From positions 31,967 through 95,966 of the forward strand of contig SBGD01000078.1 of the NCBI GenBank assembly GCA_006226775.1: DNA of 64,000 nt, given 5' to 3'. Shown one piece after another: positions 1 through 64,000 of this stretch. A program made the position numbers and the translations under genes. Each line of letters starts with the position of its first letter. Positions within the stretch are counted from its first letter, which is position 1. The stretch comes from Paracoccaceae bacterium (lineage in GTDB: Bacteria > Pseudomonadota > Alphaproteobacteria > Rhodobacterales > Rhodobacteraceae). The notes under the pieces were generated by a model. The model was given only the letters and a program-made list of their open reading frames with translations. It did no database searches and was not told the DNA's origin.

Positions 1-587
1 ACCGAGAAGCCCAGGCCCTGGTCGATCACCGCATCGCTGTCGACCAGCGGCGTTTGCGCATGGACCGCGCGCAGGCTGGCATCGTCCAGCACCGCCTGGC
101 CGCGGCGAAACCGGATCTGGTTGAGCCGCATGCCCGGCCGCACCAGCACCGAGAACGACCGCGGGCAGATCTCGGCATAGAGCGGGCCGGCATAGGCCTC
201 GGGGATGCGGTCGAACTCGACCCCCTGGTCGGTGATCGTGCGGGTCAGCAGGTCGAGCCGCCCGGTCGAGCTCTTGGCATTGGCCACCGCCTGCACGCCC
301 CGGGGCAGGGCGAGGCTTTCCATCAGCGGCACCACGTAGACCGCGCCCTTTTCCAGCACCGCGCCCTGGCTGAGGTCGATGTGGTGCATCTCGAATTCTT
401 CAAGCCGGTCGGTGACGCGGCGGCCCGTGCCGGTCAGGAAGGAGGCGCGGACGCGGTAGGCCACGGTTCCCAGCCGCAGATCGAGGCTGGCGGGCTGGAT
501 CTGTTCGTCGGTGATCGCAGGCTCGCCGCGCAGGGTGCCACTCTCGATCAGGGCGCGGATTTGCTGGCTGGCGAGGACACCGGTCAT
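1..587 (-). CDS. dcd: dCTP deaminase (5' part; runs off window start)
   Basis: Manual translation from ATG at 587: MTGVLASQQIRALIESG...IQPASLDLRLG...NAKSSTGRLDL, typical alphaproteobacterial Dcd motifs. Confidence 0.9.
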   Translation of the reverse strand, partial: MTGVLASQQIRALIESGTLRGEPAITDEQIQPASLDLRLGTVAYRVRASFLTGTGRRVTDRLEEFEMHHIDLSQGAVLEKGAVYVVPLMESLALPRGVQAVANAKSSTGRLDLLTRTITDQGVEFDRIPEAYAGPLYAEICPRSFSVLVRPGMRLNQIRFRRGQAVLDDASLRAVHAQTPLVDSDAVIDQGLGFS

Positions 588-651
588 GGGCAGGCTCCGT
601 TGGTTTCGGGGCTGGCCGCGTGCAAGAGGTGTCTATGGGGGAGGAGTAAAA

Positions 652-728
652 TGGTCGGGCTAGCAGGACTCGAACCTGCGACCTTCCGTCCCCCAGACGG
701 ACGCGCTACCAGGCTGCGCCATAGCCCG
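652..728 (-). tRNA. tRNA-Pro (GGG)
   Basis: Reverse complement CGGGCTATGGCGCAGCCTGGTAGC...TCCGT-CTGGGGG-ACGGA...GGTTCGAGTCC...CCCGACCA; cloverleaf, T-loop and encoded CCA. Confidence 0.97.
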
Positions 729-794
729 ACTGGAGTGTCTTCATAGCGGTTTTGGCCGGGGGGGCAAGCGAAAAAATCGGCCATTTCTTCGCGG

Positions 795-2048
795 TCAGCG
801 CCGGGAGGCGTGGTTCATCGCGCGGTGGTGATTGCGGACCCGGATGATCAGGGTTTCGATGCGTTCGGCGGAATGCCTGATCCCGCGCATTTCCTGCGAG
901 GTGAGCAGGGTCAGCACGCCCGGAAACGCCTCGATCTCGTGGTCGCGCGGGTCGGGCGGCACCTGGGCGGCTTCGGGGCGGGCGTCGTTGTCCGGCGGGT
1001 CGTCGGCGTCGGGCGCGGGGGAGTCGGCCGCCGTCTCGACAGGGGTGGCCAGCGGGGGCGCGTCTTCCGGTGCTGCGTCGGCGGTGGGGGCCTCGGGGGC
1101 TGGCGTATCGGCGACGGGAGGGGTGTCCACGGGAGTGACCGCGGCCTCCTCGGGCGTCACCGCGACAGGCGTATCTTCCTCGGGGGCCGCTGCGACAGGC
1201 GTGTCGTCCTCGGGGGCCTCTTCCTCCGGCGAGTCGGCGACAGCGGCGAGGTCTGCGTCAGGCGCCACGGCGGCGCTCGGCTCCTCCGCCGCAACCATGT
1301 CCTCGGAAGTCTCCGGCGCGACCAGGGCCTCTTCGACCGGCGACTTATTGACAGCGGGCGTCTCGGCGGGATCTTCCGCGACCGGCGGCGGGGGGTCGGC
1401 GGGGCTTTCCGCGTTGTCCTCGGCCAGACGCTCGGACATCGGTTTCTGAACGAAATCCGGCAGGTCCTCGGCTTGCGTCGTCGGGGCGACCTCCGGCTCT
1501 TTCTCCGGTGCCTGCGGCGGCTCGGCGCTGGCGGCGACCGCGTCGGGGGTCACTTCGGGGGGCGGAGCGGGCGGCGCTGCGGCCTCGACCTGCGTCTCGG
1601 CAGCCTCGGCTTTGCCGGGCTTCTCGTCCGCGCCGAACAGATCGGCGGTGGCGGCGGGTTTCGGTTCGGGGCGGGCGGAGAACTCCAGCACCCGCCCGGT
1701 CTCGGGCGCGGGGGGGCGCGCAGGCGCGGGCGCGGCAGAGCGCGGCGCGATCATCGCTTCGAGGTCTTCGTCCAGCGGCGGCGAGAGCGCGGAGACATGC
1801 TTGATGCCCTGTTCGCGCAGCACCTTCTGCACGCCCTTGATGGTCATGCCATCGTCATGCAGCAGCTTCTTGATGCCGCCGATCAGCACCATGTCGGCGG
1901 GGCGGTAATAACGCCGCCCGCCGGCGCGCTTGACCGGCTTGACCTGGCTGAACTTGCTTTCCCAGAAGCGCAGCACATGCGCCGGCGTCTGCAGCCAGTC
2001 CGCGACCTCGGAAATGGTGCGAAAGGCGTCGGGGGATTTGCTGGACAT
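795..2048 (-). CDS. MerR-family HTH regulator with long Pro/Ala/Glu-rich tail
   Basis: N-terminal FRTISEVA...[24 protein letters not shown] MerR HTH; usual position downstream of ihfA. Confidence 0.9.
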
Positions 2049-2062
2049 CGCGACCGGCCCGG

Positions 2063-2365
2063 TCAGCGCCGGTTGCCGGCGGCAACGCGGTCTTTCATCA
2101 GGTGCGACGGGCGGAAGGTCAGCACCCGGCGCGGCTCGATCGGCACTTCTTCGCCGGTCTTGGGGTTGCGGCCCACGCGGGCGGCCTTTTCGCGCACCGA
2201 GAAGGTGCCGAAGGAGGAAATCTTGACCTGTTCCCCCGAAACCAGCGAATCCGACATCAGCGTCAGCACCCGTTCCACCAGTTCGGCGCTCTCGTTGCGC
2301 GACAGGCCCACCTCGCGAAATACCGCTTCGCTGAGGTCCATACGTGTGAGTGTCTTGTCACTCAT
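2063..2365 (-). CDS. ihfA: Integration host factor alpha subunit
   Basis: VKISSFGTF...[23 protein letters not shown] signature. Confidence 0.97.
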
Positions 2366-2465
2366 GACAAATCTCCCGGAATTTCCCGCAGCTTAGGCAG
2401 GGAAGCAATTCCGAGTCAATATCAAGGACTTATCCATAGCGCTTCATGCGGCCGAAATCGGGCCC

Positions 2466-3437
2466 TTACCAGCGGATAATCACCGCGCCCCAGGCCAGCC
2501 CGCCGCCGATCGCCTCGGTCACCACCAGGTCGCCCTGCTTGATCTGGCCGCGCTCGACCCCCACCGACAGCGCCAGCGGGATCGAGGCGGCAGAGGTATT
2601 GCCGTGGTCCTGCACGGTGACGACGACCTTGTCCATCGGCAGGCCCATCTTCTTTGCCGTGCCCTGGATGATGCGGATATTGGCCTGGTGCGGCACGATC
2701 CAGTCGACATCCGCGGTGGTCACCCCGGCCTTGTCGATCGCGGCCTGGGCGGTGGCGGCCAGTTTCTCGATGGCGTGGCGGAAGACCTCCTTGCCCTGCA
2801 TCCGCAGAAAGCCGGTGGTCTGGGTCGAGACGCCGCCATCGACGTAGAGCACGTCCTTGTGGCGGCCATCGGAATTGAGATCGGTGGCCAGGATGCCGCG
2901 GTCGTCGGAGGTGCCCTTGCCCTCCTGCGCCTCGAGGATCAGCGCGCCGGCGCCGTCGCCGAACAGCACGCAGGTGCCGCGGTCGGTCCAGTCCATGATG
3001 CGGCTGAAGGTCTCGGCACCGATCACCATCACCCGTGTCGCCTGGCCCGAGAGGATCAGCGCATTGGCATTGGTCAGCGCATAGGCGAACCCGGCGCAGA
3101 CCGCCTGCAGGTCGAAGGCATAGCCGCGGGTCATGCCGATATTGGCCTGCACCATGGTCGCCGCCGAGGGAAAGGTCAGATCGGCGGTCGAGGTGGCCAG
3201 CACGATGGCGTCGAGGTCATTGGCCTCCAGCCCGGCATTGGCCAGCGCGGCCTGCGCGGCCCGGGTGGCGAGGTCCGAGGTGGTCTCGCCCTCGGCGGCG
3301 AAGTGGCGGCGCTCGATCCCCGAGCGGGTGCGGATCCACGCATCGGAGGTGTCGAGCGACGCTTCGAATTCGGCATTTTCGACAATTCTCTCGGGCAGGT
3401 AATGCCCCACGCCGATGACAACCGCCCGTCGCGTCAT
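2466..3437 (-). CDS. fabH: 3-oxoacyl-ACP synthase III
   Basis: DTSDAWIRTRSGI, AVCAGF (catalytic Cys), PHQANIRI, GNTSAASIP. Confidence 0.97.
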   Translation of the reverse strand: MTRRAVVIGVGHYLPERIVENAEFEASLDTSDAWIRTRSGIERRHFAAEGETTSDLATRAAQAALANAGLEANDLDAIVLATSTADLTFPSAATMVQANIGMTRGYAFDLQAVCAGFAYALTNANALILSGQATRVMVIGAETFSRIMDWTDRGTCVLFGDGAGALILEAQEGKGTSDDRGILATDLNSDGRHKDVLYVDGGVSTQTTGFLRMQGKEVFRHAIEKLAATAQAAIDKAGVTTADVDWIVPHQANIRIIQGTAKKMGLPMDKVVVTVQDHGNTSAASIPLALSVGVERGQIKQGDLVVTEAIGGGLAWGAVIIRW

Positions 3438-4549
3438 GTCTGCTCTCCCGTGGCCTCGGAGGACGAGGCGGTCTGTGTCACCCTGGCCGCCGCCGCAATC
3501 CGGGCCGCGACCTTTTCGTTGAACCCCGAACGGGCAAGCTGAAAGGCCAGCTTGACCGCGGCGCTGACCGCGGTGGCATCCGCCGATCCATGGGACTTTA
3601 CCACAGTTCCGTTCAGCCCGAGAAACACTCCGCCATTGACCCGCCGCGGATCGATGCGTTTCTGCAACCGTCTGAGCGAGGGCAGCGCCAGAAGCGCGGC
3701 CAGCCGCGACAGGGGGGTGTACTTGAAGGCTTCCTTCAGGAAATCGCCGATCAGGCTGGCGGTGCCTTCGCCGGTCTTGAGCGCGATATTGCCGGTGAAG
3801 CCGTCGGTGACGATCACGTCGGCGCGGTTGCCGGGAATATCGCCGCCCTCGACGAATCCGACAAAGTCGAAACGCGCCGCCGCGGCATGTTCGCGGATCA
3901 GGTCATGGGCGTCCTTGAGTTCCTGCCGGCCCTTGTGCTCTTCGGTGCCGACATTGAGCAGCCCGACCCGCGGCATGTCGACCTGCAGGCCGTTGCGCGC
4001 ATAGGACGCGCCCATCAGGGCATATTGCAGAAGGTCATGGGCATCGGCGCGCACATCCGCACCGACGTCGAGCATGACGTTGAAGCCATGTTCGTTGCGC
4101 GAGGGCCAGAGCACGCCGATCGCCGGGCGATTGACGCCGGGCAGCTTGCGCAGGCGCACCATCGACAGCGCCATCAGCGCGCCGGTATTGCCGCAGGAGA
4201 CCGCGACCTTGGCCTCGCCATTGCGCACCGATTCCACCGCCGACCACATCGAGGTGCCCTTGCCGTTGCGCATCACCTGGCTGGGCTTGTCGCTCATCGA
4301 CACGACGCCCTGGGCATCGCGGATCTCGCAGCGGCCCCGCAGGTTCTTGCGCTTGTCGACCAGCGGGCGCAGCTGATCCTCCGGCCCGTGCAGGATGAAG
4401 GCCAGTTCGGGGTTCTTGCTGGCGGATTCGTCGCATCCAGCGACGACAGGGCCGGGACCGCGGTCCCCGCCCATGGCGTCGATCGAGAGGATAACCGTGC
4501 CGTCGCCGGCCCCGGTTTCCGCCGCAGTCTTGTCCATGCTCGCGGTCAT
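3434..4549 (-). CDS. plsX: Phosphate acyltransferase PlsX
   Basis: IDAMGGD, GNTGALM, LLNVGTEEHKG, DGFTGN, KSHGS motifs; lies between rpmF and fabH. Confidence 0.96.
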   Translation of the reverse strand: MTASMDKTAAETGAGDGTVILSIDAMGGDRGPGPVVAGCDESASKNPELAFILHGPEDQLRPLVDKRKNLRGRCEIRDAQGVVSMSDKPSQVMRNGKGTSMWSAVESVRNGEAKVAVSCGNTGALMALSMVRLRKLPGVNRPAIGVLWPSRNEHGFNVMLDVGADVRADAHDLLQYALMGASYARNGLQVDMPRVGLLNVGTEEHKGRQELKDAHDLIREHAAAARFDFVGFVEGGDIPGNRADVIVTDGFTGNIALKTGEGTASLIGDFLKEAFKYTPLSRLAALLALPSLRRLQKRIDPRRVNGGVFLGLNGTVVKSHGSADATAVSAAVKLAFQLARSGFNEKVAARIAAAARVTQTASSSEATGEQT

Positions 4550-4572
4550 CGAGGGGCCTTGCGTTGCAAGCC

Positions 4573-4779
4573 TCAGGCTGCGTCTTCGTCCAGCTCGATC
4601 TCGTCGGCAACGGCGATGACTTCGCGCTCGGCATAGTGGCCGCAGGCGGGGCAGACATGGTGCGGGCGCTTCAGCTCACCGCAGTTGTCGCATTCGTTGG
4701 GGTTGGCAGCGACCAGGGCATCGTGCGCACGACGGTTGTTGCGGCGCGATTTGGACACTTTATTCTGCTGAACAGCCAT
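4573..4779 (-). CDS. rpmF: 50S ribosomal protein L32 (Zn-ribbon type)
   Basis: [19 protein letters not shown]...[16 protein letters not shown]. Confidence 0.97.
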
Positions 4780-4948
4780 GGCTCAATCTCAAGTCTTTTC
4801 TATGGGGCACAGACATGCGCCCGCGGTTTCGGGTGGTTCCGGGCAGATACGCCCATATGGGCGGTATATACAACCCCAAATCTCTCAGAGGGCGCGAAAA
4901 TACGAGTTTCCGCCCGGGGTGCAAGCGATTCCCGCGACCCCCGCGCGA

Positions 4949-5518
4949 TCAGCCCTCGTCGCCCTTGTCCGAGAGCCTGTCGCGCAGCCCGGCAAGCCCG
5001 GCAAAGGGCTTGGTATCGGCCTCGCGCAGCGGTGTCTTGCCGGGCTCGGTCACCACCGTCTCGCCCAGGTCGGGCGCATCCGGCGCGCGGGGGTAGTCGG
5101 GGATCTCCAGCACCAGCGCCTCGACCATCACCGCCCAGGGGTCGATCAGCGCGCCCAAGGGCTCGATGGTGTCATCCTCGGGCATCTCGGTCTCCGATCC
5201 CGCCTCGGCCTGCGTCTCCCAGTCCGCCAGGAAGCGCCGCTCGACCTCGGCGTCGATCCGGGTGGTCACCGGGGCAAGGGTCTGCACGCAGGGCTGCACC
5301 ACCGTCGCGCCCAGGGTGGCGGTCAGCACGAAGTCGTGCTTGCCGGTGCCGCGGATCTCGCCGACAAAGCGCAGCTTGCGCAGGGCCGAGAGCCCGAGCA
5401 TCTCGGCCAGCACCGCGCGGGCGGGGGCATCCGGCACGATCTCAAAGACTTGCGGGCGGTTCTGCGGCAGGGCCGAAACCTGGAGGGCATGGGGCGACGT
5501 TTGACGGGAATGGGGCAT
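4949..5518 (-). CDS. YceD/DUF177 family protein
   Basis: C-terminal part of the long ORF, from MPHSRQ; VVQPCVQTLAPV, EALVLEIPDYPR, KPFAGLAGL; upstream of rpmF. Confidence 0.88.
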   Translation of the reverse strand: MPHSRQTSPHALQVSALPQNRPQVFEIVPDAPARAVLAEMLGLSALRKLRFVGEIRGTGKHDFVLTATLGATVVQPCVQTLAPVTTRIDAEVERRFLADWETQAEAGSETEMPEDDTIEPLGALIDPWAVMVEALVLEIPDYPRAPDAPDLGETVVTEPGKTPLREADTKPFAGLAGLRDRLSDKGDEG

Positions 5519-5605
5519 GAGCCTCGACGCTTCCTTTCTTGAACCGGGAAGAAACCTTCTGTAAGCGGGATAAAAGTCGGCGGTGAGCAATACAAGAGGG
5601 CAGCA

Positions 5606-6064
5606 ATGACAGGCATTACCAGAGCGCGGCGCGTGATCGTTGCTTTGACCTGCGCCGCGCTGTTGTCGGCCTGTGTCGCACAGTACCGCAACCATGGCTA
5701 CCTGCCCACCGATGACGAGTTGCAGAATGTCATTGTCGGCGTCGACACCCGCGATACCGTGGCCGAAAGCATCGGCGTGCCGGGCACCGGCGGCGTGCTG
5801 GAAGGCGGCAATTACTACTATATCGGCAGCCAGGTGCGCCATTACGGCCTGTTCGCCCCCGAAACGGTCGACCGCCAGATCGTCGCCGTCGAGTTCGACG
5901 ACAGCGGCGTGGTCGACAATATCTCGCGCTACGGGCTCAAGGACGGGCGGGTGGTGACGCTGACCCGCCGGGTGACCCAGGTGGGCGACGGCGACATCGG
6001 CTTCATCCGCCGGCTGTTCGGCAATATCGGCGGGCTCGACCTGAGTGGTTTCGGCAGCGACTGA
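5606..6064 (+). CDS. bamE: Outer membrane assembly lipoprotein BamE
   Basis: Lipobox LSAC, HGY.P, GVDTRDTV...G.P, SmpA/OmlA-like size and context. Confidence 0.88.
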   Translation: MTGITRARRVIVALTCAALLSACVAQYRNHGYLPTDDELQNVIVGVDTRDTVAESIGVPGTGGVLEGGNYYYIGSQVRHYGLFAPETVDRQIVAVEFDDSGVVDNISRYGLKDGRVVTLTRRVTQVGDGDIGFIRRLFGNIGGLDLSGFGSD

Positions 6065-6178
6065 CCCGGCCCCGGGCGCCGCAGGGCGGCCCCCCGCGGA
6101 TCCTGACGTGACGTCAGGCGGCCGGGCCGTCAGACTCGCCTGACGGGGTGGGGGATCGGAACTGAGGGCGGCATCGTC

Positions 6179-6934
6179 ATGACTGGACCGGGCAGAGGGC
6201 GCTACCTTGCACGCATGGCCGAAACGCCGGCCGAGGTCGAGGCCGCCCAGGCGCTGCGCCACCTGGCCTTTCACGGGCGCGCCGGGCTCGACAGCGACGC
6301 CCATGACGCGCTTTGCGCCCATGTGCTGGTCGAGGACCGGCGCGATGGCCGGCTGGTCTGCTGCTTTCGCATCCTGCCGCTGGCCGGCGGCGGCGAGATC
6401 GCCAAATCCTATTCCGCGCAATATTACGAGCTCTCCGCGCTGGCGGCCTATCAAGGCAAGATGGTCGAGATGGGCCGCTTCTGCCTGCACCCCGAGGTCG
6501 GCGACCCGGATGTGCTGCGCGCCGCCTGGGGGGCGATGACCTCCTATGTGGATGCCAACGCGGTCGACCTGCTGTTCGGCTGCACCTCGTTCCAGGGCAC
6601 CGAGGCGCGCCGGTACTACGACGCCTTCGCCATGCTGAAAGAGCGCCACCTCGGCCCGAAATGCTGGCTGCCGGCGGTCAAGGCGCCCAATGTCTTCCGC
6701 TTTGCCGCGCGTCTCAGGCGCAAGCCCGACATGAAGCTGGCCATGCGCCGGATGCCGCCACTTCTGCGCACCTACCTGCTGATGGGCGGCTGGGTCAGCG
6801 ATCACGCGGTGGTCGACCGGCAGATGAACACGCTGCATGTCTTCACCGGGGTCGAGATCGGGCGCATCCCGCCCGAGCGCAAGAAGCTGTTGCGCGCGCT
6901 GTCCCGACTTGACCATTTCGCGCCGCTTGCATAG
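6179..6934 (+). CDS. olsB: GNAT N-acyltransferase, ornithine-lipid synthesis OlsB-like
   Basis: AQALRHLAF, EMGRFC.HP, LFGCTSF.G, PPLLRTYL..GG.V...AVVD..NT.HV motifs. Confidence 0.75.
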   Translation: MTGPGRGRYLARMAETPAEVEAAQALRHLAFHGRAGLDSDAHDALCAHVLVEDRRDGRLVCCFRILPLAGGGEIAKSYSAQYYELSALAAYQGKMVEMGRFCLHPEVGDPDVLRAAWGAMTSYVDANAVDLLFGCTSFQGTEARRYYDAFAMLKERHLGPKCWLPAVKAPNVFRFAARLRRKPDMKLAMRRMPPLLRTYLLMGGWVSDHAVVDRQMNTLHVFTGVEIGRIPPERKKLLRALSRLDHFAPLA

Positions 6935-6943
6935 CTGCGGGGC

Positions 6944-8749
6944 ATGGCCCAGATACCCCTTCTCCAGCTTTCCGGCATCTCGCTCACCTTCGGCGGCAAC
7001 CCGGTCTTCGACCAGCTCGACCTGATCGTGCAGGAGCGCGATCGCGTGGCGCTTGTGGGCCGCAACGGCTCGGGCAAATCGACCTTGATGAAGGTCATGG
7101 CCGGCCTGGTCGAACCCGACCGCGGCACCCGGGTGGTGACCCCCGGCGCCAGCGTCGGCTACATGGAGCAAGAGCCTGACATGGCCGGCTTTTCCACCCT
7201 GGGCGACTTTGCCACCAGCGGGCTGGAGCCGGGCGAGATGTACAAGGTCGAACGCGCCGGCGAAGGGTTGAAATTCGACCCCGCCCGCCCGGTCGAGACC
7301 GCCTCGGGCGGCGAGCGGCGGCGCGCGGCGCTGGCCAAGCTGATGGCCGAGGCGCCGGAACTGATGCTGCTGGACGAGCCCACGAACCATCTCGACATCG
7401 AGGCGATCGGCTGGCTCGAGACCGAGTTGAAGGCGACCCGCGCGGCTTACGTCCTGATCTCGCACGACCGGGCGTTTCTGAATGAACTGAGCCGCGCAAC
7501 CCTCTGGATCGACAGGGGAATGGTACGGCGGCAGGAAAAGGGTTTCGTGGATTTCGAGGCCTGGCGCGACAAGGTCTGGGAAGACGAGGACATGGCGCGC
7601 CACAAGCTCGACCGCAAGATCCGCTCCGAGGCGCGCTGGGCCGTCGAGGGCATCAGCGCCCGGCGCAAGCGCAATATGGGCCGGGTGCGCGCCCTGGGCG
7701 AGTTGCGCGCCGAACGCGCCGCGCAGATCCGCCGCCAGGGCAGTGCCGCCATGGCGCTGGACAGCGGCCCGAAATCCGGCCGCAAGGTGATCGAAGCGGA
7801 AGGCATCACAAAGGCTTACGACGGCAAGCTCATCTGCCGCGACTTCTCGCTCAAGGTCCAGCGCGGCGACCGGGTGGCCTTTGTCGGGCCCAATGGCGTG
7901 GGCAAGACGACGCTGTTGAAGATCCTCATGGGCGAGGTCGAACCCGATGCCGGCAAGGTCACGCTGGGCACCAACCTGGTGCCCGCGGTCTTCGACCAGG
8001 CGCGGGCGCGGCTCGACATGAATGCCACGCTCTGGGACAACCTGACCGGCGACCCCGAGATGCGCGTCTCGGGCAAGGCCGACCAGGTGATGGTGCGCGG
8101 CCAGCCCAAGCACGTGGTCGGTTATCTCAAGGAATTCCTGTTCGACGAGGCCCAGGCCCGCGCGCCGATCCGCTCGCTCTCGGGCGGGGAACGCGCGCGG
8201 CTGCTGCTCGCGCGGATCATGGCGCGGGAAAGCAACCTTCTGGTGCTGGACGAACCGACCAACGATCTGGACGTCGAAACCCTCGATCTTCTGCAGGATC
8301 TGCTGGCCGATTATGACGGCACCGTGCTGCTGGTCAGCCACGACCGCGATTTCCTCGACCGGGTGGCGGAAACGACGATTGCCATGGAGGGCGACGGCAA
8401 GGTCACGGCCTATGCCGGCGGCTGGAGCGACTACCAGAGCCAGCGGGGCCGCGAGGCACCAGCGGATAAACCCGAGAAACCAAGGGTTTCCAAGCCGAAG
8501 GTGAAGCAGGAGAAGGCGGCGCAGGACGGGCTCAGCTTTACCGAGAAGCACCGACTGGAGGAATTGCCCGCGGTCATGGCGCGGCTCGAGGCCGAGATCG
8601 GCAAGCTCGAGACCCTGCTGGCCGATCCTGGGCTTTTCACCCGCGAGCCGGTGAAATTCAAGAAGGCGACCGAGGCGCTGGTCGAACGGCAGGGCAAGCT
8701 GGCGGCGGCCGAGGACGAATGGCTGATGCTGGCCGACAAGGCCGGCTAG
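6944..8749 (+). CDS. ABC-F family ATPase (Uup-like)
   Basis: Two Walker A motifs (GRNGSGKST, GPNGVGKTT), two SGGE signatures, no transmembrane segment, C-terminal coiled coil. Confidence 0.93.
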   Translation: MAQIPLLQLSGISLTFGGNPVFDQLDLIVQERDRVALVGRNGSGKSTLMKVMAGLVEPDRGTRVVTPGASVGYMEQEPDMAGFSTLGDFATSGLEPGEMYKVERAGEGLKFDPARPVETASGGERRRAALAKLMAEAPELMLLDEPTNHLDIEAIGWLETELKATRAAYVLISHDRAFLNELSRATLWIDRGMVRRQEKGFVDFEAWRDKVWEDEDMARHKLDRKIRSEARWAVEGISARRKRNMGRVRALGELRAERAAQIRRQGSAAMALDSGPKSGRKVIEAEGITKAYDGKLICRDFSLKVQRGDRVAFVGPNGVGKTTLLKILMGEVEPDAGKVTLGTNLVPAVFDQARARLDMNATLWDNLTGDPEMRVSGKADQVMVRGQPKHVVGYLKEFLFDEAQARAPIRSLSGGERARLLLARIMARESNLLVLDEPTNDLDVETLDLLQDLLADYDGTVLLVSHDRDFLDRVAETTIAMEGDGKVTAYAGGWSDYQSQRGREAPADKPEKPRVSKPKVKQEKAAQDGLSFTEKHRLEELPAVMARLEAEIGKLETLLADPGLFTREPVKFKKATEALVERQGKLAAAEDEWLMLADKAG

Positions 8750-9819
8750 ACCGGCCGGCGCGCCAGCGGCAGAAGGCGGCTCAAGAGCATCAGTTCCAGC
8801 ACCGTCAGCAGGATGCGCATGACGTGGAACAGCGAGACCAGCGCCGGGCTGGTGGCCAGGCCCAGCGCGATGATCGACATTTCGGTCACGCCGCCGGGCG
8901 CGAAGCTGATCAGCAGGACGAGGAAGGGCAGGCCGGTCACCTGTGCCAGCCCCCAGGCAATGGTCGCGCCGAGGATCAGCATGTAGCCGACCGAGACCAG
9001 CGCCAGCCCGACCGAGCGTTGCAGCAGCCCCGCGGTGATGCCGCGGAACCGCAGGCCGAGGCTGGCCCCGACCACCACCTGCGCCGCGGCGATCAGCCAG
9101 AAGGGCACATGCAGATCGACGAACCCCGCCAGCGTCAGCCCGCCGACCAGCAGGAGCGGCCCGGTCAATTGCCCCGCGGGCAGCCGCGCCAGCCGCGCCA
9201 GCGCCAGCCCGACGCCGCCGGCCACGATCACCAGCGCCAGCTCGGCCAGTTCGACGCTGGCCGGCGGCCCGCCGGGGACCACGCCCGCCGCACTGCCCAC
9301 CGGCTGGCCGAGCCAGAGCGAGAGACCGGTGGGAATCGCCGTCACCACCACGATGATGCGCAGGAATTGCTGGATGGTCAGGACCTGCACATCGGCGCCG
9401 GAGGATTCGCCCAGCAGGATGCTCTCCATCAGCCCGCCCGGCGTGCCGCTGTAAAAGGCGGTGGGCCGGTCGAAGCCGCCAATGCGGCGGAAAATCAGGT
9501 AGTTGCCGCCATGCGCCAGCGCGATGAACCCGGCCAGAACCGCGAGGAACAGGGGCAGATCGGCGAGCTGGTCGAGCAGGTCGGGCGAGACCTGGGTGCC
9601 GATCATCACGCCGATCATCGACACGAAGCCGGTGCGCAGCGGCATCGGGAAGCGATAGCCCTGCAACAGCCCGCCTTGGGTGCGCGCCACCAGCAGCGCC
9701 GAGGCGATCAGCGATCCCAGCATCCAGGGCATCGGCAGATGCGCCAGTTGCGCCAGAACGCCTGCGATGGCGCAGGCGACAAGCAGTCCGGCAGTGGTGA
9801 TCAACATGCGCAGGGTCAT
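8746..9819 (-). CDS. AbrB-family (AidB regulator/ammonia monooxygenase-like) membrane protein
   Basis: Duplicated hydrophobic halves with PMPWMLG, TPGGLMES and APGGVTEM motifs. Confidence 0.85.
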   Translation of the reverse strand: MTLRMLITTAGLLVACAIAGVLAQLAHLPMPWMLGSLIASALLVARTQGGLLQGYRFPMPLRTGFVSMIGVMIGTQVSPDLLDQLADLPLFLAVLAGFIALAHGGNYLIFRRIGGFDRPTAFYSGTPGGLMESILLGESSGADVQVLTIQQFLRIIVVVTAIPTGLSLWLGQPVGSAAGVVPGGPPASVELAELALVIVAGGVGLALARLARLPAGQLTGPLLLVGGLTLAGFVDLHVPFWLIAAAQVVVGASLGLRFRGITAGLLQRSVGLALVSVGYMLILGATIAWGLAQVTGLPFLVLLISFAPGGVTEMSIIALGLATSPALVSLFHVMRILLTVLELMLLSRLLPLARRPV

Positions 9820-9920
9820 GGCGGCGCTTGTATACCCGCCGTCGCGCAAGCGAAAGAGTGCAGGAAAGCGAGGGGCCAGCCCCTCGCGCTCCCCGGAGTT
9901 TAGGGGCAAGATGAAGCCTC

Positions 9921-11045
9921 ATGCAGGCACCGGTTTTCATCGGATCGCGAATCTATCGCGGCTCCAGCTACGGGGCACGCCATCCGCTGAGCATCCCGCG
10001 GGTGCCGACGGTGATCGACCTGTCGCGCGCGCTGGGCTGGCTGCCCGAGGCGCGCTATCGCACCTCGCCCCGGGCCCGGCCGCGCGCGCTTCGGGCGTTT
10101 CACACCGAGGCCTACATCGCCGCGCTGCAACGGGCCGAGGCCGAGCAGGAAGTGGTGGCGCAGGACCGGGAGGCTTTCGGGCTGGGCACGCTGTCGAACC
10201 CGGTCTTTGCCGAGATGTTCCGCCGTCCGGCCACCGCGGCGGGCGGGTCGCTGCTGGGGGCGGCACTGTTGCGCGAGGGCGGCATCGTCTTCAACCCCGG
10301 CGGCGGCACCCATCACGGCATGGCGGGGCGCGCGGCGGGGTTCTGCTATCTCAACGATCCGGTGCTGGCGCTGCTGGCCTTCCGGGCGCAGGGGCTGCGG
10401 CGGATGCTTTACCTGGACATCGATGCGCATCATGGCGACGGGGTCGAGGCGGCCTTTGCGGGAGCGGGTGACATCCGCATGATCTCGGTCCACGAGGCGC
10501 GGCGCTGGCCCTTTACCGGCGGTTTCGGCGACCGCGCGAGGGGCGCGGCGCTCAACCTGCCGGTGGCGAAGGGGTTCAACGACGCCGAATTCGCGCTTCT
10601 GCGCGACCGGGTGATCCTACCTGCCGTCGAACGGCTCGACCCGCAGGTCATCGTGCTGCAATGCGGCGCGGACGCGGTGGCCGAGGATCCGCTGGCGCGG
10701 CTTTGCCTGTCGAACAATGCGCATTTAGACCTGGTGGCGCGGCTGAAGGGGGCGGCGCCGCGGCTTCTGGTGCTGGGCGGCGGCGGCTACAATCCCTGGA
10801 CGGTGGGGCGGCTCTGGACCGGGGTCTGGGGTGTGTTGAGCGGCCAGGAGATGCCTGACCGGCTGGAGGGGGCAGCGCGGGAAGTGTTGCTGGCGCTGGA
10901 TTGGGCGCGGCAGCGCGGGCCGGTGGAGGCCCGGCTGACCGACAGCCTGCGCGATGCGCCGCGGGGCGGGCCGATCCGGCCGGAGATCGATGCGCTGGCC
11001 GATCGTGCGGCGGGGCTTGTCAGGGGCTGGTTTTGGAGCGGGTAA
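9921..11045 (+). CDS. Histone-deacetylase superfamily protein (AcuC-like)
   Basis: GGGTHH, GFCYLND, DIDAHHGDG, QCGADA..DPL, GGGGY motifs. Confidence 0.9.
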   Translation: MQAPVFIGSRIYRGSSYGARHPLSIPRVPTVIDLSRALGWLPEARYRTSPRARPRALRAFHTEAYIAALQRAEAEQEVVAQDREAFGLGTLSNPVFAEMFRRPATAAGGSLLGAALLREGGIVFNPGGGTHHGMAGRAAGFCYLNDPVLALLAFRAQGLRRMLYLDIDAHHGDGVEAAFAGAGDIRMISVHEARRWPFTGGFGDRARGAALNLPVAKGFNDAEFALLRDRVILPAVERLDPQVIVLQCGADAVAEDPLARLCLSNNAHLDLVARLKGAAPRLLVLGGGGYNPWTVGRLWTGVWGVLSGQEMPDRLEGAAREVLLALDWARQRGPVEARLTDSLRDAPRGGPIRPEIDALADRAAGLVRGWFWSG

Positions 11046-11107
11046 CGGGAATCGAACCCGTAACTTTAGCTTGGGAAGCTCGCGTGATACCTTTTCACCA
11101 TACCCGC
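11034..11107 (-). tRNA. tRNA-Gly (CCC)
   Basis: GCGGGTATGGTGAAAAGGTATCACGCGAGCTTCCCAAGCT...GGTTCGATTCCCGTTACCCGCTCCA. Confidence 0.95.
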
Positions 11108-11179
11108 GCTCCGGATCGCTGAAATAAACCAAGGCGCGGGGCGGCGCAAGAGCCGCGTGGCGTTTCTCTGCGCCGGCGT

Positions 11180-13228
11180 TCAGCCCCGCCGCCGGCGCCG
11201 CCTGCGCCCGCCCTCGGCATCGTCGCCGCCGGTGTTGAAGCTGACCTCGGGCAGGTTGACCACCTTGCGCAGTTCCGGGAAGGGATCGGTGGCGTGGGGG
11301 ATGGCGTTGGCGTTGACGAAATGCTCCTGGAACTTCGGCGCGATGGCGGTTTCGACCTTGGTGATCCGGCCCACCGTTTGCTCGATCTCGGCACGGGCGG
11401 CGATATTGCACAGCGCGATGCGCGCGCCGGTGCCGGCGGCATTGCCCGCGCTGGTGACCTTGTCGAGCGGCACGTCGGGGATCATGCCCAGCACCATGGC
11501 GTGCAGCGGCGAGATATGCGCGCCGAAGGCCCCGGCGAGGACCACCCGGTCGACCTTGTCGACCCCGCGCTCGTCCATCAGCAGGCGCGAGCCGGCATAA
11601 AGCGCGGATTTGGCCAGCTGGATGGCGCGGATGTCGCCCTGGGTCACGGTGATGCGCGGCCCGCCCTCGTCGGTGGCGTCGTGGATCAGGTAGGCATGGG
11701 TGCGGCCCTCGGGTTGGCTGCGCGGCGTGCCGGTCTGGGCGGCGGATCCGATCAGGCCGGAGGGGTCGACCAGCCCGGCGATGCGCATTTCCGCCACCGC
11801 CTCGATGATGCCGGAGCCGCAGATTCCGGTGATGCCGGTGGTGGCGGTGGCCTCGGCAAAGCCCTCCTCGTCGGACCACAGGTCACAGCCGATCACCCGG
11901 AAGCGCGGCTCGCGGGTGACGGGGTCGATGCGGATCGCCTCGATGGCGCCGGGGGCGGCGCGCTGGCCCGAGGAAATCTGCGCGCCCTCGAAGGCGGGGC
12001 CGGTGGGCGAGGAACAGGCCAGCACGCGGGAGGTGTCGCCCAAAAGGATCTCGGCATTGGTGCCGACATCGACCATCAGCGCGAGATCCTGGCTCTTGCC
12101 CGGCTCTTCCGACAGGGCCACGGCGGCGGAATCGGCACCGACATGCCCGGCGATACAGGGCAGGATATAGACCTTGGCGCGCGGGTTGATGGTGTCGAGG
12201 TCAAGCTCCTTGGCGTCGATCCTGAGCGAGGCGGAGGTGGCCAGCGCAAAGGGCGCCTGGCCCAGTTCCACCGGATCGATGCCCAAAAGCAGGTGGTGCA
12301 TCACCGGGTTGCAGACAAAGACCGTCTCGACGATCAGCGCCGGCTCGATCCCGGCCTCTTTGGCGACTTCGGCGGCCAGGGTATTCAGCGCCTCGCGCAC
12401 CGCGGTGGTCATCTCGACCTCGCCGCCGGGGTTCATCATCCCGTAGGAGACCCGGCTCATCAGGTCCTCGCCAAAGCGGATCTGCGGGTTCATTATGCCC
12501 GAGGACGCCTTGACCTCGCCGGTTTCCAGGTCGGTCAGGTGGGCGGCGATGGTGGTGGAGCCAAGGTCGATGGCCAGCCCGTAAAGCCCGGATTCGTGCA
12601 GCCCGGGCCAGATCTCGACGATGGTGGAGCGCGTCGCCCGGTGATCGCGGTGCAGCGCCACGGTGACGCGCCACTTGCCCTTGCGCAGCACCTTCTGCAG
12701 CTTGGTCATCAGCGTGAGGTCGGCGCGCAGCCCCTCGACCTGCCATTGCTGCTTGAGCGCGCGGGCCAGACGCTCGAAATCGCCGGTGGGTTCGTGCATG
12801 TCGGGCTCATCGACCTCGACATAGAACAGCCGGGTGGCCGGATCCATGACGATATCGCGCGCGGTGGCGGCCTTGCGCACCACCTGCTTGTGCACCTGGC
12901 TCTCGGGCGGCACGTCGATCACCACGTCCGATTGCACCGTCGCCTGGCAGCCCAGACGGCGGCCGGCCTTCAGCCCGCGTTTCTCGTCATAGCGCTCCTC
13001 GACGCTGTTCCAGGGGCTCAGCGCATCGGGGGCCACGGTCACGCCGTGCTTGGAAAACTCGCCCACACCGGGGGTGATCTGGCATTTCGAGCAGATGCCG
13101 CGGCCGCCGCAGACCGAGTCGAGATCGACGCCCAGCTGGCGGGCGGCGGTCAGGATCGGCGTGCCGACCGCAAAGCGGCCGCGTTTGCCGGAGGGGGTGA
13201 AGACGACGAGGGGGTCTTGCTCGGCCAT
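11180..13228 (-). CDS. 2Fe-2S plus ASKHA ATPase, corrinoid reductive activator (RamA/RACo-like)
   Basis: N-terminal CGGRGICSKC...RLGCQ ferredoxin domain; DLGSTT, DVGTNAE, GPAFEG, GICGSG, LAGAFG. Confidence 0.88.
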   Translation of the reverse strand: MAEQDPLVVFTPSGKRGRFAVGTPILTAARQLGVDLDSVCGGRGICSKCQITPGVGEFSKHGVTVAPDALSPWNSVEERYDEKRGLKAGRRLGCQATVQSDVVIDVPPESQVHKQVVRKAATARDIVMDPATRLFYVEVDEPDMHEPTGDFERLARALKQQWQVEGLRADLTLMTKLQKVLRKGKWRVTVALHRDHRATRSTIVEIWPGLHESGLYGLAIDLGSTTIAAHLTDLETGEVKASSGIMNPQIRFGEDLMSRVSYGMMNPGGEVEMTTAVREALNTLAAEVAKEAGIEPALIVETVFVCNPVMHHLLLGIDPVELGQAPFALATSASLRIDAKELDLDTINPRAKVYILPCIAGHVGADSAAVALSEEPGKSQDLALMVDVGTNAEILLGDTSRVLACSSPTGPAFEGAQISSGQRAAPGAIEAIRIDPVTREPRFRVIGCDLWSDEEGFAEATATTGITGICGSGIIEAVAEMRIAGLVDPSGLIGSAAQTGTPRSQPEGRTHAYLIHDATDEGGPRITVTQGDIRAIQLAKSALYAGSRLLMDERGVDKVDRVVLAGAFGAHISPLHAMVLGMIPDVPLDKVTSAGNAAGTGARIALCNIAARAEIEQTVGRITKVETAIAPKFQEHFVNANAIPHATDPFPELRKVVNLPEVSFNTGGDDAEGGRRRRRRRG

Positions 13229-13318
13229 GGGGGATTCTCTTTCGCACGTTTGGCGCGATCATAGGGCCGCAATCGCCAAGGGAAAGGCCCGCTTGCGGCA
13301 GGCCATGGGAGGGACGCG

Positions 13319-14473
13319 TCACGACGCGGTTTCCGCCAGCCAGCGCAGGATCTCGCCGCGGTTGCCGTCGAGATCGGGGACCGGCGGGCGCGTCGTCTTG
13401 TCATCCATACCGGAGATCTTGATCGGGTTGCCGACCGCGGCAAAGGCATGGCGGCCATTGCGGTCGAGCACGTCGACCACCATCCGGCGGGCAAGCGCCT
13501 GCGGATCCTTCAACACCTGTGCCATGTTCTGGATCGGGCCCGCGGGAATGCCCGCGGCGCCCAGACGGGCGATCCAGTGGGCGCAGGTATTGCCCAGCGT
13601 GACCGCCTCGATCAGCCGCTTGAGCAGGCGCACGTTGCGGCAGCGCTCGGGATTGGTGGCAAAGCGCGGGTCATCGGCCAGCGGCAGGTCGAGACAGATG
13701 CACAACCGCTCGAACAGCAGATCGTTGCCGGCGGCGATCACGAAGCGGCCATCGGCGGCGTGAAAGGTCTCGGCCGGGGCGATCGAGGGATGGCGCGCAC
13801 CGCTGCGGCCGGGGGGCGTGCCGGTGGTGGTGGTCAGCGCGACGGCGTGGTGCAGGGCGGCCATTTGACTGTCGAGCAGGGCGATGTCGATCCGTCGGCC
13901 AAGCCCCGTGGTCTCGCGGTCATAGAGCGCGGCCAGAATGCCCTGAGTCAGGTAGAGGCCGGCCAGGATGTCGCCGATCGGCGCGCCGGCCGGCACCGGG
14001 TCACGGTCCTTTTCGCCGGTGACCGACATCATCCCGCCGCGCGCCTGCACCACAATGTCATAGGCCGGGCGCCGGGTCTCGGGCCCGGTCTGGCCGTAGC
14101 CTGACACCGACCCCAGGATCAGCCGCGGAAAGGCCGCGTGCAGATCGTCCCAACCATAGCCCAACCGCTCCATCACCCCGGGGCGGAAGCTTTCGACCAG
14201 CACATCGGCGCGGGCCAGCAGACGGTCGAAGACCTCGCGCTCGGCATCGGATTTCAGGTCCAGCGCGATGGATTTCTTGGAGTGGTTGATGGCCGAGAAA
14301 GGCGCGCTTCTGCCGTCCTTGAAGGGCGGAAAGGCGCGTGCATCATCGCCGCGGCCAGGACGTTCGACCTTGATCACGCGGGCCCCGAGATCGGCAAGCG
14401 TCATGGTCGCGAAAGGGCCGGCCAGCACCTGGGTCAGATCGAGGACGGTGACGTTTGAAAGCAGGTTCGGCAT
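13319..14473 (-). CDS. CaiB/BaiF family III CoA-transferase
   Basis: From MPNLLSNVTVLDLTQVLAGP; VIKVE.PG.GDD.R, N..KKSI.LDLK, ESFRPGVM. Confidence 0.92.
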   Translation of the reverse strand: MPNLLSNVTVLDLTQVLAGPFATMTLADLGARVIKVERPGRGDDARAFPPFKDGRSAPFSAINHSKKSIALDLKSDAEREVFDRLLARADVLVESFRPGVMERLGYGWDDLHAAFPRLILGSVSGYGQTGPETRRPAYDIVVQARGGMMSVTGEKDRDPVPAGAPIGDILAGLYLTQGILAALYDRETTGLGRRIDIALLDSQMAALHHAVALTTTTGTPPGRSGARHPSIAPAETFHAADGRFVIAAGNDLLFERLCICLDLPLADDPRFATNPERCRNVRLLKRLIEAVTLGNTCAHWIARLGAAGIPAGPIQNMAQVLKDPQALARRMVVDVLDRNGRHAFAAVGNPIKISGMDDKTTRPPVPDLDGNRGEILRWLAETAS

Positions 14474-14643
14474 GGGCGATTCCCGGGAAATGTCAGCGGA
14501 GGCATGGGCCGGGAGTATGACCAGAAATCGGGGGCCGGGGGCAAGGGCGCGCGTCGGGATCGGCGGGAAACCCCGCGTTGCTCTGCACGGAAAACGGGCA
14601 GATGCGGTGGCGCGCGTCCTGGCCTGACCGGATCGCGGCATCC

Positions 14644-15225
14644 TCAGAACAACTCGATATCGCCGCTGCCGGCGGATTTTGGCGGATGGGATGGCCGCGC
14701 GGGCGGCGGCGTGGCGATATCGCGCACCTCTTCCAGGAATTGCCGCTGGGCGCGGCCGGTGCAGGCCCAGAACCGGATCTTGCGGCCGCGTTGTCCGCCG
14801 AGGCAGCGGCTGACCACGGGAAATTTCTCGGTCTCCATGAACCATTCGGCGAAACGCGCATTGGCCAGCCCGATCTCTCGGCCGCCGCTGTACATCTTGG
14901 CGCCGCCGAACAGTTTCACCCGCAGCCGGTCGCGCCGCGCGCCGCGTTTGATCAAGCCGTTGACCAGAAGCTCCATCGCGTTGACGCCGAAGCGCAGGTT
15001 GCCGGTGGCCTCATGGGTGTCGCCGGGCAGCAGGAAATGGTTCATGCCGCCGATCCCGGCCTGCGGATCCCACATCGCCGTGGCGACGCAGGAGCCGAGG
15101 ATCGCCGACATCACCTCCTGCGGGTCGACCGAAAACATGGTGTCCCCCTGCAGGACGTTGACCCGCTTCATCGGCGCCGCGGCGGGGGGCATATCGGCGG
15201 CGGCAGTGCCGAACACACCGCTCAT
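14644..15225 (-). CDS. cheD: Chemoreceptor glutamine deamidase CheD
   Basis: LGSCVA, GGMNHFLLP, KLFGGA, GG..GRKI motifs. Confidence 0.93.
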   Translation of the reverse strand: MSGVFGTAAADMPPAAAPMKRVNVLQGDTMFSVDPQEVMSAILGSCVATAMWDPQAGIGGMNHFLLPGDTHEATGNLRFGVNAMELLVNGLIKRGARRDRLRVKLFGGAKMYSGGREIGLANARFAEWFMETEKFPVVSRCLGGQRGRKIRFWACTGRAQRQFLEEVRDIATPPPARPSHPPKSAGSGDIELF

Positions 15226-15288
15226 TCCGTCCCGCCTTGCCGCGGCACGCGCGGGCCGGGGCGCGGGTCGGGACCCAACGCGCCGCGC

Positions 15289-17217
15289 TCAGAATTCATC
15301 CCATCCGTCATCGTCATTCACCGCCTTGCGGGTCCGGCGCGTCGCCGAGGCAAAGGAAAGCACAGGCTCCGCCGCGCCCTCGTGCGACCGGTCCGTCGCG
15401 GACAGTTCCGAAGACCAGCCGTCATAGTCGGGCGTGCGGGTTGGCGTCGCATGGGCCAGCGCCTCGACCGCCCCGGCATCGAGCCGGAAGCTGCCCAGGA
15501 CATCGGTCATGCGTTCCGCCTCGTCCGAGAGCGAGCGGCTGGCGGCCGAGGATTCCTCGATCACCGCGGCGTTCTGCTGCGTCACGCGGTCGAGATTGCT
15601 GACGCTTTCCTTGATCTCGGCCAGGTTGTTGGCCTGCTCGCGCGAGCCGGTGGCAATGCGCGACACCAGTTCCGAGACATGGTTGACCCCTTCGATAATC
15701 TCGTTCAGGGCGCTGCCCGCCTTGCCGGCCAGATCGCTGCCGCGCGTGACATCCGCGCTGGAGCGCATGATCAGATCCTTGATTTCATTCGCCGAATCCG
15801 ATGCACGTTGGGCCAGGGCCCGCACTTCCGAGGCCACTACGGCAAAGCCGCGCCCGGCATCGCCCGCCCGCGCCGCCTCGACGCCCGCGTTCAGCGCCAG
15901 CAGATTGGTCTGAAACGCGATGTCGTCGATGACGCCGATGATCGCGGTGATCTGCTGCGAACTGTCCTCGATCGATTTCATCGCTGCGACCGTCTGGTCC
16001 ACCACGTCGCCCCCGGCCTCGGCCTGTTTCTTGTTCTGCACGATGCGCTTGTCGGCTTCGGCGGCGTGTTCGGCGGTCTGCTGCACGCTGGCGTTCAACT
16101 CTTCGATGGCGGCGGCGGATTCCTCGAGCGTGGCGGCCTGGGCCTCCGAGCGTTTCGACTGATCCGCCGCGACCTCGGAGATCTCGCGCGAGGAATTGCG
16201 CACGCTTTCGGCCGTTGCCATCACCGTCGACAGGACCTCGCGCAGGTTGGACAGCACGTTGTTGAAGCTGCGACAGACCGCCCGGTGATCATCATCCAGG
16301 CTGCTGAAATCGGCCTCGTCGATCGGGCAGTCGATTTCGCCGGCGGACAGGCGCTTGAGATGCTCGGCCAGCCGCTGGAACAGTTTCTGGCGTTCGGCCG
16401 CCTCGAGTTCGCGCGCATTACGCTCCGTGCTTTCGCGCGCCAGCGTGTCGCGCAGGATGGTCAGACGGTCGGCCATGTCGCCGATCTCGTCCAGCCGCCC
16501 GGTTTCGGGAATGGCGACCGCATAGTCGCCCTCCGAGACCGCCCCCATCGCCCGGCCCAGGGCGCTGATCGGGCGTTTGATCATGCGCGCGATCATGAAG
16601 ACGATGCCGGTCAACCCGGCCAGCGCCACCAGCGCGCTGACCATGAGCGCCTGCATGGTCTGTTCGAGATAGGCCGAAAGCGCGACATTGTGATCGCGCG
16701 CCAGCGCGACCACGCCCAGCAAGGCCGTGCCGTCCGGCGAGAGCACGGGCAGGGCGCTGACAAAGCGCAGCCCGTCGCCGCGGGTCTGCGCCGTCAGATC
16801 CTCGCGCGCGGCGGCGATCGCTTCGGGCATGAGGCGGGCATAGGGCGCGGCGGCCTGCTCACCGGTCCTGTAGGACGCCAGCGAGGTTCCGTCGCTGTGC
16901 ACCACCTCGATCATGACCAGGCCGGCGTCCTTCTCGACCACCGGCTGATAGATCGCGGAGATCCGGTCGCCGTCCTTGAAGCGTAGCGGGCCGCCCATCT
17001 GCCCGGCCAGCAATTCGATCAGCAGGGCCTCGGAGGCGGCCTCCTGCTGAAGGCCGATGGCGCGTTCGTTCTTGGCCACCAGACCGAAGCTGACGGCAAA
17101 GGAGACGAAGAACCCCAGGGCCATGACAAGCGCAAGTTTGGTCCGGATGCTGAGAGCCGAAAGCCGGGCGCGCAGGCCGGAGGGACGCGCGGAAGCGGAA
17201 AGGGAAGCTGATGTCAT
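15289..17217 (-). CDS. Methyl-accepting chemotaxis protein (2 TM, HAMP, C-terminal pentapeptide GWDEF)
   Basis: [34 protein letters not shown]; periplasmic domain between two TM helices. Confidence 0.96.
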
Positions 17218-17238
17218 GTCTGAGGTCCGTTGCAGAGG

Positions 17239-17808
17239 TCAGTAGGCCGCGGCCAGTTGTTCGAGATCGACCCCCACGGTGAGGGCGCCGATGAATTCCC
17301 CGTGCTCCAGCACCGGAAGGCTGATCTGGCTTTGGTAGCTTTGCGCGCTTTCGTCGAATTCCACATCGCCGATATGGATGCCGAGAGTGTCATGCGGCAC
17401 CTGCCACTTGGCTTCGTCGCCTTGCCAGTAATCCGATGTCACATCGCTTTGGGCGACATTCAGGCCGCGGATATCGGTCACGAAAATCTCGGTAAACCGG
17501 CCGCGGCCGGCGGATTTCAGCTCGCTCAGGTTGCGCGACAGCGGGCTGCTCAGAACCGCGTCGATCAGCGGGCCGCCCGACACGGTTTCATGGCGCCACT
17601 GGCGGTCGAGCGCGAGGATCTCGTCCTCGTTGAGCGTCGATGTCTTGGCATTCTGGGCGCGGATGGCAGACAGCACCTCGGGCTTCGCGGCCCAGCCGCG
17701 GATCGTGCTGTCGGCGAGCACTGTCAGCGCGTCGTCGAATTCGCTTTCCGCGGCAGCGGCACCGGCGCAAAGGCAGAGCGCAAGGCTCAGGGCAACGGCA
17801 GGTCTCAT
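17239..17808 (-). CDS. Secreted stand-alone Cache/PDC-like sensor domain protein
   Basis: Signal peptide MRPAVALSLALCLCAGAAAA; EIFVTD.RGLNVAQS..TSDYWQGDE.KW...I.DVEFDES; no TM or output domain. Confidence 0.7.
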   Translation of the reverse strand: MRPAVALSLALCLCAGAAAAESEFDDALTVLADSTIRGWAAKPEVLSAIRAQNAKTSTLNEDEILALDRQWRHETVSGGPLIDAVLSSPLSRNLSELKSAGRGRFTEIFVTDIRGLNVAQSDVTSDYWQGDEAKWQVPHDTLGIHIGDVEFDESAQSYQSQISLPVLEHGEFIGALTVGVDLEQLAAAY

Positions 17809-17858
17809 TTCAGTCTCCTGTGGTTTCGTCGGACAAGGCAACCATGGCGGCAAAAAAC

Positions 17859-17873
17859 TTAAAATCGGCTGAA
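17859..17873. promoter_or_regulatory. CtrA-like box (TTAA-N7-TGAA, one mismatch)
   Basis: TTAAAATCGGCTGAA in the gap upstream of the periplasmic protein/MCP/cheD genes. Confidence 0.4.
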
Positions 17874-17883
17874 GCCGCGCCGG

Positions 17884-19071
17884 TCAGAACAGCATCGAAT
17901 TGGCCTTGATTTGATCGGCTTTGGTCGAGAGCGCGGCCAGATTGGTCTCGGTGGCCGCATGAAAGTTCTCGAGCCGTTCGATGATGCCGTTCAGCCCGGT
18001 GTCGGCATTCTGCATCCGCCCGCTTTCCACCCGGCAGAGCAGTTTGACCACGTTCAGCCCGTTGATCCGATGCCGTAATTGGCGGCAGATATCCGGGATC
18101 GACCGGGCGGCGGCGGATATTTCCGCCAGCGAGGCCTTGCTGTCGGCCATCAGCCGCTCTGCCTGGTCGGCCAGCTGCGTCGCGCCGTCGAAATCCGGCT
18201 GTTCGGCGGCCTGGTTCATCAAGAGCGCGACCTGGGCCTGGAACCGCCCGCGGTCCAGCGCCATGCGCATCCGGCCCAGCGCACCGGCGTCGCGACATCG
18301 GAGTTTCTGCACGAGGTGCTGCATTTCCGCGGCCATGATGTCGTAGTTCTGCGAAATCGTTCCGAGCGCGCCGCTGGCGCCTTCCAGCCGGCCGGCGAGG
18401 ATGCGCATGTTGACCGGCTCGCTGCGGACCTTGACGAAGTCGCGGCCCACGGTATCGGCCCGCTCTTCGGCAGAGGCCAGCAGCGCGCTGAGATCGGCCA
18501 GCCGGGGCAGGCAGCAATTACCGATCTCGGCGGCACTCGTCCGCAGGCGGCATTCCTCGGCCAGCGCGGCCTGCATGAAAGCGTCGTAATCGGCGAAACC
18601 GAGATCGGCGAGCGCCTCGGTCAGGGCGCGGGCGCTTTGTTCGGGGGACCGGCCGGCCTGTTCCTGCGCCCGCAGGTCGCGATAGACCGTCCGGATGGTC
18701 TCGAAAAAAGGCGCGTTCGGGCGGATGCGGACCGAGAGAAAGCCGTCAGAGGTGCTCGTGATCGTGGCGAACACCCAGTAGACCCCGTCCGAGGCGGTAC
18801 GGTTCTTGATATAGGCGCAGACCGGCAGGCCGCGTTTCAGCCGATCCCAGAGCAGGTAGAACAGCCCCTTGGGCATGTCGCGGTGGCGCACGATCCGGTG
18901 CGGCGCGCCGACCATCTCGTCCAGCGACAGTTCCGCGATCTCGCAGAACTGCGGATTGGCATAGCGGATGATGCCGCGCGGGTCGGTGGAGGAGGCAAGG
19001 ATGGTGTCGGCGGGCAGGCGTGTCTCATTGCCCGTGCCGGGGCTGTCGGGGTCGCGGTGCAGGTCTTTCAT
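17884..19071 (-). CDS. Aer-like PAS domain protein with degenerate MCP-like C-terminus
   Basis: STDPRGIIRYAN..F...EMVGAPH.IVRH.DMP..LF..LW...KNR..DG.YWV.A; no TM, no canonical signalling tip. Confidence 0.8.
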   Translation of the reverse strand: MKDLHRDPDSPGTGNETRLPADTILASSTDPRGIIRYANPQFCEIAELSLDEMVGAPHRIVRHRDMPKGLFYLLWDRLKRGLPVCAYIKNRTASDGVYWVFATITSTSDGFLSVRIRPNAPFFETIRTVYRDLRAQEQAGRSPEQSARALTEALADLGFADYDAFMQAALAEECRLRTSAAEIGNCCLPRLADLSALLASAEERADTVGRDFVKVRSEPVNMRILAGRLEGASGALGTISQNYDIMAAEMQHLVQKLRCRDAGALGRMRMALDRGRFQAQVALLMNQAAEQPDFDGATQLADQAERLMADSKASLAEISAAARSIPDICRQLRHRINGLNVVKLLCRVESGRMQNADTGLNGIIERLENFHAATETNLAALSTKADQIKANSMLF

Positions 19072-19104
19072 GGCGTGGCCTTCCGGTTGCGGTGCGAGGG
19101 GCGT

Positions 19105-19446
19105 TCAGAACAGATCCACATGACCGGCCTCCGGCACCGGTTCGGCAGGCCCGGGCAGGCCGAAGATCCGGCGGTAATGGCCAAGCCGCGCCACCTCGGC
19201 CAAGGTCTCGGCATTGACGGTCTCCTCGGGGCAGGTCATGTCGGCAACGCTGCGCAGGATCGCTTCGAGATCGTCGAGGTGCTGGATCAGCGCATCAAAT
19301 TTCTGCATCTCCTTCAGAGGGTTGCCCTCGTAGGCCACCTCTGCATCGCCGAATACCGTCAGCTCCAGCCGCCGCGCGAAATCGGCCATTCGCTGCACGT
19401 CGAGCGCGAGCAGGTCGAGAATTTCATCCGTGCGGCGTGTGGTCAT
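19105..19446 (-). CDS. Small chemotaxis protein, CheT/CheZ-like (DxxxQ motif)
   Basis: Helical 113-aa protein directly after the second cheY; D51-A-L-I-Q55; ends ...GHVDLF. Confidence 0.6.
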   Translation of the reverse strand: MTTRRTDEILDLLALDVQRMADFARRLELTVFGDAEVAYEGNPLKEMQKFDALIQHLDDLEAILRSVADMTCPEETVNAETLAEVARLGHYRRIFGLPGPAEPVPEAGHVDLF

Positions 19447-19464
19447 TCCGGCGATCCTCCGCAC

Positions 19465-19854
19465 TCAGCCCAGAGGGCCGACAACCCGTTCGATGCAGGC
19501 CTTCAACTGGGGCGGCGAGAACGGCTTCTTGATGTAGTTGTTCATCCCCAGCCGGACGCCGTGATCGATGATCTCCTTCTCGGCGCGGCCGGTGATCAGG
19601 ATGAAACCGGTGCGGGCAATCGGCTTGTGATGGCGGATCGATTCCAGCAGTTGCAGGCCGTTCATCCGCGGCATGTTGAAATCGGAAATCACCAGGTGCA
19701 CCGGGCGCGCGGCAAGGCTGCGCCAGGCGGTCTCGCCATCGGCTTCGGTATGCACGTTGCGAATGCCGATTTCCTCCAGCGACTGGGTGATCAGGCCGCG
19801 GCTCGTGGACATGTCGTCGACCACGAGAACGTGCAGTTTGTCCTTCAATCTCAT
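19465..19854 (-). CDS. cheY: CheY-like response regulator (second copy)
   Basis: VLVVDD, ISDFNMP.MNG, LITG, YIKKPF; ATG overlaps cheR stop. Confidence 0.9.
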   Translation of the reverse strand: MRLKDKLHVLVVDDMSTSRGLITQSLEEIGIRNVHTEADGETAWRSLAARPVHLVISDFNMPRMNGLQLLESIRHHKPIARTGFILITGRAEKEIIDHGVRLGMNNYIKKPFSPPQLKACIERVVGPLG

Positions 19855-20756
19855 GCGGTTTCTCCTGATTTGGCCGGTTGCGCCGCGCCGGTGTCGCGAC
19901 CGTGGCGCTGAAAGATGCCGTTGCCTGCGACGGCAAAGCCGGCGGTGATGTCCGGGGGAATGCTCTCGGAATGGCCGATGTAGAGCACGCCGCCGGGCAG
20001 AACCCGGTCGCAGAGCCGGCGCCAGAGGTGCACCTGGGTGGTTTCGTCGAAATAGATCGCCACGTTGCGGCAGAAGATCACGTCGAACCGGCCGGCAAAC
20101 GGCCAGTCCTGCTTGAGGTTCAGATGCCGAAAGGCGATCAGCTGACGCGCCGCGGCACTGACCTGGCAATGGGTCGAACCTGCCGGCGCGGGGTCGAAAT
20201 ACCGGCTGGCCTGGTCGCCGGGAAGCGCCGCCAGTGCGCTGGCCGGATACCTGGCCTGGCGGGCGCGGGCGAGGATCCGGTTGTCGATATCGGTGGCGAG
20301 AATGCGCAGGTCGCGGGTCGGGGCGCCGGGGCAATGGTCGAGCACGTGGAAGGCCAGGCCATAGGCCTCTTCGCCCGACGAGCATCCGGCGGACCAGAGC
20401 CGCACCCTTCGGCCCTCCTGCGCCTTTGCGGCCAGCGCGGGCAGGACGTCTTGGCAAAGGTGATCGAAGTGATGCGCCTCGCGGTTGAAGCGGGTGGTAT
20501 TGGTGGTCAGCGCCGAGATGAACTCGTCCTGCTGGCGGGTCGCGCCGGGCTGGGCGAGCACCCGGCAATAGGCGTCGATATCCGCCACGCCGGCATTGCG
20601 CAGCGGTCGGGACAGGCGCGAGGAGACCATGGCACGCTTGCCCTGCGGCAGGTGGATGCCGGTCAACTCGTGCAGAAGCTGCGCTACGCGGGCATAGGCC
20701 TCTTCCGAGATCAGGTCATCGGCGCGCGCCGCGCGGTTTTTCAGGTTCAGCGTCAT
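19851..20756 (-). CDS. cheR: Chemotaxis methyltransferase CheR
   Basis: TTNTTRFNRE..HF, WSAGCSSGEE.Y, ILATDID, FDVIFCRNV.IYFD, GHSE. Confidence 0.96.
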   Translation of the reverse strand: MTLNLKNRAARADDLISEEAYARVAQLLHELTGIHLPQGKRAMVSSRLSRPLRNAGVADIDAYCRVLAQPGATRQQDEFISALTTNTTRFNREAHHFDHLCQDVLPALAAKAQEGRRVRLWSAGCSSGEEAYGLAFHVLDHCPGAPTRDLRILATDIDNRILARARQARYPASALAALPGDQASRYFDPAPAGSTHCQVSAAARQLIAFRHLNLKQDWPFAGRFDVIFCRNVAIYFDETTQVHLWRRLCDRVLPGGVLYIGHSESIPPDITAGFAVAGNGIFQRHGRDTGAAQPAKSGETA

Positions 20757-21232
20757 GCGACCGCGGTATCCTCTTGCGGCAGGACCTGGTGGACGTCGAG
20801 CGCGCGCACCAGCCGGTCCTCGATGGTGTAGACGCCGCGGATATAGGCCTGGGTCCGGGCCGAGGAGACATCCGGCGTCGGCAGGAGATCGGCCTCCCGG
20901 ACCATGATGATGTCGCTGACCGCATCGACGAGAAAGCCGACGATGCGGTCGTCGACCCGGGCAATGATGATCACGTGGCGCGGGCCCGGATCGGTGCGGC
21001 CCAGCCCCAGCCGCTGCGACAGGTCGAGCACCGGCAGCACCGTGCCGCGCAGGTTCATCATGCCGACCACGTAGTCGGGCGCATGCGGCAGGCTGGTGGT
21101 GCGGGTCCAGCCGCGGATCTCGAGCACATGGGCGATGTCGAAACAGAAGGCCTGGTCGCCGATCGCGAAGGAGACGATTTCCTGCGCCGCGGCATTGGGT
21201 TCCTGGACGTCCGGTTTAGGCATGATGGGCAA
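20753..21232 (-). CDS. cheW: Chemotaxis coupling protein CheW
   Basis: V.EIRGW...T.LPHAP.YV.GMMNLRG.V.PV.DL..RLG, VGFLVDAVSDI. Confidence 0.95.
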   Translation of the reverse strand: MPIMPKPDVQEPNAAAQEIVSFAIGDQAFCFDIAHVLEIRGWTRTTSLPHAPDYVVGMMNLRGTVLPVLDLSQRLGLGRTDPGPRHVIIIARVDDRIVGFLVDAVSDIIMVREADLLPTPDVSSARTQAYIRGVYTIEDRLVRALDVHQVLPQEDTAVA

Positions 21233-23363
21233 TCCTTGTGGGGTCCGGCAGCAAGGCCGCGGGGCTCGGCCCGTCGCCGGGACGCGAGATCATCTGGTCG
21301 GTGTCGACGATCAGGGCGATCTTGCCGTCGCCGAGGATGGTGGCGGCGGCAATGCCGGGGATCGGGCGGTAGTTCTGCTCCAGCCCCTTGATCACCACCT
21401 CGCGCTGGTCGACGATGGCGTCCACGGCCAGCGCGGTGCGGCGGCCGGAGTCGCCTTCGATCAGCAGCAGCGACAGGCTGTCGAGATCCGCGGGCGTCGC
21501 GCGGTAGCCCAGCGCCAGCCCGAGATCGACGATCGGGATCAATTCATGGCCCAGGGTCAGCACCCGGTCATCGTCGCAGAAGGCGTCGATCCGGGCCTGG
21601 CCGGGCTGCAGCGTTTCGCGCAGCGCGAGGGTCGGCACCACGAGGGATTCGCCGGCCACCGAGACCACCATACCCTCGAGCACCGCCAGGGTCAGTGGCA
21701 GGGAGATCGTCACCTGCGTGCCCTGGCCGGGCATGGATTGCAGGGTCACGCGGCCGCCCAGGGCCTGGATTTCCGAGCGCACCACATCCATCCCGACGCC
21801 GCGGCCCGAGAGGTTCGAGACCTCGGACGCAGTGGAAAATCCGGGCCGGAACAACAGGTTGTCGATATCGGCCTCGGTCAGATCGTCCTCGGGGCGCACC
21901 AGCCCCTTCTGCTCGGCCACCTGGCGGACCTTGCGCCGGTCGATGCCGGCGCCATCGTCGCGCAGGGTGATCACCACGCGCCCCGAGCGATGCGCCGCCT
22001 CCAGCGTGACGGTGCCGCGTTCATCCTTGCCGGCGGCGCGGCGGGCCTCGGGGGTTTCCAGGCCATGATCGACCGCATTGCGGATCATGTGGGTCAAGGG
22101 TTCGACCAGCCGTTCGGTCACCGTCTTGTCGACCTCGGTCGCATCGCCCAGGGTGACCAGCCGCGCCTGTTTGCCGGCCTCGCGCGCGGTTTCGCGCACG
22201 GTCCGCGACATCCGCTGGAACAGACTGCGCACCGGCTGGGCACGGATCGCCATGACGCTTTCCTGGATCACGCCGGAGAGCTGCTTGAGCTGGCCCATGG
22301 CCTCTTCCACCGTCTTGGACGAGGCGGAATGCGGCAGTTCGCTCATCGACTGGCGCAGCATGGCTTCGCTGATGACCAGTTCGCCCACCAGGTTGATCAG
22401 CCGGTCGACGCGTTGCAGATCGACGCGGATGGTCGCGGTGCGCGCGCTGTCGGACTTGGAAGGACGGGCGGCGGCAGGCGGGTCCGAAGGGGGCGGAGAG
22501 GGTTTCACGGGGGCGTCAGCCGCGGCTGGCGCCGGGGTGTCGGGCGGATCGGCAAGCGGCAGCAGATCGGGCAGATCGGGCGGGGCGGAGGGCGCGGTGA
22601 TCTCGAGCGTGCAGAGCCCGTCGACGAACTCGAACACCTCGCGCAGGGCCGCCTCGTCGATGCCGTCGTCGGGCGTCAGGGTCAGGGTCCAGCGCAGAAC
22701 CGGCGTGCGCCAGTCGCTGTCGCCCAGTTCCGGGACGGCATCGACATCGGCGCTGGCGTGGACTTCGCCCAAAGCGCCCAGCGCTCGGAACAGGAGCGCG
22801 GGATCGTGGCCGGTGGCGTAAAGCTCGGCACTGGCGGCAAAGGTGATCGCGTAGCCGGATGCCGCCGCTTGGGGCGTGCCGAGATCGGGCAGGTCGAAAC
22901 CCATGTCCAGCGCCAAAGGCTCGAACTCGGGCTCGGGCGCATCGTCCATCAGCGCGCCGCCGCCCACCGACTGGCTGAGCAGTTTCAGGTCGCTGAGGAT
23001 CGAGGCGCCCATGTCGTTCTCGATCTCGCATTCGCCGCGCGCGGCCTCGACCAGGTCGCTCAGGTGGTCGCCGGCGGTGAAGAGCAGCGGCAGGTTGGTC
23101 TCGTTGACCTGAAGCTTGTCCGAGCGGATGTCGTCGAGCACGTTCTCGAAGGCATGGGCAAAGGCGATCAGCCGGTCGAGACCGAAGGCCCCGGCGCCGC
23201 CCTTGATCGAATGCACGGCGCGGAACATGGCGTTGATGGTCTCGGCATCATGGGCGCCGCTTTCCAGGTCGCCCAGCCCGGAGGTCAGGCTTTCGACAAG
23301 GTCGTCGCATTCCTGGAAGAAGAGATCGCGCAGATCGTTCATGGACTCCACCTCAGATGACAA
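21216..23363 (-). CDS. cheA: Chemotaxis histidine kinase CheA
   Basis: Hpt FRAVHSIKGGAG, HMIRNAVDHG, DDGAGID, GFSTA, SGRGVGMDVV, C-terminal CheW domain. Confidence 0.97.
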   Translation of the reverse strand: MSSEVESMNDLRDLFFQECDDLVESLTSGLGDLESGAHDAETINAMFRAVHSIKGGAGAFGLDRLIAFAHAFENVLDDIRSDKLQVNETNLPLLFTAGDHLSDLVEAARGECEIENDMGASILSDLKLLSQSVGGGALMDDAPEPEFEPLALDMGFDLPDLGTPQAAASGYAITFAASAELYATGHDPALLFRALGALGEVHASADVDAVPELGDSDWRTPVLRWTLTLTPDDGIDEAALREVFEFVDGLCTLEITAPSAPPDLPDLLPLADPPDTPAPAAADAPVKPSPPPSDPPAAARPSKSDSARTATIRVDLQRVDRLINLVGELVISEAMLRQSMSELPHSASSKTVEEAMGQLKQLSGVIQESVMAIRAQPVRSLFQRMSRTVRETAREAGKQARLVTLGDATEVDKTVTERLVEPLTHMIRNAVDHGLETPEARRAAGKDERGTVTLEAAHRSGRVVITLRDDGAGIDRRKVRQVAEQKGLVRPEDDLTEADIDNLLFRPGFSTASEVSNLSGRGVGMDVVRSEIQALGGRVTLQSMPGQGTQVTISLPLTLAVLEGMVVSVAGESLVVPTLALRETLQPGQARIDAFCDDDRVLTLGHELIPIVDLGLALGYRATPADLDSLSLLLIEGDSGRRTALAVDAIVDQREVVIKGLEQNYRPIPGIAAATILGDGKIALIVDTDQMISRPGDGPSPAALLPDPTRIAHHA

Positions 23364-23718
23364 GCCGGTTGATGACCGAGATCAGCTTGGCCTCGTCGAA
23401 GGGCTTGACGATCCAGCCGGTGGCGCCGGCGTCGCGCGCGCGCTGCTTGAGGTCGGGGCCGCTTTCGGTGGTCAGCACGAGGATCGGCACCGCTGCATGG
23501 CGGCTGCGCGCCCTCGCGCCTTCGATGAAGCCGAAACCGTCGAGCCGCGGCATGTTGATGTCGGTGATCACCAGGTCAGGCGCGGCGGCGTCGAGCTTTT
23601 CCAGCCCGTCGATCCCGTCCTCGGCCAGATCGACCCGGAACCCGGCATTGACCAGCACGGTCTTGAGCATGGCGCGGATGGTGCGGCTGTCGTCGACCGC
23701 GAGAATTTTATGGGTCAT
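23353..23718 (-). CDS. cheY: CheY response regulator
   Basis: ILAVDDS, ITDINMP.LDG, LTTES, ATGWIVKPF. Confidence 0.94.
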   Translation of the reverse strand: MTHKILAVDDSRTIRAMLKTVLVNAGFRVDLAEDGIDGLEKLDAAAPDLVITDINMPRLDGFGFIEGARARSRHAAVPILVLTTESGPDLKQRARDAGATGWIVKPFDEAKLISVINRLVI

Positions 23719-24032
23719 GCGGCCGAAACTCCGTCGGTCAACCCGGGGATCAGCGTGTCGGGCGGCACGCCCAGCACGGTGAGCCCCTCGAAAAGATCGT
23801 CGGAGGGTGCGGTGATTGCGAAATCCAGCCCCTGCGCCCGCCATTCCGCCCGGGCGCGCATCACGATATCGAGCGCGAGCCCGCCGAGGAAGGTCACCTT
23901 GCCCGCGTCGAGCACGAGGGCGCGGCCCCGCGCCGCGCCGATGTCCGAATGAAGCTGCGCGCAGGCGGCGTAGTCCAGCCGCGGCGCCAATGTCAGCGTG
24001 ACAGGGCCCGGCGTCCCTTTGGCTTTGGTCAT
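23715..24032 (-). CDS. STAS-domain chemotaxis protein (CheS/'CheX'-like first gene)
   Basis: L..RLD..A...L...LVLDAG.VTFLGGLAL STAS pattern; first gene of che operon. Confidence 0.8.
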   Translation of the reverse strand: MTKAKGTPGPVTLTLAPRLDYAACAQLHSDIGAARGRALVLDAGKVTFLGGLALDIVMRARAEWRAQGLDFAITAPSDDLFEGLTVLGVPPDTLIPGLTDGVSAA

Positions 24033-24088
24033 GTCGCTATCCCGCGTTGCCATCCCAGGTCGATTGGGCCGATGCTAGACGGGAGCGT

Positions 24089-24103
24089 TTAAGAAAAGGT
24101 TTC
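24089..24103. promoter_or_regulatory. Degenerate CtrA-like box at che operon promoter
   Basis: TTAAGAAAAGGTTTC (TTAA-N7-TTTC) just upstream of the first che gene. Confidence 0.35.
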
Positions 24104-24263
24104 GAGATCCGTACCAATGCGGACTTGCAGTGATTCCAGTGGCCGGTATCCTGCAAAGACAGGCGAAAAATACACGCAATTTCAGATGTCTGCGGCACAT
24201 TCTTCGTGCGGAGTGACGCGCCCCGGAATCGGGGCGCGCGCCGGCCCGGCACCTGCCGCAGGG

Positions 24264-25040
24264 TCAGTGAATCAGCGCGCCGCCGTTCACGTCGACCTCG
24301 GTCCCGGTGCAATAGGCCGAGAGATCCGACGCCAGGAACAGCGCGCATCCCGCCACGTCCGACGCCTCGCCCGCGCGGCCCATGGGGATGCCGGCCAGCA
24401 CCGAGGCCTGCATCTCGGGCGTCAGTTTTCCGGCGGTGATGTCGGTGGCGATGAACCCCGGGCAGAGCGCGTTGGCCCGCACGCCGTCCGGCGCCAATTC
24501 CCGCGCCATGGCCTTGGTCAGCCCGAGCACGCCCGCCTTGGCCGCCGAGTAATGCGGCCCGCCAAAGATGCCGCCGCCGCGCTGCGCCGAGACCGAGGAC
24601 AGGTTGACGATCGAGCCCGCTTTCTGCGCCCGCATGGCGGGGATCACCGCCTGGGACATGTAGAGCGTGCCGCGCAGCGAGACATCGGTCACCGCCTCGT
24701 AGTTTTCGGGGGTGATCTCCATCAGCTTGAGCGGCTGGGTGATGCCGGCGTTGTTCACCAGGATGTCGATGCGCCCGAACAGGGCGAGGACGATCTCGAC
24801 CGCCTCGGCACAGGCGGTCTTGCTGGTCACGTTGCACGACAGGCCGACATGGCCCTCGCCGGGCAGATCGGCGGCAGCGCTCGCCGCGGACCCGGCGTCG
24901 AGATCGAGGATCGCGACGCGGCAACCGTGTTCGGCAAAGAGCCGGGCGGTCGCCTTGCCGAGGCCCCGCGGGCTGGCGGCGCCGGTGATGATGGCGCTTC
25001 TCCCGGTCAGGAGGGCCATGGAATTTTCCTGCTTTGTCAT
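24264..25040 (-). CDS. Short-chain dehydrogenase/reductase
   Basis: TGAASPRGLG, NNAGI, S, YSAAK, NALCPG. Confidence 0.93.
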   Translation of the reverse strand: MTKQENSMALLTGRSAIITGAASPRGLGKATARLFAEHGCRVAILDLDAGSAASAAADLPGEGHVGLSCNVTSKTACAEAVEIVLALFGRIDILVNNAGITQPLKLMEITPENYEAVTDVSLRGTLYMSQAVIPAMRAQKAGSIVNLSSVSAQRGGGIFGGPHYSAAKAGVLGLTKAMARELAPDGVRANALCPGFIATDITAGKLTPEMQASVLAGIPMGRAGEASDVAGCALFLASDLSAYCTGTEVDVNGGALIH

Positions 25041-25044
25041 GTCG

Positions 25045-26076
25045 TTACAGCCATCCCTTGATCTGATCTTTCACCTTCGCCACCGACAGGCCGTACATGT
25101 CGTGCAGCGTCGGCAGCGCCCCGGCTTCGAGGAATTCATCCGGCAGGGCGATCATGCGGAAGCGCGGCGTGACGCCGGCCAGCAGAAGCGCCTTCGCCAC
25201 CGCCTCGCCCAACCCGCCATTGACGCTGTGGTTCTCGGCGGTCACCACCAAACGCCCGCCGCGCGACGCCTCGGCCAGGATGGTCGCCACGTCCAGCGGC
25301 TTGATCGTCGGCACATGCAGCACGGCGACGTCGACATTGTCGCTGGCCAGCGCCTCGGCGGCGTCGAGCGCGCGCATCGTCATGAGGCCGGTCGAGATCA
25401 CCAGCACGTCGCGCCCCTCGCGGATCATCTGGGCCTTGCCCAGTTGAAAGCGGTAGTCGGGCTTGTGGCGGGTCAGCACCGAGGGCACCTTGCCGCGCAA
25501 CAGCCGGGCATAGACCGGGCCGTCATGGGCGATCATCGCCGGCACCATGCCGGCAATGTCGCAGGCGTCGCAGGGGTCGATCACCACCATGCCGGGCAGG
25601 CCCCGGAAGATCGCCAGATCCTCGGTCGCCTGGTGGCTGGGGCCGTAGCCGGTGGTCAGGCCGGGCAGGGCGCAGACCACTTTCACCGGCAGATTTTCCT
25701 CGGCAATCGCCATGGCGATGAAGTCATAGGCGCGGCGCGAGGCGAAGACCGCATAGGTGGTAGCAAAGGGAATGAAGCCTTCGCGCGCCATGCCCGCCGC
25801 CGCCGACATCAACAGCGCCTCGGCCATGCCCATCTGGTAGAACCGTTCAGGCATTGCCTTCGCAAAGACGTGCAAGTCGGTGTATTTGCTGAGATCTGCG
25901 GTAAGCCCGACGATCCGCTTGTCCTTTCTCGCCGCCTCGACCAGCGCCTCGCCAAAGGGCGCGGCGACGGTGTCATAGCCCTCGGCCTCGAGCGAGGCGA
26001 TCATTGCCGAGGTGGCGACCTTGCCGCCGGGTGCCTTGCGGGGCTCGTATTTGCGTCTCGATGAGGCCAGGGTCAT
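25045..26076 (-). CDS. Transketolase, C-terminal (pyrimidine-binding) subunit
   Basis: ADL..YT, GMAEALLM..AAG.A..G..PF..TYAVF, GPSHQATED, ENHSV.GGLGEAV. Confidence 0.92.
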   Translation of the reverse strand: MTLASSRRKYEPRKAPGGKVATSAMIASLEAEGYDTVAAPFGEALVEAARKDKRIVGLTADLSKYTDLHVFAKAMPERFYQMGMAEALLMSAAAGMAREGFIPFATTYAVFASRRAYDFIAMAIAEENLPVKVVCALPGLTTGYGPSHQATEDLAIFRGLPGMVVIDPCDACDIAGMVPAMIAHDGPVYARLLRGKVPSVLTRHKPDYRFQLGKAQMIREGRDVLVISTGLMTMRALDAAEALASDNVDVAVLHVPTIKPLDVATILAEASRGGRLVVTAENHSVNGGLGEAVAKALLLAGVTPRFRMIALPDEFLEAGALPTLHDMYGLSVAKVKDQIKGWL

Positions 26077-26927
26077 TGCGGTTTGCCTTCTTCCAGAGTG
26101 TCGAGGGCCTTGGCCCATTCGTCGGGCTCCACCCGCACGAAATGGGTGATCTCGCGGGTCTCGAGGAAATCGACGCCCTTGCACATCCTGGTGTTGCAGA
26201 TGATGACGCGGGGCTTGGGCTCCGTCAGTTCACGTGCTGCATCAAAGGCGGCGACCAGGTCCTTGAGATCGTTGCCATCCACCTCCTGCGCGTGCCAGCC
26301 GAAGGCCTCCCACTTGGGTGCCTGAGTACCCTCGGCCAGGGCGTCGCGGGTCGGGCCATCGGCCTGCTGATTGTTGAAATCGACGACGCAGATCAGGTTG
26401 TCGAGCTTCCATTGCACCGCCGACATCACCGCCTCCCAGGTCGAGCCTTCGCCAAGCTCGCCATCCGACATCAGGTTGTAGACGAAGGCCGGGTTGCCCT
26501 TGCGCTTCAGCCCCAGGCTGGCGCCGACGGCGATGCCCAGCCCCTGACCCAGCGAGCCGCCGGTGATCTCCATCCCCGGCGTGTAGGAGGCCATGCCGGA
26601 CATCGGCATCCGGCTGTCGTCCATGCCATAGGTGCCCAGCTCCTCCTCGGGGAGGATCCCGGCCTCCATCAGCGCCGCGTAAAGCGCGATGGCGTAATGC
26701 CCGATCGAGAGGTAGAATCGGTCGCGGCCTTCCCACTCGGGGTCCTCGGGGCGATAGTCCAGCGCGTGGAACCAGGCGGTGGCCAGCACATCGGCCACGC
26801 CCAGCGCCTGGCCGATATAGCCCTGGCCCTGCACCTCGCCCATCAACAGCGCCTTGCGCCGGATGTTCCAGGCGCGCATCTCGAGCGACATGTTGGGCCG
26901 GTGGCCCTCTTGGGTCTCTTCGTGCAT
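26073..26927 (-). CDS. Transketolase, N-terminal (TPP-binding) subunit
   Basis: DRFYLSIGH, GGSLGQG, SDGELGEGSTWEA...D.N; stop overlaps next start. Confidence 0.92.
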   Translation of the reverse strand: MHEETQEGHRPNMSLEMRAWNIRRKALLMGEVQGQGYIGQALGVADVLATAWFHALDYRPEDPEWEGRDRFYLSIGHYAIALYAALMEAGILPEEELGTYGMDDSRMPMSGMASYTPGMEITGGSLGQGLGIAVGASLGLKRKGNPAFVYNLMSDGELGEGSTWEAVMSAVQWKLDNLICVVDFNNQQADGPTRDALAEGTQAPKWEAFGWHAQEVDGNDLKDLVAAFDAARELTEPKPRVIICNTRMCKGVDFLETREITHFVRVEPDEWAKALDTLEEGKPQ

Positions 26928-27007
26928 CGTCTCCTCCGGGAACTTGCGGTCAGCCCGGTCTACCACGGGAGGGCGGCGGGGTTTGTCAGGAAAATTGCAA
27001 GACCTCG

Positions 27008-27020
27008 TTAGAAAATCTAA
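27008..27020. promoter_or_regulatory. Palindromic candidate operator in divergent promoter
   Basis: TTAGA-AAA-TCTAA between divergent transketolase and aminotransferase genes. Confidence 0.35.
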
Positions 27021-27078
27021 ACAACATCGCGGTGCAAAACCGGGTAGCACTGGATGGAAATGGAAAGGGAGGACACGC

Positions 27079-28248
27079 ATGTCCGAGTTGATCTTTGCCG
27101 ACAGCCTGTCTCGTCTGGGGACGGAAAGCGCCTTCATGGTGCTGGCGCGGGCGCAGAAGCTGGCCGCCGAGGGGCGCGACATCATCAACCTCGGCATCGG
27201 CCAGCCGGATTTCCAGACGCCCGGGCATATCGTCGAGGCCGGCATCAAGGCGCTGCGCGACGGCCATCACGGCTATAGCCCCGCCAACGGCATTCCCGCG
27301 CTGCGCGAGGCGGTGGCGGCGGACCTGAACCGCAGGCACGGCGTCGAGGTCAACCCCGACAACGTGGTGGTGGTGCCGGGCGGCAAGCCGACGATGTTCT
27401 TTGCGGTGCTGATGTTCGGCCAGCCGGGGACCGAGATCCTGTATCCCAACCCCGGTTTCCCGATCTACGAGTCGGTGATCAACTATTCCGGCGCCACCCC
27501 GGTGCCGATCCGCCTGCGCGAGGACACCGGCTTTGCCTTTTCCGCCGAGGAGGTGCTGGGCCAGATCACCGAGCGCACCCGCCTCCTCATCATCAACTCG
27601 CCCGCCAACCCCACCGGCGGCATCACCCCGCGAGACGAGCTCGACAAGCTGGTCGCCGGGCTGATGGAGCATCCGCATGTGGCGCTGATGTCCGACGAGA
27701 TCTATTCCAACATGCTCTATGGCGGGCGCGAGCATGTCTCGCTGCTGCAATACCCCGAGATCCGCGACCGGCTGATCCTGCTGGATGGCTGGTCCAAGAC
27801 CTATGCGATGACCGGCTGGCGGCTGGGCTACGCGGTCTGGCCGGACGCTTGCGTGGATCATGTGACAAGGCTCTGCATCAACGATCATTCCTGCGTCAAT
27901 GCCGCGGCGCAATATGCAGGCCTCGCGGCGCTGACCGGGCCGCAGGACGCGGTGCATCAGATGGTGGCGGAGTTCGACACACGGCGCGAAGTGATCGTCG
28001 AGGCGCTGAATTCTCTGCCCGGCGTGCGCTGCACCGATCCCGGCGGGGCCTTCTATGCCTTTCCGAATATCGAAGGCACCGGGCTGAGCTCCATGAAGGC
28101 GCAGAACCTCTTTCTCGACAAGGCCGGGGTGGCGACCGTGGCGGGCACTTCCTTCGGCGCGATGGGCGAGGGGTATCTGCGGTTTTCCTATGCCAATTCG
28201 ACCGAGAATATCGTCGCGGCCATCGACCGCATCGGCAAGGTCCTGTGA
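27079..28248 (+). CDS. PLP-dependent class I/II aminotransferase
   Basis: IGQPDF.TP, NSPANPTG, SDEIY, DGWSKTYAMTGWRLGY; good RBS GGGAGG. Confidence 0.93.
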   Translation: MSELIFADSLSRLGTESAFMVLARAQKLAAEGRDIINLGIGQPDFQTPGHIVEAGIKALRDGHHGYSPANGIPALREAVAADLNRRHGVEVNPDNVVVVPGGKPTMFFAVLMFGQPGTEILYPNPGFPIYESVINYSGATPVPIRLREDTGFAFSAEEVLGQITERTRLLIINSPANPTGGITPRDELDKLVAGLMEHPHVALMSDEIYSNMLYGGREHVSLLQYPEIRDRLILLDGWSKTYAMTGWRLGYAVWPDACVDHVTRLCINDHSCVNAAAQYAGLAALTGPQDAVHQMVAEFDTRREVIVEALNSLPGVRCTDPGGAFYAFPNIEGTGLSSMKAQNLFLDKAGVATVAGTSFGAMGEGYLRFSYANSTENIVAAIDRIGKVL

Positions 28249-28286
28249 GCTCTGCCGCGCGCGCCCCTGCCTGAAAGGAAATCCCG

Positions 28287-29633
28287 ATGAACCTGTCCTC
28301 CATGCTTGCCAAGCGCCACGAAGAGGGCCGTCCCATCCGGGTCGGCCTGATCGGTGCCGGCAAATTCGGCTCGATGGTGCTGGCGCAGGCCCGGCATATC
28401 GCGGGCTATCACATCGTCGGCGTGGCCGATCTCGATGTCGGCAAGGCGCGGGCCGCGCTGCACCGCGTCGGCTGGGACGAGGCGCAATACGGCGCGCGTA
28501 CGCTGGGCGAGGCGATGGACACGGGCACCACCTGTGTGACCGCGGATGCCGCCGCGCTCTGTGCCTTCGACGGCATCGACTGCGTGATCGAGGCGACCGG
28601 GCATCCGCTGGCCGGGGTGCGCCACGCGCTGTCGGCCATCGAGGGCGGCAAGCATATCGTCATGGTCAATGTCGAGGCCGACGTGCTCTGCGGGCCGTAC
28701 CTGGCGGCCCGGGCGCGCGACAAGGGGCTGGTCTATTCCATGGCCTATGGCGATCAGCCAGCTTTCATCTGCGAGTTGGTGGATTGGGTCCAGTCCTGCG
28801 GGTTCGAGCTTGTGGCGGCGGGCAAGGGGATGAACTTCCGCCCGCCCTACCGCTATTCGACGCCCGACACGGTCTGGGGCTATTTCGGCTGGACCGAGGA
28901 GGAGGTCGCGGCGGGGGACTTCAATCCCAAGATGTACAATTCCTTCACCGACGGCACCAAGGCGGCGATCGAGATGGCGGCGGTGGCCAATGGCACCGCT
29001 TTGGATTGCCCCGACGACGGGCTGGCCTTCTATCCTTGCGGGCTGCAGGATCTGGCAGGCGTGTTCAAACCCGAGAGTGACGGCGGGCGGCTGCCCCGGC
29101 CCGGGCTGGTCGATATTGCCGCCAGCCGCGAACCGGACGGGCGCGTGGTGCTCAACGACATCCAGTACGGCATGTTCGTGACCTTCAAGGCGCCCGATGC
29201 CTATACCCGCGACTGTTTCGCGCAATACGGGCTGAAGACCGATGCCTCGGGCTGGTACGGCGCGATGTGGCGACCGTTCCACCTGATCGGGCTCGAGACC
29301 TCGGTCAGTGTCCTCTCGGCGGTGCTGCGGGGCGAGCCGACGGGCACCGCCAGGGCCTTTCGCGGCGATGCGGTGGCGACGGCGAAATCCGACCTTGCGG
29401 CGGGCGAGATGCTGGACGGCGAAGGCGGCCACGCGGTCTGGGCCAAGGCCATCCCCGCCACCCGCAGCCTTGCGCTGGACGCGCTGCCCATCGGGCTGGC
29501 GCACCAGGTGCGGCTGAAGACCGCCGTCAAGCGCGATCAGGTGGTGCGGATGGCGGATGTGGACCTCGTTGACGATCTCGACGTGGTCGAGGTGCGCCGC
29601 GCACAGGTGCGGGAGATGGCGCCGGAGGGCTGA
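28287..29633 (+). CDS. NAD(P)-dependent oxidoreductase with C-terminal SAF domain (homoserine dehydrogenase-like)
   Basis: GLIGAGKFG, NVEAD...G, SF.DGTK.A.EMA.VAN, AK.DL.AGE.LDGEGG, LPIGL. Confidence 0.85.
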   Translation: MNLSSMLAKRHEEGRPIRVGLIGAGKFGSMVLAQARHIAGYHIVGVADLDVGKARAALHRVGWDEAQYGARTLGEAMDTGTTCVTADAAALCAFDGIDCVIEATGHPLAGVRHALSAIEGGKHIVMVNVEADVLCGPYLAARARDKGLVYSMAYGDQPAFICELVDWVQSCGFELVAAGKGMNFRPPYRYSTPDTVWGYFGWTEEEVAAGDFNPKMYNSFTDGTKAAIEMAAVANGTALDCPDDGLAFYPCGLQDLAGVFKPESDGGRLPRPGLVDIAASREPDGRVVLNDIQYGMFVTFKAPDAYTRDCFAQYGLKTDASGWYGAMWRPFHLIGLETSVSVLSAVLRGEPTGTARAFRGDAVATAKSDLAAGEMLDGEGGHAVWAKAIPATRSLALDALPIGLAHQVRLKTAVKRDQVVRMADVDLVDDLDVVEVRRAQVREMAPEG

Positions 29634-29679
29634 GCGGCAGGCGGCCCCGCGTACCCCGGTCGCCACTGCATCCGACGCC

Positions 29680-29740
29680 GTCCCGGACCTGATCCGGGAC
29701 CTCATGGGTTGACGTGGAGGCCCCGGATCAGGTCCGGGGC
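29680..29740. repeat. Inverted pair of REP-like palindromes
   Basis: GTCCCGGACCTGATCCGGGAC (29680-29700) and GCCCCGGATCAGGTCCGGGGC (29720-29740) between convergent genes. Confidence 0.85.
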
Positions 29741-29761
29741 GGGGGATCGCAGAGGGCGCCG

Positions 29762-30697
29762 TCAGGCCCGTTCGGCGCCGTAGTAGAGCATCGCCACATG
29801 TTCGGCCTCGGCGAAGAACAGCCAGCGTTCGACCACCAGACCGGCCCCGGCGGACATCACCGCGATCGGCGCCAGCACCGGCGCCAGCCCGCCTGTCACC
29901 GCCACGAAGGCCAGGAGCAGGCCCGGCACCGCGAAGCCCCATGTCAGCACCATCCGGCGAAGGTCGCGCGCGTGCTTGCGCGCCACCTGGTAGCCCATTT
30001 CGCGCATCACGTAGTTGGGCCGGGTATGCGGCGGGTCGAGCTGGCGTTGCACGCCGGGGATGCCGATGGCCATGTCGGCGCTAAAGCGGCCCGTCTCGGC
30101 GTCGATCCGGCGCCAGTAGAGCCACTTCAGGCCGCCCGCGCCGATCAGCGCCAGCAGCGCGAGGGTTGCCGCGCCGCGCGCCGTGCCGCCGGCAAAGGCG
30201 ATCAGCAGGCACAGCAGCAGCGCGCCCGAGGAAGCCGCGAGGGCGAGGTAGATCCAGGGCACCAGCGGGTGATGCCACTGCCGGATGGTCTTCAGCGAAG
30301 TGTAGATCATGCCGGTACACCAGACCGTCGCCACCGCGCCCAGGGCCGAGAGCAGCGCCAGCGGCAGCGACAGCCAGCCGCTCACCCCGAAGAGCGACAG
30401 CAGCGTCAGCAGGCCCGCCGGCAGATAGGTGGCCACCGCCGCCACGCCCTCGCGCGAGAGCCAGGACGAGCGCCATTGGCTGAACGCCCGCCAGGCCCGC
30501 TCGGGGCGGCCGAGGTGGAAGGTGGAACTGAGCAGGCCCAGGGTGATCAGCGCCAGGGCGCTGCAGATCGCGACAAGGAACTGCCATCCGGCGAGGGGCA
30601 GGACCCCGATCACATGCGCAAGGCTCAGCCAGAACAAAAGGCCATAGCCCGCGCCCGAGGCGGTGGTGAAGAGGATGACGGAATAGGCGGGATGCAT
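29762..30697 (-). CDS. soeC: DmsC-type membrane anchor of sulfite dehydrogenase
   Basis: [52 protein letters not shown]. Confidence 0.88.
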
Positions 30698-30707
30698 CTG
30701 GTTCGCT

Positions 30708-31448
30708 CTACCGGCTGAGCGCCCGGTCGGCCCAGGCAAAGAGTTTCTCGATGGGCGATCCGGTCTGCTCCGGCGCGGGCGCGACATTGGTCACGGGCGC
30801 CCGGTCGGTGCCCTTGCGCGGCGGCAGGTACTTGTTGACCGGCTTGTAGCCCATCTCGGCCATCAGGTCGAAACCGCCCCGGTCATTGACCGACTGCGAC
30901 ACTGTGCTGTCCGGGTCGCCGAGGTCTCCGAAGGCGCGCGCGCCGGTGGGGCAGGCGCGCACGCAGGCGGGGGTGCGGTCTTCCTCGGGGAGGGTCTCGT
31001 TGTAGATGCGATCGACGCAGAGGGTGCATTTCTTCATCACGCCCTGGTCGTGGTCATATTCCCGCGCGCCGTAGGGACAGGCCCAGGAACAGAGCTTGCA
31101 GCCGATGCAGGTGTCGGGATTGACCAGAACGATGCCGTCTTCGGCGCGCTTGTAGCTGGCGCCGGTGGGGCAGACGGTGACACAGGCCGCATCCTCGCAA
31201 TGGAGGCAAGAGCGGGGGAAGTGCACGGTGCCGGTGAAGTGGTCGTTGGCGATCTCGTAGGTATGGACCCGGTTGAGCCAGGCGCCGTCGGGGTCGGCGC
31301 CATAGGGGTCGTAGTCGGTGAGCGGGGCGGAATAGCCGCCGGTGTTCCACTCCTTGCAGGAGGTGACGCAGGCATGGCAGCCGACGCAGATATCGAGGTC
31401 GATGACGAGACCGAGTTTCTTGTCGGTCCGGGTGGGGAGGGTGGTCAT
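30708..31448 (-). CDS. soeB: 4Fe-4S dicluster subunit of sulfite dehydrogenase
   Basis: [56 protein letters not shown]. Confidence 0.9.
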
Positions 31449-31500
31449 ATGGCTTTCCCCGCTCGAAGACTGGCAGAGACGTAGCTCAGACCGAACAACC

Positions 31501-31683
31501 GGCGCGCCTGCGCCATGGTTGCCAGTGTTCGAGCCATTGGTCCGAGCGACCACTGGCGACACCTCCCCCCCGGGAGGGCATTCGTCGTCCGACCGGCAGT
31601 AAGTGCTTCGTTGATGCTTTTGAGTGCCACGGGCAAGCCAGGCTTGCAGGCCCTCCCGAGGTCGGGCATGGCGCAGGCGCGCC
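31501..31683. mobile_element. MITE-like foldback element between soeA and soeB
   Basis: Perfect 17-bp terminal inverted repeats GGCGCGCCTGCGCCATG / CATGGCGCAGGCGCGCC with nested internal inverted repeats. Confidence 0.6.
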
Positions 31684-31707
31684 TTCTGGCCAGATATTGC
31701 GCGTTGC

Positions 31708-34569
31708 TCATTCCGCAGGCTCCTTCCACTCGGCGCCATAGGCCAGCTTGTCCGGCGACGGCGGTTGGCTTGCATGACCCAAAGGCTCGAACAGCGGCTC
31801 GGTCCCGCCACTCTCGGCCTTCTCGATCTTGACCCGCAGGTCGAACCAGGCGGCCTGACCGGTCAAGGGATCGGAGTTGGAATAGCGATACCCGCCGCCC
31901 CCCTTGGGCAGCAATTCCGAAATCAGGTGGTTCAGCAGGAAGCCCTCGGTATTCTCCGGCGCATCCCCGTCCAGCCCCCAGGCCCCGCGGCGTTTGCCGA
32001 TGGCGTTCCAGGTCCAGACCGTGTGCCGGTTGACCCCCTCCATCAGCCGCACCTGGCATTTCACCCGGCCGAGATGCGACGAGAGCCAGACCCAGTCGTC
32101 GTCCTGCACCCCCAGATCGCGCCCCACCGAGGTATGCACATACAAACGGTTGGCCGCCGTGATCTGGCGCAGCCAGGCGTTTTGCGAGCCCCAGGAATGG
32201 TACATGTGCATCGGGCGCTGGGTGATGGCGTGGAGCGGGAAACCTTCGACCAGTTGCTCCTCGAAGGGCGGATACCAGAACGGCAGCGGGTCGAAATGCG
32301 CCTCGATCCGGGCGCGCGCGCGGTCGGGGGGCTGGCGGTCGCCGTGCCCTTGCGCGGCCAGCCGAAACTTCTGCATCGGCTCGGAATAAAGCTGAAAGAT
32401 CGTCGGCTCCGGCGACAGGCGGATGCCCTTCTCGATGGCCCAGTCGAGATAGCCGCGGTTGGCATGGCGGAAATAGGCATGGCCCGGGTCGAGCTTCAGG
32501 CCGAAATACGCGCCGTTCTCGATATAGCGGTCCAACTGGTCGGGGTTGGGATCGCCGACGCAGGCCTTGTCCGCGTTCTCACCCCGCCAGCCTGCCAGGG
32601 GGCCGATGCCGGGCTTGCGCTGGTGGTTGGTGATGTAATCGGGATAGCCGCCGGGGAACTTCGGCGTGCCGTCGGCATTGATGAACCCGGGCAGGTGCAG
32701 CCGCGCGCCCAACTCGATCAGCACCTCCTGGAAGCCGCGCACATCGCGGTCGGGCTGAACCACCGGATGACGGATCGCATCGGCCACCATGTCGGGCTCG
32801 GAAATCGGCCGGTCGAGCAGGGAAATGCAGTCCCAACGCTCAAGGTAGGTGGTGTCGGGCAGGATCAGGTCGGCAAAGGGCACGGTCTCGGAATAATAGG
32901 CGTCGGAATAGATGATCTTGGGGATCACGTAGGCGCCGGTGTCGTCTGTGGCGGTCAGCGCCTCCAGCGTGCCGCCGACATTCATCGAGGAATTCCACGC
33001 CATGTTCGCCATGTACATGAAAAGCACGTCGATGCTGTAGGGGTCTTTCTTCGCCGCGTTGTTGATCACCATGTGCATCAGCCCATGGGCCGAGATCGGC
33101 GCATCCCAGGAAAATCCCTTGTCGAGCCGCGAGGGGGTGCCATCCGCGTCGATCAACAGGTGCTCGGGCCCATGCGGAAAGCCCAGGTGCGGGCCGCCCA
33201 AGGGCATTTCCGGCTGGATCTGGCCGGGCGCGCCATGGGGCAGCAGGTTGGGCGGGGTCTGTTTGGGATAAGGCGGCTTGTAGCGGAACCCGCCGGGGCA
33301 ATCGATCGAGCCCAGAAGGATCTGCAGGATATGGATCATGCGGCAGGTCTGAAAGCCGTTGGAATGGGCGGAGATGCCGCGCATCGCGTGCATCGAGACC
33401 GGACGCCCGATCATCGTGTCATGCTTGCGGCCCGCCCAGTCGGTCCAGGGCCGGTCGAGCACGATCTCTTCGCGGAAGGCCACATGCGCCAGTTCCGCGG
33501 CGATCTTTCGCATCTGCTCGGCGGGCACGCCGGTGCGCTCTTCCACCGCCTCGGGGGTGTAGTCCGCGCCGAGGTAGCGCTCGGCCATCAACTCGAAGAC
33601 GGGACGCGCGCTGCGACCATCGGGCAGAGTGTGCGTGCCTGACAGGGATGGCTGAATGTCGGCGGCCTTGCCACTGCCGAAGGCGTCGGTGGCCTTGTCC
33701 CAGACCATCGGGTTGCCGTCCGCGTCGCGGGCAAAGAGCCCGTCGTCGGCCGCGCCCGGCGCCTCGATCACCAGCCAGGGCGCATTGGTGTAGCGCACGA
33801 GGTAGTCGAGGTCGATCTGCCTCGTGCGGAAGAGCTCGTGGATCAGCGCGCCGACAAACAGCCCGTCGGTGCCGGGGCGGATGCCGACCCATTCGTCGGC
33901 CACGGCATTGTAGCCGGTGCGGACCGGGTTGATCGAGACCACCTTGGCGCCGCGTTTCTTCAGCTTGCCGATACCGATCTTGATCGGGTTCGAGGCATGG
34001 TCCTCGGCCACCCCGAACAACATGAAGTATTTCGTGTAATCCCAGTCGGGATCACCGAATTCCCAGAACGCCCCGCCAAAGGTATACAGGCCCCCGGCGG
34101 CCATGTTGACCGAGCAGAACCCGCCATGGGCGGCAAAGTTCGGCGTGCCGTATTGCATCGCCCAGAAACCGGTGAGGCTCTGGCTCTGGTCGCGCCCGGT
34201 GAAGAAGGCAAGCCGCTTGGGATCGGTCTTGCGGATGGGGGCCAGCCAGCCGGTGGCGATCTCCAGCGCCTCGTCCCAGGAGATCTCCTCGAACTGCCCT
34301 GACCCGCGCGGGCCCACCCGCTTCATCGGCGCGCGCAACCGGGCGGGGGAATAATGCTGCATGATCCCGGCGCTGCCCTTGCCGCAGAGCACGCCCTTGT
34401 TGACCGGATGGGCGCGATTGCCCTCGATATAGCGGACCCGGGGCTTGCCGTCTGGCCCGTCCTTGAGATGCACGTCGATGCCGCAGCGGCAGGCACACAT
34501 GTAACAGGTGGTCTGTTTCACGCTGTCGCCGACCGGCGTGCTGAGCGCGATCTGGGGATCTGGCGGCAT
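31708..34569 (-). CDS. soeA: Cytoplasm-facing molybdopterin subunit of sulfite:quinone dehydrogenase
   Basis: From MPPDPQ: TTCYMCACRC, GVLCGKGSAG, HGGFCSVNMAA, MRGISAHSNGFQTCR; no Tat signal; followed by soeB/soeC-like genes. Confidence 0.9.
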   Translation of the reverse strand: MPPDPQIALSTPVGDSVKQTTCYMCACRCGIDVHLKDGPDGKPRVRYIEGNRAHPVNKGVLCGKGSAGIMQHYSPARLRAPMKRVGPRGSGQFEEISWDEALEIATGWLAPIRKTDPKRLAFFTGRDQSQSLTGFWAMQYGTPNFAAHGGFCSVNMAAGGLYTFGGAFWEFGDPDWDYTKYFMLFGVAEDHASNPIKIGIGKLKKRGAKVVSINPVRTGYNAVADEWVGIRPGTDGLFVGALIHELFRTRQIDLDYLVRYTNAPWLVIEAPGAADDGLFARDADGNPMVWDKATDAFGSGKAADIQPSLSGTHTLPDGRSARPVFELMAERYLGADYTPEAVEERTGVPAEQMRKIAAELAHVAFREEIVLDRPWTDWAGRKHDTMIGRPVSMHAMRGISAHSNGFQTCRMIHILQILLGSIDCPGGFRYKPPYPKQTPPNLLPHGAPGQIQPEMPLGGPHLGFPHGPEHLLIDADGTPSRLDKGFSWDAPISAHGLMHMVINNAAKKDPYSIDVLFMYMANMAWNSSMNVGGTLEALTATDDTGAYVIPKIIYSDAYYSETVPFADLILPDTTYLERWDCISLLDRPISEPDMVADAIRHPVVQPDRDVRGFQEVLIELGARLHLPGFINADGTPKFPGGYPDYITNHQRKPGIGPLAGWRGENADKACVGDPNPDQLDRYIENGAYFGLKLDPGHAYFRHANRGYLDWAIEKGIRLSPEPTIFQLYSEPMQKFRLAAQGHGDRQPPDRARARIEAHFDPLPFWYPPFEEQLVEGFPLHAITQRPMHMYHSWGSQNAWLRQITAANRLYVHTSVGRDLGVQDDDWVWLSSHLGRVKCQVRLMEGVNRHTVWTWNAIGKRRGAWGLDGDAPENTEGFLLNHLISELLPKGGGGYRYSNSDPLTGQAAWFDLRVKIEKAESGGTEPLFEPLGHASQPPSPDKLAYGAEWKEPAE

Positions 34570-34688
34570 GGTCGTCCTTCCTGCCATGGGAGTGGTCCGG
34601 AACGACGTTGGCACAAAATGCCGGCGCATGAAATTATTTCCCGCAGCCGGCGCGATATTCGGGCGGATTTCCCGCCGGGCGGGGCAGG

Positions 34689-35036
34689 CTAGTCGGGGCT
34701 GTCGTCGGTATTGGCCGGGGCCTGGGGGTGCTTGTGGCCCAGCCGCCCGATCAGCCACTCGGTATGTTCCTCGCGCTTGCGCATGGCGAACATGCCGAAC
34801 TGCTGGATCGTCACCGCAAAGACGCCGAGACCGGCGAAGATGAAGATCGTCGTGCCGATCGTGCCCAGCGCGGTGGCGGGCACCAGGCTGCCGTAGCCCA
34901 CCGTCGACAGGGTGACCACGGTGAAGAAATAGGCGTCGAGCCAGGACCAGCCCTCGGCCCAGCGAAAGAACACCGTGCCGCCAAGGACAAGCGAGGCGAG
35001 GGTCACGATGAGCGCCAGCAACTTGACCGTGTGCAT
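34689..35036 (-). CDS. Minimal two-TM potassium channel
   Basis: From MHTVKLL: DAYFFTVVTLSTVGYG selectivity filter between two hydrophobic helices. Confidence 0.88.
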   Translation of the reverse strand: MHTVKLLALIVTLASLVLGGTVFFRWAEGWSWLDAYFFTVVTLSTVGYGSLVPATALGTIGTTIFIFAGLGVFAVTIQQFGMFAMRKREEHTEWLIGRLGHKHPQAPANTDDSPD

Positions 35037-35041
35037 CGGGA

Positions 35042-35677
35042 TCAGGCGGTCTGTTCCTGCAGTTCCGCGATCACCTTTGCCCAGAGTTCGGGCGGCTGCG
35101 CGCCGGGCACCGCGTGCTTGCCGTCGACGACGAAGGTCGGCACCGAGGTCACGCCGATCTCGCGCCCGGCGGCGTCGCGGTCGCGGATTTCCTGGATGTC
35201 GCAGTCCGATTCCAGCAGCCGGTGAATGACCGAGGCATCGAGCCCCACCGAATCCGCCAGGTCCGCCAGGATGTCGCGGTCGCCGATGTCGCTGCCCTCG
35301 ACGAAATAGGCCCGGAACAGCGCCGAGACCATCGCCGACTGCTTGCCCTCGAGACCCGCCCAATGGATCATCCGATGGGCGTCGAGCGTGTTGGGGGTGC
35401 GCGTGATGGCTTCGAGATCGATCTTGAGCCCGGCCTTCTCGGCGTGCTGCTGCACCGGCAGATAGGCCTGGACCGCCGCCTCCTTGCCGCCGAACTTGGT
35501 TTCCAGGTAGGCGCGCCGGTCCATGCCCTCGGCGGGCATCTCGGGGTTGAGCTGGAAAGGGTGCCATTCGATGACGAAGGGGTGATCGCCCGCCGCTTCC
35601 AGCGCGCGGTCGAGATTGGCCTTGCCGATATAGCACCAGGGGCAGATCGGGTCGGAGAGGATGTCGAGCTTGACCAT
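35042..35677 (-). CDS. DsbA family oxidoreductase (FrnE-like)
   Basis: MVKLDILSDPICPWCYIGK, PFQLNP, VTSVPTF. Confidence 0.92.
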   Translation of the reverse strand: MVKLDILSDPICPWCYIGKANLDRALEAAGDHPFVIEWHPFQLNPEMPAEGMDRRAYLETKFGGKEAAVQAYLPVQQHAEKAGLKIDLEAITRTPNTLDAHRMIHWAGLEGKQSAMVSALFRAYFVEGSDIGDRDILADLADSVGLDASVIHRLLESDCDIQEIRDRDAAGREIGVTSVPTFVVDGKHAVPGAQPPELWAKVIAELQEQTA

Positions 35678-35782
35678 GTCACTGGGCCTTTCAAACGGTT
35701 TGGGGGCGTTTAACAGGGTGGGCGCCTTTTGCACAGGGGCAGTTCTCGGGTTCTGCGGAACGTCTCGCGGCAGCGCATCGCA

Positions 35783-36060
35783 GCCCCGGACTTGGTCCGG
35801 GGCCTCATTGCCGGGATGCGGTGAGGGTCCAGCGTGGTGAAACGGCTCCATAGTGGATGCGGGAAGGAGAGGGTGAGGTCCCGGATCAGGTCCGGGACGG
35901 CGGTGGGGGGCTGGTCGCCGGGGTGCCCTGCGGTTCCGGTGAATCGGAGCCGTGCTCCCGCGGGTGCGGGAAGGAGAGCATGAGGTCCCGGATCAAGTCC
36001 GGGACGGCGGTGGGGGGCTTTTCGACGGGGTGCGGTGAGGTCCCGGATCAGGTCCGGGAC
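35783..36060. repeat. Cluster of four REP-like palindromes
   Basis: G(T/C)CCCGGA-N5-TCCGGG(A/G)C at 35783, 35878, 35985 and 36040; copies 2 and 3 share about 55 bp of flanking context. Confidence 0.88.
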
Positions 36061-37577
36061 TGCGGTGGGTCGGGGGTGAAGCCGTCGCGCAGAGCGCGGC
36101 GCGACAGTTTGCCGTTGGGACCGGTGGGCAGGGCTTCGAGACGGCGGTAGAGGCGCGGTTGCTTGTAGCGGGCCAGGGAAGCCTCGGCGCGGGCTGCGAG
36201 CGGGTCGGCAAGGTCGGCATCGGCGGTGTAGAAGGCGGCGATGACGCGGGTGTCGGGCTTGATCTCGACATCGGTCACGGCGATCGCCTTGAGGCCGGGG
36301 ATGCCTTGCAGCGCGTGCTCGACCTCCTGCGGCGAGACCCGGAAGCCGCCGGCGTTCATCATGTCGTCGGCGCGGCCGAGATAGGCGATCTGGCCATCCG
36401 ACTCCATCCGCCCCAGGTCACCGGTGTGAAACCAGCCGTCATGACAGCGCCCGGCGGTGGCCTCGGGCGCGCCGTGGTATTCCAGCATCAGGCCGGGGTC
36501 GCTGGCGGCCACGCAGATCTCGCCGGGGGTGCCGGTCTCGACCGGGGTGCCCTCGGGGCCGAGGATGGCAATGCGGCGGCCCTTTTGCGGCTGGCCGAGC
36601 ATCCCCGGACGCGCCGGATGCGCCGGGGACGACGAGATGAAGGTCGAGCATTCCGACATGCCGTAGGCCTCGTAGATTGTGGTGCCGGTGGCGGCCTGCC
36701 AGGCCGCGCGCAGGCTCTCGGGCAGTTTCTCGCCCGCCGAGAGCGCGTGGCGCAGCTTGGGCAGGGGTGGCAGCGGACCCGAGAGCAGCTTGCGGAAGAT
36801 GCCGGGTGCCGCGGCAAAAAGCGTGGCGTCGTGGCGCTTGAGCAAAAGCGGCAGCAGCGCCGGATCGGTGCCGGGCTCGGGGATCAGCGCGGTGGCGCCG
36901 GCGGCCCAGGGGTCCATCAGCCCGGTGCCCAGCGTGAAGGTCCAGTTGAAGGCGCCGGCATGGCAGAGCCGGTCGCTGCTCCGCAACTCGTACCAGCCCT
37001 CGACCATCATCTGCCGCGCCCAGATCGCCCGGTGGGCATGAACCACCGCGCGCGGAATGCCCGAGGTGCCGGAGGTGAAGACGATATAGGCCGGACGCTC
37101 GGGCGCGCCCAGGGCCCAGGCCGCGGGCGGCAGTTCCGCCATGTCATGCAGCGCGGCGGCGGTGATCACCGGCAGGTCGGTTTCGGCGCAGGGCACCCCG
37201 GGGTCATGCAGGATCAGCGCGGGCGAGACGATGGCGATGATCCGCGCGGTCTCGGCCGCGGACAATTGCGCCGAGGTCGGGATCGGGATCAGCCCGGCGG
37301 CGATGGAGCCGAGGAAAGCCAGCGGAAACTCCGGCGTATTGCCCAGCCGCAAGAGCACCCGGTCGCCGGGCGCAAGCCCCTGCGCCAGCAACCCGGCGGC
37401 AATGCCGCGCACCGCGGCCTCGAGCCGTGCATAGCTCCAGCGGGTCGCCCGGTCGGGGCCCATCAGCGACAGGGCGATCTTGTCGGGCGTGGCACCGGCA
37501 TGGCGCAGCACGAAGGCGGCGAGATTGAAGGGCGCGGGGCAGGGTGGCGGCGGACCCTGGTCGAACAGGCTGGTCAT
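36048..37577 (-). CDS. AMP-binding acyl-CoA synthetase family protein
   Basis: YIVFTSGTSGIPRAV, EAYGMSE, FHTGD, GRADD, PTGPNGKL. Confidence 0.93.
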   Translation of the reverse strand: MTSLFDQGPPPPCPAPFNLAAFVLRHAGATPDKIALSLMGPDRATRWSYARLEAAVRGIAAGLLAQGLAPGDRVLLRLGNTPEFPLAFLGSIAAGLIPIPTSAQLSAAETARIIAIVSPALILHDPGVPCAETDLPVITAAALHDMAELPPAAWALGAPERPAYIVFTSGTSGIPRAVVHAHRAIWARQMMVEGWYELRSSDRLCHAGAFNWTFTLGTGLMDPWAAGATALIPEPGTDPALLPLLLKRHDATLFAAAPGIFRKLLSGPLPPLPKLRHALSAGEKLPESLRAAWQAATGTTIYEAYGMSECSTFISSSPAHPARPGMLGQPQKGRRIAILGPEGTPVETGTPGEICVAASDPGLMLEYHGAPEATAGRCHDGWFHTGDLGRMESDGQIAYLGRADDMMNAGGFRVSPQEVEHALQGIPGLKAIAVTDVEIKPDTRVIAAFYTADADLADPLAARAEASLARYKQPRLYRRLEALPTGPNGKLSRRALRDGFTPDPPQSRT

Positions 37578-37689
37578 GGGCGGCTCCGGTACGGCGCATC
37601 GGGCGCTTGCCGCCCGCCTCGCGCTGCCCTTGGGATAGGACCGGCATGGCCCGGTTGCAAGGGCCGCCGCCGCTGCCTATAGGACATCC

Positions 37690-38316
37690 ATGACGAAAAA
37701 GGACAACGCCCATCTGATCACCGTTGCCCGCGGTCGCGGCGAGGAGATCGTGCATACCGAGCCGCTCGACCTCGGTGAGCGGGTGCGCGCCCTGCGCAAG
37801 GGGCTGGGCCTGACGCTGGAACAGGCGGCGAAGGAGGCCGGGCTGGCGCGCTCGACCCTGTCGAAGATCGAGAACGGGCAGATGTCGCCCACCTATGATG
37901 CGCTGAAGAAACTGGCGGGCGGGCTGGCGATCTCGGTGCCGCAGCTGTTCACGCCGCCCAAGAACGACCGCGTCAATGGCCGCATGTCGGTGACCCGCTC
38001 GGGCGAGGGCGCGGCCCATGCCACCACCACCTATGAGCACGAGCTCCTGGCCGAAGGGCTGACCCGCAAGCAGATGCTGCCCTATCGCGCCCGCATCCGG
38101 GCGCGGTCGATCGAGGAATTCGATGGCTGGGTGCGCCACGACGGCGAGGAATTTCTCTACGTGCTGACCGGGGTGATCCGGCTTTACACGGAGTTCTACG
38201 AACCGGTCGAGATGCGGCGCGGCGACAGCGCCTATTACGACGCCACCATGGGTCACAACGTGGTGTCCGTCAGCGACGACGACGCGACGATCCTCTGGGT
38301 CACCTCGCTGGCCTGA
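37690..38316 (+). CDS. XRE-family HTH plus cupin transcriptional regulator
   Basis: LTLEQAA..AGLARSTLSKIENGQMSPT HTH; HDGEEFLYVL.G...GDS.YYDA..GH cupin. Confidence 0.92.
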   Translation: MTKKDNAHLITVARGRGEEIVHTEPLDLGERVRALRKGLGLTLEQAAKEAGLARSTLSKIENGQMSPTYDALKKLAGGLAISVPQLFTPPKNDRVNGRMSVTRSGEGAAHATTTYEHELLAEGLTRKQMLPYRARIRARSIEEFDGWVRHDGEEFLYVLTGVIRLYTEFYEPVEMRRGDSAYYDATMGHNVVSVSDDDATILWVTSLA

Positions 38317-38338
38317 ACCCTCAGCTCAGCCTGAGACC

Positions 38339-38572
38339 TCAGCCGGCCTCCAGTTCCGAGGCCTGCCGGGCCAGGCTCTGGACATAGAGCCAGTCCTTCA
38401 GCTCTTCCTCGGCCTCCATCGGCGTCAGGTCATGCGCGCGGGCAAGATGCTCGGCGATGGCGGCGGTCTGCCGCGGCATTCGCGCGATCTCGGTCTCGTC
38501 GGTATGGGGGAATCGGTCCTTGAGCCCGCGAAACGAGCGCGGCCATTCCCGCGTGATGTCTGTCCAGTTCAT
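38339..38572 (-). CDS. CsbD-like small protein
   Basis: MNWTDITREW...LK.RFP.......HL...HDLT..EA.EEL.DW resembles CsbD-type small proteins. Confidence 0.55.
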   Translation of the reverse strand: MNWTDITREWPRSFRGLKDRFPHTDETEIARMPRQTAAIAEHLARAHDLTPMEAEEELKDWLYVQSLARQASELEAG

Positions 38573-38705
38573 GTCGGCGTCCTTGAGCGAAGAAACGCCC
38601 CTCGCGCCGGTGACGTTATCACCTGATCGCCCAGTCACAAGAGCGTTTCACGCCGCGGCGGCGATTTTTGGCCGAGGGTCGCGCCGGGCCCGGGCGCGGC
38701 CGCGT

Positions 38706-38840
38706 TCAGAGCACGGTTTCGACCACCGCGTTGGCGATCTTGACCGGCGCCTTGACCACGGCCTTGGCCGGGGCGCAGCCGGCCAGACCGGCCAGCATCC
38801 CGAGAATGACGATGATGCGCAGGGCTTCAGTCCTCTTCAT
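38706..38840 (-). CDS. 44-aa lipoprotein (not in ORF track)
   Basis: Manual translation MKRTEALRIIVILGMLAGLAGCAPAKAVVKAPVKIANAVVETVL; lipobox LAGC; start overlaps the upstream gene's stop region. Confidence 0.7.
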   Translation of the reverse strand: MKRTEALRIIVILGMLAGLAGCAPAKAVVKAPVKIANAVVETVL

Positions 38841-40644
38841 ACCACCAGACATCCGGCTGCCAGTTGATCCAGTCGCCGTACATCGGGATATGTGCCGGAT
38901 ATTTCAGCTCTTTCACATGTGCAATGCGTGAAATGTTGAACTGGTAAATCGGGATCACGTAGCGCCCGGTGGTCAGCACCCGGTCGAGCGCGCGGGTGGC
39001 GGCGAGGAAATCCTCCTGGGTCTCGGAATTGACCAGCGCGTCGATCATCGCCTCGGCGGCGGGCGAATTCATCCCCATCAGGTTGCGGGTGCCGGGCTTG
39101 TCGATGCCCTCGGCGCTCCAGTAGAGGTATTGCTCGTTGCCGGGCGAGAGCGAGACGCCGACCCGGTAATAGGTCATGCCGAAGTTGTAGGTCTGGGTGC
39201 GCTCGTTGAACTGCGCCGAATCGACGGTGGTGACGGTGGGCGCGATGCCCAGCCGTTTGAGTGCCTGCACGTAGAGATCGATGATCGCGTCGTTCTCGGC
39301 CGAGCCCTGGTTGAGCAGGATCTCGAAGGTGAAGGGCTGGCCTTGGGCATTCTTCATCACCCCGTCCTGCACGGTCCAGCCGGCCTGTTCGAACAGATCC
39401 ATGGCCTTGGCGATGTTCTTGCGGTTGCGGGCCGAGCCGTCGGCCACGGGCAGGGAATAGCCCTCCAGCGCGCCGGGCAGAAGTTCGTCCTTGTAGGGTT
39501 CGAGCAAGTCGCGCACCCGGCCGGTGGCGGGGCCGTGATCCATGCCGAGGATCGAGTTGGAGAAATACGAGGTGATGCGCGGCTGTTCACCCCCCGTCAA
39601 GGTCTCGTTGATATACTCGAAGTTGAAGGCATGGATCAGCGCATCGCGCACGCGCCAGTCCTTGAACTGCTCCAGGCGGGTGTTCATCACGAAACCGGTG
39701 ATGCCCGAGGGACGCTGGTGCGGGATCACCGACTTGACCACGTCGCCGCGCTGCACGGCGGGAAAGTTGTACTGCGTGTCCCACTTGCTGGCGTTGAACT
39801 CGCGGTTGGAGGTGACCTCGCCGGCCTTGAAGGCCTCGAAGGCAACCGAACTGTCGCCGTAGAACTCCATGCGGATCTCGTCGAGCACATTGGTGCCGCG
39901 GCGAAAGCCCAGGTCGCGGCCCCAATAGTCGGGATTGCGCCTGAGCGAGACGAAGCGCCCGGCCTCGACCTTGTCCACCACGTAGGGTCCGGTGGCGATG
40001 GGGTTGTTATCAAGGCCGGACGCGGTGAAATCGCGGCCCTCGTATTGCGCCTTCTTCAGGATCGGGCGCATGCCGATCAGCAGCACCATCTCGCGGTCTT
40101 CGGTGTTGAGGGTGAAGCGAATCCTGCGCGGGCCGGTCTGCTCCATGGCCTCGACCTTGTTCCAGACGCCGTGATAGCGCGGGTGGCCGATGGTGCCGAG
40201 GGTCTCGTAGGACCACATCACGTCCTCGACGGTGACCGGGCTGCCATCGGAGAATTCCGCCCCGTCGCGCAGGGTGAATTCCGCCCATTCGCGATTCGGT
40301 CCGACCTCGATCGATTCGGCCAGAAGGCCGTAAAGCGAGAAGGGTTCATCGTAACTGCGGCCCATCAGGGACTCGTAGACCAGGAACCGCAACTGCCAGG
40401 GAACGGTGCCCTTGGCGATATGCGGATTGAGGCTGTCGAAGTTCCCGGTCTCGCCGGTGACGATGCGTCCGCCGGTGGGGGCTTCGGGGTTGGCGTAGGG
40501 CAGATGCGCAAAATCTGGGGGCAGAGCGGGCTCGCCATACATAGCTATGCCATGGCGCGGCTCGGCCCCGGCGAATCCCGCGCCGCAGATCAGGGCCGCA
40601 AAGGCGCCGGCCCTTGCGATGTGGCGGAAATAATCTGGACCCAT
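38827..40644 (-). CDS. ABC peptide-type extracellular solute-binding protein (YejA-like)
   Basis: HGIAMYGEP.LP.DF.HL.YANP.AP.GG, FDSLNP, YGLLAES, DWRVRDAL..AFNFE. Confidence 0.92.
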   Translation of the reverse strand: MGPDYFRHIARAGAFAALICGAGFAGAEPRHGIAMYGEPALPPDFAHLPYANPEAPTGGRIVTGETGNFDSLNPHIAKGTVPWQLRFLVYESLMGRSYDEPFSLYGLLAESIEVGPNREWAEFTLRDGAEFSDGSPVTVEDVMWSYETLGTIGHPRYHGVWNKVEAMEQTGPRRIRFTLNTEDREMVLLIGMRPILKKAQYEGRDFTASGLDNNPIATGPYVVDKVEAGRFVSLRRNPDYWGRDLGFRRGTNVLDEIRMEFYGDSSVAFEAFKAGEVTSNREFNASKWDTQYNFPAVQRGDVVKSVIPHQRPSGITGFVMNTRLEQFKDWRVRDALIHAFNFEYINETLTGGEQPRITSYFSNSILGMDHGPATGRVRDLLEPYKDELLPGALEGYSLPVADGSARNRKNIAKAMDLFEQAGWTVQDGVMKNAQGQPFTFEILLNQGSAENDAIIDLYVQALKRLGIAPTVTTVDSAQFNERTQTYNFGMTYYRVGVSLSPGNEQYLYWSAEGIDKPGTRNLMGMNSPAAEAMIDALVNSETQEDFLAATRALDRVLTTGRYVIPIYQFNISRIAHVKELKYPAHIPMYGDWINWQPDVWWYEED

Positions 40645-40724
40645 TTTGGCAACAATCTCCCCGATGCCTTGTATCGTTGGCTTTGGACCGTACCGGGGGT
40701 TTTCCGCCTTTTCAAACTTTTAGC

Positions 40725-40753
40725 TTGGATACCGGCGCGAGATTGCTTATAAA
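40725..40753 (+). promoter_or_regulatory. Sigma70-type promoter
   Basis: TTGGAT-17 nt-TATAAA. Confidence 0.6.
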
Positions 40754-40759
40754 GAGGTT

Positions 40760-40835
40760 ACTGCTCGATAGGTTTCTTGCCTGTATGAAACCTGCCTCAA
40801 TAACTTAACCCCGGCTTCGCGCCGGGGTTTTTTTT
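40760..40835 (+). ncRNA. Candidate small RNA (about 76 nt)
   Basis: Promoter upstream; internal hairpin AGGTTTC/GAAACCT; ends in a Rho-independent terminator; no ORF. Confidence 0.6.
40807..40835 (+). terminator. Rho-independent terminator
   Basis: AACCCCGGC-TTCGC-GCCGGGGTT followed by T-run. Confidence 0.85.
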
Positions 40836-41119
40836 GGGTCCTGTCGAATGGGACCGGGCCGGGCGGCCCTTTGCACATGGGTCCGGCGCAGAGACCGGTC
40901 TCTACGGCCTTCGGTTGGCTGGGGCCAGCACAAAGGTGGGGATCGCAGGGCCCTTGCGATTCGTGCCGTCACGAGAGCGACAAGCGGCCCGCCGAAAGCT
41001 CCGGCGCCGGGATCGCGCGGGCGTGACCCGGTTTTTTGCTGCAACCGCAAATTGCCCCTGTCGCTCGGCTCTCCAGCGGCTAGGATGCGGCCGACAGCAT
41101 CTCAGGCAAGGAGAGTGAC

Positions 41120-41893
41120 ATGAGCCTCAAAGGCAAGACGGCGATCATCACCGGATCGAACTCGGGTATCGGGCTGGGCATCGCGCAGGAACTGGCGCGC
41201 GCCGGGGCGGATGTGGTGATCAACTCCTTCACCGACCGCGACGAGGATCACAAGCTGGCCGAGGACCTCGGCAAGGAACACGGCGTGACGGCGCGCTACA
41301 TCAAGGCCGACATGTCCAAGGGCGACGAGTGCCGCGCGCTGATCGAACAGGCCGGCGCCTGCGACATCCTGGTCAACAACGCCGGCATCCAGCATGTCGC
41401 GCCGATCGACGAGTTCCCGGTCGAGAAATGGGACGCGATCATCGCCATCAACATGACCTCGGCCTTCCATACCATGGCCGCCGCGCTGCCGATGATGCGC
41501 AAGGCGGGCTGGGGACGGGTGGTCAATATCGCCTCGGCCCACGGGCTGACCGCCTCGCCCTACAAATCGGCCTATATCGCCGCCAAGCACGGGGTGGTGG
41601 GCATGACCAAGACCGTGGCGCTGGAGACCGCGGAAGAGCCGATCACCGCCAATGCGATCTGTCCGGGCTACGTGCTGACGCCGCTGGTCGAGGCGCAGAT
41701 CCCCGACACGATGAAGGAATACGACATGAGCCGCGAGGACGTGATCAAGAACGTCATGCTCCAGCGCCAGCCGTCGAAAGAATTCGCCACGGTCGAGCAG
41801 ATCGGGGGCACGACGGTTTTCCTGTGCTCCGACGCGGCGGCCCAGATCACCGGCACGACGATCAGCGTCGACGGCGGCTGGACGGCGCTTTGA
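41120..41893 (+). CDS. bdhA: D-3-hydroxybutyrate dehydrogenase
   Basis: TGSNSGIGLG, NNAGIQHVAPI, ASAHGLTASPYKSAYIAAKHG, ICPGYVLTPLVEAQI. Confidence 0.92.
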   Translation: MSLKGKTAIITGSNSGIGLGIAQELARAGADVVINSFTDRDEDHKLAEDLGKEHGVTARYIKADMSKGDECRALIEQAGACDILVNNAGIQHVAPIDEFPVEKWDAIIAINMTSAFHTMAAALPMMRKAGWGRVVNIASAHGLTASPYKSAYIAAKHGVVGMTKTVALETAEEPITANAICPGYVLTPLVEAQIPDTMKEYDMSREDVIKNVMLQRQPSKEFATVEQIGGTTVFLCSDAAAQITGTTISVDGGWTAL

Positions 41894-41973
41894 GGCGAGG
41901 AAAGCCCGCGAGGGCTTGAGGAGCCGCTCCTCGGGCCCTTGCGGGCCCTCCTCGCATCGGAAAGGTATGTGAC

Positions 41974-43011
41974 ATGCAAACGGTGCGGATCAATCTGGCG
42001 CTGCAGGGCGGCGGCGCCCATGGCGCTTTTACCTGGGGCGCGCTCGACCGGCTGCTGGCGGAAGACTGGATCGAGATCGCCGGGATTTCCGGCACCTCGG
42101 CCGGGGCGCTCAATGGCGCGGCGCTGAAATCGGGCTGGGTGGCCGATGGCCGCACCGGCGCGCGCGCGGCCCTGTCCGAGCTTTGGGGCAAGGTCAGCGG
42201 CTTGGGCGACCTGCGCATGCCGGCCTGGATGCAGGGCTTTGTGCCCACGCCCTATTACGCCGCGCGGGCGCTGGAGTTCTCGCCCGCGTTCTACATGGCC
42301 GACGCCATGAGCCGGGTGGTCTCGCCCTATGCCTATGGTCCGTTCTACCAGAACCCGCTGCAGCCCATCGTGCAGCATTTCGATTTCGGCCGGGTCTGCG
42401 CGGTCGGGCAGGGGCCGGACCTGCACATCTGCGCCACGCGGGTGCGCGACGGCAAGATCCAGGTCTTCACCGGCGATGCGATCACCACCGATGTCATCCT
42501 GGCCTCGGCCTGCCTGCCCACCATGTTCCAGGCGGTCGAGATCGCCCAGCCCGATGGCAGCACCGAGGCCTATTGGGACGGCGGCTATACCGGCAACCCG
42601 GCGCTCTTTCCGCTGTTCGACCCGGATCTGCCCGATGACATCGTGATCATCAACATCAACCCGCTGGAACGCACCGAGGTGCCCAGGACCCCGCAGGACA
42701 TCCAGAACCGGATCAACGAGATCAGCTTCAATTCCTCGCTCCTGCGCGAGTTGCGCGCCATCGAGTTCGTGCAGCGGCTGCTGCGCAAGGGCTGGGTCGA
42801 GGAAGGCCGGATGAAGGACACCCGCATCCACATGATCGCCGATGACGGGCTGATGAACGATCTCAGTGTCGCCACCAAGATGGTGCCGCTGCCCACGGTG
42901 ATCGGCCAGCTCTACGATGCGGGGGCCGCGGCGACCGAGGCCTTCCTGTCGTGCCATGGCGCGGATATCGGCAAGCGCCAGACCGTGACCCTGACCAGCA
43001 TGTTCGGGTGA
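41974..43011 (+). CDS. Patatin-like hydrolase (probable PHB depolymerase-type)
   Basis: LQGGGAHGAFTWG, GTSAG, DGG motifs; downstream of bdhA. Confidence 0.88.
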   Translation: MQTVRINLALQGGGAHGAFTWGALDRLLAEDWIEIAGISGTSAGALNGAALKSGWVADGRTGARAALSELWGKVSGLGDLRMPAWMQGFVPTPYYAARALEFSPAFYMADAMSRVVSPYAYGPFYQNPLQPIVQHFDFGRVCAVGQGPDLHICATRVRDGKIQVFTGDAITTDVILASACLPTMFQAVEIAQPDGSTEAYWDGGYTGNPALFPLFDPDLPDDIVIININPLERTEVPRTPQDIQNRINEISFNSSLLRELRAIEFVQRLLRKGWVEEGRMKDTRIHMIADDGLMNDLSVATKMVPLPTVIGQLYDAGAAATEAFLSCHGADIGKRQTVTLTSMFG

Positions 43012-43024
43012 GGCGGGCGGCGCT

Positions 43025-43756
43025 TCAGGTTTTCGGCGGCCGGGTCGGATCCTGGCCGTTGGGATAGACAAGGCCCGCCGAGATCACCAGTTTCGCCGCC
43101 TGTTCCACCGACATCTCCAGTTCGATCACGTCCTCTTCCGGCACGAAGAGCAGAAAGCCCGAGGTCGGGTTGGGCGTGGTCGGCAGGAAGACCGACATCA
43201 GCCGCCCGCTGGTCTCGGCGCGTTTCGAGATCTCGCCCCGCGCGGTGGTCGAGATGAAGCCGATCGCCCAGATCCCCTTGCGCGGATATTGCACCAGGCA
43301 GGCCTTCTCGAACGACCGGTCCTCCTGGTTGAACACGGTCTCGGCGATCTGCTTGACGCCGGAATAGATCGTGCGCACCACCGGCACCCGCTCGACCAGG
43401 CTTTCGGCAAAGCGCACCATGGACCGGCCGATGATGCCCTTGGCGACCCAGCCGACCGCCAGGGTGAACAGGAAAAAGACGATGACGCCGACGCCGCGCA
43501 CGTTGACGCGGATCCAGTCGGGGTCCAGCGGGCTTTCATTGCCCAGCAAGCGGTTGAGCAGCGGCTCGGGGTGGTAGGAATCCGGCACGAAGGGCAGCAC
43601 CACGCCGTCGACCCAGCCGATCACCGACCAGATCAGCCAGACCGTCAGACCCACCGGCGCGATCACCACCAGCCCGGTCAGGAAGGACGCGCGAAAGCTC
43701 GCGATCCAGCCCGGCCGCTGCCGATGGTGTGGCTCTTCGTCGAATGGCGTGGTCAT
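43025..43756 (-). CDS. DUF502 family membrane protein
   Basis: FLTGLVVIAPVGLT, VFLPTTPNPTSGFL motifs. Confidence 0.85.
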   Translation of the reverse strand: MTTPFDEEPHHRQRPGWIASFRASFLTGLVVIAPVGLTVWLIWSVIGWVDGVVLPFVPDSYHPEPLLNRLLGNESPLDPDWIRVNVRGVGVIVFFLFTLAVGWVAKGIIGRSMVRFAESLVERVPVVRTIYSGVKQIAETVFNQEDRSFEKACLVQYPRKGIWAIGFISTTARGEISKRAETSGRLMSVFLPTTPNPTSGFLLFVPEEDVIELEMSVEQAAKLVISAGLVYPNGQDPTRPPKT

Positions 43757-43842
43757 GCCGGTGTTGATCCCGTGATCGTGCCCGCCGGTTAACTAGGCAT
43801 TCCGGGCCGGAACCTCAATGCTTTGCGGCGGCGGCGCCGGTC

Positions 43843-44757
43843 TCAGCGGGTGAATTTGTTCAGGGCGCAGGCGATCTCGGCGCCCAGAAGGGCGTTGTTG
43901 CGCACCAGCGCGATATTGGCGGTGAGCGAGCGGCCCTCGGTCAGCTCGAAGATGCGCTGCAAGAGGTAGGGCGTGACATCCTTGCCAGCGATCCCGTGCG
44001 CCGCGGCATCGGCCAGCGCGCGGGCGATCACCGGCTCGATCTCGGCCCGGGCGATCTCGGCGGCCTCGGGGATCGGGTTGGCGACAAGCTGCCCGCCCGA
44101 AAGCCCCAGCGCGGCGCGCGCCAGGTGGGCGCGGGCGATGGTCTCGGCATCGTCCATCCGCAGCGGGGCCGCATGGGCCGACTGGCGCGACCAGAAGGCG
44201 GGAAAGGCGTCCTGGCCATAGGCGATGACCGGCACGCCGAAGGTTTCCAGCACCTCCAGCGTCTTGGACAGGTCAAGGATCGCCTTGGCACCGGCGGCGA
44301 CCACGGTGACATTGGTGCGGCTCAACTCCTGCAGGTCGGCGGAGATGTCGAAGCTCTGTTCGGCGCCGCGATGCACGCCGCCGATGCCGCCGGTGGCAAA
44401 GACGCCGATCCCGGCCTGGGCCGCGCCGATCATCGTCGCCGCCACCGTCGTCGCCCCGGTGCCGCCGGTGGCCAGGCAGACCGCCATGTCGGCGCGCGAC
44501 AGTTTCGCCGCGCCGCGGGTCTTGGACAGGCCTTCGAGCTGCGCCTCGTCCAGCCCGATGCAGAGCGTCCCCTCGATCACCGCGATGGTGGCCGGAACCG
44601 CGCCGCCTTCGCGGATCACCGCCTCGACGCCCTGCGCCATCTCGAGGTTCTGCGGCCAGGGCATGCCATGGGTGATGATGGTGCTTTCCAGCGCCACCAT
44701 CGGCGCCTTCTCGGCGCGGGCCTTTTCGATCTCGGGCGAATAACGGATATCAATCAT
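43843..44757 (-). CDS. psuG: Pseudouridine-5'-phosphate glycosidase
   Basis: VALESTIITHGMP.PQN, GATTVAATM, FATGGIGGVHRG, DISADL.EL, GKDVTPYLL. Confidence 0.93.
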   Translation of the reverse strand: MIDIRYSPEIEKARAEKAPMVALESTIITHGMPWPQNLEMAQGVEAVIREGGAVPATIAVIEGTLCIGLDEAQLEGLSKTRGAAKLSRADMAVCLATGGTGATTVAATMIGAAQAGIGVFATGGIGGVHRGAEQSFDISADLQELSRTNVTVVAAGAKAILDLSKTLEVLETFGVPVIAYGQDAFPAFWSRQSAHAAPLRMDDAETIARAHLARAALGLSGGQLVANPIPEAAEIARAEIEPVIARALADAAAHGIAGKDVTPYLLQRIFELTEGRSLTANIALVRNNALLGAEIACALNKFTR

Positions 44758-45637
44758 GGGGGGTCTCTCCTGAAACATAGCGCGCCGCGGCGGTCAGTGC
44801 CCGGTGCAGGGCGTTTGCACGGTCGGCGCCGCCGGCTTCCGCCGCCATATGTGCCGCCATGAAGGTATCGCCGGCGCCGGTGACCCGGGTGACCAGCACT
44901 TCGGGCGGCGATTCCGAAACCAGGCCCTGGGCATCGGCATCGGCGGTCAGCCCGCCGCCATCGGTGACCAGCGCGCGCCGCGCCCCGCGCGCCACCAGTG
45001 CCGCCGCGGCGGTCTCGGCATCGGCGAAATCGGTCTGGCAGAGGATCGCCGCCTCGGCGATATTGACATAGAGCAGCGCCCCGGGCCGGGTGACGAAGGG
45101 CATCAGCCGCTCGGCCTTGCCGGGCGAGGCCGGGGCGACGCGCAGATCGGCGGCGGCAAAGGCCGGATCGCGCGAGATCCGGCTCAACAGCGTCTGGGTC
45201 AGGTTGCCGTCCAGCGCGATCAGCCCGGCATAGGGCCGTGCGGCGCTGCCCAGCCGGCCGTCGATCAGCGGGCGCAGGATCTTGTCGTCCGCGGCCTCCA
45301 GCGAATGGGCATCGGCAATCGCCGCGATCATGCCGTTGGCGCCTTCGACCGCCATGTAACGGTCGGTCGGCAGATCCTCGGAGCGGTATATGTAGCGGCA
45401 GTCCAGCCCCATGTTCTCGCATTCCGCGACCAGCACATCGCCCAGCACGTCGCGGCCGACCGTGCTGAGCAGCGCGGGCTGCAAGCCGAAGCGGCGCAGG
45501 GTCATGGCGATATTGAGCGCCACCCCGCCGGGGATCTGGGTGATCCGGCCGGGCACATCGGATCCCTCGCGCATGACCGAGGCCGACCGCCCGATCACGT
45601 CCCAGAGTACCGAACCTATGCACAGGACATCCTTCAT
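44750..45637 (-). CDS. PfkB family carbohydrate kinase (pseudouridine kinase-like)
   Basis: From MKDVLCIGS: PGGVALNIA, DGNL, VTGAGDTF; coupled to psuG. Confidence 0.88.
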   Translation of the reverse strand: MKDVLCIGSVLWDVIGRSASVMREGSDVPGRITQIPGGVALNIAMTLRRFGLQPALLSTVGRDVLGDVLVAECENMGLDCRYIYRSEDLPTDRYMAVEGANGMIAAIADAHSLEAADDKILRPLIDGRLGSAARPYAGLIALDGNLTQTLLSRISRDPAFAAADLRVAPASPGKAERLMPFVTRPGALLYVNIAEAAILCQTDFADAETAAAALVARGARRALVTDGGGLTADADAQGLVSESPPEVLVTRVTGAGDTFMAAHMAAEAGGADRANALHRALTAAARYVSGETPHD

Positions 45638-45742
45638 AGGAAAGTGTTGTGGCGTGAAACTTTTTTCTCCGCAAGCCGTAGGTTTCGGTTGAAACGCGGC
45701 AGATGCGGCGCATTGTCTGACGCAACCGACGGGGAGAGACCG

Positions 45743-46846
45743 ATGAAACGACTGACCGCCTTGCTGGCCCTGCTCTGGGTAACCGGCGCTTCCGCCCATG
45801 AGGTGATGCCGACAATCGCCGATCTGAGTGTCGCCGAGGGTGCCGTGACGCTCGACCTGCGGATCAATGCCGAGGCCTTCGTGGCGGGCATCGACCTCGA
45901 CGGGCTGGAGGACACCAATGCCACCGAGGCCTCGGGCGATTACGACGCCCTGCGCGCCCTGCCGCCCGAGCAGATGCAGACCCGCTTTGCCCCGGTGGCC
46001 GCGCGCATCGCCGACCAGATCGGGCTGGACAGCGGCGGGCAGGCGCTGAGGCTCGAGGTCACCGGGATCGAGATCGGCCCGCTCGGCAATACCGCCTTCT
46101 CGCGCGAAAGCGCCCTTGGCCTGCGCGCCGATCTGGCCGGCAGCACGGCGCCGCTGGTGCTGTCCTGGCCCGAGGGCTACGGCACGCTGGTGCTGCGCCA
46201 GATCGGCCCGGAAGACGGCTATACCGGCATAATCGAAGGCGGCGGCACCAGCGATCCGATCCTGCCCGGCGGGGGTGACCCGAAAACCGGCTGGCAGGTC
46301 TTTGGCGATTACGTCCCGGTGGGCTTCGATCACATCCTGCCCAAGGGTCTCGATCATATCCTGTTCGTTTTGGGCCTGTTCTTTCTCAGCACCCGGCTGG
46401 CGCCGCTGCTGTGGCAGGTGACGGCCTTTACCGCGGCGCATACGGTGACGCTGGCGCTTGGCGCGCTGGGGGTGGTCACGGTGCCGGGCTCGATCGTCGA
46501 GCCGATCATTGCCGCCTCGATCGTCTATGTGGCGGTGGAAAACATCCTGTCGCCGAAGATGCACGCCTGGCGGCCGGTGGTGGTCTTCTGCTTCGGGCTG
46601 TTGCACGGGCTGGGCTTTGCCAGCGTGCTGGGCGAGTTCGGCCTGCCGGAGGACCAGTTCGTGCCGGCGCTGCTGGGTTTCAACGTCGGGGTCGAACTGG
46701 GCCAGCTGACGGTGATCGCCATCGCCTTTCTGGCCGTGGGGCTGTGGTTTCGCCGCAAGAGCTTCTACCGGCCCTATATCGCCGTGCCGGCCTCGGTGGT
46801 GATCGCGCTGGTGGGGGCCTACTGGTTCGTCGAACGGGTGATCTGA
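45743..46846 (+). CDS. HupE/UreJ family membrane protein with periplasmic N-domain
   Basis: From MKRLTALL...SAHE; GFDHILPKGLDHILF, FTAAHTVTL, FGLLHGLGFA, FNVGVELGQ. Confidence 0.88.
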   Translation: MKRLTALLALLWVTGASAHEVMPTIADLSVAEGAVTLDLRINAEAFVAGIDLDGLEDTNATEASGDYDALRALPPEQMQTRFAPVAARIADQIGLDSGGQALRLEVTGIEIGPLGNTAFSRESALGLRADLAGSTAPLVLSWPEGYGTLVLRQIGPEDGYTGIIEGGGTSDPILPGGGDPKTGWQVFGDYVPVGFDHILPKGLDHILFVLGLFFLSTRLAPLLWQVTAFTAAHTVTLALGALGVVTVPGSIVEPIIAASIVYVAVENILSPKMHAWRPVVVFCFGLLHGLGFASVLGEFGLPEDQFVPALLGFNVGVELGQLTVIAIAFLAVGLWFRRKSFYRPYIAVPASVVIALVGAYWFVERVI

Positions 46847-46881
46847 ACAGGGCGATCTGAACGGGGCGATCTGAACGGGGG
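46840..46881 (+). repeat. Three tandem copies of a 14-mer spanning the stop codon
   Basis: GATCTGAACAGGGC GATCTGAACGGGGC GATCTGAACGGGGG. Confidence 0.8.
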
Positions 46882-46900
46882 GCCGGGCTGAAGCCCGGCC
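46881..46900. terminator. Hairpin between convergent hupE-like and xth genes
   Basis: GGCCGGGC-TGAA-GCCCGGCC. Confidence 0.55.
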
Positions 46901-46912
46901 TACGGCTTTTGC

Positions 46913-47695
46913 TCAGACGTCGAGGTCGATCCAGACCGGCACATGGTCGGACGGCTTGTCGCGGCCGCGCACGGCGCTGTCGATCTGGCAATCGGTCAGC
47001 ATGTCCGCGCAACCCGGGGTCAGCAAGAAATGGTCGATCCGGATGCCGTTGTTGCGCTGCCAGGCCCCGGCCTGGTAATCCCAGAAGGTGTAATGCCCCG
47101 GTTCCGGGTGGCGCGCGCGAAAGGCCTCGGTGAAGCCGAGGTTGACGATTCGGCGGAATGCCGCGCGACTCTCGGGAAGAAATAGCGCATCGCCCTCCCA
47201 TTCGCTCGGCGTCGCTGCATCTTCTGATTGTGGAATTATATTGAAGTCTCCCGTTATAATTGCAGGAGCCTCTGCCGCCATTAGCGATTCGGCCCGGTGG
47301 AACAGCCGCTCCATCCAGGCCAGTTTATAGTCGTATTTCGGCCCCGGCACCGGATTGCCGTTGGGCAGATAGAGCCCGCAGATCCGCACCGCCTGATGCG
47401 TGCCCATCACGGTGGCCTCGATCCAGCGGGCCTGGTCGTCGCTGTCGTCGCCGGGCAAGCCGCGACTGACGTCCTCCAGCGGCAGGCGCGACAGCAGCGC
47501 CACGCCGTTGAACCCCTTTTGGCCATGGGTTTCAACATTGTAGCCCATGTCCTCGAAGTGGTCGCGCGGGAAAGCCTCGTCCACCGACTTGATTTCCTGG
47601 AGCACCGCGACATCCGGCTCGGCCTCCTTGAGCCAATCCGTCAGCGCGCCAATGCGCGCCTTGATACCGTTGATGTTGAATGTCGCGATCTTCAT
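46913..47695 (-). CDS. xth: Exodeoxyribonuclease III
   Basis: IATFNINGIKAR, LQEIK, GFNGVA, YLPNGNP, GDFN, RIDH.L, SDHVPV. Confidence 0.96.
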   Translation of the reverse strand: MKIATFNINGIKARIGALTDWLKEAEPDVAVLQEIKSVDEAFPRDHFEDMGYNVETHGQKGFNGVALLSRLPLEDVSRGLPGDDSDDQARWIEATVMGTHQAVRICGLYLPNGNPVPGPKYDYKLAWMERLFHRAESLMAAEAPAIITGDFNIIPQSEDAATPSEWEGDALFLPESRAAFRRIVNLGFTEAFRARHPEPGHYTFWDYQAGAWQRNNGIRIDHFLLTPGCADMLTDCQIDSAVRGRDKPSDHVPVWIDLDV

Positions 47696-47889
47696 GGGGC
47701 GCCCTCCGTCGCGACAGACCTAGCCTTTGGAATGGGCGGGCGACAAGCGAAATCAATTGCAGCCACGGCGCCGATTCGGGTGGATGATGGGGCACAACCC
47801 GCATTTTTCGGGGGGTTTTGGGCTATGCCCATTATTTGTGCCGATCCGGTTTTATATAAATTTCGCAGGTATATGTATACCATATCTTG

Positions 47890-47912
47890 TGTGGATAACT
47901 GAGTTATCCACA
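47890..47912. promoter_or_regulatory. Inverted pair of perfect DnaA-box 9-mers forming an 11-1-11 palindrome
   Basis: TGTGGATAACT-G-AGTTATCCACA in an AT-rich patch (42 of 120 nt G+C over 47821-47940 by hand count). Confidence 0.6.
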
Positions 47913-48005
47913 AGCTATAGTTGAAATAAGATTTGAAATGCCCGGTAAGGCAGAGAATTCTGGGTGGGCAATCAACGCCAACCAACACCAACCCAGGAGA
48001 TAACC

Positions 48006-48173
48006 ATGCTGGCACTTGTTCAAGAAACCCTTAACGAAACCGAAGAGCTGGTCATCGAGACCACCGAGATCTCGACCGGCGATCACATCGACACGATGAT
48101 GTGCGCTTCCATCGACGATGGCACCGACATGTTCGACGGTGACCAGGTCCAGGCGATGATGTGCGCCTCGTAA
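48006..48173 (+). CDS. 55-aa acidic peptide with duplicated MMCAS motif (candidate RiPP precursor)
   Basis: RBS AGGAGA upstream; MLALVQETLNETEELVIETTEISTGDHIDTMMCASIDDGTDMFDGDQVQAMMCAS; synonymous differences between the two repeats. Confidence 0.75.
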   Translation: MLALVQETLNETEELVIETTEISTGDHIDTMMCASIDDGTDMFDGDQVQAMMCAS

Positions 48174-48235
48174 GAGCCGCGCTCTTCTGACACGCCCGGG
48201 CCGGGCGCATTTGATACGCATCGGAGGACTGATCC

Positions 48236-49336
48236 ATGTCGAACGTTGTCTATTTGAATGTGCCCGGCCCCAAGGAGCGGCGGGCCGCGCGCAGCGGCGC
48301 GCTCATCCGCAGCTTTGCCGCGCATCGCCGCGGTCCCGAGGACGTGTTCTGGCTCAAGGAAAATGCCGAGCTTCTGAACATCCTCGAAAACACCGGCCAG
48401 GCGGTTCCCGAAACCCTTCTGGAGCCCTACGCCGCATTCTACGAGAATGCGCGCGACCGGCTGGCCTTCTTTCCGCAGTATTACCGCTTCATCCTGTCGC
48501 TCACGCTCGATCTCGAAGCCCTTGGTCTGCGCGGGGATTCGGCGGAAGCCATGTGTGCCTGGGCGCAGCGCATGGATCTGGCCGGCGGCGAGACCTCCGA
48601 TATCCAGCGCCTTGAAGCCTATCGGCTGCTTCAGCGCCGCGGGTTTGATCCGCTGGACGACCAGGGTGGCGCCGAAGCGCGTCTGCGTGACTTCATTGCG
48701 CATCCGGAACGCTTCGCATTGCCCAACAAAAAGGCTGCCTTCGAGCTCACCCACATCGTATTCTACCTGTCGGAATATGGCAGGAAAGACCCGGGTCTCG
48801 GGCCGGATGCGCTGCGGTCGCTGGAGAACGCGGGCATTTTGGCTTTTCTTGACGGGAACCTCGATCTTCTTGCTGAGATCTGCGTGGCGATGCGCTATGC
48901 AGGGTACAACCCTTCCGGGATTTGGGAAGATTGGGTCGCTCGCAAGATGAAAGACTTTCACATCACCGAACTGAACGACGGCGGCCCGGGCCAGCGGCCG
49001 GTCGCGGATGCCTATCACGAATACCTGACCGGATCCTGGCTGGCCGGCACCAAGGGCGAGGCGCTCTTTGCCGAGGTGCCGGTCTGCCGGCAGGGCAGCG
49101 GCCAGCGGCTGGCGATCAACCGCCCTGCAGGCCAGAAGGGCGCGTTGCGCGAGATCTCGGTGCAATTGTTCCGCATGGGGGCAGAGCGTTGCGAGGCCTG
49201 GTCGCCAATGCGCGCCCGGATCGACGCCGCGCTGACCGCGCCGGCGCGCCAGCGACTGGAACAGGCGGAAGCCTCGACCTGCCAGTTCGAGGCCTTTTTC
49301 GAAGATTTCGCGCGGGCCCAGAAGGTGAGTGCATGA
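48236..49336 (+). CDS. Uncharacterised 366-aa helical protein, candidate peptide-modifying enzyme
   Basis: RBS GGAGG; motifs FELTHIVFYLSEYG, DLLAEI, DAYHEY; no recognised catalytic family. Confidence 0.75.
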   Translation: MSNVVYLNVPGPKERRAARSGALIRSFAAHRRGPEDVFWLKENAELLNILENTGQAVPETLLEPYAAFYENARDRLAFFPQYYRFILSLTLDLEALGLRGDSAEAMCAWAQRMDLAGGETSDIQRLEAYRLLQRRGFDPLDDQGGAEARLRDFIAHPERFALPNKKAAFELTHIVFYLSEYGRKDPGLGPDALRSLENAGILAFLDGNLDLLAEICVAMRYAGYNPSGIWEDWVARKMKDFHITELNDGGPGQRPVADAYHEYLTGSWLAGTKGEALFAEVPVCRQGSGQRLAINRPAGQKGALREISVQLFRMGAERCEAWSPMRARIDAALTAPARQRLEQAEASTCQFEAFFEDFARAQKVSA

Positions 49337-50280
49337 CCGCTGCTCTGAACAGACTGAGCCTGCCTGTTCTCGGCACCATATTGGTCGTGATCTACACCGT
49401 GCTGATCACCTTTTCCGATGCGCTGACAAAATACCTGGCGCAATTTTACGAAGCACCGCAGCTTCTGTCGATCGTGGCACTGCTGATCGCGCTGATGTCG
49501 CTGGGCTCGGGACGGATCGGCAAGCATCGCACCCGCGGCAGCCTGCGCACAAGCTGTCCCGGCACCATGGCGCTGCGCGCGGGGCTGACGGTTCTGGCGA
49601 CGGTGATGTTCTTTCACGCGCTGGCCACGCTGGTCTTTGCCCAGGTCTTTTTGTTCATCGCGCTGGTGCCCCTGTTCTCGGCGCTGATGTCCGGGCCCAT
49701 CCTGGGCGAGAAGGTGCGGTTTTCGGTCTGGATCGCGCTGGCCTGCGGCTTTGCGGGCGTGTTGTGCATGGTCAAGGTGGACTTGTCCGCCATCACACCG
49801 GGTCACATCAGTGCCTTCATCGGCGCGGTCTCGGGCACGGCGTCGATCGTGCTGGCGCGCTACATCGGCCGGTACGAGGACAATTCACTGGCCCAGGTCT
49901 TCTATCCGCAAACGGCGGTTTTCCTGTCGATGGTGCTGCTGGCACCGGCGGGCTGGCAGCCGATGCCGCTCTTTGACCTGATGCTGGCCGTGGCCTGCGC
50001 GGTGGTGCTGTTTTCCGCGCGGCTGTTGCTGGTGATCGCGCTGCGGCACCTGACGGCCTATGCGGTGACGCCGCTGATGAACCTGCAATTCGTCTGGATG
50101 GTGGTGATCGGCTTCGTGGTCTTCCGCGAAGTGCCGGAAGCCAGTACCTTTTTCGGCGCGGTCATCGTCATGGTCTCGGGCGGCTACCTGATCTTCGACC
50201 AGCACCAGCGTGGCAGGGAAATCGCGGCAAAGCCCGCCTCCTGGGGCAGCAAGCCGGTGCTCAGCCGCGCGGCCAACTGA
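49333..50280 (+). CDS. DMT/EamA family transporter
   Basis: About 10 hydrophobic helices, two EamA halves (LGEKV...W; F.EVP...GA..VM.SG); ATGA overlap with upstream gene. Confidence 0.9.
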   Translation: MTAALNRLSLPVLGTILVVIYTVLITFSDALTKYLAQFYEAPQLLSIVALLIALMSLGSGRIGKHRTRGSLRTSCPGTMALRAGLTVLATVMFFHALATLVFAQVFLFIALVPLFSALMSGPILGEKVRFSVWIALACGFAGVLCMVKVDLSAITPGHISAFIGAVSGTASIVLARYIGRYEDNSLAQVFYPQTAVFLSMVLLAPAGWQPMPLFDLMLAVACAVVLFSARLLLVIALRHLTAYAVTPLMNLQFVWMVVIGFVVFREVPEASTFFGAVIVMVSGGYLIFDQHQRGREIAAKPASWGSKPVLSRAAN

Positions 50281-50282
50281 CC

Positions 50283-50606
50283 TCAGATCGAGAAGGACGT
50301 GCCGCAGCCGCAGGAACTGCTGGCATTGGGGTTGTTGATCACGAAGCGCGCGCCGATCAGCTCTTCGCTGAAATCGATCACCGCCTCGGCAAGGAAGGGC
50401 AGCGAGACGGCGTCGACCACGACCTTTTCGCCGCAGCCTTCCAGCACCAGGTCGTCATCGGACACGTCATCCAGCCGGATGTCGTATTGAAATCCCGAAC
50501 ATCCGCCGCCTTCGACGGCCACGCGCAGGGCCTTTCCGTCGTCGGCAGCCCCGATCTCGGCCAGGCGGGCAAAGGCCCTTTCTGTCACTTTCGGCGGCAA
50601 CTGCAT
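50283..50606 (-). CDS. erpA: Fe-S cluster insertion protein (HesB/IscA family)
   Basis: VEGGGCSGFQY, NPNASSSCGCGTSF. Confidence 0.9.
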   Translation of the reverse strand: MQLPPKVTERAFARLAEIGAADDGKALRVAVEGGGCSGFQYDIRLDDVSDDDLVLEGCGEKVVVDAVSLPFLAEAVIDFSEELIGARFVINNPNASSSCGCGTSFSI

Positions 50607-50706
50607 GGCAAGTCTCCGGTTTTTCCTCTGGTCTCGCCGCTATCGGCGGTTTCCTCATGGCTCTGCCTGAAATATAGAAACCCCGCAAGCCCGGAACAAG
50701 GAGGCA

Positions 50707-51858
50707 GTGATGCCCGCGCCCCATGCCAGCCGCCCGGACCGTTCGCGCGGCCGGCGCATTGCCGAGGAGGAAAGCCATTTCCGCTCGTGTTTCCAGAGGG
50801 ATCGCGACCGGATCATCCATTCCTCGGCGTTCCGGCGGCTGAAACACAAGACCCAGGTCTTTGTCGAACACGAGGGCGATTACTATCGCACCCGGCTGAC
50901 CCATTCGATCGAGGTGGCCCAGGTGGCGCGCACGATCTCCGGCGCGCTGGGGCTGAACCCCGAGCTGACCGAGGCGGTGGCGCTGGCGCATGACCTCGGC
51001 CACACGCCTTTCGGCCATACCGGCGAGGATGTGCTGGACGCGCTGATGGCGCCCTATGGCGGCTTCGATCACAATGCCCAGGCCTTGCGCATCGTGACCG
51101 CGCTGGAACAGCATTACGCCGAGTTCGACGGCCTGAACCTCACCTGGGAAACCCTTGAAGGCATTGCGAAACACAATGGTCCCGTGACTGGAGTCCTGCC
51201 CTGGGCACTGGCCGAGTACAATGCCGATCATGACCTCGAGTTGCACACCCATGCCAGTGCCGAGGCGCAGGTGGCGGCGATCTCGGACGATATCGCCTAC
51301 AACAACCACGACCTGCACGACGGGTTGCGCGCGGGGCTGTTCACCGAAGACGACATCTGCGACTTGCCCATCGTCGGCCCGGCCTTTGCCGAGGTCGACC
51401 GCAAGTATCCCGGCCTTGCCACCAACCGGCGGCGCCACGAGGGGTTGCGGCGGGTCTTCGGCGTGATGGTGGCCGATGTCATCGACACTTCCGCCGCGCT
51501 GCTGGCGGCCTCGGGCGCGCAATCGGCGCAGGAGATCCGCGATCTGCCCGCCCCGGTGATCCGGTTTTCCGACCCGCTCTGGGCCGATCTGCAACGGATC
51601 CGCGCCTTCCTGTTCCAGCGGATGTACCGCGCGCCCTCGGTCATGGCGGTGCGCAAGGAGGTGGGGCAGGCGGTCGAGGACCTCTTTGCCATCTACATGC
51701 GCGCGCCCGACCTGCTGCCCCCCGCCTGGCAGACCGCGCTGCGCGAGGCACCGCAGGACGAGGTTCGGCGCGCCCGGGCGATCTCGGACTATATTGCCGG
51801 CATGACCGACCGCTTCGCGCTGCAGGCGCAGCGCAGGCTGGGTGTGTCCGAAACCTGA
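50707..51858 (+). CDS. dgt: dGTP triphosphohydrolase
   Basis: FQRDRDRIIHSSAFRRLKHKTQVF, RTRLTHSIEV, LAHDLGHTPFGH, DYIAGMTD. Confidence 0.95.
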   Translation: MMPAPHASRPDRSRGRRIAEEESHFRSCFQRDRDRIIHSSAFRRLKHKTQVFVEHEGDYYRTRLTHSIEVAQVARTISGALGLNPELTEAVALAHDLGHTPFGHTGEDVLDALMAPYGGFDHNAQALRIVTALEQHYAEFDGLNLTWETLEGIAKHNGPVTGVLPWALAEYNADHDLELHTHASAEAQVAAISDDIAYNNHDLHDGLRAGLFTEDDICDLPIVGPAFAEVDRKYPGLATNRRRHEGLRRVFGVMVADVIDTSAALLAASGAQSAQEIRDLPAPVIRFSDPLWADLQRIRAFLFQRMYRAPSVMAVRKEVGQAVEDLFAIYMRAPDLLPPAWQTALREAPQDEVRRARAISDYIAGMTDRFALQAQRRLGVSET

Positions 51859-51965
51859 CGGCCCCGGGGCGGTGCAGGTGCAACCGTTGATGTTCTCCCG
51901 CGTTGACTTTTTCCGGAGTTGACCGGAAGTGACAGTTGTCTGTCCGACATTTTGCGGCGTAAAAG

Positions 51966-51980
51966 TTAACGGATATTTAA
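51966..51980. promoter_or_regulatory. Perfect CtrA consensus box
   Basis: TTAA-CGGATAT-TTAA immediately upstream of ORF 51996. Confidence 0.6.
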
Positions 51981-51995
51981 TCGGATCGTTATTTC

Positions 51996-52613
51996 GTGTC
52001 AAAACCCGGTTTGTTCTCGAAGAAGAATTGTCTCGTTCTGGGGGCGAACCACCCGGTCGGTCGGGCCATGTGCCGCAGACTGGTGGCGCAGGGCGGCTTT
52101 GTCATTGCCGCCGACCGCGACGAAGACGCGCTGCACGACCTGGCCCGCGCCACGCCGGACCGGATCGCGCCGCTCATGCTCGAGATGTCCGACACAAGGA
52201 CGCTGCGACGGCTCTGCGACACCTGGTCGGGCGAGCCGCTGCACCTGTTGCTCATGGCCCACCCGCTGCACGAGACGCTGCTGCTCGATCACGCGCTGAC
52301 CTCGGTGGCCGGGGTGACCGCGGCCCTGGGCGGGGTCATTGCCGCCGCCGAAGGTGCCGCGGTGCTGATGTTCCGCGCCGCCGAGCCCGAGGCGCCCGCC
52401 AGCGCCCAGGCCGGGGCCGAGGCGCTGTCGGCCCTGACCCGCACGCTGGCCGCCAAGGGCACGCGGATCAACGCGCTGGCCCTGCATGCGCCGGCGCTGG
52501 CGCCCGCGATGGCCGAGCGGGTCTGCACCACGGCCCTGATGATGGCGCTGCCGATGGCCGCGGCGGTCAGCGGCGCGGTGCTGCCGGTGGGCCGGCGCGT
52601 CGTATCGCGGTGA
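51996..52613 (+). CDS. Degenerate SDR-fold protein lacking YxxxK
   Basis: Rossmann-like LVLGANHPVGRAMCRRL...VIAADRD and RINAL; catalytic motif region reads ASAQAGAE. Confidence 0.6.
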   Translation: MSKPGLFSKKNCLVLGANHPVGRAMCRRLVAQGGFVIAADRDEDALHDLARATPDRIAPLMLEMSDTRTLRRLCDTWSGEPLHLLLMAHPLHETLLLDHALTSVAGVTAALGGVIAAAEGAAVLMFRAAEPEAPASAQAGAEALSALTRTLAAKGTRINALALHAPALAPAMAERVCTTALMMALPMAAAVSGAVLPVGRRVVSR

Positions 52614-52719
52614 CAAACGTGCTCTGAGGCACACGGGTGCCGCCCTGATACATTTGCAGAGGTTGAAAAGGTTAACTGACGCGATCTAGGCTGCGGGAAA
52701 AACAACCCGAGGTCGTTCC

Positions 52720-53298
52720 GTGGCAAGCCTGAACCGGATTTACATGCAGAAACAAAGCCGGATCCAGATCCGGTCCCTCCAGCCGGAAACGCTGGATGCG
52801 GTCGAGATCTCCGGCGTCTGGGGCAAGAAACTGGGCTTCAAGACCTACCGGTCGCTCTATTATCCCAAGCACGACATCTGCGCCGGGCCGCTGAGCGACG
52901 GCGCGGGTCCGATCACCTGCGACATCGTGCTGGCCAACCAGGTCTGGGAGCACCTCGACCGGCCCTATGCGGCCATCGGCCACGTCCGCGAGATGCTGCG
53001 CCCGGGCGGGTATTTCTGGATCGCGGTGCCGTTCTTCGTGCCGCATCACGGCGCGCCGGTGGATTGTTCGCGCTGGTCGGCGCGCGGATTGGCCAACCTG
53101 CTGATCGAGGCCGGCTTTGCCGAGGAAAACGTGGTGTCCGATCAATGGGGCAACCGCGCGGCGGGCCTGCGCAACATGGTCGGCAAATGGCCGCCGGCCT
53201 ATGACAAGGACAACGACGACCTGAGCAACGATCCGCGCTTTCCGATCTGTGCCTGGGCGCTGGCCCAGAAGGAAGGGGTCCGGCCCGCGACGCCCTAG
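52720..53298 (+). CDS. Class I SAM-dependent methyltransferase domain protein
   Basis: CDIVLANQVWEHL..P......MLRPGGYF.I.VPF...H..P.D..RW. Confidence 0.75.
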   Translation: MASLNRIYMQKQSRIQIRSLQPETLDAVEISGVWGKKLGFKTYRSLYYPKHDICAGPLSDGAGPITCDIVLANQVWEHLDRPYAAIGHVREMLRPGGYFWIAVPFFVPHHGAPVDCSRWSARGLANLLIEAGFAEENVVSDQWGNRAAGLRNMVGKWPPAYDKDNDDLSNDPRFPICAWALAQKEGVRPATP

Positions 53299-53516
53299 GT
53301 TGCGTCGCGGTAATGGCGCAGCACATAGAGGCGGATGGCCGAGGCCAGGCCGCAATCGGTGCCGCGATCTTCATCAATTTCGGCGGCCAAGGCATTGATC
53401 GGACGGCTTTTTTCGGCAGCGATCTCGCGGAAGGCCAGCCAGAACTCATCCTCCAGCGACACCGAGGTCCGGTGGCCGCGCAGGGTGAGCGATCTTTTCT
53501 TTGGCCGTCCGTTCAT
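53295..53516 (-). CDS. Ribbon-helix-helix domain protein
   Basis: KRSLTLRGHRTSVSLEDEFW..F.EIA......LASAIRLYVL. Confidence 0.88.
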   Translation of the reverse strand: MNGRPKKRSLTLRGHRTSVSLEDEFWLAFREIAAEKSRPINALAAEIDEDRGTDCGLASAIRLYVLRHYRDAT

Positions 53517-53673
53517 ATTTCTACCAGTCCACACGTCCCGGGTCCGATCCGCGACAAGCCCCGACGCGCCCTTGGCACGCCGTTTCGCCCATCCCGGAAC
53601 GTAAATGTTTTCAACGGGTTCCGGATCAATCTTCACCGGAACCTCAGCTGAACTCTACACAAGCCTGACCAGG

Positions 53674-53688
53674 TTTACAAAACTTTAA
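53674..53688. promoter_or_regulatory. CtrA-like box (one mismatch)
   Basis: TTTA-CAAAACT-TTAA upstream of the RHH gene. Confidence 0.35.
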
Positions 53689-53702
53689 GGCGATTTGATG
53701 TT

Positions 53703-53900
53703 CTAGCTGGCATCTTCTGGTGGCATTTCAAGCCTGCTGCGGTCCAGATGCGCCTCGCGGCGCGTGGTTTCCGAGGCATCGGCGTGTTTCTGCCGCGCAT
53801 TCCGCCCGAATTTCACCGAATTCTCGGCAGAGCGGGCTTTCGCGGCCTCCCGGGACTTCTGTTTCCGGGCCTGCCTGAGATTGATGATTTTCGCGGCCAT
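53703..53900 (-). CDS. DUF4169-like small basic protein
   Basis: MAAKIINLRQARKQK.R......AEN.VKFGR. Confidence 0.8.
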   Translation of the reverse strand: MAAKIINLRQARKQKSREAAKARSAENSVKFGRNARQKHADASETTRREAHLDRSRLEMPPEDAS

Positions 53901-53957
53901 GTCTCTTCCCTTCAACCAGGGAAAAGGTAGCCATTTCAAGGGGGAAGTCAAATCAAA

Positions 53958-53986
53958 CGCCCGGCACGGCGGAGTCGTGCCGGGCG
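53958..53986 (-). terminator. Hairpin downstream of fumC
   Basis: CGCCCGGCACG-GCGGAGT-CGTGCCGGGCG, 11-bp stem. Confidence 0.6.
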
Positions 53987-54004
53987 GATTCCTGCCGGTC
54001 GGGC

Positions 54005-55396
54005 TTACTTCGGGCCGACCATGTTCTCGGGGCGCACCACGCGCTCGAAGGTCTCTTCGTCGACAAAGCCCAGTGCGATCGCCTCGTGCTTCAGCGTGGT
54101 CTTGTTGCGGTGCGCGGTCTTGGCGACCTTGGTGGCATTGTCATAGCCGATCTCCGGCGCCAGCGCCGTCACCAGCATCAGCGACTCGCGCATCAGCTTT
54201 TCGATCCGGTCGCGGTCGGCTTCCAGCCCCTCGATCAGGTTGTCGGTGAAGGCGGACGCGGCGTCGCCCAGAAGCTGCATGGATTGCAAGACGTTATAGG
54301 CCATCATGGGCTTGTAGACGTTGAGCTCGAAATGCCCCTGCGAGCCGGCAAAACCGACCGCGGCGTCATTGCCGAAGACATGCGCGCAGACCTGGGTCAG
54401 CGCCTCGCATTGCGTCGGGTTGACCTTGCCCGGCATGATCGAACTGCCGGGCTCGTTCTCGGGCAGGATCAATTCGCCCAGTCCGCAGCGCGGCCCGGAG
54501 CCGAGAAAGCGGATGTCATTGGCGATCTTGAAGAGCGAGGCGGCGACGGTCTTGAGATGGCCCGAGATCTCGACCATGGCGTCATGGGCGGCCAGTGCCT
54601 CGAACTTGTTGGGCGCGGTGACGAAGGGAAGCCCGGTGATCTCGGCCATATTGGCCGCCACGGTGGTGTCCCAGCCGGGCGAGGTATTCAGCCCGGTGCC
54701 GACCGCGGTGCCGCCCTGCGCCAGCTCGTAGATCCGACCCAAGCCATCCTTGACCCGCTGGATGCCCATGGCGATCTGGTGGGTGTAGCCGGAGAATTCC
54801 TGCGAAAGCGTCAGGGGCGTGGCGTCCTGGGTGTGGGTGCGGCCGATCTTGATGATGCCGTCGAATTCCTCGACCTTCTTCTGCATCGCGGCGTGCAGCT
54901 TTTCCAGCCCGGGGATCAGCACGTCATGCGCACACATCGCGGTGGCGATATGCATGGCGGTGGGGAAAGTGTCGTTGGAGCTTTGCCCCATGTTGCAATG
55001 GTCGTTGGGGTGGACCGGGTCCTTCGAGCCGCGCGTCCCGCCGAGGATCTCGATGGCGCGGTTGCCGATCACCTCGTTGGCATTCATGTTCGACTGGGTG
55101 CCCGACCCGGTCTGCCAGACCACCAGCGGGAAGTTGTCGTCGAACTTGCCCTCATAGACCTCGCCCGCGGCCTGGATGATCGCATCGGCGATGCGCGCGT
55201 CCAGCTTGCCGCTTTCCTTGTTGGCCATCGCGCAGGCCTTCTTGATCACACCCAGGGCGCGGACGATGGCGATGGGCTGCTTTTCCCAGCCGATGGGGAA
55301 ATTCAGGATCGAGCGCTGGGTCTGCGCGCCCCAGTACTTGTCAGCCGGGACTTCCAGCGGGCCGAAGCTGTCGGTTTCAGTGCGGGTTGCGGACAT
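54005..55396 (-). CDS. fumC: Fumarate hydratase class II
   Basis: [38 protein letters not shown]. Confidence 0.97.
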
Positions 55397-55538
55397 GAGG
55401 GACACTCCTTGACGTTTGTCCCTTCAATACCGCAAACCGATCCGAGATCAATGAAGCATACGACGGAATACCGCGCTGTTGGCGATATCATCGGGCAGGG
55501 CCGCGGCGGAATGCCGCCCTGTCGGGCGGCGGCGGGCG

Positions 55539-56003
55539 CTACTTGCGGAAGCTGTCGAGGCTCACCACTTCGGCATCATGGGCGGCGGGCTTGTCCTCGT
55601 CGTCGGTGTCGTCCTCGTCGGGCAGGGCGGCGAGGGGCGGATCCTCGTCGTCCTGGGTCTCGAAGCGCAGGCCGAATTCCACCGAAGGATCGACGAAGGT
55701 CTTGATGGCGTCATAGGGGATATAGAGCGGCTCGGGCGCATCGCCGAAATTCAGCGTCACCGAGAAGCCGTCGTCGCCGACATCGAGGTTCTCGTACCAA
55801 TGCTGCATCACCACGGTCATGTCCGAAGGGTAGCGTTCGGACAGCCATTGCGCCATTTCCACGTCCGCATGGGTGGTGTCGAAGGTGATGAAGAAGTGAT
55901 GCTCTCCCGGAAGGCCGTTTTTGGCAACGTCTTCCAGCACTTCCCGAATGAGCCCGCGCATGGCGCGGTGCATGAGATTGCCGTAGTCGATGCTGCTTTT
56001 CAT
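55539..56003 (-). CDS. sspB: ClpXP adaptor SspB (alphaproteobacterial type)
   Basis: IDYG.LM..AMRGLI, GLPGEHHFFITF.T, YP.DMTVVMQHW, C-terminal VVSLDSFRK. Confidence 0.88.
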   Translation of the reverse strand: MKSSIDYGNLMHRAMRGLIREVLEDVAKNGLPGEHHFFITFDTTHADVEMAQWLSERYPSDMTVVMQHWYENLDVGDDGFSVTLNFGDAPEPLYIPYDAIKTFVDPSVEFGLRFETQDDEDPPLAALPDEDDTDDEDKPAAHDAEVVSLDSFRK

Positions 56004-56076
56004 GTCGTTTCCCCGGAAGGTCGCCGTCAATCATAGGGGATTCGGATCGAAACGAAAGGCCCTGTGAACGCTGCTG

Positions 56077-57333
56077 TCACAATCCGGTTGCAACCGCCAG
56101 ACCCCAGGCCGCAAGCGCAGAAACCAGCAAGGTCAGCGGCACCCCGCGGTGCAACCCGAAGATCAGCAGGGCCGCCAGGCAGGTCAGCCCGAAGGCAAGC
56201 GGATCGAAGCTTGCCAGATCGGGCAGGGGCAGGCGGACGGGCCCAAGACCGACGACGACGCTCCGGGCAAAGAGCACGTTCAGCGCGAACCACAGCGACA
56301 GGTTGGCGATCACCCCGACCACCGCGGCGGTGACCGCCGACAGCGCGGAATTGATCAGGGGACGCGAGGTCAGCATCTCGAGATAGGGCGCGCCCGCGAA
56401 GATCCACAGGAAACAGGGCACGAAGGTCATCCAGAGCGTCAGCAACCCCGCCACGGCAAAGCCCATCCAGCCAGTCTCGCCCCAGCCCGCAAGATGCCCG
56501 ACGAACTGGGTGACGAGGATCAGCGGCCCCGGCGTGGTCTCGGCCAGCCCCAGCGCGTCGATCATCTGGTCGGTGGTGATCCAGCCCTGCGCCTGCACCA
56601 CCTCCTGGGTCATGTAGGCCAGAACCGCATAGGCCCCATCAAAGGTGACCAGCGCCAGCTTGCCGAAAAACAGCGCCAGATCGAGCAGGAAGGGCTCGTT
56701 CAGCGCCCAGAGCACCACAAGCGGCACAAGCCAGAGCCCGCCCCAGGTCGCCACGGCCCGCACCGGTGCCTTGCCTGCCGCGACCTTTGGCGGGGCCTCT
56801 GCCGCGCGGTCGACCCGAAGCGCGCCGATCCCGGCGGCCAGTGCGATGATCAACGGAAAGGGCAAGTGCAGCGCGTAGAGCCCGACAAAGGGCGCCAGCG
56901 CCAGCGCCACCTGCACCGGGCCGTTCAGCGCCTTGCGCGACAGCCGGGTCAAGGCCTGTGCCACGATCACGATCACCGCCGCCTTCACCCCCAGAAACAG
57001 CGTCTGCACCAGCGGCACATCGCCATAGAGCAGGTAGACCGCCGCCAGCCCGGCGATCACGAAGGCCCCCGGCAGGACAAAGAGCAATCCCGCCAGAACC
57101 CCGCCAAAGGTGCCGCGCAACCGCCAGCCGGCATAGGTGGCCAGTTGCATCGCCTCCGGCCCCGGCAGCATCATGCAGAAGCTCAGCGCGCGCAGGAATT
57201 GCTCTTCGGTGAGCCAGCCGCGATCCTCGACCAGCTCGCGGTGCATCACCGCGATCTGCGCCGCCGGGCCGCCAAAGGACAGAAGGCCGATGCGCCCGAA
57301 GGCGTGCAGAAGTTCGGAATTCGACGGGCTCAT
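56077..57333 (-). CDS. chrA: Chromate efflux transporter
   Basis: IGLLSFGGPAAQIAVMHRELVE, LPGPEA.QLA, DALGLAETTPGP. Confidence 0.93.
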   Translation of the reverse strand: MSPSNSELLHAFGRIGLLSFGGPAAQIAVMHRELVEDRGWLTEEQFLRALSFCMMLPGPEAMQLATYAGWRLRGTFGGVLAGLLFVLPGAFVIAGLAAVYLLYGDVPLVQTLFLGVKAAVIVIVAQALTRLSRKALNGPVQVALALAPFVGLYALHLPFPLIIALAAGIGALRVDRAAEAPPKVAAGKAPVRAVATWGGLWLVPLVVLWALNEPFLLDLALFFGKLALVTFDGAYAVLAYMTQEVVQAQGWITTDQMIDALGLAETTPGPLILVTQFVGHLAGWGETGWMGFAVAGLLTLWMTFVPCFLWIFAGAPYLEMLTSRPLINSALSAVTAAVVGVIANLSLWFALNVLFARSVVVGLGPVRLPLPDLASFDPLAFGLTCLAALLIFGLHRGVPLTLLVSALAAWGLAVATGL

Positions 57334-58160
57334 GTCGCGGATGCCTCCGCGCCGCGCGTGGCGGGCCAGTCGTGGCCTTCGTCAAAGCCGTCGCGTGCCC
57401 AGCGGTAGAGCGCGTCGTAAAGCGCAAGCCCGGCCTCAAGCTGCGCCTGATCGTTGCGGTACTGGCGCGACAACCCGACGGAAATGGCCAGAAGCCCGGC
57501 GGCGGCGGGGTGCAGGTCGTGCCGGTCGGTATCGGCCCCGCGCACCACCTCGGCCAGCCGCATCAGCGCCTCGGACTGCAAGTGGAACTCGGCCAGAATG
57601 GTGTCGAAGGTGCAGGTCTCGCCGCGGTGACTCCAGAACACGTCCTCCACGTCTAAGGGCGTCGCGCCGAATTTCCCGGCCACGCCCGCGACCTCGGCGG
57701 GCGAGACGAAGAGGAACCGGGCGTTGCGGTCGACGAAGCGGCGGATCAGCCAGGGACAGGCGATGCGGTCGATCTTGGGCCGGTGCCGGGTGACCCAGAG
57801 CGTCGCGCCCTCGACCGTCTTCGGGATCGCCTCGGCGGGAATGCGCAGCGTATCCGCCCCGTCGCGCCAGCCGTACATGCCGCCCGACAGGTACTCGGCG
57901 GCAAGGCCTTCGCTTTGCAGCCAGGCGGTGACACCCTGGCTGAGCTTGATGCCTTTCTGACAGACGATGACGGCCGGCCGGCCGGCCAGACGCGCGGCAA
58001 GGCCGGGCAGGTCTGTGTGCGGGTGGCGCCAGGATCCGGGGATCAGGAAGGGATCGGCGGCGAAATCCGGCGCGATGCAGATATCGACGATCTCGGGGCA
58101 ATCGGGCGTGCCGATCAGGCGGTTGAGTTGGCTGACGGTGATCTCGTTGGGGGCGGGCAT
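57330..58160 (-). CDS. chrB: Rhodanese plus ChrB-C chromate resistance protein
   Basis: WVTRHRPKIDRIACPWLIRRFVD, FWSHRGE.CTFD, GL.LYDALY.W. Confidence 0.88.
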   Translation of the reverse strand: MPAPNEITVSQLNRLIGTPDCPEIVDICIAPDFAADPFLIPGSWRHPHTDLPGLAARLAGRPAVIVCQKGIKLSQGVTAWLQSEGLAAEYLSGGMYGWRDGADTLRIPAEAIPKTVEGATLWVTRHRPKIDRIACPWLIRRFVDRNARFLFVSPAEVAGVAGKFGATPLDVEDVFWSHRGETCTFDTILAEFHLQSEALMRLAEVVRGADTDRHDLHPAAAGLLAISVGLSRQYRNDQAQLEAGLALYDALYRWARDGFDEGHDWPATRGAEASAT

Positions 58161-58206
58161 GGCGCACATCCTTGGCTGTCGCGGGCGGTGGGAGCCCTGC
58201 GGCGAT

Positions 58207-58256
58207 GGATGCGACTTTGGGCCGAAGCCTCACGGGGCAGTCGCGATTCGCCCCAT
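58207..58256 (-). ncRNA. Pseudoknotted cis-element in chrB 5' UTR (chrB RNA motif-like)
   Basis: Sense strand GGGGC-GAATC-GCGACT-GCCCC-GTGA-GGC-TTCG-GCC-CAA-AGTCGC: P1 GGGGC/GCCCC, crossing pair GCGACT/AGTCGC. Confidence 0.6.
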
Positions 58257-58371
58257 GCCCCATGGTTGGCGCCGATGCGGGCCGCTTGTCAAACCTTGCC
58301 TTTCGCGGCGGCAAAGGCGCGCGGCATGCGTCAAACCGACAGGCCACGCCCAGGTCTGCTTCAAGGTCGCT

Positions 58372-58695
58372 CTACAAGTGATTGAAGGTGCAGGTTTCTG
58401 TTGCCAGGTACCTGCGAACCCCGCCTGAGGCTGCTAAGCTTCAGGACTTGAGATTTCGACAGTTAGGACTGCTTACGCAGCCATCGCCATCGGAGCTTTG
58501 TTGTCGTTTGCAACTAGCTTATGTGTACCGATAACGGTGGTAACTCACCGGGACAAAGCATAACCCCTTTAGACGTTCGTCGATCCTGTTTCGGCCCCAT
58601 GATCCCCAAACGAAGGATGATTGGTGGAGCCGCCGGGTACCGCCCCCGGGTCCGATCCGCTTATTACGAGCGCGTTTATGTCCATAGTCCCGAAG
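58372..58695 (-). ncRNA. ssrA: Two-piece (permuted) tmRNA; tag ANDNKAPMAMAA
   Basis: Acceptor piece ends GGCTCCACCA (58622); coding piece begins GGGGCCGAAACAGGATCGAC (58598); tag ORF 58511-58473; outer ends approximate. Confidence 0.95.
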
Positions 58696-58729
58696 GACAC
58701 CCCTAATATAGGGCGGTGGATCGGGGATG

Positions 58730-59614
58730 TTAAGGGGCAGTTGCAGGCGATTGTACGGGTTTTTCGCGCCGCTGGCTGCGCATCAGGGTATAAAGCCCGC
58801 TGGCCACGATCACCGCGCTGCCCGCCCATGTCATCAGGTCGGGACGCTCGCCGAAGATGGCAATGCCCAGCACCATCGCAAAGAGGAGCCGGGTGTAGCG
58901 GAAGGGCACGGTCAGCGAGACCTCGCCCACCCGCATCGAGGCGGTCAGGCAGGTATAGGCCAGCACGCCCACGGCTATGGCCGCCACAAGCCGTGCCGTG
59001 GTCGGCGCCGAGGGCAGGGGGCCGGGGCCCGCCACCGCCATCATGATGAGCCCGGCGATCACCAGCATCAGGAAACCGTAGACCCCAAGCTGGATGTTGG
59101 ACATCGACGGCGGGCTGGCGCGGGTGGCCAGGTCGCGCCCGGCAAAGCCCAGCATCCCCAGCACCGCGAAGATCGAGGTGGCGGTGAAGGCATCGGTGCC
59201 CGGCCGCAGGATCATCAGCACGCCGAGAAAGCCGAAGGAGATCGCGCTCCAGCGCCGCCAGCCGACCTTTTCGCCGAAAAACACCACCGCGCCCAGTGCC
59301 ACCACCAGCGGCGTCGCCTGCAGGATCGCCGAGACCAGCGACAAAGGCGCCAGCGCGAAGGCCAGGGTATAGAACAGCCTTCCCCCGACCTCGGACAGCG
59401 AGCGCAGGATCAGCGGGCGCGAGAAGATCGCCGGGTGAAACAGCCGCTCTGCGCGCGCCCCCGCCCAGACCAGGAAGACCGCCATGCCGCCCAGCCCGAA
59501 GACCGTGAGGCCGAAGCCCACCGAGATCTCTCGCATCGCCGCTTTCAGCAAGACATCCTCGAGCGCAAACAGCGCCATGGCGGCAGTCATCAGGACGGGG
59601 CCGTTCTTCAGCAT
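58730..59614 (-). CDS. DMT/EamA family transporter
   Basis: ILQATPL, FFGEKVGWRRW, PFRYTRLLF, FGERP. Confidence 0.9.
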   Translation of the reverse strand: MLKNGPVLMTAAMALFALEDVLLKAAMREISVGFGLTVFGLGGMAVFLVWAGARAERLFHPAIFSRPLILRSLSEVGGRLFYTLAFALAPLSLVSAILQATPLVVALGAVVFFGEKVGWRRWSAISFGFLGVLMILRPGTDAFTATSIFAVLGMLGFAGRDLATRASPPSMSNIQLGVYGFLMLVIAGLIMMAVAGPGPLPSAPTTARLVAAIAVGVLAYTCLTASMRVGEVSLTVPFRYTRLLFAMVLGIAIFGERPDLMTWAGSAVIVASGLYTLMRSQRREKPVQSPATAP

Positions 59615-59767
59615 GGGTCAGGGTCCGGGCAACAGGGAAGGATCTGGCTTAGGCCGCCGGTCGGGCCGGGTCAATCGCCCATTGCCCGGTTGCCCCCATT
59701 GCCCGGTTGCCATGGGCGCGGCCGCGCGCTCCTATGCGCCCGGCAACAGGCGCAGGGGGAGACCGGC

Positions 59768-60592
59768 ATGGATCAAAGGGCAGGCGGCAGGACCGCAGTG
59801 GCGCTGATCGGCGCCGGGGTGATCGGGGCGTCGCATGTGGCGGCGCTCTCGGGCTTGCAGGACCGCGCGGCGCTGCGCGTGGTGCAGACCCGCCGCCCGG
59901 AGCGCGCCTCGGGCCTGGCCGAGCTTTACGACGGCCCGGCGCCGCGGGTCACCGCCGATCTGGCGGAGGTGACGGGCGTCCCCGGGATCGGCGCCGTCAT
60001 CGTCGCCACGCCGCCCAGCGTGCGCATCGACCTGATCGCGGCGCTGGCCGGGGCGGGCAAGCATGTCCTGCTGGAAAAGCCCGTCGCGCGCACCAGCGAC
60101 GAGGCGCGGCAGGTGGTCGAGATCTGCGCGGCGGCGGGGGTCACGCTCGGCATGGTGTTCCAGCACCGGTTCCGCGATCCCGCGCAGGAAGCCGCGCGGC
60201 TGATCGCCGAGGGGCGGCTGGGCGCGCTGGGCCATGTCGAGATCGCCGCGCCGCTCTGGCGCGATCAATCCTATTACGACGAGGCCGGGCGCGGCACCTA
60301 TGCGCGCGATGGCGGCGGGGTGCTGCTGACCAATGCGATCCACAGCATCGACCTGGCGCTCAGCCTGACCGGCCCGGTCCGCGAGGTGCAGGCCATGACC
60401 GCCACCACGCCGCTGCACCGCATGGAGGCCGAGGATTTCGCCGTCGCGGGGCTGCGCTGCACCCGGACGGCGGCCCGGGCTCAGGCCCGGACGGTGCCGC
60501 GCGGCTCGGCGCGATCGAAGACGGCGAGGGTGACCACGATCCCGGCAATGATCAGCGCGTGGCCGATGACAGAGATGCCGAAGAAGACATAG
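59768..60592 (+). pseudogene. Gfo/Idh/MocA oxidoreductase, 3'-truncated
   Basis: IGAGVIG, KHVLLEKP, GGGVLLTNAIHSID intact, but homology ends at EAEDFAVAGLR (about 60460) and the frame runs antisense into the next gene. Confidence 0.7.
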
Positions 60593-60741
60593 CTGCCGAG
60601 GGCGACGGAAAAGATCGCCGACCACATCCAGGCAAGAACCTGCATCAGCATATGCGCGGTCATCAGCGGCAGGCGGCGCAGCGGGTTGCGTTCGGCATTC
60701 ATGACGGAGTCCCAGGCGGTCTTGGCGTGCTGTCGGATCAT
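60481..60741 (-). CDS. Small membrane protein of unknown function
   Basis: RBS AGGAGG; MNAERNPLRRLP...MQVLAWMWSAIFS...two TM helices. Confidence 0.75.
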   Translation of the reverse strand: MIRQHAKTAWDSVMNAERNPLRRLPLMTAHMLMQVLAWMWSAIFSVALGSYVFFGISVIGHALIIAGIVVTLAVFDRAEPRGTVRA

Positions 60742-60834
60742 GTCGTTTCCTCCTTTTGTGCAAGGGGATACGGAGGGGCGCGCATTGCGGATCACTCGCC
60801 GCCCGTCACGCCGGAGTGATCGCCCCCGCGGATC

Positions 60835-62145
60835 TCAGCTCAAGGGCCGGATCTTCAGCTTGGTCACCCGGTTGTCCTTGCGGCCCGTCACCTCGAAGCG
60901 GAAGCCGTGGAACGAGAAGACCTGGCCCACGGCGGGAATGATCTGGGCTTCGTGGATCACCAGCCCGGCCACGGTATTGGCCGCGTCGTCGGGCAGGTGC
61001 CAGTCGGTGGCGCGGTTGAGGTCGCGGATCGTCATGGCGCCGTCGACGATGTAATCGCCCTCATCGCCCTTGCGCACCGGATGATCGGCATCGGGGTCGA
61101 ATTCGTCGGTGATCTCGCCGACGATCTCCTCGAGGATGTCCTCCAGCGTGATCAGCCCCTCGAGCGAGCCGTATTCGTCGACCACCAGCGCGAAATGCGT
61201 GCGGCCGCGCAGGAACTGGCGCATCTGGTCGTCGAGCGAGGTGGTATCGGGCACGAAATAGGGCTTCATCATCACCGAGGAGATGTCGAAGTCGTCGAGC
61301 ACATCCACCGCCGCGCCGGTGCCGTCCACCAGCTTGTACATGGCGCGCAGCAGGTCCTTGGCGTGCATCACGCCGATGATGTTCTCGGGGTCGTCCTTGA
61401 AGATCGGCAGGCGGGTGTGCGGGCTTTCCAGACACTGGTTCAGGATCTCGCGCGGGGGCAGGTCGGCGTCGACCATCTCGATGCCCGAGCGATGCAGCAT
61501 GATCTCCTCGACCGTGCGTTCCGCCAGGTCGAGCGCGCCGAGGATGCGGTCGCGGTCCTCCTTCTCGACGACGCCCTCGGAATGGCCGAGGTTGAGCGCG
61601 CCGGCGATCTCTTCGCGCACCGCAAGGATGTGGCTGTCGGGATCGGTCTGCACGCCGAACAGGCTGAGAATGCCGCGCACCAGGATCCGCACCGCGCTGA
61701 CGAGGGGCGAAAAGATGCGGATGATCAGTGCGATCGGCGTCGCCACGGCGGCGGCGGCACGCTCGGCATTGGTGATGGCATAGGTCTTGGGCAGCACCTC
61801 GGCAAAGATCAGCACCAGCAGCGTCATGATCAGCGTCGCCAGCGCCACGCCGGACTCGCCGAAGGCGCGGGTGAAAAGCGCCGTGGTCAGCGACGTGGCG
61901 AGGATGTTCACCATGTTGTTGCCCAGCAGGACCGAGCCGATCAGGCGCTCGTTGTCCTCGGTGATCACCAGCGCCTTTTCCGCGCCGCGGTTGCCCTTGT
62001 CGGCCTGGGCGCGCAGCTTGCCGCGCGAGGCGGCGGTCAGCGCGGTTTCGGACCCCGAGAAGAAGCCCGACAGGATCAGCAGGCACAGGATCGCGCCGGT
62101 GGTGATCCAGAAGGCGCCGTCAAAGAGTGCGGAGGTCGGTTCCAT
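60835..62145 (-). CDS. HlyC/CorC family CNNM-CBS transporter
   Basis: SGFFSGSETALTA, AEVLPKTYA, HTRLPI, VVDEYG.LEGLITLEDILEEIVGEI.DE. Confidence 0.94.
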   Translation of the reverse strand: MEPTSALFDGAFWITTGAILCLLILSGFFSGSETALTAASRGKLRAQADKGNRGAEKALVITEDNERLIGSVLLGNNMVNILATSLTTALFTRAFGESGVALATLIMTLLVLIFAEVLPKTYAITNAERAAAAVATPIALIIRIFSPLVSAVRILVRGILSLFGVQTDPDSHILAVREEIAGALNLGHSEGVVEKEDRDRILGALDLAERTVEEIMLHRSGIEMVDADLPPREILNQCLESPHTRLPIFKDDPENIIGVMHAKDLLRAMYKLVDGTGAAVDVLDDFDISSVMMKPYFVPDTTSLDDQMRQFLRGRTHFALVVDEYGSLEGLITLEDILEEIVGEITDEFDPDADHPVRKGDEGDYIVDGAMTIRDLNRATDWHLPDDAANTVAGLVIHEAQIIPAVGQVFSFHGFRFEVTGRKDNRVTKLKIRPLS

Positions 62146-62300
62146 GCAGTTCGCTTTCGCCAGATTTCATGCGGTTATGCGACCGGACGAGGCCGGGTTC
62201 AAGTGGCGCGGGGCCGCACCCCCGGGTTTGATCTAGCACAATGCGCGCCGGGCCGCGCGCTCTAGACTGGGGCCAGGGAGAACGTTGAGGGGGGAGGACG

Positions 62301-62825
62301 ATGAAGGTACTTGTGTTCTATGCCACGATCGAGGGCCAGACCGGCAAGATTGCCCGGTTCGTGGCCGACGAGCTCGAGACATCCGGGCACGAGGTGACGC
62401 TGGTCGATGCCGCCGACATGACCGCCGAGGTCACGCCCGAGGAATTCGACCGGGTGATCCTTGCCGGCTCGGTCCATGAACGGCGCCACCCGCGGCTGTT
62501 CGAGATGTTCCTGGCCGCCCAGCGCAATGCGCTCGATCCCGCGCGCACGCTGCTGATCTCGGTCAGCCTGATGGCCGCCTTCGAGAGCAGCCGCAACCGC
62601 GCGCAGGATTTCGTCGACGAGATGGAGATGCGCACCGGCTTCACGCCCGCCTCGGTGGCGCTTGTCGCCGGGGCGGTGCGGCCCAGCAGCTATGACTACT
62701 TTGCCACCCAGGTGGTGCGCCACATCGTGATGCGCGGCAAGAGCTATCGGCCCGAGGACGGCGACAGGGAATTCACCGACTGGGCGGCGCTGCGGGCCCG
62801 GGTGGCCGAGTTCATGGCCGCCTGA
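62301..62825 (+). CDS. Flavodoxin-domain protein (HemG-like)
   Basis: VLVFYATIEGQTGKIA, ILAGSVH, FTDW..L. Confidence 0.75.
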   Translation: MKVLVFYATIEGQTGKIARFVADELETSGHEVTLVDAADMTAEVTPEEFDRVILAGSVHERRHPRLFEMFLAAQRNALDPARTLLISVSLMAAFESSRNRAQDFVDEMEMRTGFTPASVALVAGAVRPSSYDYFATQVVRHIVMRGKSYRPEDGDREFTDWAALRARVAEFMAA

Positions 62826-62847
62826 AAGGGCAGGGCGCGCCGGGCGC

Positions 62848-63777
62848 TCACTCCCGCGCCAGGGGGTGATGTTCGAGCACCAGCTCGCGCAGGCGGTCTT
62901 CCAGCACATGGGTATAGATCTCGGTGGTGGCCACATCCGCATGGCCCAGCAGCGTCTGGATCGCCCGCAGGTCGGCGCCGTTCTGCAAAAGATGCGTGGC
63001 AAAGGCATGGCGCAGGGTATGGGGCGTCACATCCGCCGGGTTCAGGCCGGCATCGACCGCCAGCGCCTTGATGAGGTTGAAAAACCAGTGCCGTGTCAGG
63101 TGTCCGGCCTTGCCGCGCGAGGGAAACAGGAAGGGCGAGGGCGCCTTGCCCTTCTTCTGCGCCAGATCCTCGGCGGCGTCGCGGATCTCCAGCCAGTCGA
63201 TCACCGCCACCCGCGCGGGCGCCGAAAGCGGCACCATGCGCTCCTTGCCGCCCTTGCCGCGCACCAGGATCAGTTGCGGATCGCCGCGCACCGCCGCCAC
63301 CGGCAGCGAGACAAGCTCCGTCACCCGCAGCCCGGTGGCATAGAGCACCTGCATCAGGCAGGTGGCGCGCACCCGCTCCTGCCGGGTCTTGCCGAGGCTG
63401 CCCGCGGCCTGCAAAAGCCGCTCGACATCGTCGATCGTCAGGGTCTTGGGCAGGCGCTTGTCCTTGCCCGGCCCGGCAATCTGGATGGCGGGGTTGTCCT
63501 CGCGCCAGCCCTCCTCGAAGGCGAAGCGGTAAAGCTGCCGGATCGCCGACAGCCGCCGCGCCCGGGTCGACCGGGCCAGGCCCTGCGCCTCGCAATGGAT
63601 CAGGTAATCCTCGATGTCGCCGCGGCTTGCGGTCTCGAAATCCCTTGCCCGCGCGCCCAGCCAGCCCGCCACGTCCTTGAGATCGCGGCCATAGGCCAGC
63701 AGCGTGTTGTTGGCCGCGCCAAGCTCGGCCGCCTGGGCTTCGAGAAAGGCCGAGATATGGGCGGCGTCGCGCATCAC
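62848..63777 (-). CDS. xerD: Site-specific tyrosine recombinase XerD
   Basis: LYATGLRVTEL, RGKGGKER, PHTLRHAFATHLL.NGADLRAIQ.LLGHAD.ATTEIYTHV; chromosomal context without mobile genes. Confidence 0.88.
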   Translation of the reverse strand: MMRDAAHISAFLEAQAAELGAANNTLLAYGRDLKDVAGWLGARARDFETASRGDIEDYLIHCEAQGLARSTRARRLSAIRQLYRFAFEEGWREDNPAIQIAGPGKDKRLPKTLTIDDVERLLQAAGSLGKTRQERVRATCLMQVLYATGLRVTELVSLPVAAVRGDPQLILVRGKGGKERMVPLSAPARVAVIDWLEIRDAAEDLAQKKGKAPSPFLFPSRGKAGHLTRHWFFNLIKALAVDAGLNPADVTPHTLRHAFATHLLQNGADLRAIQTLLGHADVATTEIYTHVLEDRLRELVLEHHPLARE

Positions 63778-64000
63778 TCGGCCGCCAGCAAGAGCGCCTG
63801 CAGCGCGGTGCGCCGGGCGGTGTCCTCGAGGCCGACGGCGCGGAAGGTGGCCAGCGCCTCGGCCAGCGCGCTCTCGTCGCCGAGGTGGCCCTGGTAGGCC
63901 AGCGACATGGCGCGCAGGATGACCTCGCCCAGCTTGTCCTGGTCGAGCAGTCCCTGCAGCGTGGCGGGCGGTTTCGAGGCAAAGCCGCTGGCAATGGCAC
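63774..64000 (-). CDS. 3' end of conserved hypothetical protein upstream of xerD (partial)
   Basis: Frame ...QDKLGEVILRAMSLAYQG...ALATFRAVGLEDTARRTALQALLLAAE*; stop overlaps xerD start. Confidence 0.6.
   Translation of the reverse strand, partial: AIASGFASKPPATLQGLLDQDKLGEVILRAMSLAYQGHLGDESALAEALATFRAVGLEDTARRTALQALLLAAE

Follow-up and report, generated by a model that had tools for sequence, protein, structure and literature searches.

What product might a bacterium obtain from a gene for a 55-aa peptide that is followed by genes for a 366-aa protein and an EamA-family transporter? The question is raised by a locus on the + strand of the window, which is the whole 64-kb stretch of DNA that was analyzed. 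Since hundreds of species of marine Rhodobacteraceae carry this operon at an equivalent chromosomal position, it is a probable pathway for a modified, exported peptide. A RiPP-like reading is well supported by sequence comparison across the family. The three genes probably make up one operon of an undescribed RiPP-like pathway, in which a peptide is synthesized on ribosomes, processed by an enzyme and exported.

The peptide, enzyme and EamA genes are co-oriented and tightly spaced. The precursor-like peptide gene extends from 48006 to 48173 (ATG at 48006, stop at 48171–48173) and has an AGGAG ribosome binding site at 47995–47999, 6 nt upstream of its ATG. A GC-rich stem-loop at 48193–48207 (CGCCCG-GGC-CGGGCG, with a 6 bp stem and a 3-nt loop) separates the peptide gene from that of an all-helical, 366-aa DUF6902 protein (48236–49336), a candidate peptide-modifying enzyme with its own ribosome binding site, GGAGG, at 48223–48227. 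The 315-aa EamA/DMT-family transporter gene (49333–50280) begins within the end of the enzyme gene, the EamA ATG (49333) overlapping the enzyme TGA (49334–49336) as ATGA. The initial annotation had placed the 55-aa ORF, the hairpin, the 366-aa gene and the EamA gene correctly.

These genes have xthA, erpA and a dGTPase gene as neighbors, both here and at about 80 related loci. No protease gene was found in these flanks, in agreement with the initial annotation, which had noted that none was encoded. Genes for a lasso macrolactam synthetase, a leader peptidase/RRE or a lasso precursor were not found around the window locus or the approximately 80 related loci, and the loci with extra DNA 3' of the operon presented no recurrent accessory genes.

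The window peptide (MLALVQETLNETEELVIETTEISTGDHIDTMMCASIDDGTDMFDGDQVQAMMCAS) may be considered in terms of a leader, beginning MLALVQETLNE, and two repeat cassettes. The first, GDHIDTMMCAS, is encoded at 48078–48110 and the second, GDQVQAMMCAS, at 48138–48170, where the ORF ends. The spacer between them contains an MFDGD box.

When the DNA upstream of enzyme homologs was searched for motif-bearing peptides, as had been proposed with the RiPP-like idea, a co-oriented repeat-peptide ORF was found to precede the enzyme gene in 77–78 of 78 assessable homologous loci from other species and many genera. The idea withstood this check. Pairing of peptide and enzyme across DUF6902 homologs is essentially universal and, with the peptide architecture shared, is far beyond chance. 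In RiPP terms, the ORFs have the leader and core regions of an encoded precursor: a conserved N-terminus (M-x-A-[QL]-x-K), an [LM]FDG[DE] box, and 2–15 cores within units of the form G-[DE]-x-[TV]-x-[MLA]-[FMY]-x-[S/T/C]-x-x. With up to 15 units, the longest ORFs reach at least 242 aa. In most loci the ORF terminates exactly at a core, and a six-residue core is strictly retained even where the spacers are as short as two residues, as in some species.

The register of the unit is fixed, with Gly at position −4 (95%), Asp or Glu at −3 (90%), and Thr or Val at −1 (92%). Core position 4 is Ser, Thr or Cys in approximately 99% of 439 units, a count made on units that were anchored on the upstream box only. 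The window MMCAS cassettes match the family register (439–480 units) without gaps, with Cys at position 4 replacing a nearly invariant Ser or Thr. Cores differ between lineages, including MFSSGS, FTSWSG, LFTTSL and MMCAS, and the window represents a distinct Cys-type, two-cassette variant that is found in the Marinovum/Primorskyibacter group. One laboratory isolate, Marinovum algicola, has MMCVS cores. Among five orthologs (L001–L005), synonymous changes are seen at conserved residues, and core position 5 varies between Ala, Val and Cys in concert, so that the two cassettes of any one genome have an identical residue there. Selection on the peptide gene thus acts at the level of the protein.

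Small ORFs are also observed directly upstream of genes for distant DUF6902-like proteins in low-GC metagenomes. Some of these ORFs encode a Sec-type signal peptide together with a [DE][ML]Y[TA]G motif resembling the core; for some, the product lacks repeats and might be a folded protein. A CadC/ToxR-like regulator beside the low-GC homologs was represented only by a faint Trans_reg_C match (E = 0.24). A resemblance of the divergent small ORFs to Nif11/NHLP-like leaders was rejected, as no Pfam or NCBIfam model, those of Nif11/NHLP-type leaders included, matched small ORFs of the window type, the MFSSGS type or the divergent kind, even with the threshold relaxed to E <= 10.

The gene cassette was identified in 77 of 301 sampled genera of the family, about a quarter, and in at least 587 species genomes. 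It lies between xthA and erpA, at the same chromosomal site, in every sampled locus with visible flanks, and none was found among 72,556 plasmids. As a single-copy, chromosomal, syntenic and vertically inherited locus it is unusual for an antibiotic-type RiPP, and another kind of role could be served. The third gene is less constant. Its product belongs to the EamA/DMT family from two stretches matching Pfam EamA (PF00892, 53.9 bits against a cut-off of 28.2 bits, E = 2.9e-14), and its match to TIGR00950 falls under the cut-off of that model. The EamA gene is found 3' of the enzyme gene in approximately 64 of 80 related loci. Because it is absent from the remaining 16 or so, EamA is an accessory part.

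The acidic repeat peptide might instead remain unprocessed and interact non-covalently with the DUF6902 protein as its partner, client or regulator, for example as bait, anti-factor or scaffolded ligand with several identical binding motifs, with EamA being functionally unrelated. The lack of a protease and of a known catalytic fold, a cassette that is core-genome-like, single-copy and syntenic, the non-repetitive and possibly folded small proteins near some distant homologs, and the dispensability of EamA in about 20% of loci are all compatible with such a partner. It is nevertheless an improbable explanation, as copy number varies from 2 to 15 around a strictly retained six-residue core, with minimal two-residue spacers in some species. 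The exact termination of the ORFs at a core and the concerted evolution of the repeat cassettes also argue against it, and an invariant nucleophile at position 4 is typical of substrates, not of binding repeats. Furthermore, an exporter gene closely follows the enzyme gene in most loci, with a stop/start overlap in the window.

If the peptide is a substrate, the DUF6902 protein is the candidate that would act upon it. The view that this protein belongs to no recognizable classical family needs amending since it matches two Pfam families. Residues 1–361 align with positions 1–351 of the DUF6902 profile (PF21843) with a score of 454.1 bits (E = 3.7e-136; gathering score 27 bits). The match to DUF6895 (PF21836) is limited to residues 28–226 and its score of 82.7 bits (E = 3.8e-23; cut-off 23.8 bits) is far below that for DUF6902. 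A DUF6895 member is presented as a lasso-peptide epimerase in the title of a study by Shi et al. (ACS Catal. 2026, 16:1757, doi 10.1021/acscatal.5c08590), which is cited in PMC13352647 and PMC13453073. Going by this title, as cited in PMC13352647, the nearest characterized relative of the enzyme family would be a RiPP-tailoring enzyme.

An AlphaFold2 model of the DUF6902 protein was obtained with high confidence (pLDDT = 88.8). Neither its sequence nor its fold identified a match in the PDB. With no solved structure recognizably similar to it, the protein is labeled an enzyme on the basis of conservation. Among homologs, 78 residues are near-invariant, and these include E42, E45, D92, E94, E119, E170-x-x-H173, D210, E214, C216 and D258-x-x-H261. 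A confident model with many invariant charged residues is what would be expected of an active site. Peptide type also tracks enzyme clade: the enzymes that are paired with MM[CS]xS cores form one clade (support 100/99) and share the clade-specific residues R159 and G207, both of which adjoin invariant residues and are replaced by T and Q in Ser-type clades. Universal adjacency to the peptide gene, a clade that follows core type and the presence of clade-specific residues are compatible with co-evolution of precursor and candidate enzyme.

Two assignments of fold were discarded. One source names a homolog of 52% identity as a heme-oxygenase-like "iron-containing redox enzyme", a name that is without Pfam or NCBIfam support, and such a fold was absent from the top Foldseek matches. 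A LanC-like or terpene-cyclase-like alpha/alpha barrel was represented only by weak Foldseek matches (TM 0.36–0.39, E > 0.3); these were to drimenol synthase and the C3b TED domain and may be taken as a hint only. No RRE domain was recognizable at the locus or in the model.

A second explanation accepts the peptide as a true precursor but has the DUF6902 protein process it as a peptidase, serve in immunity or binding, or carry unmodified cores to the exporter. The cores need to be released, yet no peptidase is encoded, and the fold is without an assigned function. This explanation appears less probable still than a non-covalent partner. The protein presented no peptidase motifs or peptidase family matches, it is related to DUF6895, whose characterized member is reported by title to be an epimerase, and its invariant His/Asp/Glu/Cys set fits a metal site, though such a set is not diagnostic.

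Support for the operon itself comes from RNA. Contigs assembled from four runs of a Marinovum-like culture, a relative of the window's organism, begin 12–18 nt 5' of the peptide start codon, cover the enzyme gene and reach the start of the EamA gene, with a depth of 38–84 versus 3–9 for neighboring genes. The three genes are co-transcribed in this close relative. Runs containing the sequence of the window's own organism are of DNA type only. A consensus scan alone identified a sigma-70-like promoter candidate, TGGATA-18 nt-TATAGT, at 47892–47921 on the + strand, and a TA-rich hexamer is present at comparable spacing in the aligned upstream regions of related loci. The RNA 5' ends in the relative lie nearer to the peptide ATG than this candidate.

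A GC-rich stem-loop occurs at the same position in 52 of 73 related loci, with stem sequences that differ. The spacer between the peptide and enzyme genes, taken alone, has no folding advantage over shuffled sequence (z = −0.13). The window stem-loop may act as an attenuator or a stabilizer. EamA-family carriers export cysteine and O-acetylserine, and the hairpin 3' of the short ORF, repeats that are Met/Cys-rich here and Ser/Thr-rich elsewhere, and the EamA gene downstream could be taken for a regulatory leader peptide at which ribosome stalling on Met/Cys/Ser codons attenuates transcription of an amino-acid exporter operon, but this is very unlikely given homologous ORFs of at least 242 aa with up to 15 units, conserved Gly, Asp/Glu, Phe and leader N-terminal residues that are irrelevant to codon sensing, an invariable partner that is the enzyme and not EamA, and a hairpin with no clear U-tract, for which alternative pairing was not found and through which the RNA contigs of the relative read.

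The DNA upstream of the peptide gene has a feature of its own. An inverted pair of perfect DnaA-box 9-mers, TGTGGATAA at 47890–47898 and TTATCCACA at 47904–47912, is located approximately 95–115 nt from the peptide ATG and overlaps the −35 element of the promoter candidate at its first box. These are the sole perfect matches within the 64-kb window. In most related loci, TGTGGATAA is kept in the spacer between xthA and the peptide gene, commonly as a direct repeat whose two copies lie 76 bp apart. No DnaA-box-like sites were found in 10 genomes of the same family that lack the gene cassette, and in such relatives the gap between xthA and erpA is as short as 36 nt. DnaA-box-like sites come with the cassette. 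A reading of the boxes as oriC was rejected, since GC skew is positive on both sides with no switch and the xthA–erpA junction of cassette-less relatives is without boxes.

From the RiPP-like reading, a series of steps may be proposed. The 55-aa peptide would be translated, with the stem-loop perhaps holding the peptide message above that of the enzyme. The DUF6902 protein would then bind the leader (M-x-A-[QL]-x-K ... [LM]FDG[DE]), the G-[DE]-x-[TV] box before each core, or both, and modify the core at or around the hydroxyl or thiol of position 4, which is Cys here and Ser or Thr in most relatives. Short cores would be freed by housekeeping peptidases and the small product exported by the DMT carrier. 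By homology to DUF6895, C-alpha epimerization is the leading candidate for the chemistry. About equally possible is metal-dependent chemistry at the Ser/Thr/Cys side chain or at the adjacent backbone, since the protein has a pair of (D/E)xxH motifs, a single invariant Cys and several invariant carboxylates. The initial annotation had proposed a RiPP-like system in which the enzyme modifies the Cys, Ser and Met residues of every core to give a sulfur-rich product such as a metallophore. Its general interpretation is strengthened by peptide–enzyme pairing, clade tracking and co-transcription; however, the comparison highlights one position, core residue 4, and a sulfur-rich product does not generalize to a family in which most members have Ser/Thr cores, such as MFSSGS, without Cys.

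A bolder and more tentative proposal is that DUF6902 founds a new, probably metal-dependent, class of maturase that acts on the invariant Ser/Thr/Cys of repeated cores. The product might be an exometabolite conserved among roseobacters, a signaling molecule or one akin to a cofactor, with its synthesis coupled to DnaA, replication or growth state through the cassette-borne boxes and with the Marinovum clade making a thiol-bearing version. It would be unusual for a peptide-product operon to be linked to regulation through conserved DnaA boxes in its upstream region. If the RiPP-like reading is true, DUF6902 gains a function, ribosomal peptide biosynthesis is extended by a new family of enzymes and, probably, by a new reaction, and a widespread, hitherto unseen small exported molecule would enter marine bacterial interactions. 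Bacteria of the roseobacter group abound in coastal oceans and in the communities of algae, sponges and biofilms. The natural Ser/Thr/Cys series at one fixed core position also provides a ready substrate panel for chemistry.

Literature searches with DUF6902 and the core strings MFSSGS, MFTSGS and FSSGSAP returned no matching paper, and a search on the roseobacter/RiPP/EamA topic returned nothing relevant. No published account, solved structure or family model accounts for the gene cassette and, as the initial annotation had stated, no known RiPP class matches. Some known systems nevertheless bear comparison. The DUF6895 epimerase group shares detectable homology over residues 28–226 and, as far as the title of its source indicates, adjacency to a gene for a ribosomal peptide substrate. 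In contrast, the window protein is best assigned to DUF6902, genes for a lasso cyclase, leader peptidase or RRE are absent from its surroundings, and the substrate would be a linear repeat peptide with multiple cores. Among MNIO-modified bufferins, as beside the low-GC DUF6902-like genes, a small protein has a Sec-type signal peptide. Bufferin precursors are modified in the cytoplasm before Sec export, and a metal-dependent enzyme is possible in both systems. Unlike bufferins, there is no DUF692/MNIO or DUF2063 partner here, and the roseobacter peptides have a DMT carrier instead of a signal peptide.

The multi-core precursors of cyanobactins, microviridin-type graspetides, fungal dikaritins such as ustiloxin, and triceptides also present several short cores with recognition or spacer sequences between them, in a copy number that varies with species, and an exporter is often co-encoded. 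The window locus differs in having no PatA/PatG proteases, ATP-grasp ligases, DUF3328 oxidases or radical SAM enzymes, and its candidate maturase has an uncharacterized fold. Finally, PQQ (PqqA), mycofactocin (MftA) and pearlin-type products are alike in using a short peptide as the scaffold for a very small product, to which a small-molecule carrier would be suited, and in being encoded at a conserved, chromosomal, vertically inherited locus. While those pathways combine a single fixed core with radical SAM or other known enzymes, the cores here are repeated and vary between lineages.

The peptide, enzyme and EamA genes are co-oriented and lie between xthA (46913–47695, minus strand) and an erpA-like gene (50283–50606, minus strand). 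Upon re-reading of the window, the initial annotation was right in all its coordinates and its three-gene observation is confirmed. The peptide ORF, with an AGGAG ribosome binding site (47995–47999) six bases ahead of its ATG at 48006, stops at 48171–48173 and encodes a product of 55 amino acids, MLALVQETLNETEELVIETTEISTGDHIDTMMCASIDDGTDMFDGDQVQAMMCAS. The peptide contains two 11-residue cassettes, GDHIDTMMCAS and GDQVQAMMCAS, and ends with the second. It is followed by a GC stem-loop (48193–48207; 6-bp stem, 3-nt loop) and by the gene of the 366-aa enzyme (48236–49336), which is preceded by GGAGG and whose TGA is overlapped by the ATG of the EamA gene (49333).

This locus had been read as a RiPP-like system in which the enzyme modifies the Cys, Ser and Met of each MMCAS core, a reading that looked to the enzyme homologs for a similar peptide upstream. 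Such a peptide is nearly universal. When genomes, one per species, were scanned by pattern, relatives of the enzyme turned up in at least 587 species, and 80 loci were retrieved. All loci with visible flanks are arranged as xthA (−), a small ORF (+), DUF6902 (+), usually EamA (+), erpA (−) and dGTPase (+), with EamA absent from approximately 16 of the 80. A repeat peptide is encoded in a co-oriented ORF 5' of the enzyme in 77–78 of 78 assessable loci, three having been left out because the upstream sequence was too short or contained runs of N. The peptides range from 55 to 242 aa, are acidic (D+E 11%, K+R 2%), begin with M-x-A-[QL]-x-K and contain 2 to 15 units each, the first often preceded by an [LM]FDG[DE] box. 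MFSSGS and MFTSGS are the most frequent cores; some lineages have variants such as LFPSGS, MFTSGL, LFTTSL, LFSTSM, FTSWSG, MFSSCS, MFCSAS and MFSSAS, while the cores of the window's group are MMC[A/V/C]S and MMSCS. The majority of the ORFs terminate precisely at a core. Some precursors (loci L033, L044, L052, L064 and L074) have back-to-back cores spaced by only two residues (MFTSGLVQMFTSGL, MFSSCSVELFSSCS, LFTSGSTALFTSGS); therefore, not every core requires a preceding G-[DE]-x-[TV] box. The peptide ORF of Sedimentitalea arenosa (L016) ends approximately 400 nt from the enzyme gene, compared to the usual 60 nt or so.

When 480 units were aligned on the core, G was found at −4 (95%), D/E at −3 (90%) and T/V at −1 (92%), none of which played a part in the core search pattern. 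Conversely, 439 units anchored on G-[DE]-x-[TVI] alone have F, M or Y at position 2 (94%), and S (83%), T (13%) or C (3%) at position 4. The window cassette G-D-Q-V-Q-A1-M2-M3-C4-A5-S6 fits G-D-A-T-E-M1-F2-S3-S4-G5-S6 without a gap, which places its Cys at the nearly invariant hydroxyl/thiol position. Since the register puts S, T or C there, position 4, a Cys in the window, is the best candidate site of chemistry, in preference to Cys, Ser and Met in general. Across the predicted cores, sulfur shows as a trait of the window's clade and not of the whole family, and their comparison lends no support to a sulfur chemistry or a metallophore role. Cys also occurs at other core positions in scattered lineages, namely L016, L044 and L073 (MFCSAS, MFSSCS, MFSTSC), where position 4 is still Ser or Thr.

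The peptide and the enzyme appear to have changed in step. Of the 81 enzymes in a maximum-likelihood tree, those eight that lie behind MM[CS]xS peptides form one clade (support 100/99) that includes the window, Marinovum, two Primorskyibacter and 'Phaeobacter sp. J2-8', and is sister to all 73 remaining enzymes, among which the other core types also cluster. Two positions adjoining invariant residues set the MM[CS]xS enzymes apart from at least 90% of the others: R159, where the others have T, and G207, where they have Q. Within this clade, synonymous changes are present at conserved peptide residues, and a single core residue varies (A, V or C), always identically in the two cassettes of a genome (MMCAS/MMCAS, MMCVS/MMCVS, MMCCS/MMCCS). 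This match would be expected if both cassettes must give the same product.

No RNA run contains the window sequence itself. The 79% identical locus of Marinovum algicola (L001) is represented by assembled contigs in four culture RNA data sets. The contigs start 12–18 nt 5' of the peptide ATG, and directly abut adapter sequence in two of the runs, suggesting a genuine RNA end. They span the peptide gene, stem-loop and enzyme gene and reach the first part of EamA, demonstrating that these are co-transcribed in this relative. Contig depth, which is flat by construction, is 38–84 for the operon versus 3–9 for the distal EamA/erpA contigs, and no contig depth was found for xthA. The position of the stem-loop is kept in 52 of 73 loci with differing stem sequences.

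The cassette is single-copy, occurs in 77 of 301 sampled genera and is absent from 72,556 plasmids. In seven of ten same-family genomes without DUF6902, xthA and erpA are direct neighbors (minimum gap 36 nt), and thus the cassette is an inserted or lost unit; none of the ten has a DnaA-box-like site at the junction. The region 5' of the peptide gene is conserved across genera, in the order of a GATTCG block, TGTGGATAA with a T-tract, a second TGTGGATAA 76 bp on, an AGAAAAA block, GTGCAAGCGTnGAGGGGCGATCAAC and the ribosome binding site. TGTGGATAA is a perfect DnaA-box 9-mer, usually in two direct copies each followed by T-rich sequence (L006–L080, about 3050–3670). The window's clade has lost the first box, and the second forms a pair with an inverted TTATCCACA (47890–47912), these being the only perfect DnaA boxes in the 64 kb. 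An origin of replication at this site is ruled out because the GC skew does not switch here; the simplest reading of the putative boxes is that DnaA would act as a transcription factor. Apart from the boxes, the conserved non-coding blocks (window about 47780–47990) are GATTCG (GANTC-type, approximately 250 nt upstream), AGAAAAA...TTT and GTGCAAGCGTnGAGGGGCGATCAAC; the last, approximately 20–50 nt 5' of the ATG in most genera, could serve as a promoter for some sigma factor or as part of the 5' UTR. At 0.494 and 0.4995 of the record length in two complete chromosomes (L042, L043) and 0.39–0.63 in others, the cassette would be roughly opposite the origin, provided that the records begin at dnaA.

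Divergent DUF6902-like proteins on metagenomic contigs (39–56% G+C) fall into two groups, each with a small ORF directly 5'; the pair of small ORF and DUF6902-like gene is thus the conserved module. One group has non-repeat peptides of 57–64 aa ending in ...D-x-[DN]-K-Y-x-F-x-[VI]-x-K. In L081, L100, L101 and L102, the adjacent small proteins (77–92 aa) carry a Sec-type signal peptide and a [DE]-[ML]-Y-[TA]-G motif similar to the roseobacter core, and upstream lies the gene of a protein of approximately 535 aa whose only match, a faint one, is to Trans_reg_C. Export would seem to proceed by the DMT carrier or, alternatively, by the signal peptide. In L086–L088 (3420–4550) the pair comes after an ApbC/Mrp-type Fe-S cluster carrier gene, and the roseobacter cassette adjoins erpA, likewise an Fe-S carrier; this may be a coincidence. 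In L083–L085, two tandem small ORFs precede another divergent DUF6902-like gene, here flanked by reverse-transcriptase (RVT_1) and resolvase genes; these surroundings look mobile, in contrast to the fixed site in roseobacters. The roseobacter-type cassette is also found in two records labeled Gammaproteobacteria, L058 (Granulosicoccus sp. MAG) and P0036 (Microbulbifer sp. S227A). The xthA/erpA/dGTPase flanks of L058 are 74–82% identical to those of the window and its enzyme nests within a Rhodobacteraceae clade; these carriers are probably a mis-binned contig or mislabeled record rather than gene transfer.

An AlphaFold2 model of the enzyme is confident and all-helical (pLDDT 88.8, pTM 0.89, 19 helices). 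A profile search identified no relative among PDB sequences and Foldseek no fold relative in the PDB (best E = 0.07); the top TM scores of 0.36–0.39, obtained with drimenol synthases and the C3b thioester domain, hint only weakly, if at all, at an alpha/alpha-barrel-like arrangement. Across 81 sequences, 78 residues are near-invariant, including E42, E45, D92, E94, E119, E170-x-x-H173, D210, E214, C216 and D258-x-x-H261, a composition that suggests a metal or acid-base site without being diagnostic.

Taken together, the RiPP-like reading holds up in the homolog check that came with the initial annotation, and it gains from the unit register, the co-evolution of peptide and enzyme, the concerted change of the cores and the co-transcription in a relative. 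What is new is the gap-free register with Cys at the invariant position, a Cys-type clade of its own in which the cassettes change in concert, RNA from a relative, DnaA boxes that accompany the cassette, and a signal-peptide variant in distant homologs. With respect to known families, neither Pfam nor NCBIfam matches the 55-aa peptide, and the product of the third gene scores 53.9 bits against EamA, with two repeats. The enzyme, for which NCBIfam has no model, is a full-length Pfam DUF6902 (E = 3.7e-136), a name mentioned in no paper in a full-text literature search. The DUF6902-like family is small, as an exhaustive profile search found only 213 clusters among 1.84 billion representatives. 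Residues 28–226 also score above the Pfam cut-off of DUF6895 (82.7 bits), a family with one member described, by title, as a lasso-peptide epimerase (Shi et al., cited in PMC13352647).

Follow-up and report, generated by a model that had tools for sequence, protein, structure and literature searches.

A DUF6902 protein as candidate tailoring enzyme of a three-gene ribosomal-peptide cassette in a Paracoccaceae bacterium

The open reading frame at 48236..49336 on the plus strand of the window (the whole 64,000-nucleotide stretch of DNA analysed here, from a Paracoccaceae bacterium) encodes a 366-aa protein of the DUF6902 family that, judging from its gene neighborhood and conserved residues, is probably a peptide-tailoring enzyme. 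By analogy with related and similarly folded enzymes, its chemistry is possibly C-alpha epimerization. Our overall reading is that this protein is the only tailoring enzyme in a ribosomal-peptide cassette of three genes, for a repeat precursor, the DUF6902 enzyme and a DMT exporter, in which residues would be converted from the L to the D form and the product exported by the DMT transporter. We put the chances that this reading is correct as a whole at even.

The stop-free translation of the frame is preceded by a ribosome-binding site, GGAGGA, 8-13 nt upstream, and its TGA stop shares the letters ATGA with the ATG of the next gene (49333-49336). A Pfam search assigned the protein to PF21843 (DUF6902) with an E-value of 3.7e-136 and 454.1 bits against a gathering threshold of 27, and the alignment is full length, pairing protein residues 1-361 with profile positions 1-351 of 351. 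A second family, PF21836 (DUF6895), also matched (E 3.8e-23; 82.7 bits against a gathering threshold of 23.8), as it did in all 76 homologues scanned. However, this match is partial, covering profile positions 19-230 of 289 and residues 28-226 and so ending before H261, and it is far weaker than that to PF21843; on this sequence evidence we conclude that DUF6895 is a sister family and that DUF6902 is the better assignment. No NCBIfam model matched the protein. DUF6902 is catalogued in Pfam without a described function, and the literature searched makes no mention of it.

More than 1400 homologues of the protein were found. With a single exception, the listed homologues that have a named organism belong to Roseobacter-group bacteria; the closest of those listed are from Marinovum (75-79% identity). 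A search with the DUF6895-like protein P0264 as query returned P0264 alone. Of 151 genomes sampled from the same family, one per genus, 38 carry DUF6902, almost always as a single copy. The family is also compact, since a representative library of 1.84 billion proteins holds only 164 DUF6902 clusters.

The sequence-only reading had remarked on the frequency of A/T-ending codons in this frame, and the count agrees: GC3 is 0.766, about 2.4 sd lower than the value of 0.861 +/- 0.039 that 45 coding-like ORFs in the window give. A low GC3 may suggest recent horizontal transfer, an explanation that we reject here, since synteny at this locus is kept in 58/58 related genomes. Among full-length related loci the cassette adjoins xth in 58/58 and erpA in 54/58. 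As far as sequence can tell, the precursor-DUF6902-EamA locus is old and vertically inherited and is not an island.

Upstream of the enzyme gene, at 48006..48173 on the plus strand, lies the gene for a 55-aa repeat precursor peptide, the presumed enzyme substrate, recognized by its AGGAG ribosome-binding site, its ORF and its homology to other repeat peptides. The peptide consists of a leader and two cassettes, GDHIDTMMCAS and GDQVQAMMCAS, each with one Cys. In nearly all related loci with sufficient upstream sequence, an ORF composed of a leader and 2-15 cassettes is found directly upstream of DUF6902, ending 40-110 nt before it, and most of these precursors stop exactly at a cassette end. 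The consensus of 467 cassettes is T-G-[D/E]-[A/G]-[T/V]-[E/Q]-[M/L]-F-[S/T]-S-G-S. Position -2 of the cassette is Ser, Thr or Cys without exception, and 441 of the 467 cassettes from related loci end in the Cys-free form F-[S/T]-S-x-x. On the other side of the enzyme gene, an EamA/DMT-family transporter, the presumed exporter, is encoded at 49333..50280 on the plus strand (PF00892, E 2.9e-14), its ATG overlapping the DUF6902 stop codon; an EamA homologue is directly downstream of DUF6902 in 62/78 loci. The arrangement by which RiPP systems are recognized, a precursor made up of leader and core(s) that adjoins a modifying enzyme and is conserved across taxa, was found here, and the suggestion of the sequence-only reading that the protein acts on peptides is strongly supported by this gene context. 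The cassette peptides receive no mention in the searched literature, from which the precursor-DUF6902-EamA system as a whole is absent, so that it is undescribed there.

Distant relatives of the protein show the same arrangement with other peptides. Distant DUF6902 genes (L082-L085) also lie just after small peptide genes. DUF6902 genes with 22-23% identity directly follow genes for 61-64-aa peptides ending in ...DDDKYFAIMK and ...DSNKYVFIIK, the stop and start codons overlapping in both pairs, and farther upstream the same distant locus has one more peptide gene, the third, whose product ends in ...DDGKYCFILK. Similarly, genuine DUF6895 genes from other proteobacteria (L128 and L129, scoring 144 and 139 bits against PF21836) come after genes for peptides whose cores include ...LVGPWFVL.... 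In the L128 cluster there are also genes for a papain-like C39_2 peptidase, an O-methyltransferase and an MFS transporter. In contrast, the DUF6902 proteins are partnered by multi-cassette precursors and a DMT exporter, with no other RiPP gene in the cassette. Since the arrangement recurs with unrelated peptides in distant relatives, the DUF6895/DUF6902 superfamily is, by its gene order, a consistent partner of small ribosomal peptides.

These observations bear on whether the protein might instead be a small-molecule metabolic enzyme whose adjacency to a small ORF is incidental, as the flanking housekeeping genes xth and erpA and a transporter of the small-metabolite type could suggest. However, the adjacency to a precursor is kept in nearly all related loci even though the cassette sequences vary, and distant DUF6902 and DUF6895 genes show it again with peptide families that are unrelated, twice with overlapping stop and start codons. 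We consider this alternative highly improbable.

The sequence-only reading had singled out three motifs in the C-terminal half of the protein, and all three are present where it placed them, with H173, D210, E214, D258, Y260 and H261 invariant in 76 homologues (49-84% identity). Motif 1, FELTHIVFYLSEYG, spans residues 169-182 (48740..48781, plus strand) in helix 8 and contains E170, H173, Y177, Y181 and G182. Motif 2, DLLAEI, spans residues 210-215 (48863..48880, plus strand) at the start of helix 10 and contains D210 and E214, while motif 3, DAYHEY, spans residues 258-263 (49007..49024, plus strand) at the start of helix 12 and contains D258, Y260 and H261. The polar residues invariant in the 76 homologues are E170, H173, D210, E214, D258, Y260 and H261 in the motif part and K41, E42, E45, R84, D92, E94, E119, D122, Q124, R125 and E127 in the N-terminal part. 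No Cys is invariant in this set; the single nearly invariant one is C216. In a second set of 26 divergent members (21-67% identity), K41, E45, R84, D122, H173, D210, E214 and H261 are each kept in at least 90% of sequences.

Comparison with the two genuine DUF6895 proteins divides these residues into two groups. The only polar residues common to DUF6902 and both DUF6895 proteins are H173, D210, E214, Y260 and H261, and an aromatic residue (F/Y) at positions 177 and 181 and G182 are likewise kept in both. K41, E45, R84 and D122 are not retained in both, and D258 is specific to DUF6902. The two families are thus alike in their homology over residues 28-226 and in sharing H173, F/Y177, F/Y181-G182, D210, E214 and Y260-H261, whereas DUF6902 alone has the invariant K41, E45, R84 and D122 and a C-terminal four-helix part. 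From the alignments, motif conservation is far above chance, and the three motifs are the hallmark of the DUF6895/DUF6902 superfamily as a whole, because they hold the only polar residues common to the genuine DUF6895 proteins. The His/Glu/His set proposed from the sequence as an active-site core holds up as a conserved one, with D210 added beside E214 and Y260 beside H261.

This conservation also weighs against a non-catalytic role, in which a helical-repeat protein would bind the repeat peptide as a chaperone, immunity protein or intracellular receptor. Such a role would suit an all-helical protein with weak structural matches to ARM, TPR and 14-3-3 repeat proteins and to the peptide receptor PrgX, in which no cofactor-binding motif was found. 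However, the His, Asp-Glu and Tyr-His groups persist at identities as low as 21% and extend into DUF6895, a pattern typical of catalysis rather than binding; a DUF6895 member is reported, in the title of a paper, as an enzyme; and Pfam detects no DNA-binding or membrane domain. We regard a binding protein as decidedly unlikely.

An AlphaFold2 model of the full protein, built from 76 sequences, has a pLDDT of 91.4 and a pTM of 0.90 and is almost all helical, as the sequence-only reading had supposed. Twelve helices occupy residues 18-272, followed by a small element of two strands and by a four-helix part at the C terminus. The N-terminal 12-helix domain (about residues 12-280; 48269..49075, plus strand) is delimited by the AlphaFold2 models, by alternating conservation and by partial matches to complement C3b. 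The four-helix part (residues 303-359; 49142..49312, plus strand), delimited by AlphaFold2 and conservation, is specific to DUF6902 and less conserved, and it is missing from the 332-aa DUF6895 protein of L128. Mean conservation is 0.96, 0.91, 0.83, 0.97 and 0.87 in the even helices H2, H4, H6, H8 and H10, compared with 0.64, 0.57, 0.63, 0.67, 0.72 and 0.61 in the odd helices H1, H3, H5, H7, H9 and H11; helix H12 has 0.66. Most invariant residues sit on the even helices H2-H10. In the (alpha/alpha)6 barrels of AGE enzymes, even-numbered helices make up the inner ring (PMC6333288). It is therefore plausible, by this analogy, that the alternating conservation reflects the inner and outer rings of an (alpha/alpha)6 barrel and that the domain belongs to a broad toroid-like class. 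Most of the conserved polar residues (R84, D122, D210 and H261) sit at the N-terminal ends of even helices or close to them, a placement that would set them at one mouth of such a barrel.

Structural searches leave this fold without a close solved relative. Foldseek with the full model found nothing significant in the PDB (best E 0.05) or in the viral BFVD, and a PDB sequence search with the 76-member profile gave no match at E up to 10. A second AlphaFold2 model, of residues 1-280 (pLDDT 90.0), matched chains of two translocon entries, 8b6l_P and 9n9j_P2, with a probability of 0.99 and TM of 0.46-0.48 at nonsignificant E-values. The same model matched complement C3b chains 2icf_B, 5fo7_B and 8ovb_B with probabilities of 0.72-0.95 and TM of 0.42-0.48; these matches (E 0.2-0.6, TM below 0.5) are nonsignificant. 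Using the shorter model improved the TM to C3b, yet all E-values were at least 0.08. Among the partial matches that could be named, C3b chains have the highest probability and TM (0.95 and 0.45-0.48). C3b contains the TED domain, which is an alpha/alpha barrel. The structural checks proposed in the sequence-only reading thus yielded a confident model and no significant PDB match, and its alpha/alpha-toroid proposal is plausible in view of the 12 helices, the alternating conservation and the C3b partial matches, although no Foldseek match is significant. We infer from the models that the N-terminal domain is toroid-like, resembling C3d/TED and AGE barrels in its 12 helices with the conserved even ones presumably forming the inner ring. 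Because no Foldseek match is significant and the TM to C3b is below 0.5, this may be a new fold and not a toroid of the classical kind.

A toroid-like domain next to a Cys-containing peptide raises the reading first drawn from the sequence, in which a LanC-like or prenyltransferase-like barrel enzyme performs thiol chemistry, here on the Cys of MMCAS. The likeness would lie in the broad fold class, the alpha/alpha toroid of LanC, and in a peptide substrate. Furthermore, the cassettes of the source organism carry one Cys each and a nucleophile is always present at position -2. Profiles built from genomes for AGE (18 sequences) and LanC-like proteins (8 sequences) were compared with DUF6902 by hhalign, and the probability of kinship with the LanC-like profile was only 0.1-0.2%, whereas the positive control, AGE against LanC-like, gave 48.7% (E 1.8e-4). 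In a Pfam scan of the 76 members at E up to 10, only DUF6902 and DUF6895 recurred, with no match to LANC_like, Prenyltrans, haem-oxygenase-like or metalloenzyme families. LanC zinc ligands are a conserved Cys-Cys-His set; DUF6902 has no such set, and there is no dehydratase gene in the cassette, where the enzyme gene has no neighbors other than the precursor, EamA, xth and erpA. Most of the related cassettes by far are Cys-free, and together with the missing dehydratase gene this makes thiol-directed chemistry unlikely in general. Membership in the LanC-like cyclases (PF05147) is rejected on these grounds, the proposed LanC kinship is largely refuted at the family level, and we give the thiol reading the least credence of all those considered.

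Membership in the AGE superfamily (PF07221) was also rejected, hhalign giving a probability of 0.3-3.6%. The resemblance to AGE is thus not membership, and the AGE substrate is a sugar, whereas the presumed DUF6902 substrate is a peptide. AGE enzymes nevertheless offer a chemical parallel to the epimerization proposed here, as they use a deprotonation/reprotonation mechanism inside an (alpha/alpha)6 barrel (PMC6333288). Another parallel comes from the sister family: the title of Shi et al. (ACS Catal 2026), as cited in PMC13352647 and PMC13453073, assigns a lasso-peptide epimerase to DUF6895. We favor epimerization for DUF6902 because this only characterized relative is titled an epimerase and because alpha/alpha-barrel sugar epimerases deprotonate and reprotonate their substrates. 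Another RiPP enzyme of this kind, MslH of MS-271, is cited in PMC13352647 as a metal-dependent lasso-peptide C-alpha epimerase using acid/base catalysis. MslH resembles the proposed DUF6902 role in being a RiPP C-alpha epimerase, but no MslH-type or metallo-enzyme family appears among the Pfam matches of the 76 DUF6902 members. MslH has a calcineurin-like metallo-fold that is not known to be related to DUF6902.

In the mechanism that we infer, the N-terminal ~270 residues would form a 12-helix double ring resembling an (alpha/alpha)6 toroid, with the even helices lining its center. His173 on helix 8, Asp210 and Glu214 on helix 10 and Tyr260-His261 on helix 12 would make up the catalytic center, and K41, E45, R84 and D122, with several Arg residues, would serve as the binding site for the acidic cassette G-[D/E]-x-x-x-[M/L]-F-[S/T]-S-G-S, which in the source organism takes the form GD....MMCAS. 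The C-alpha proton would be abstracted and re-delivered by acid/base catalysis, so that one residue per cassette is changed from L to D. Other proteases would then free the cassettes, and the DMT transporter would export the small product. The proposed substrate contacts may be reflected in the enzyme tree, where the MMxxS cassette type corresponds to one clade with substitutions beside D122 and D210 (T120, I123 and G207). These substitutions are suggestive of substrate contact near D122/D210, a signal that is confounded by phylogeny because the clade is a single one. No enzyme positions were found to co-vary with the cassette types TSL/M or SGL, each of which occurs on several separate branches.

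Cassette excision is unexplained by an epimerase alone. DMT exporters usually transport small metabolites, and the DMT exporter hints, by analogy, at a product smaller than a 12-mer. Both points lead to the main rival of epimerization, a metal-dependent maturase in which H173, D210/E214 and H261 bind Fe, Zn or Mn and the cassettes are oxidized, cyclized or cleaved, for instance at the invariant Ser/Thr/Cys that lies two residues short of the end of the cassette, giving a small exported metabolite. Two His with carboxylates could equally be a metal site, and 11 invariant acidic residues were counted in the 76 DUF6902 homologues. The cassettes need excision and DUF6902 is the only enzyme gene there, so that a maturase of this kind better accounts for the missing protease gene; it also fits the constant Ser, Thr or Cys at position -2 and the small-metabolite type of exporter in 62/78 loci. 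Additionally, one UniRef cluster, that of P0058 only, is named 'Iron-containing redox enzyme'. However, none of the 76 members, P0058 included, matched the haem-oxygenase-like family PF14518 or any Pfam metalloenzyme at E up to 10, no protein of either kind is among the best 50 Foldseek matches listed, and the only characterized relative is, by title, an epimerase. PF14518 membership was rejected accordingly, and we consider a metal-dependent maturase a genuine but minority possibility next to epimerization.

Upstream of the precursor gene, an inverted pair of DnaA-box-like 9-mers, TGTGGATAAC-TGA-GTTATCCACA (TGTGGATAA), lies at 47890..47912 and, from its sequence and recurrence, is a candidate operator of the operon. 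In 56/70 related loci the same 9-mer precedes the precursor gene, and it is nearly absent from the rest of those loci. The 4.58-Mb genome contains only 20 copies, and no other pair of the copies listed falls within 1 kb of each other. A sigma-70-like promoter match, TGGATA-18-TATAGT (47892..47921, plus strand), assigned by consensus match only, overlaps the inverted pair.

A bolder form of the proposal would make DUF6902 a new kind of RiPP maturase with no solved fold homologue, a single toroid-like enzyme acting without a cofactor to turn up to 15 cassettes per precursor into numerous copies of a small peptide metabolite that either contains a D-residue or is rearranged. The DMT transporter would export this product, and the conserved DnaA-box-like operator would control transcription. 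We regard this extended version as rather unlikely. If it were true, the product would be a widespread secreted signal, linked to the cell cycle or to replication, of marine Roseobacter-group bacteria.

Among marine heterotrophs, the Roseobacter group ranks with the most abundant and the best studied. The cassette is present in about a quarter of the family genomes sampled (38/151). Our results make DUF6902 a candidate RiPP tailoring enzyme, kin of DUF6895, in a surrounding system that is new to the searched literature, and they eliminate the LanC-type thiol-chemistry hypothesis. They also narrow the catalytic candidates to H173, D210, E214, Y260 and H261, common to DUF6895, and the likely substrate-binding set to the DUF6902-specific K41, E45, R84 and D122. 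With one enzyme and a multi-copy precursor, the cassette would offer an unusually simple setting in which to look for new peptide chemistry.

The DnaA-box consensus occurs as a perfect inverted pair, TGTGGATAAC-TGA-GTTATCCACA, at positions 47890-47912 of the window, upstream of the precursor gene, and partly coincides with the promoter-like sequence of the operon that comprises the precursor, DUF6902 and exporter genes. The same 9-mer was found 5' of the precursor gene in 56 of 70 related loci (L001-L080, from other genomes carrying DUF6902), frequently twice, at a spacing of about 76 nt, and is nearly absent from the other parts of these 9-kb loci. Only 20 copies are present in the entire 4.58-Mb genome, among which no second pair spaced by 1 kb or less was detected. 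The inverted pair looks like a conserved operator, for DnaA or another regulator.

Elsewhere in the window, two long opposite-strand ORFs overlap at 44750-46846, each with a real Pfam domain: a PfkB kinase domain on the minus strand (about 44776-45637) and a HupE/UreJ domain on the plus strand (about 46310-46753). The real genes here are probably much shorter than the listed high-GC ORFs.

Within the DUF6902 enzyme, residues 120, 123, 159, 198 and 207 (window about 48593-48856) are nearly fixed, except in one clade whose cassettes read MM[C/S]xS, whereas those elsewhere read F[S/T]SGS. The substitutions in this clade are L120T, L123I, T159R, F/Y198N and Q207G, and three of the five positions adjoin the invariant acidic residues D122 or D210. 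These substitutions, seen in a single clade, are a possible specificity switch.

A different small-peptide family precedes distant DUF6902 genes (peptide ORFs at L082, 3862-4047; L083, 4810-5004; L084, 4577-4762) and genuine genes of the sister family DUF6895 (peptide ORFs at L128, 7104-7304 and 7446-7703; L129, 8437-8868). The leader resembles ..L[VL]..LV.AG[IV].. and the cores are hydrophobic and aromatic (..DDKYFAIMK, ..LVGPWFVL..), with the L129 peptide being a single 143-aa ORF that contains two leader-core units.

The DUF6895 gene of L128 (G428:C13:16000-32500) sits within a non-lasso RiPP-like cluster (3119-9576), together with genes for an MFS transporter, an O-methyltransferase, a papain-like C39_2/C70 peptidase, an unknown 223-aa protein, two tandem precursors and an unknown helical protein of 364 aa. 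Therefore, DUF6895 is not limited to lasso-peptide clusters, but occurs beyond them.
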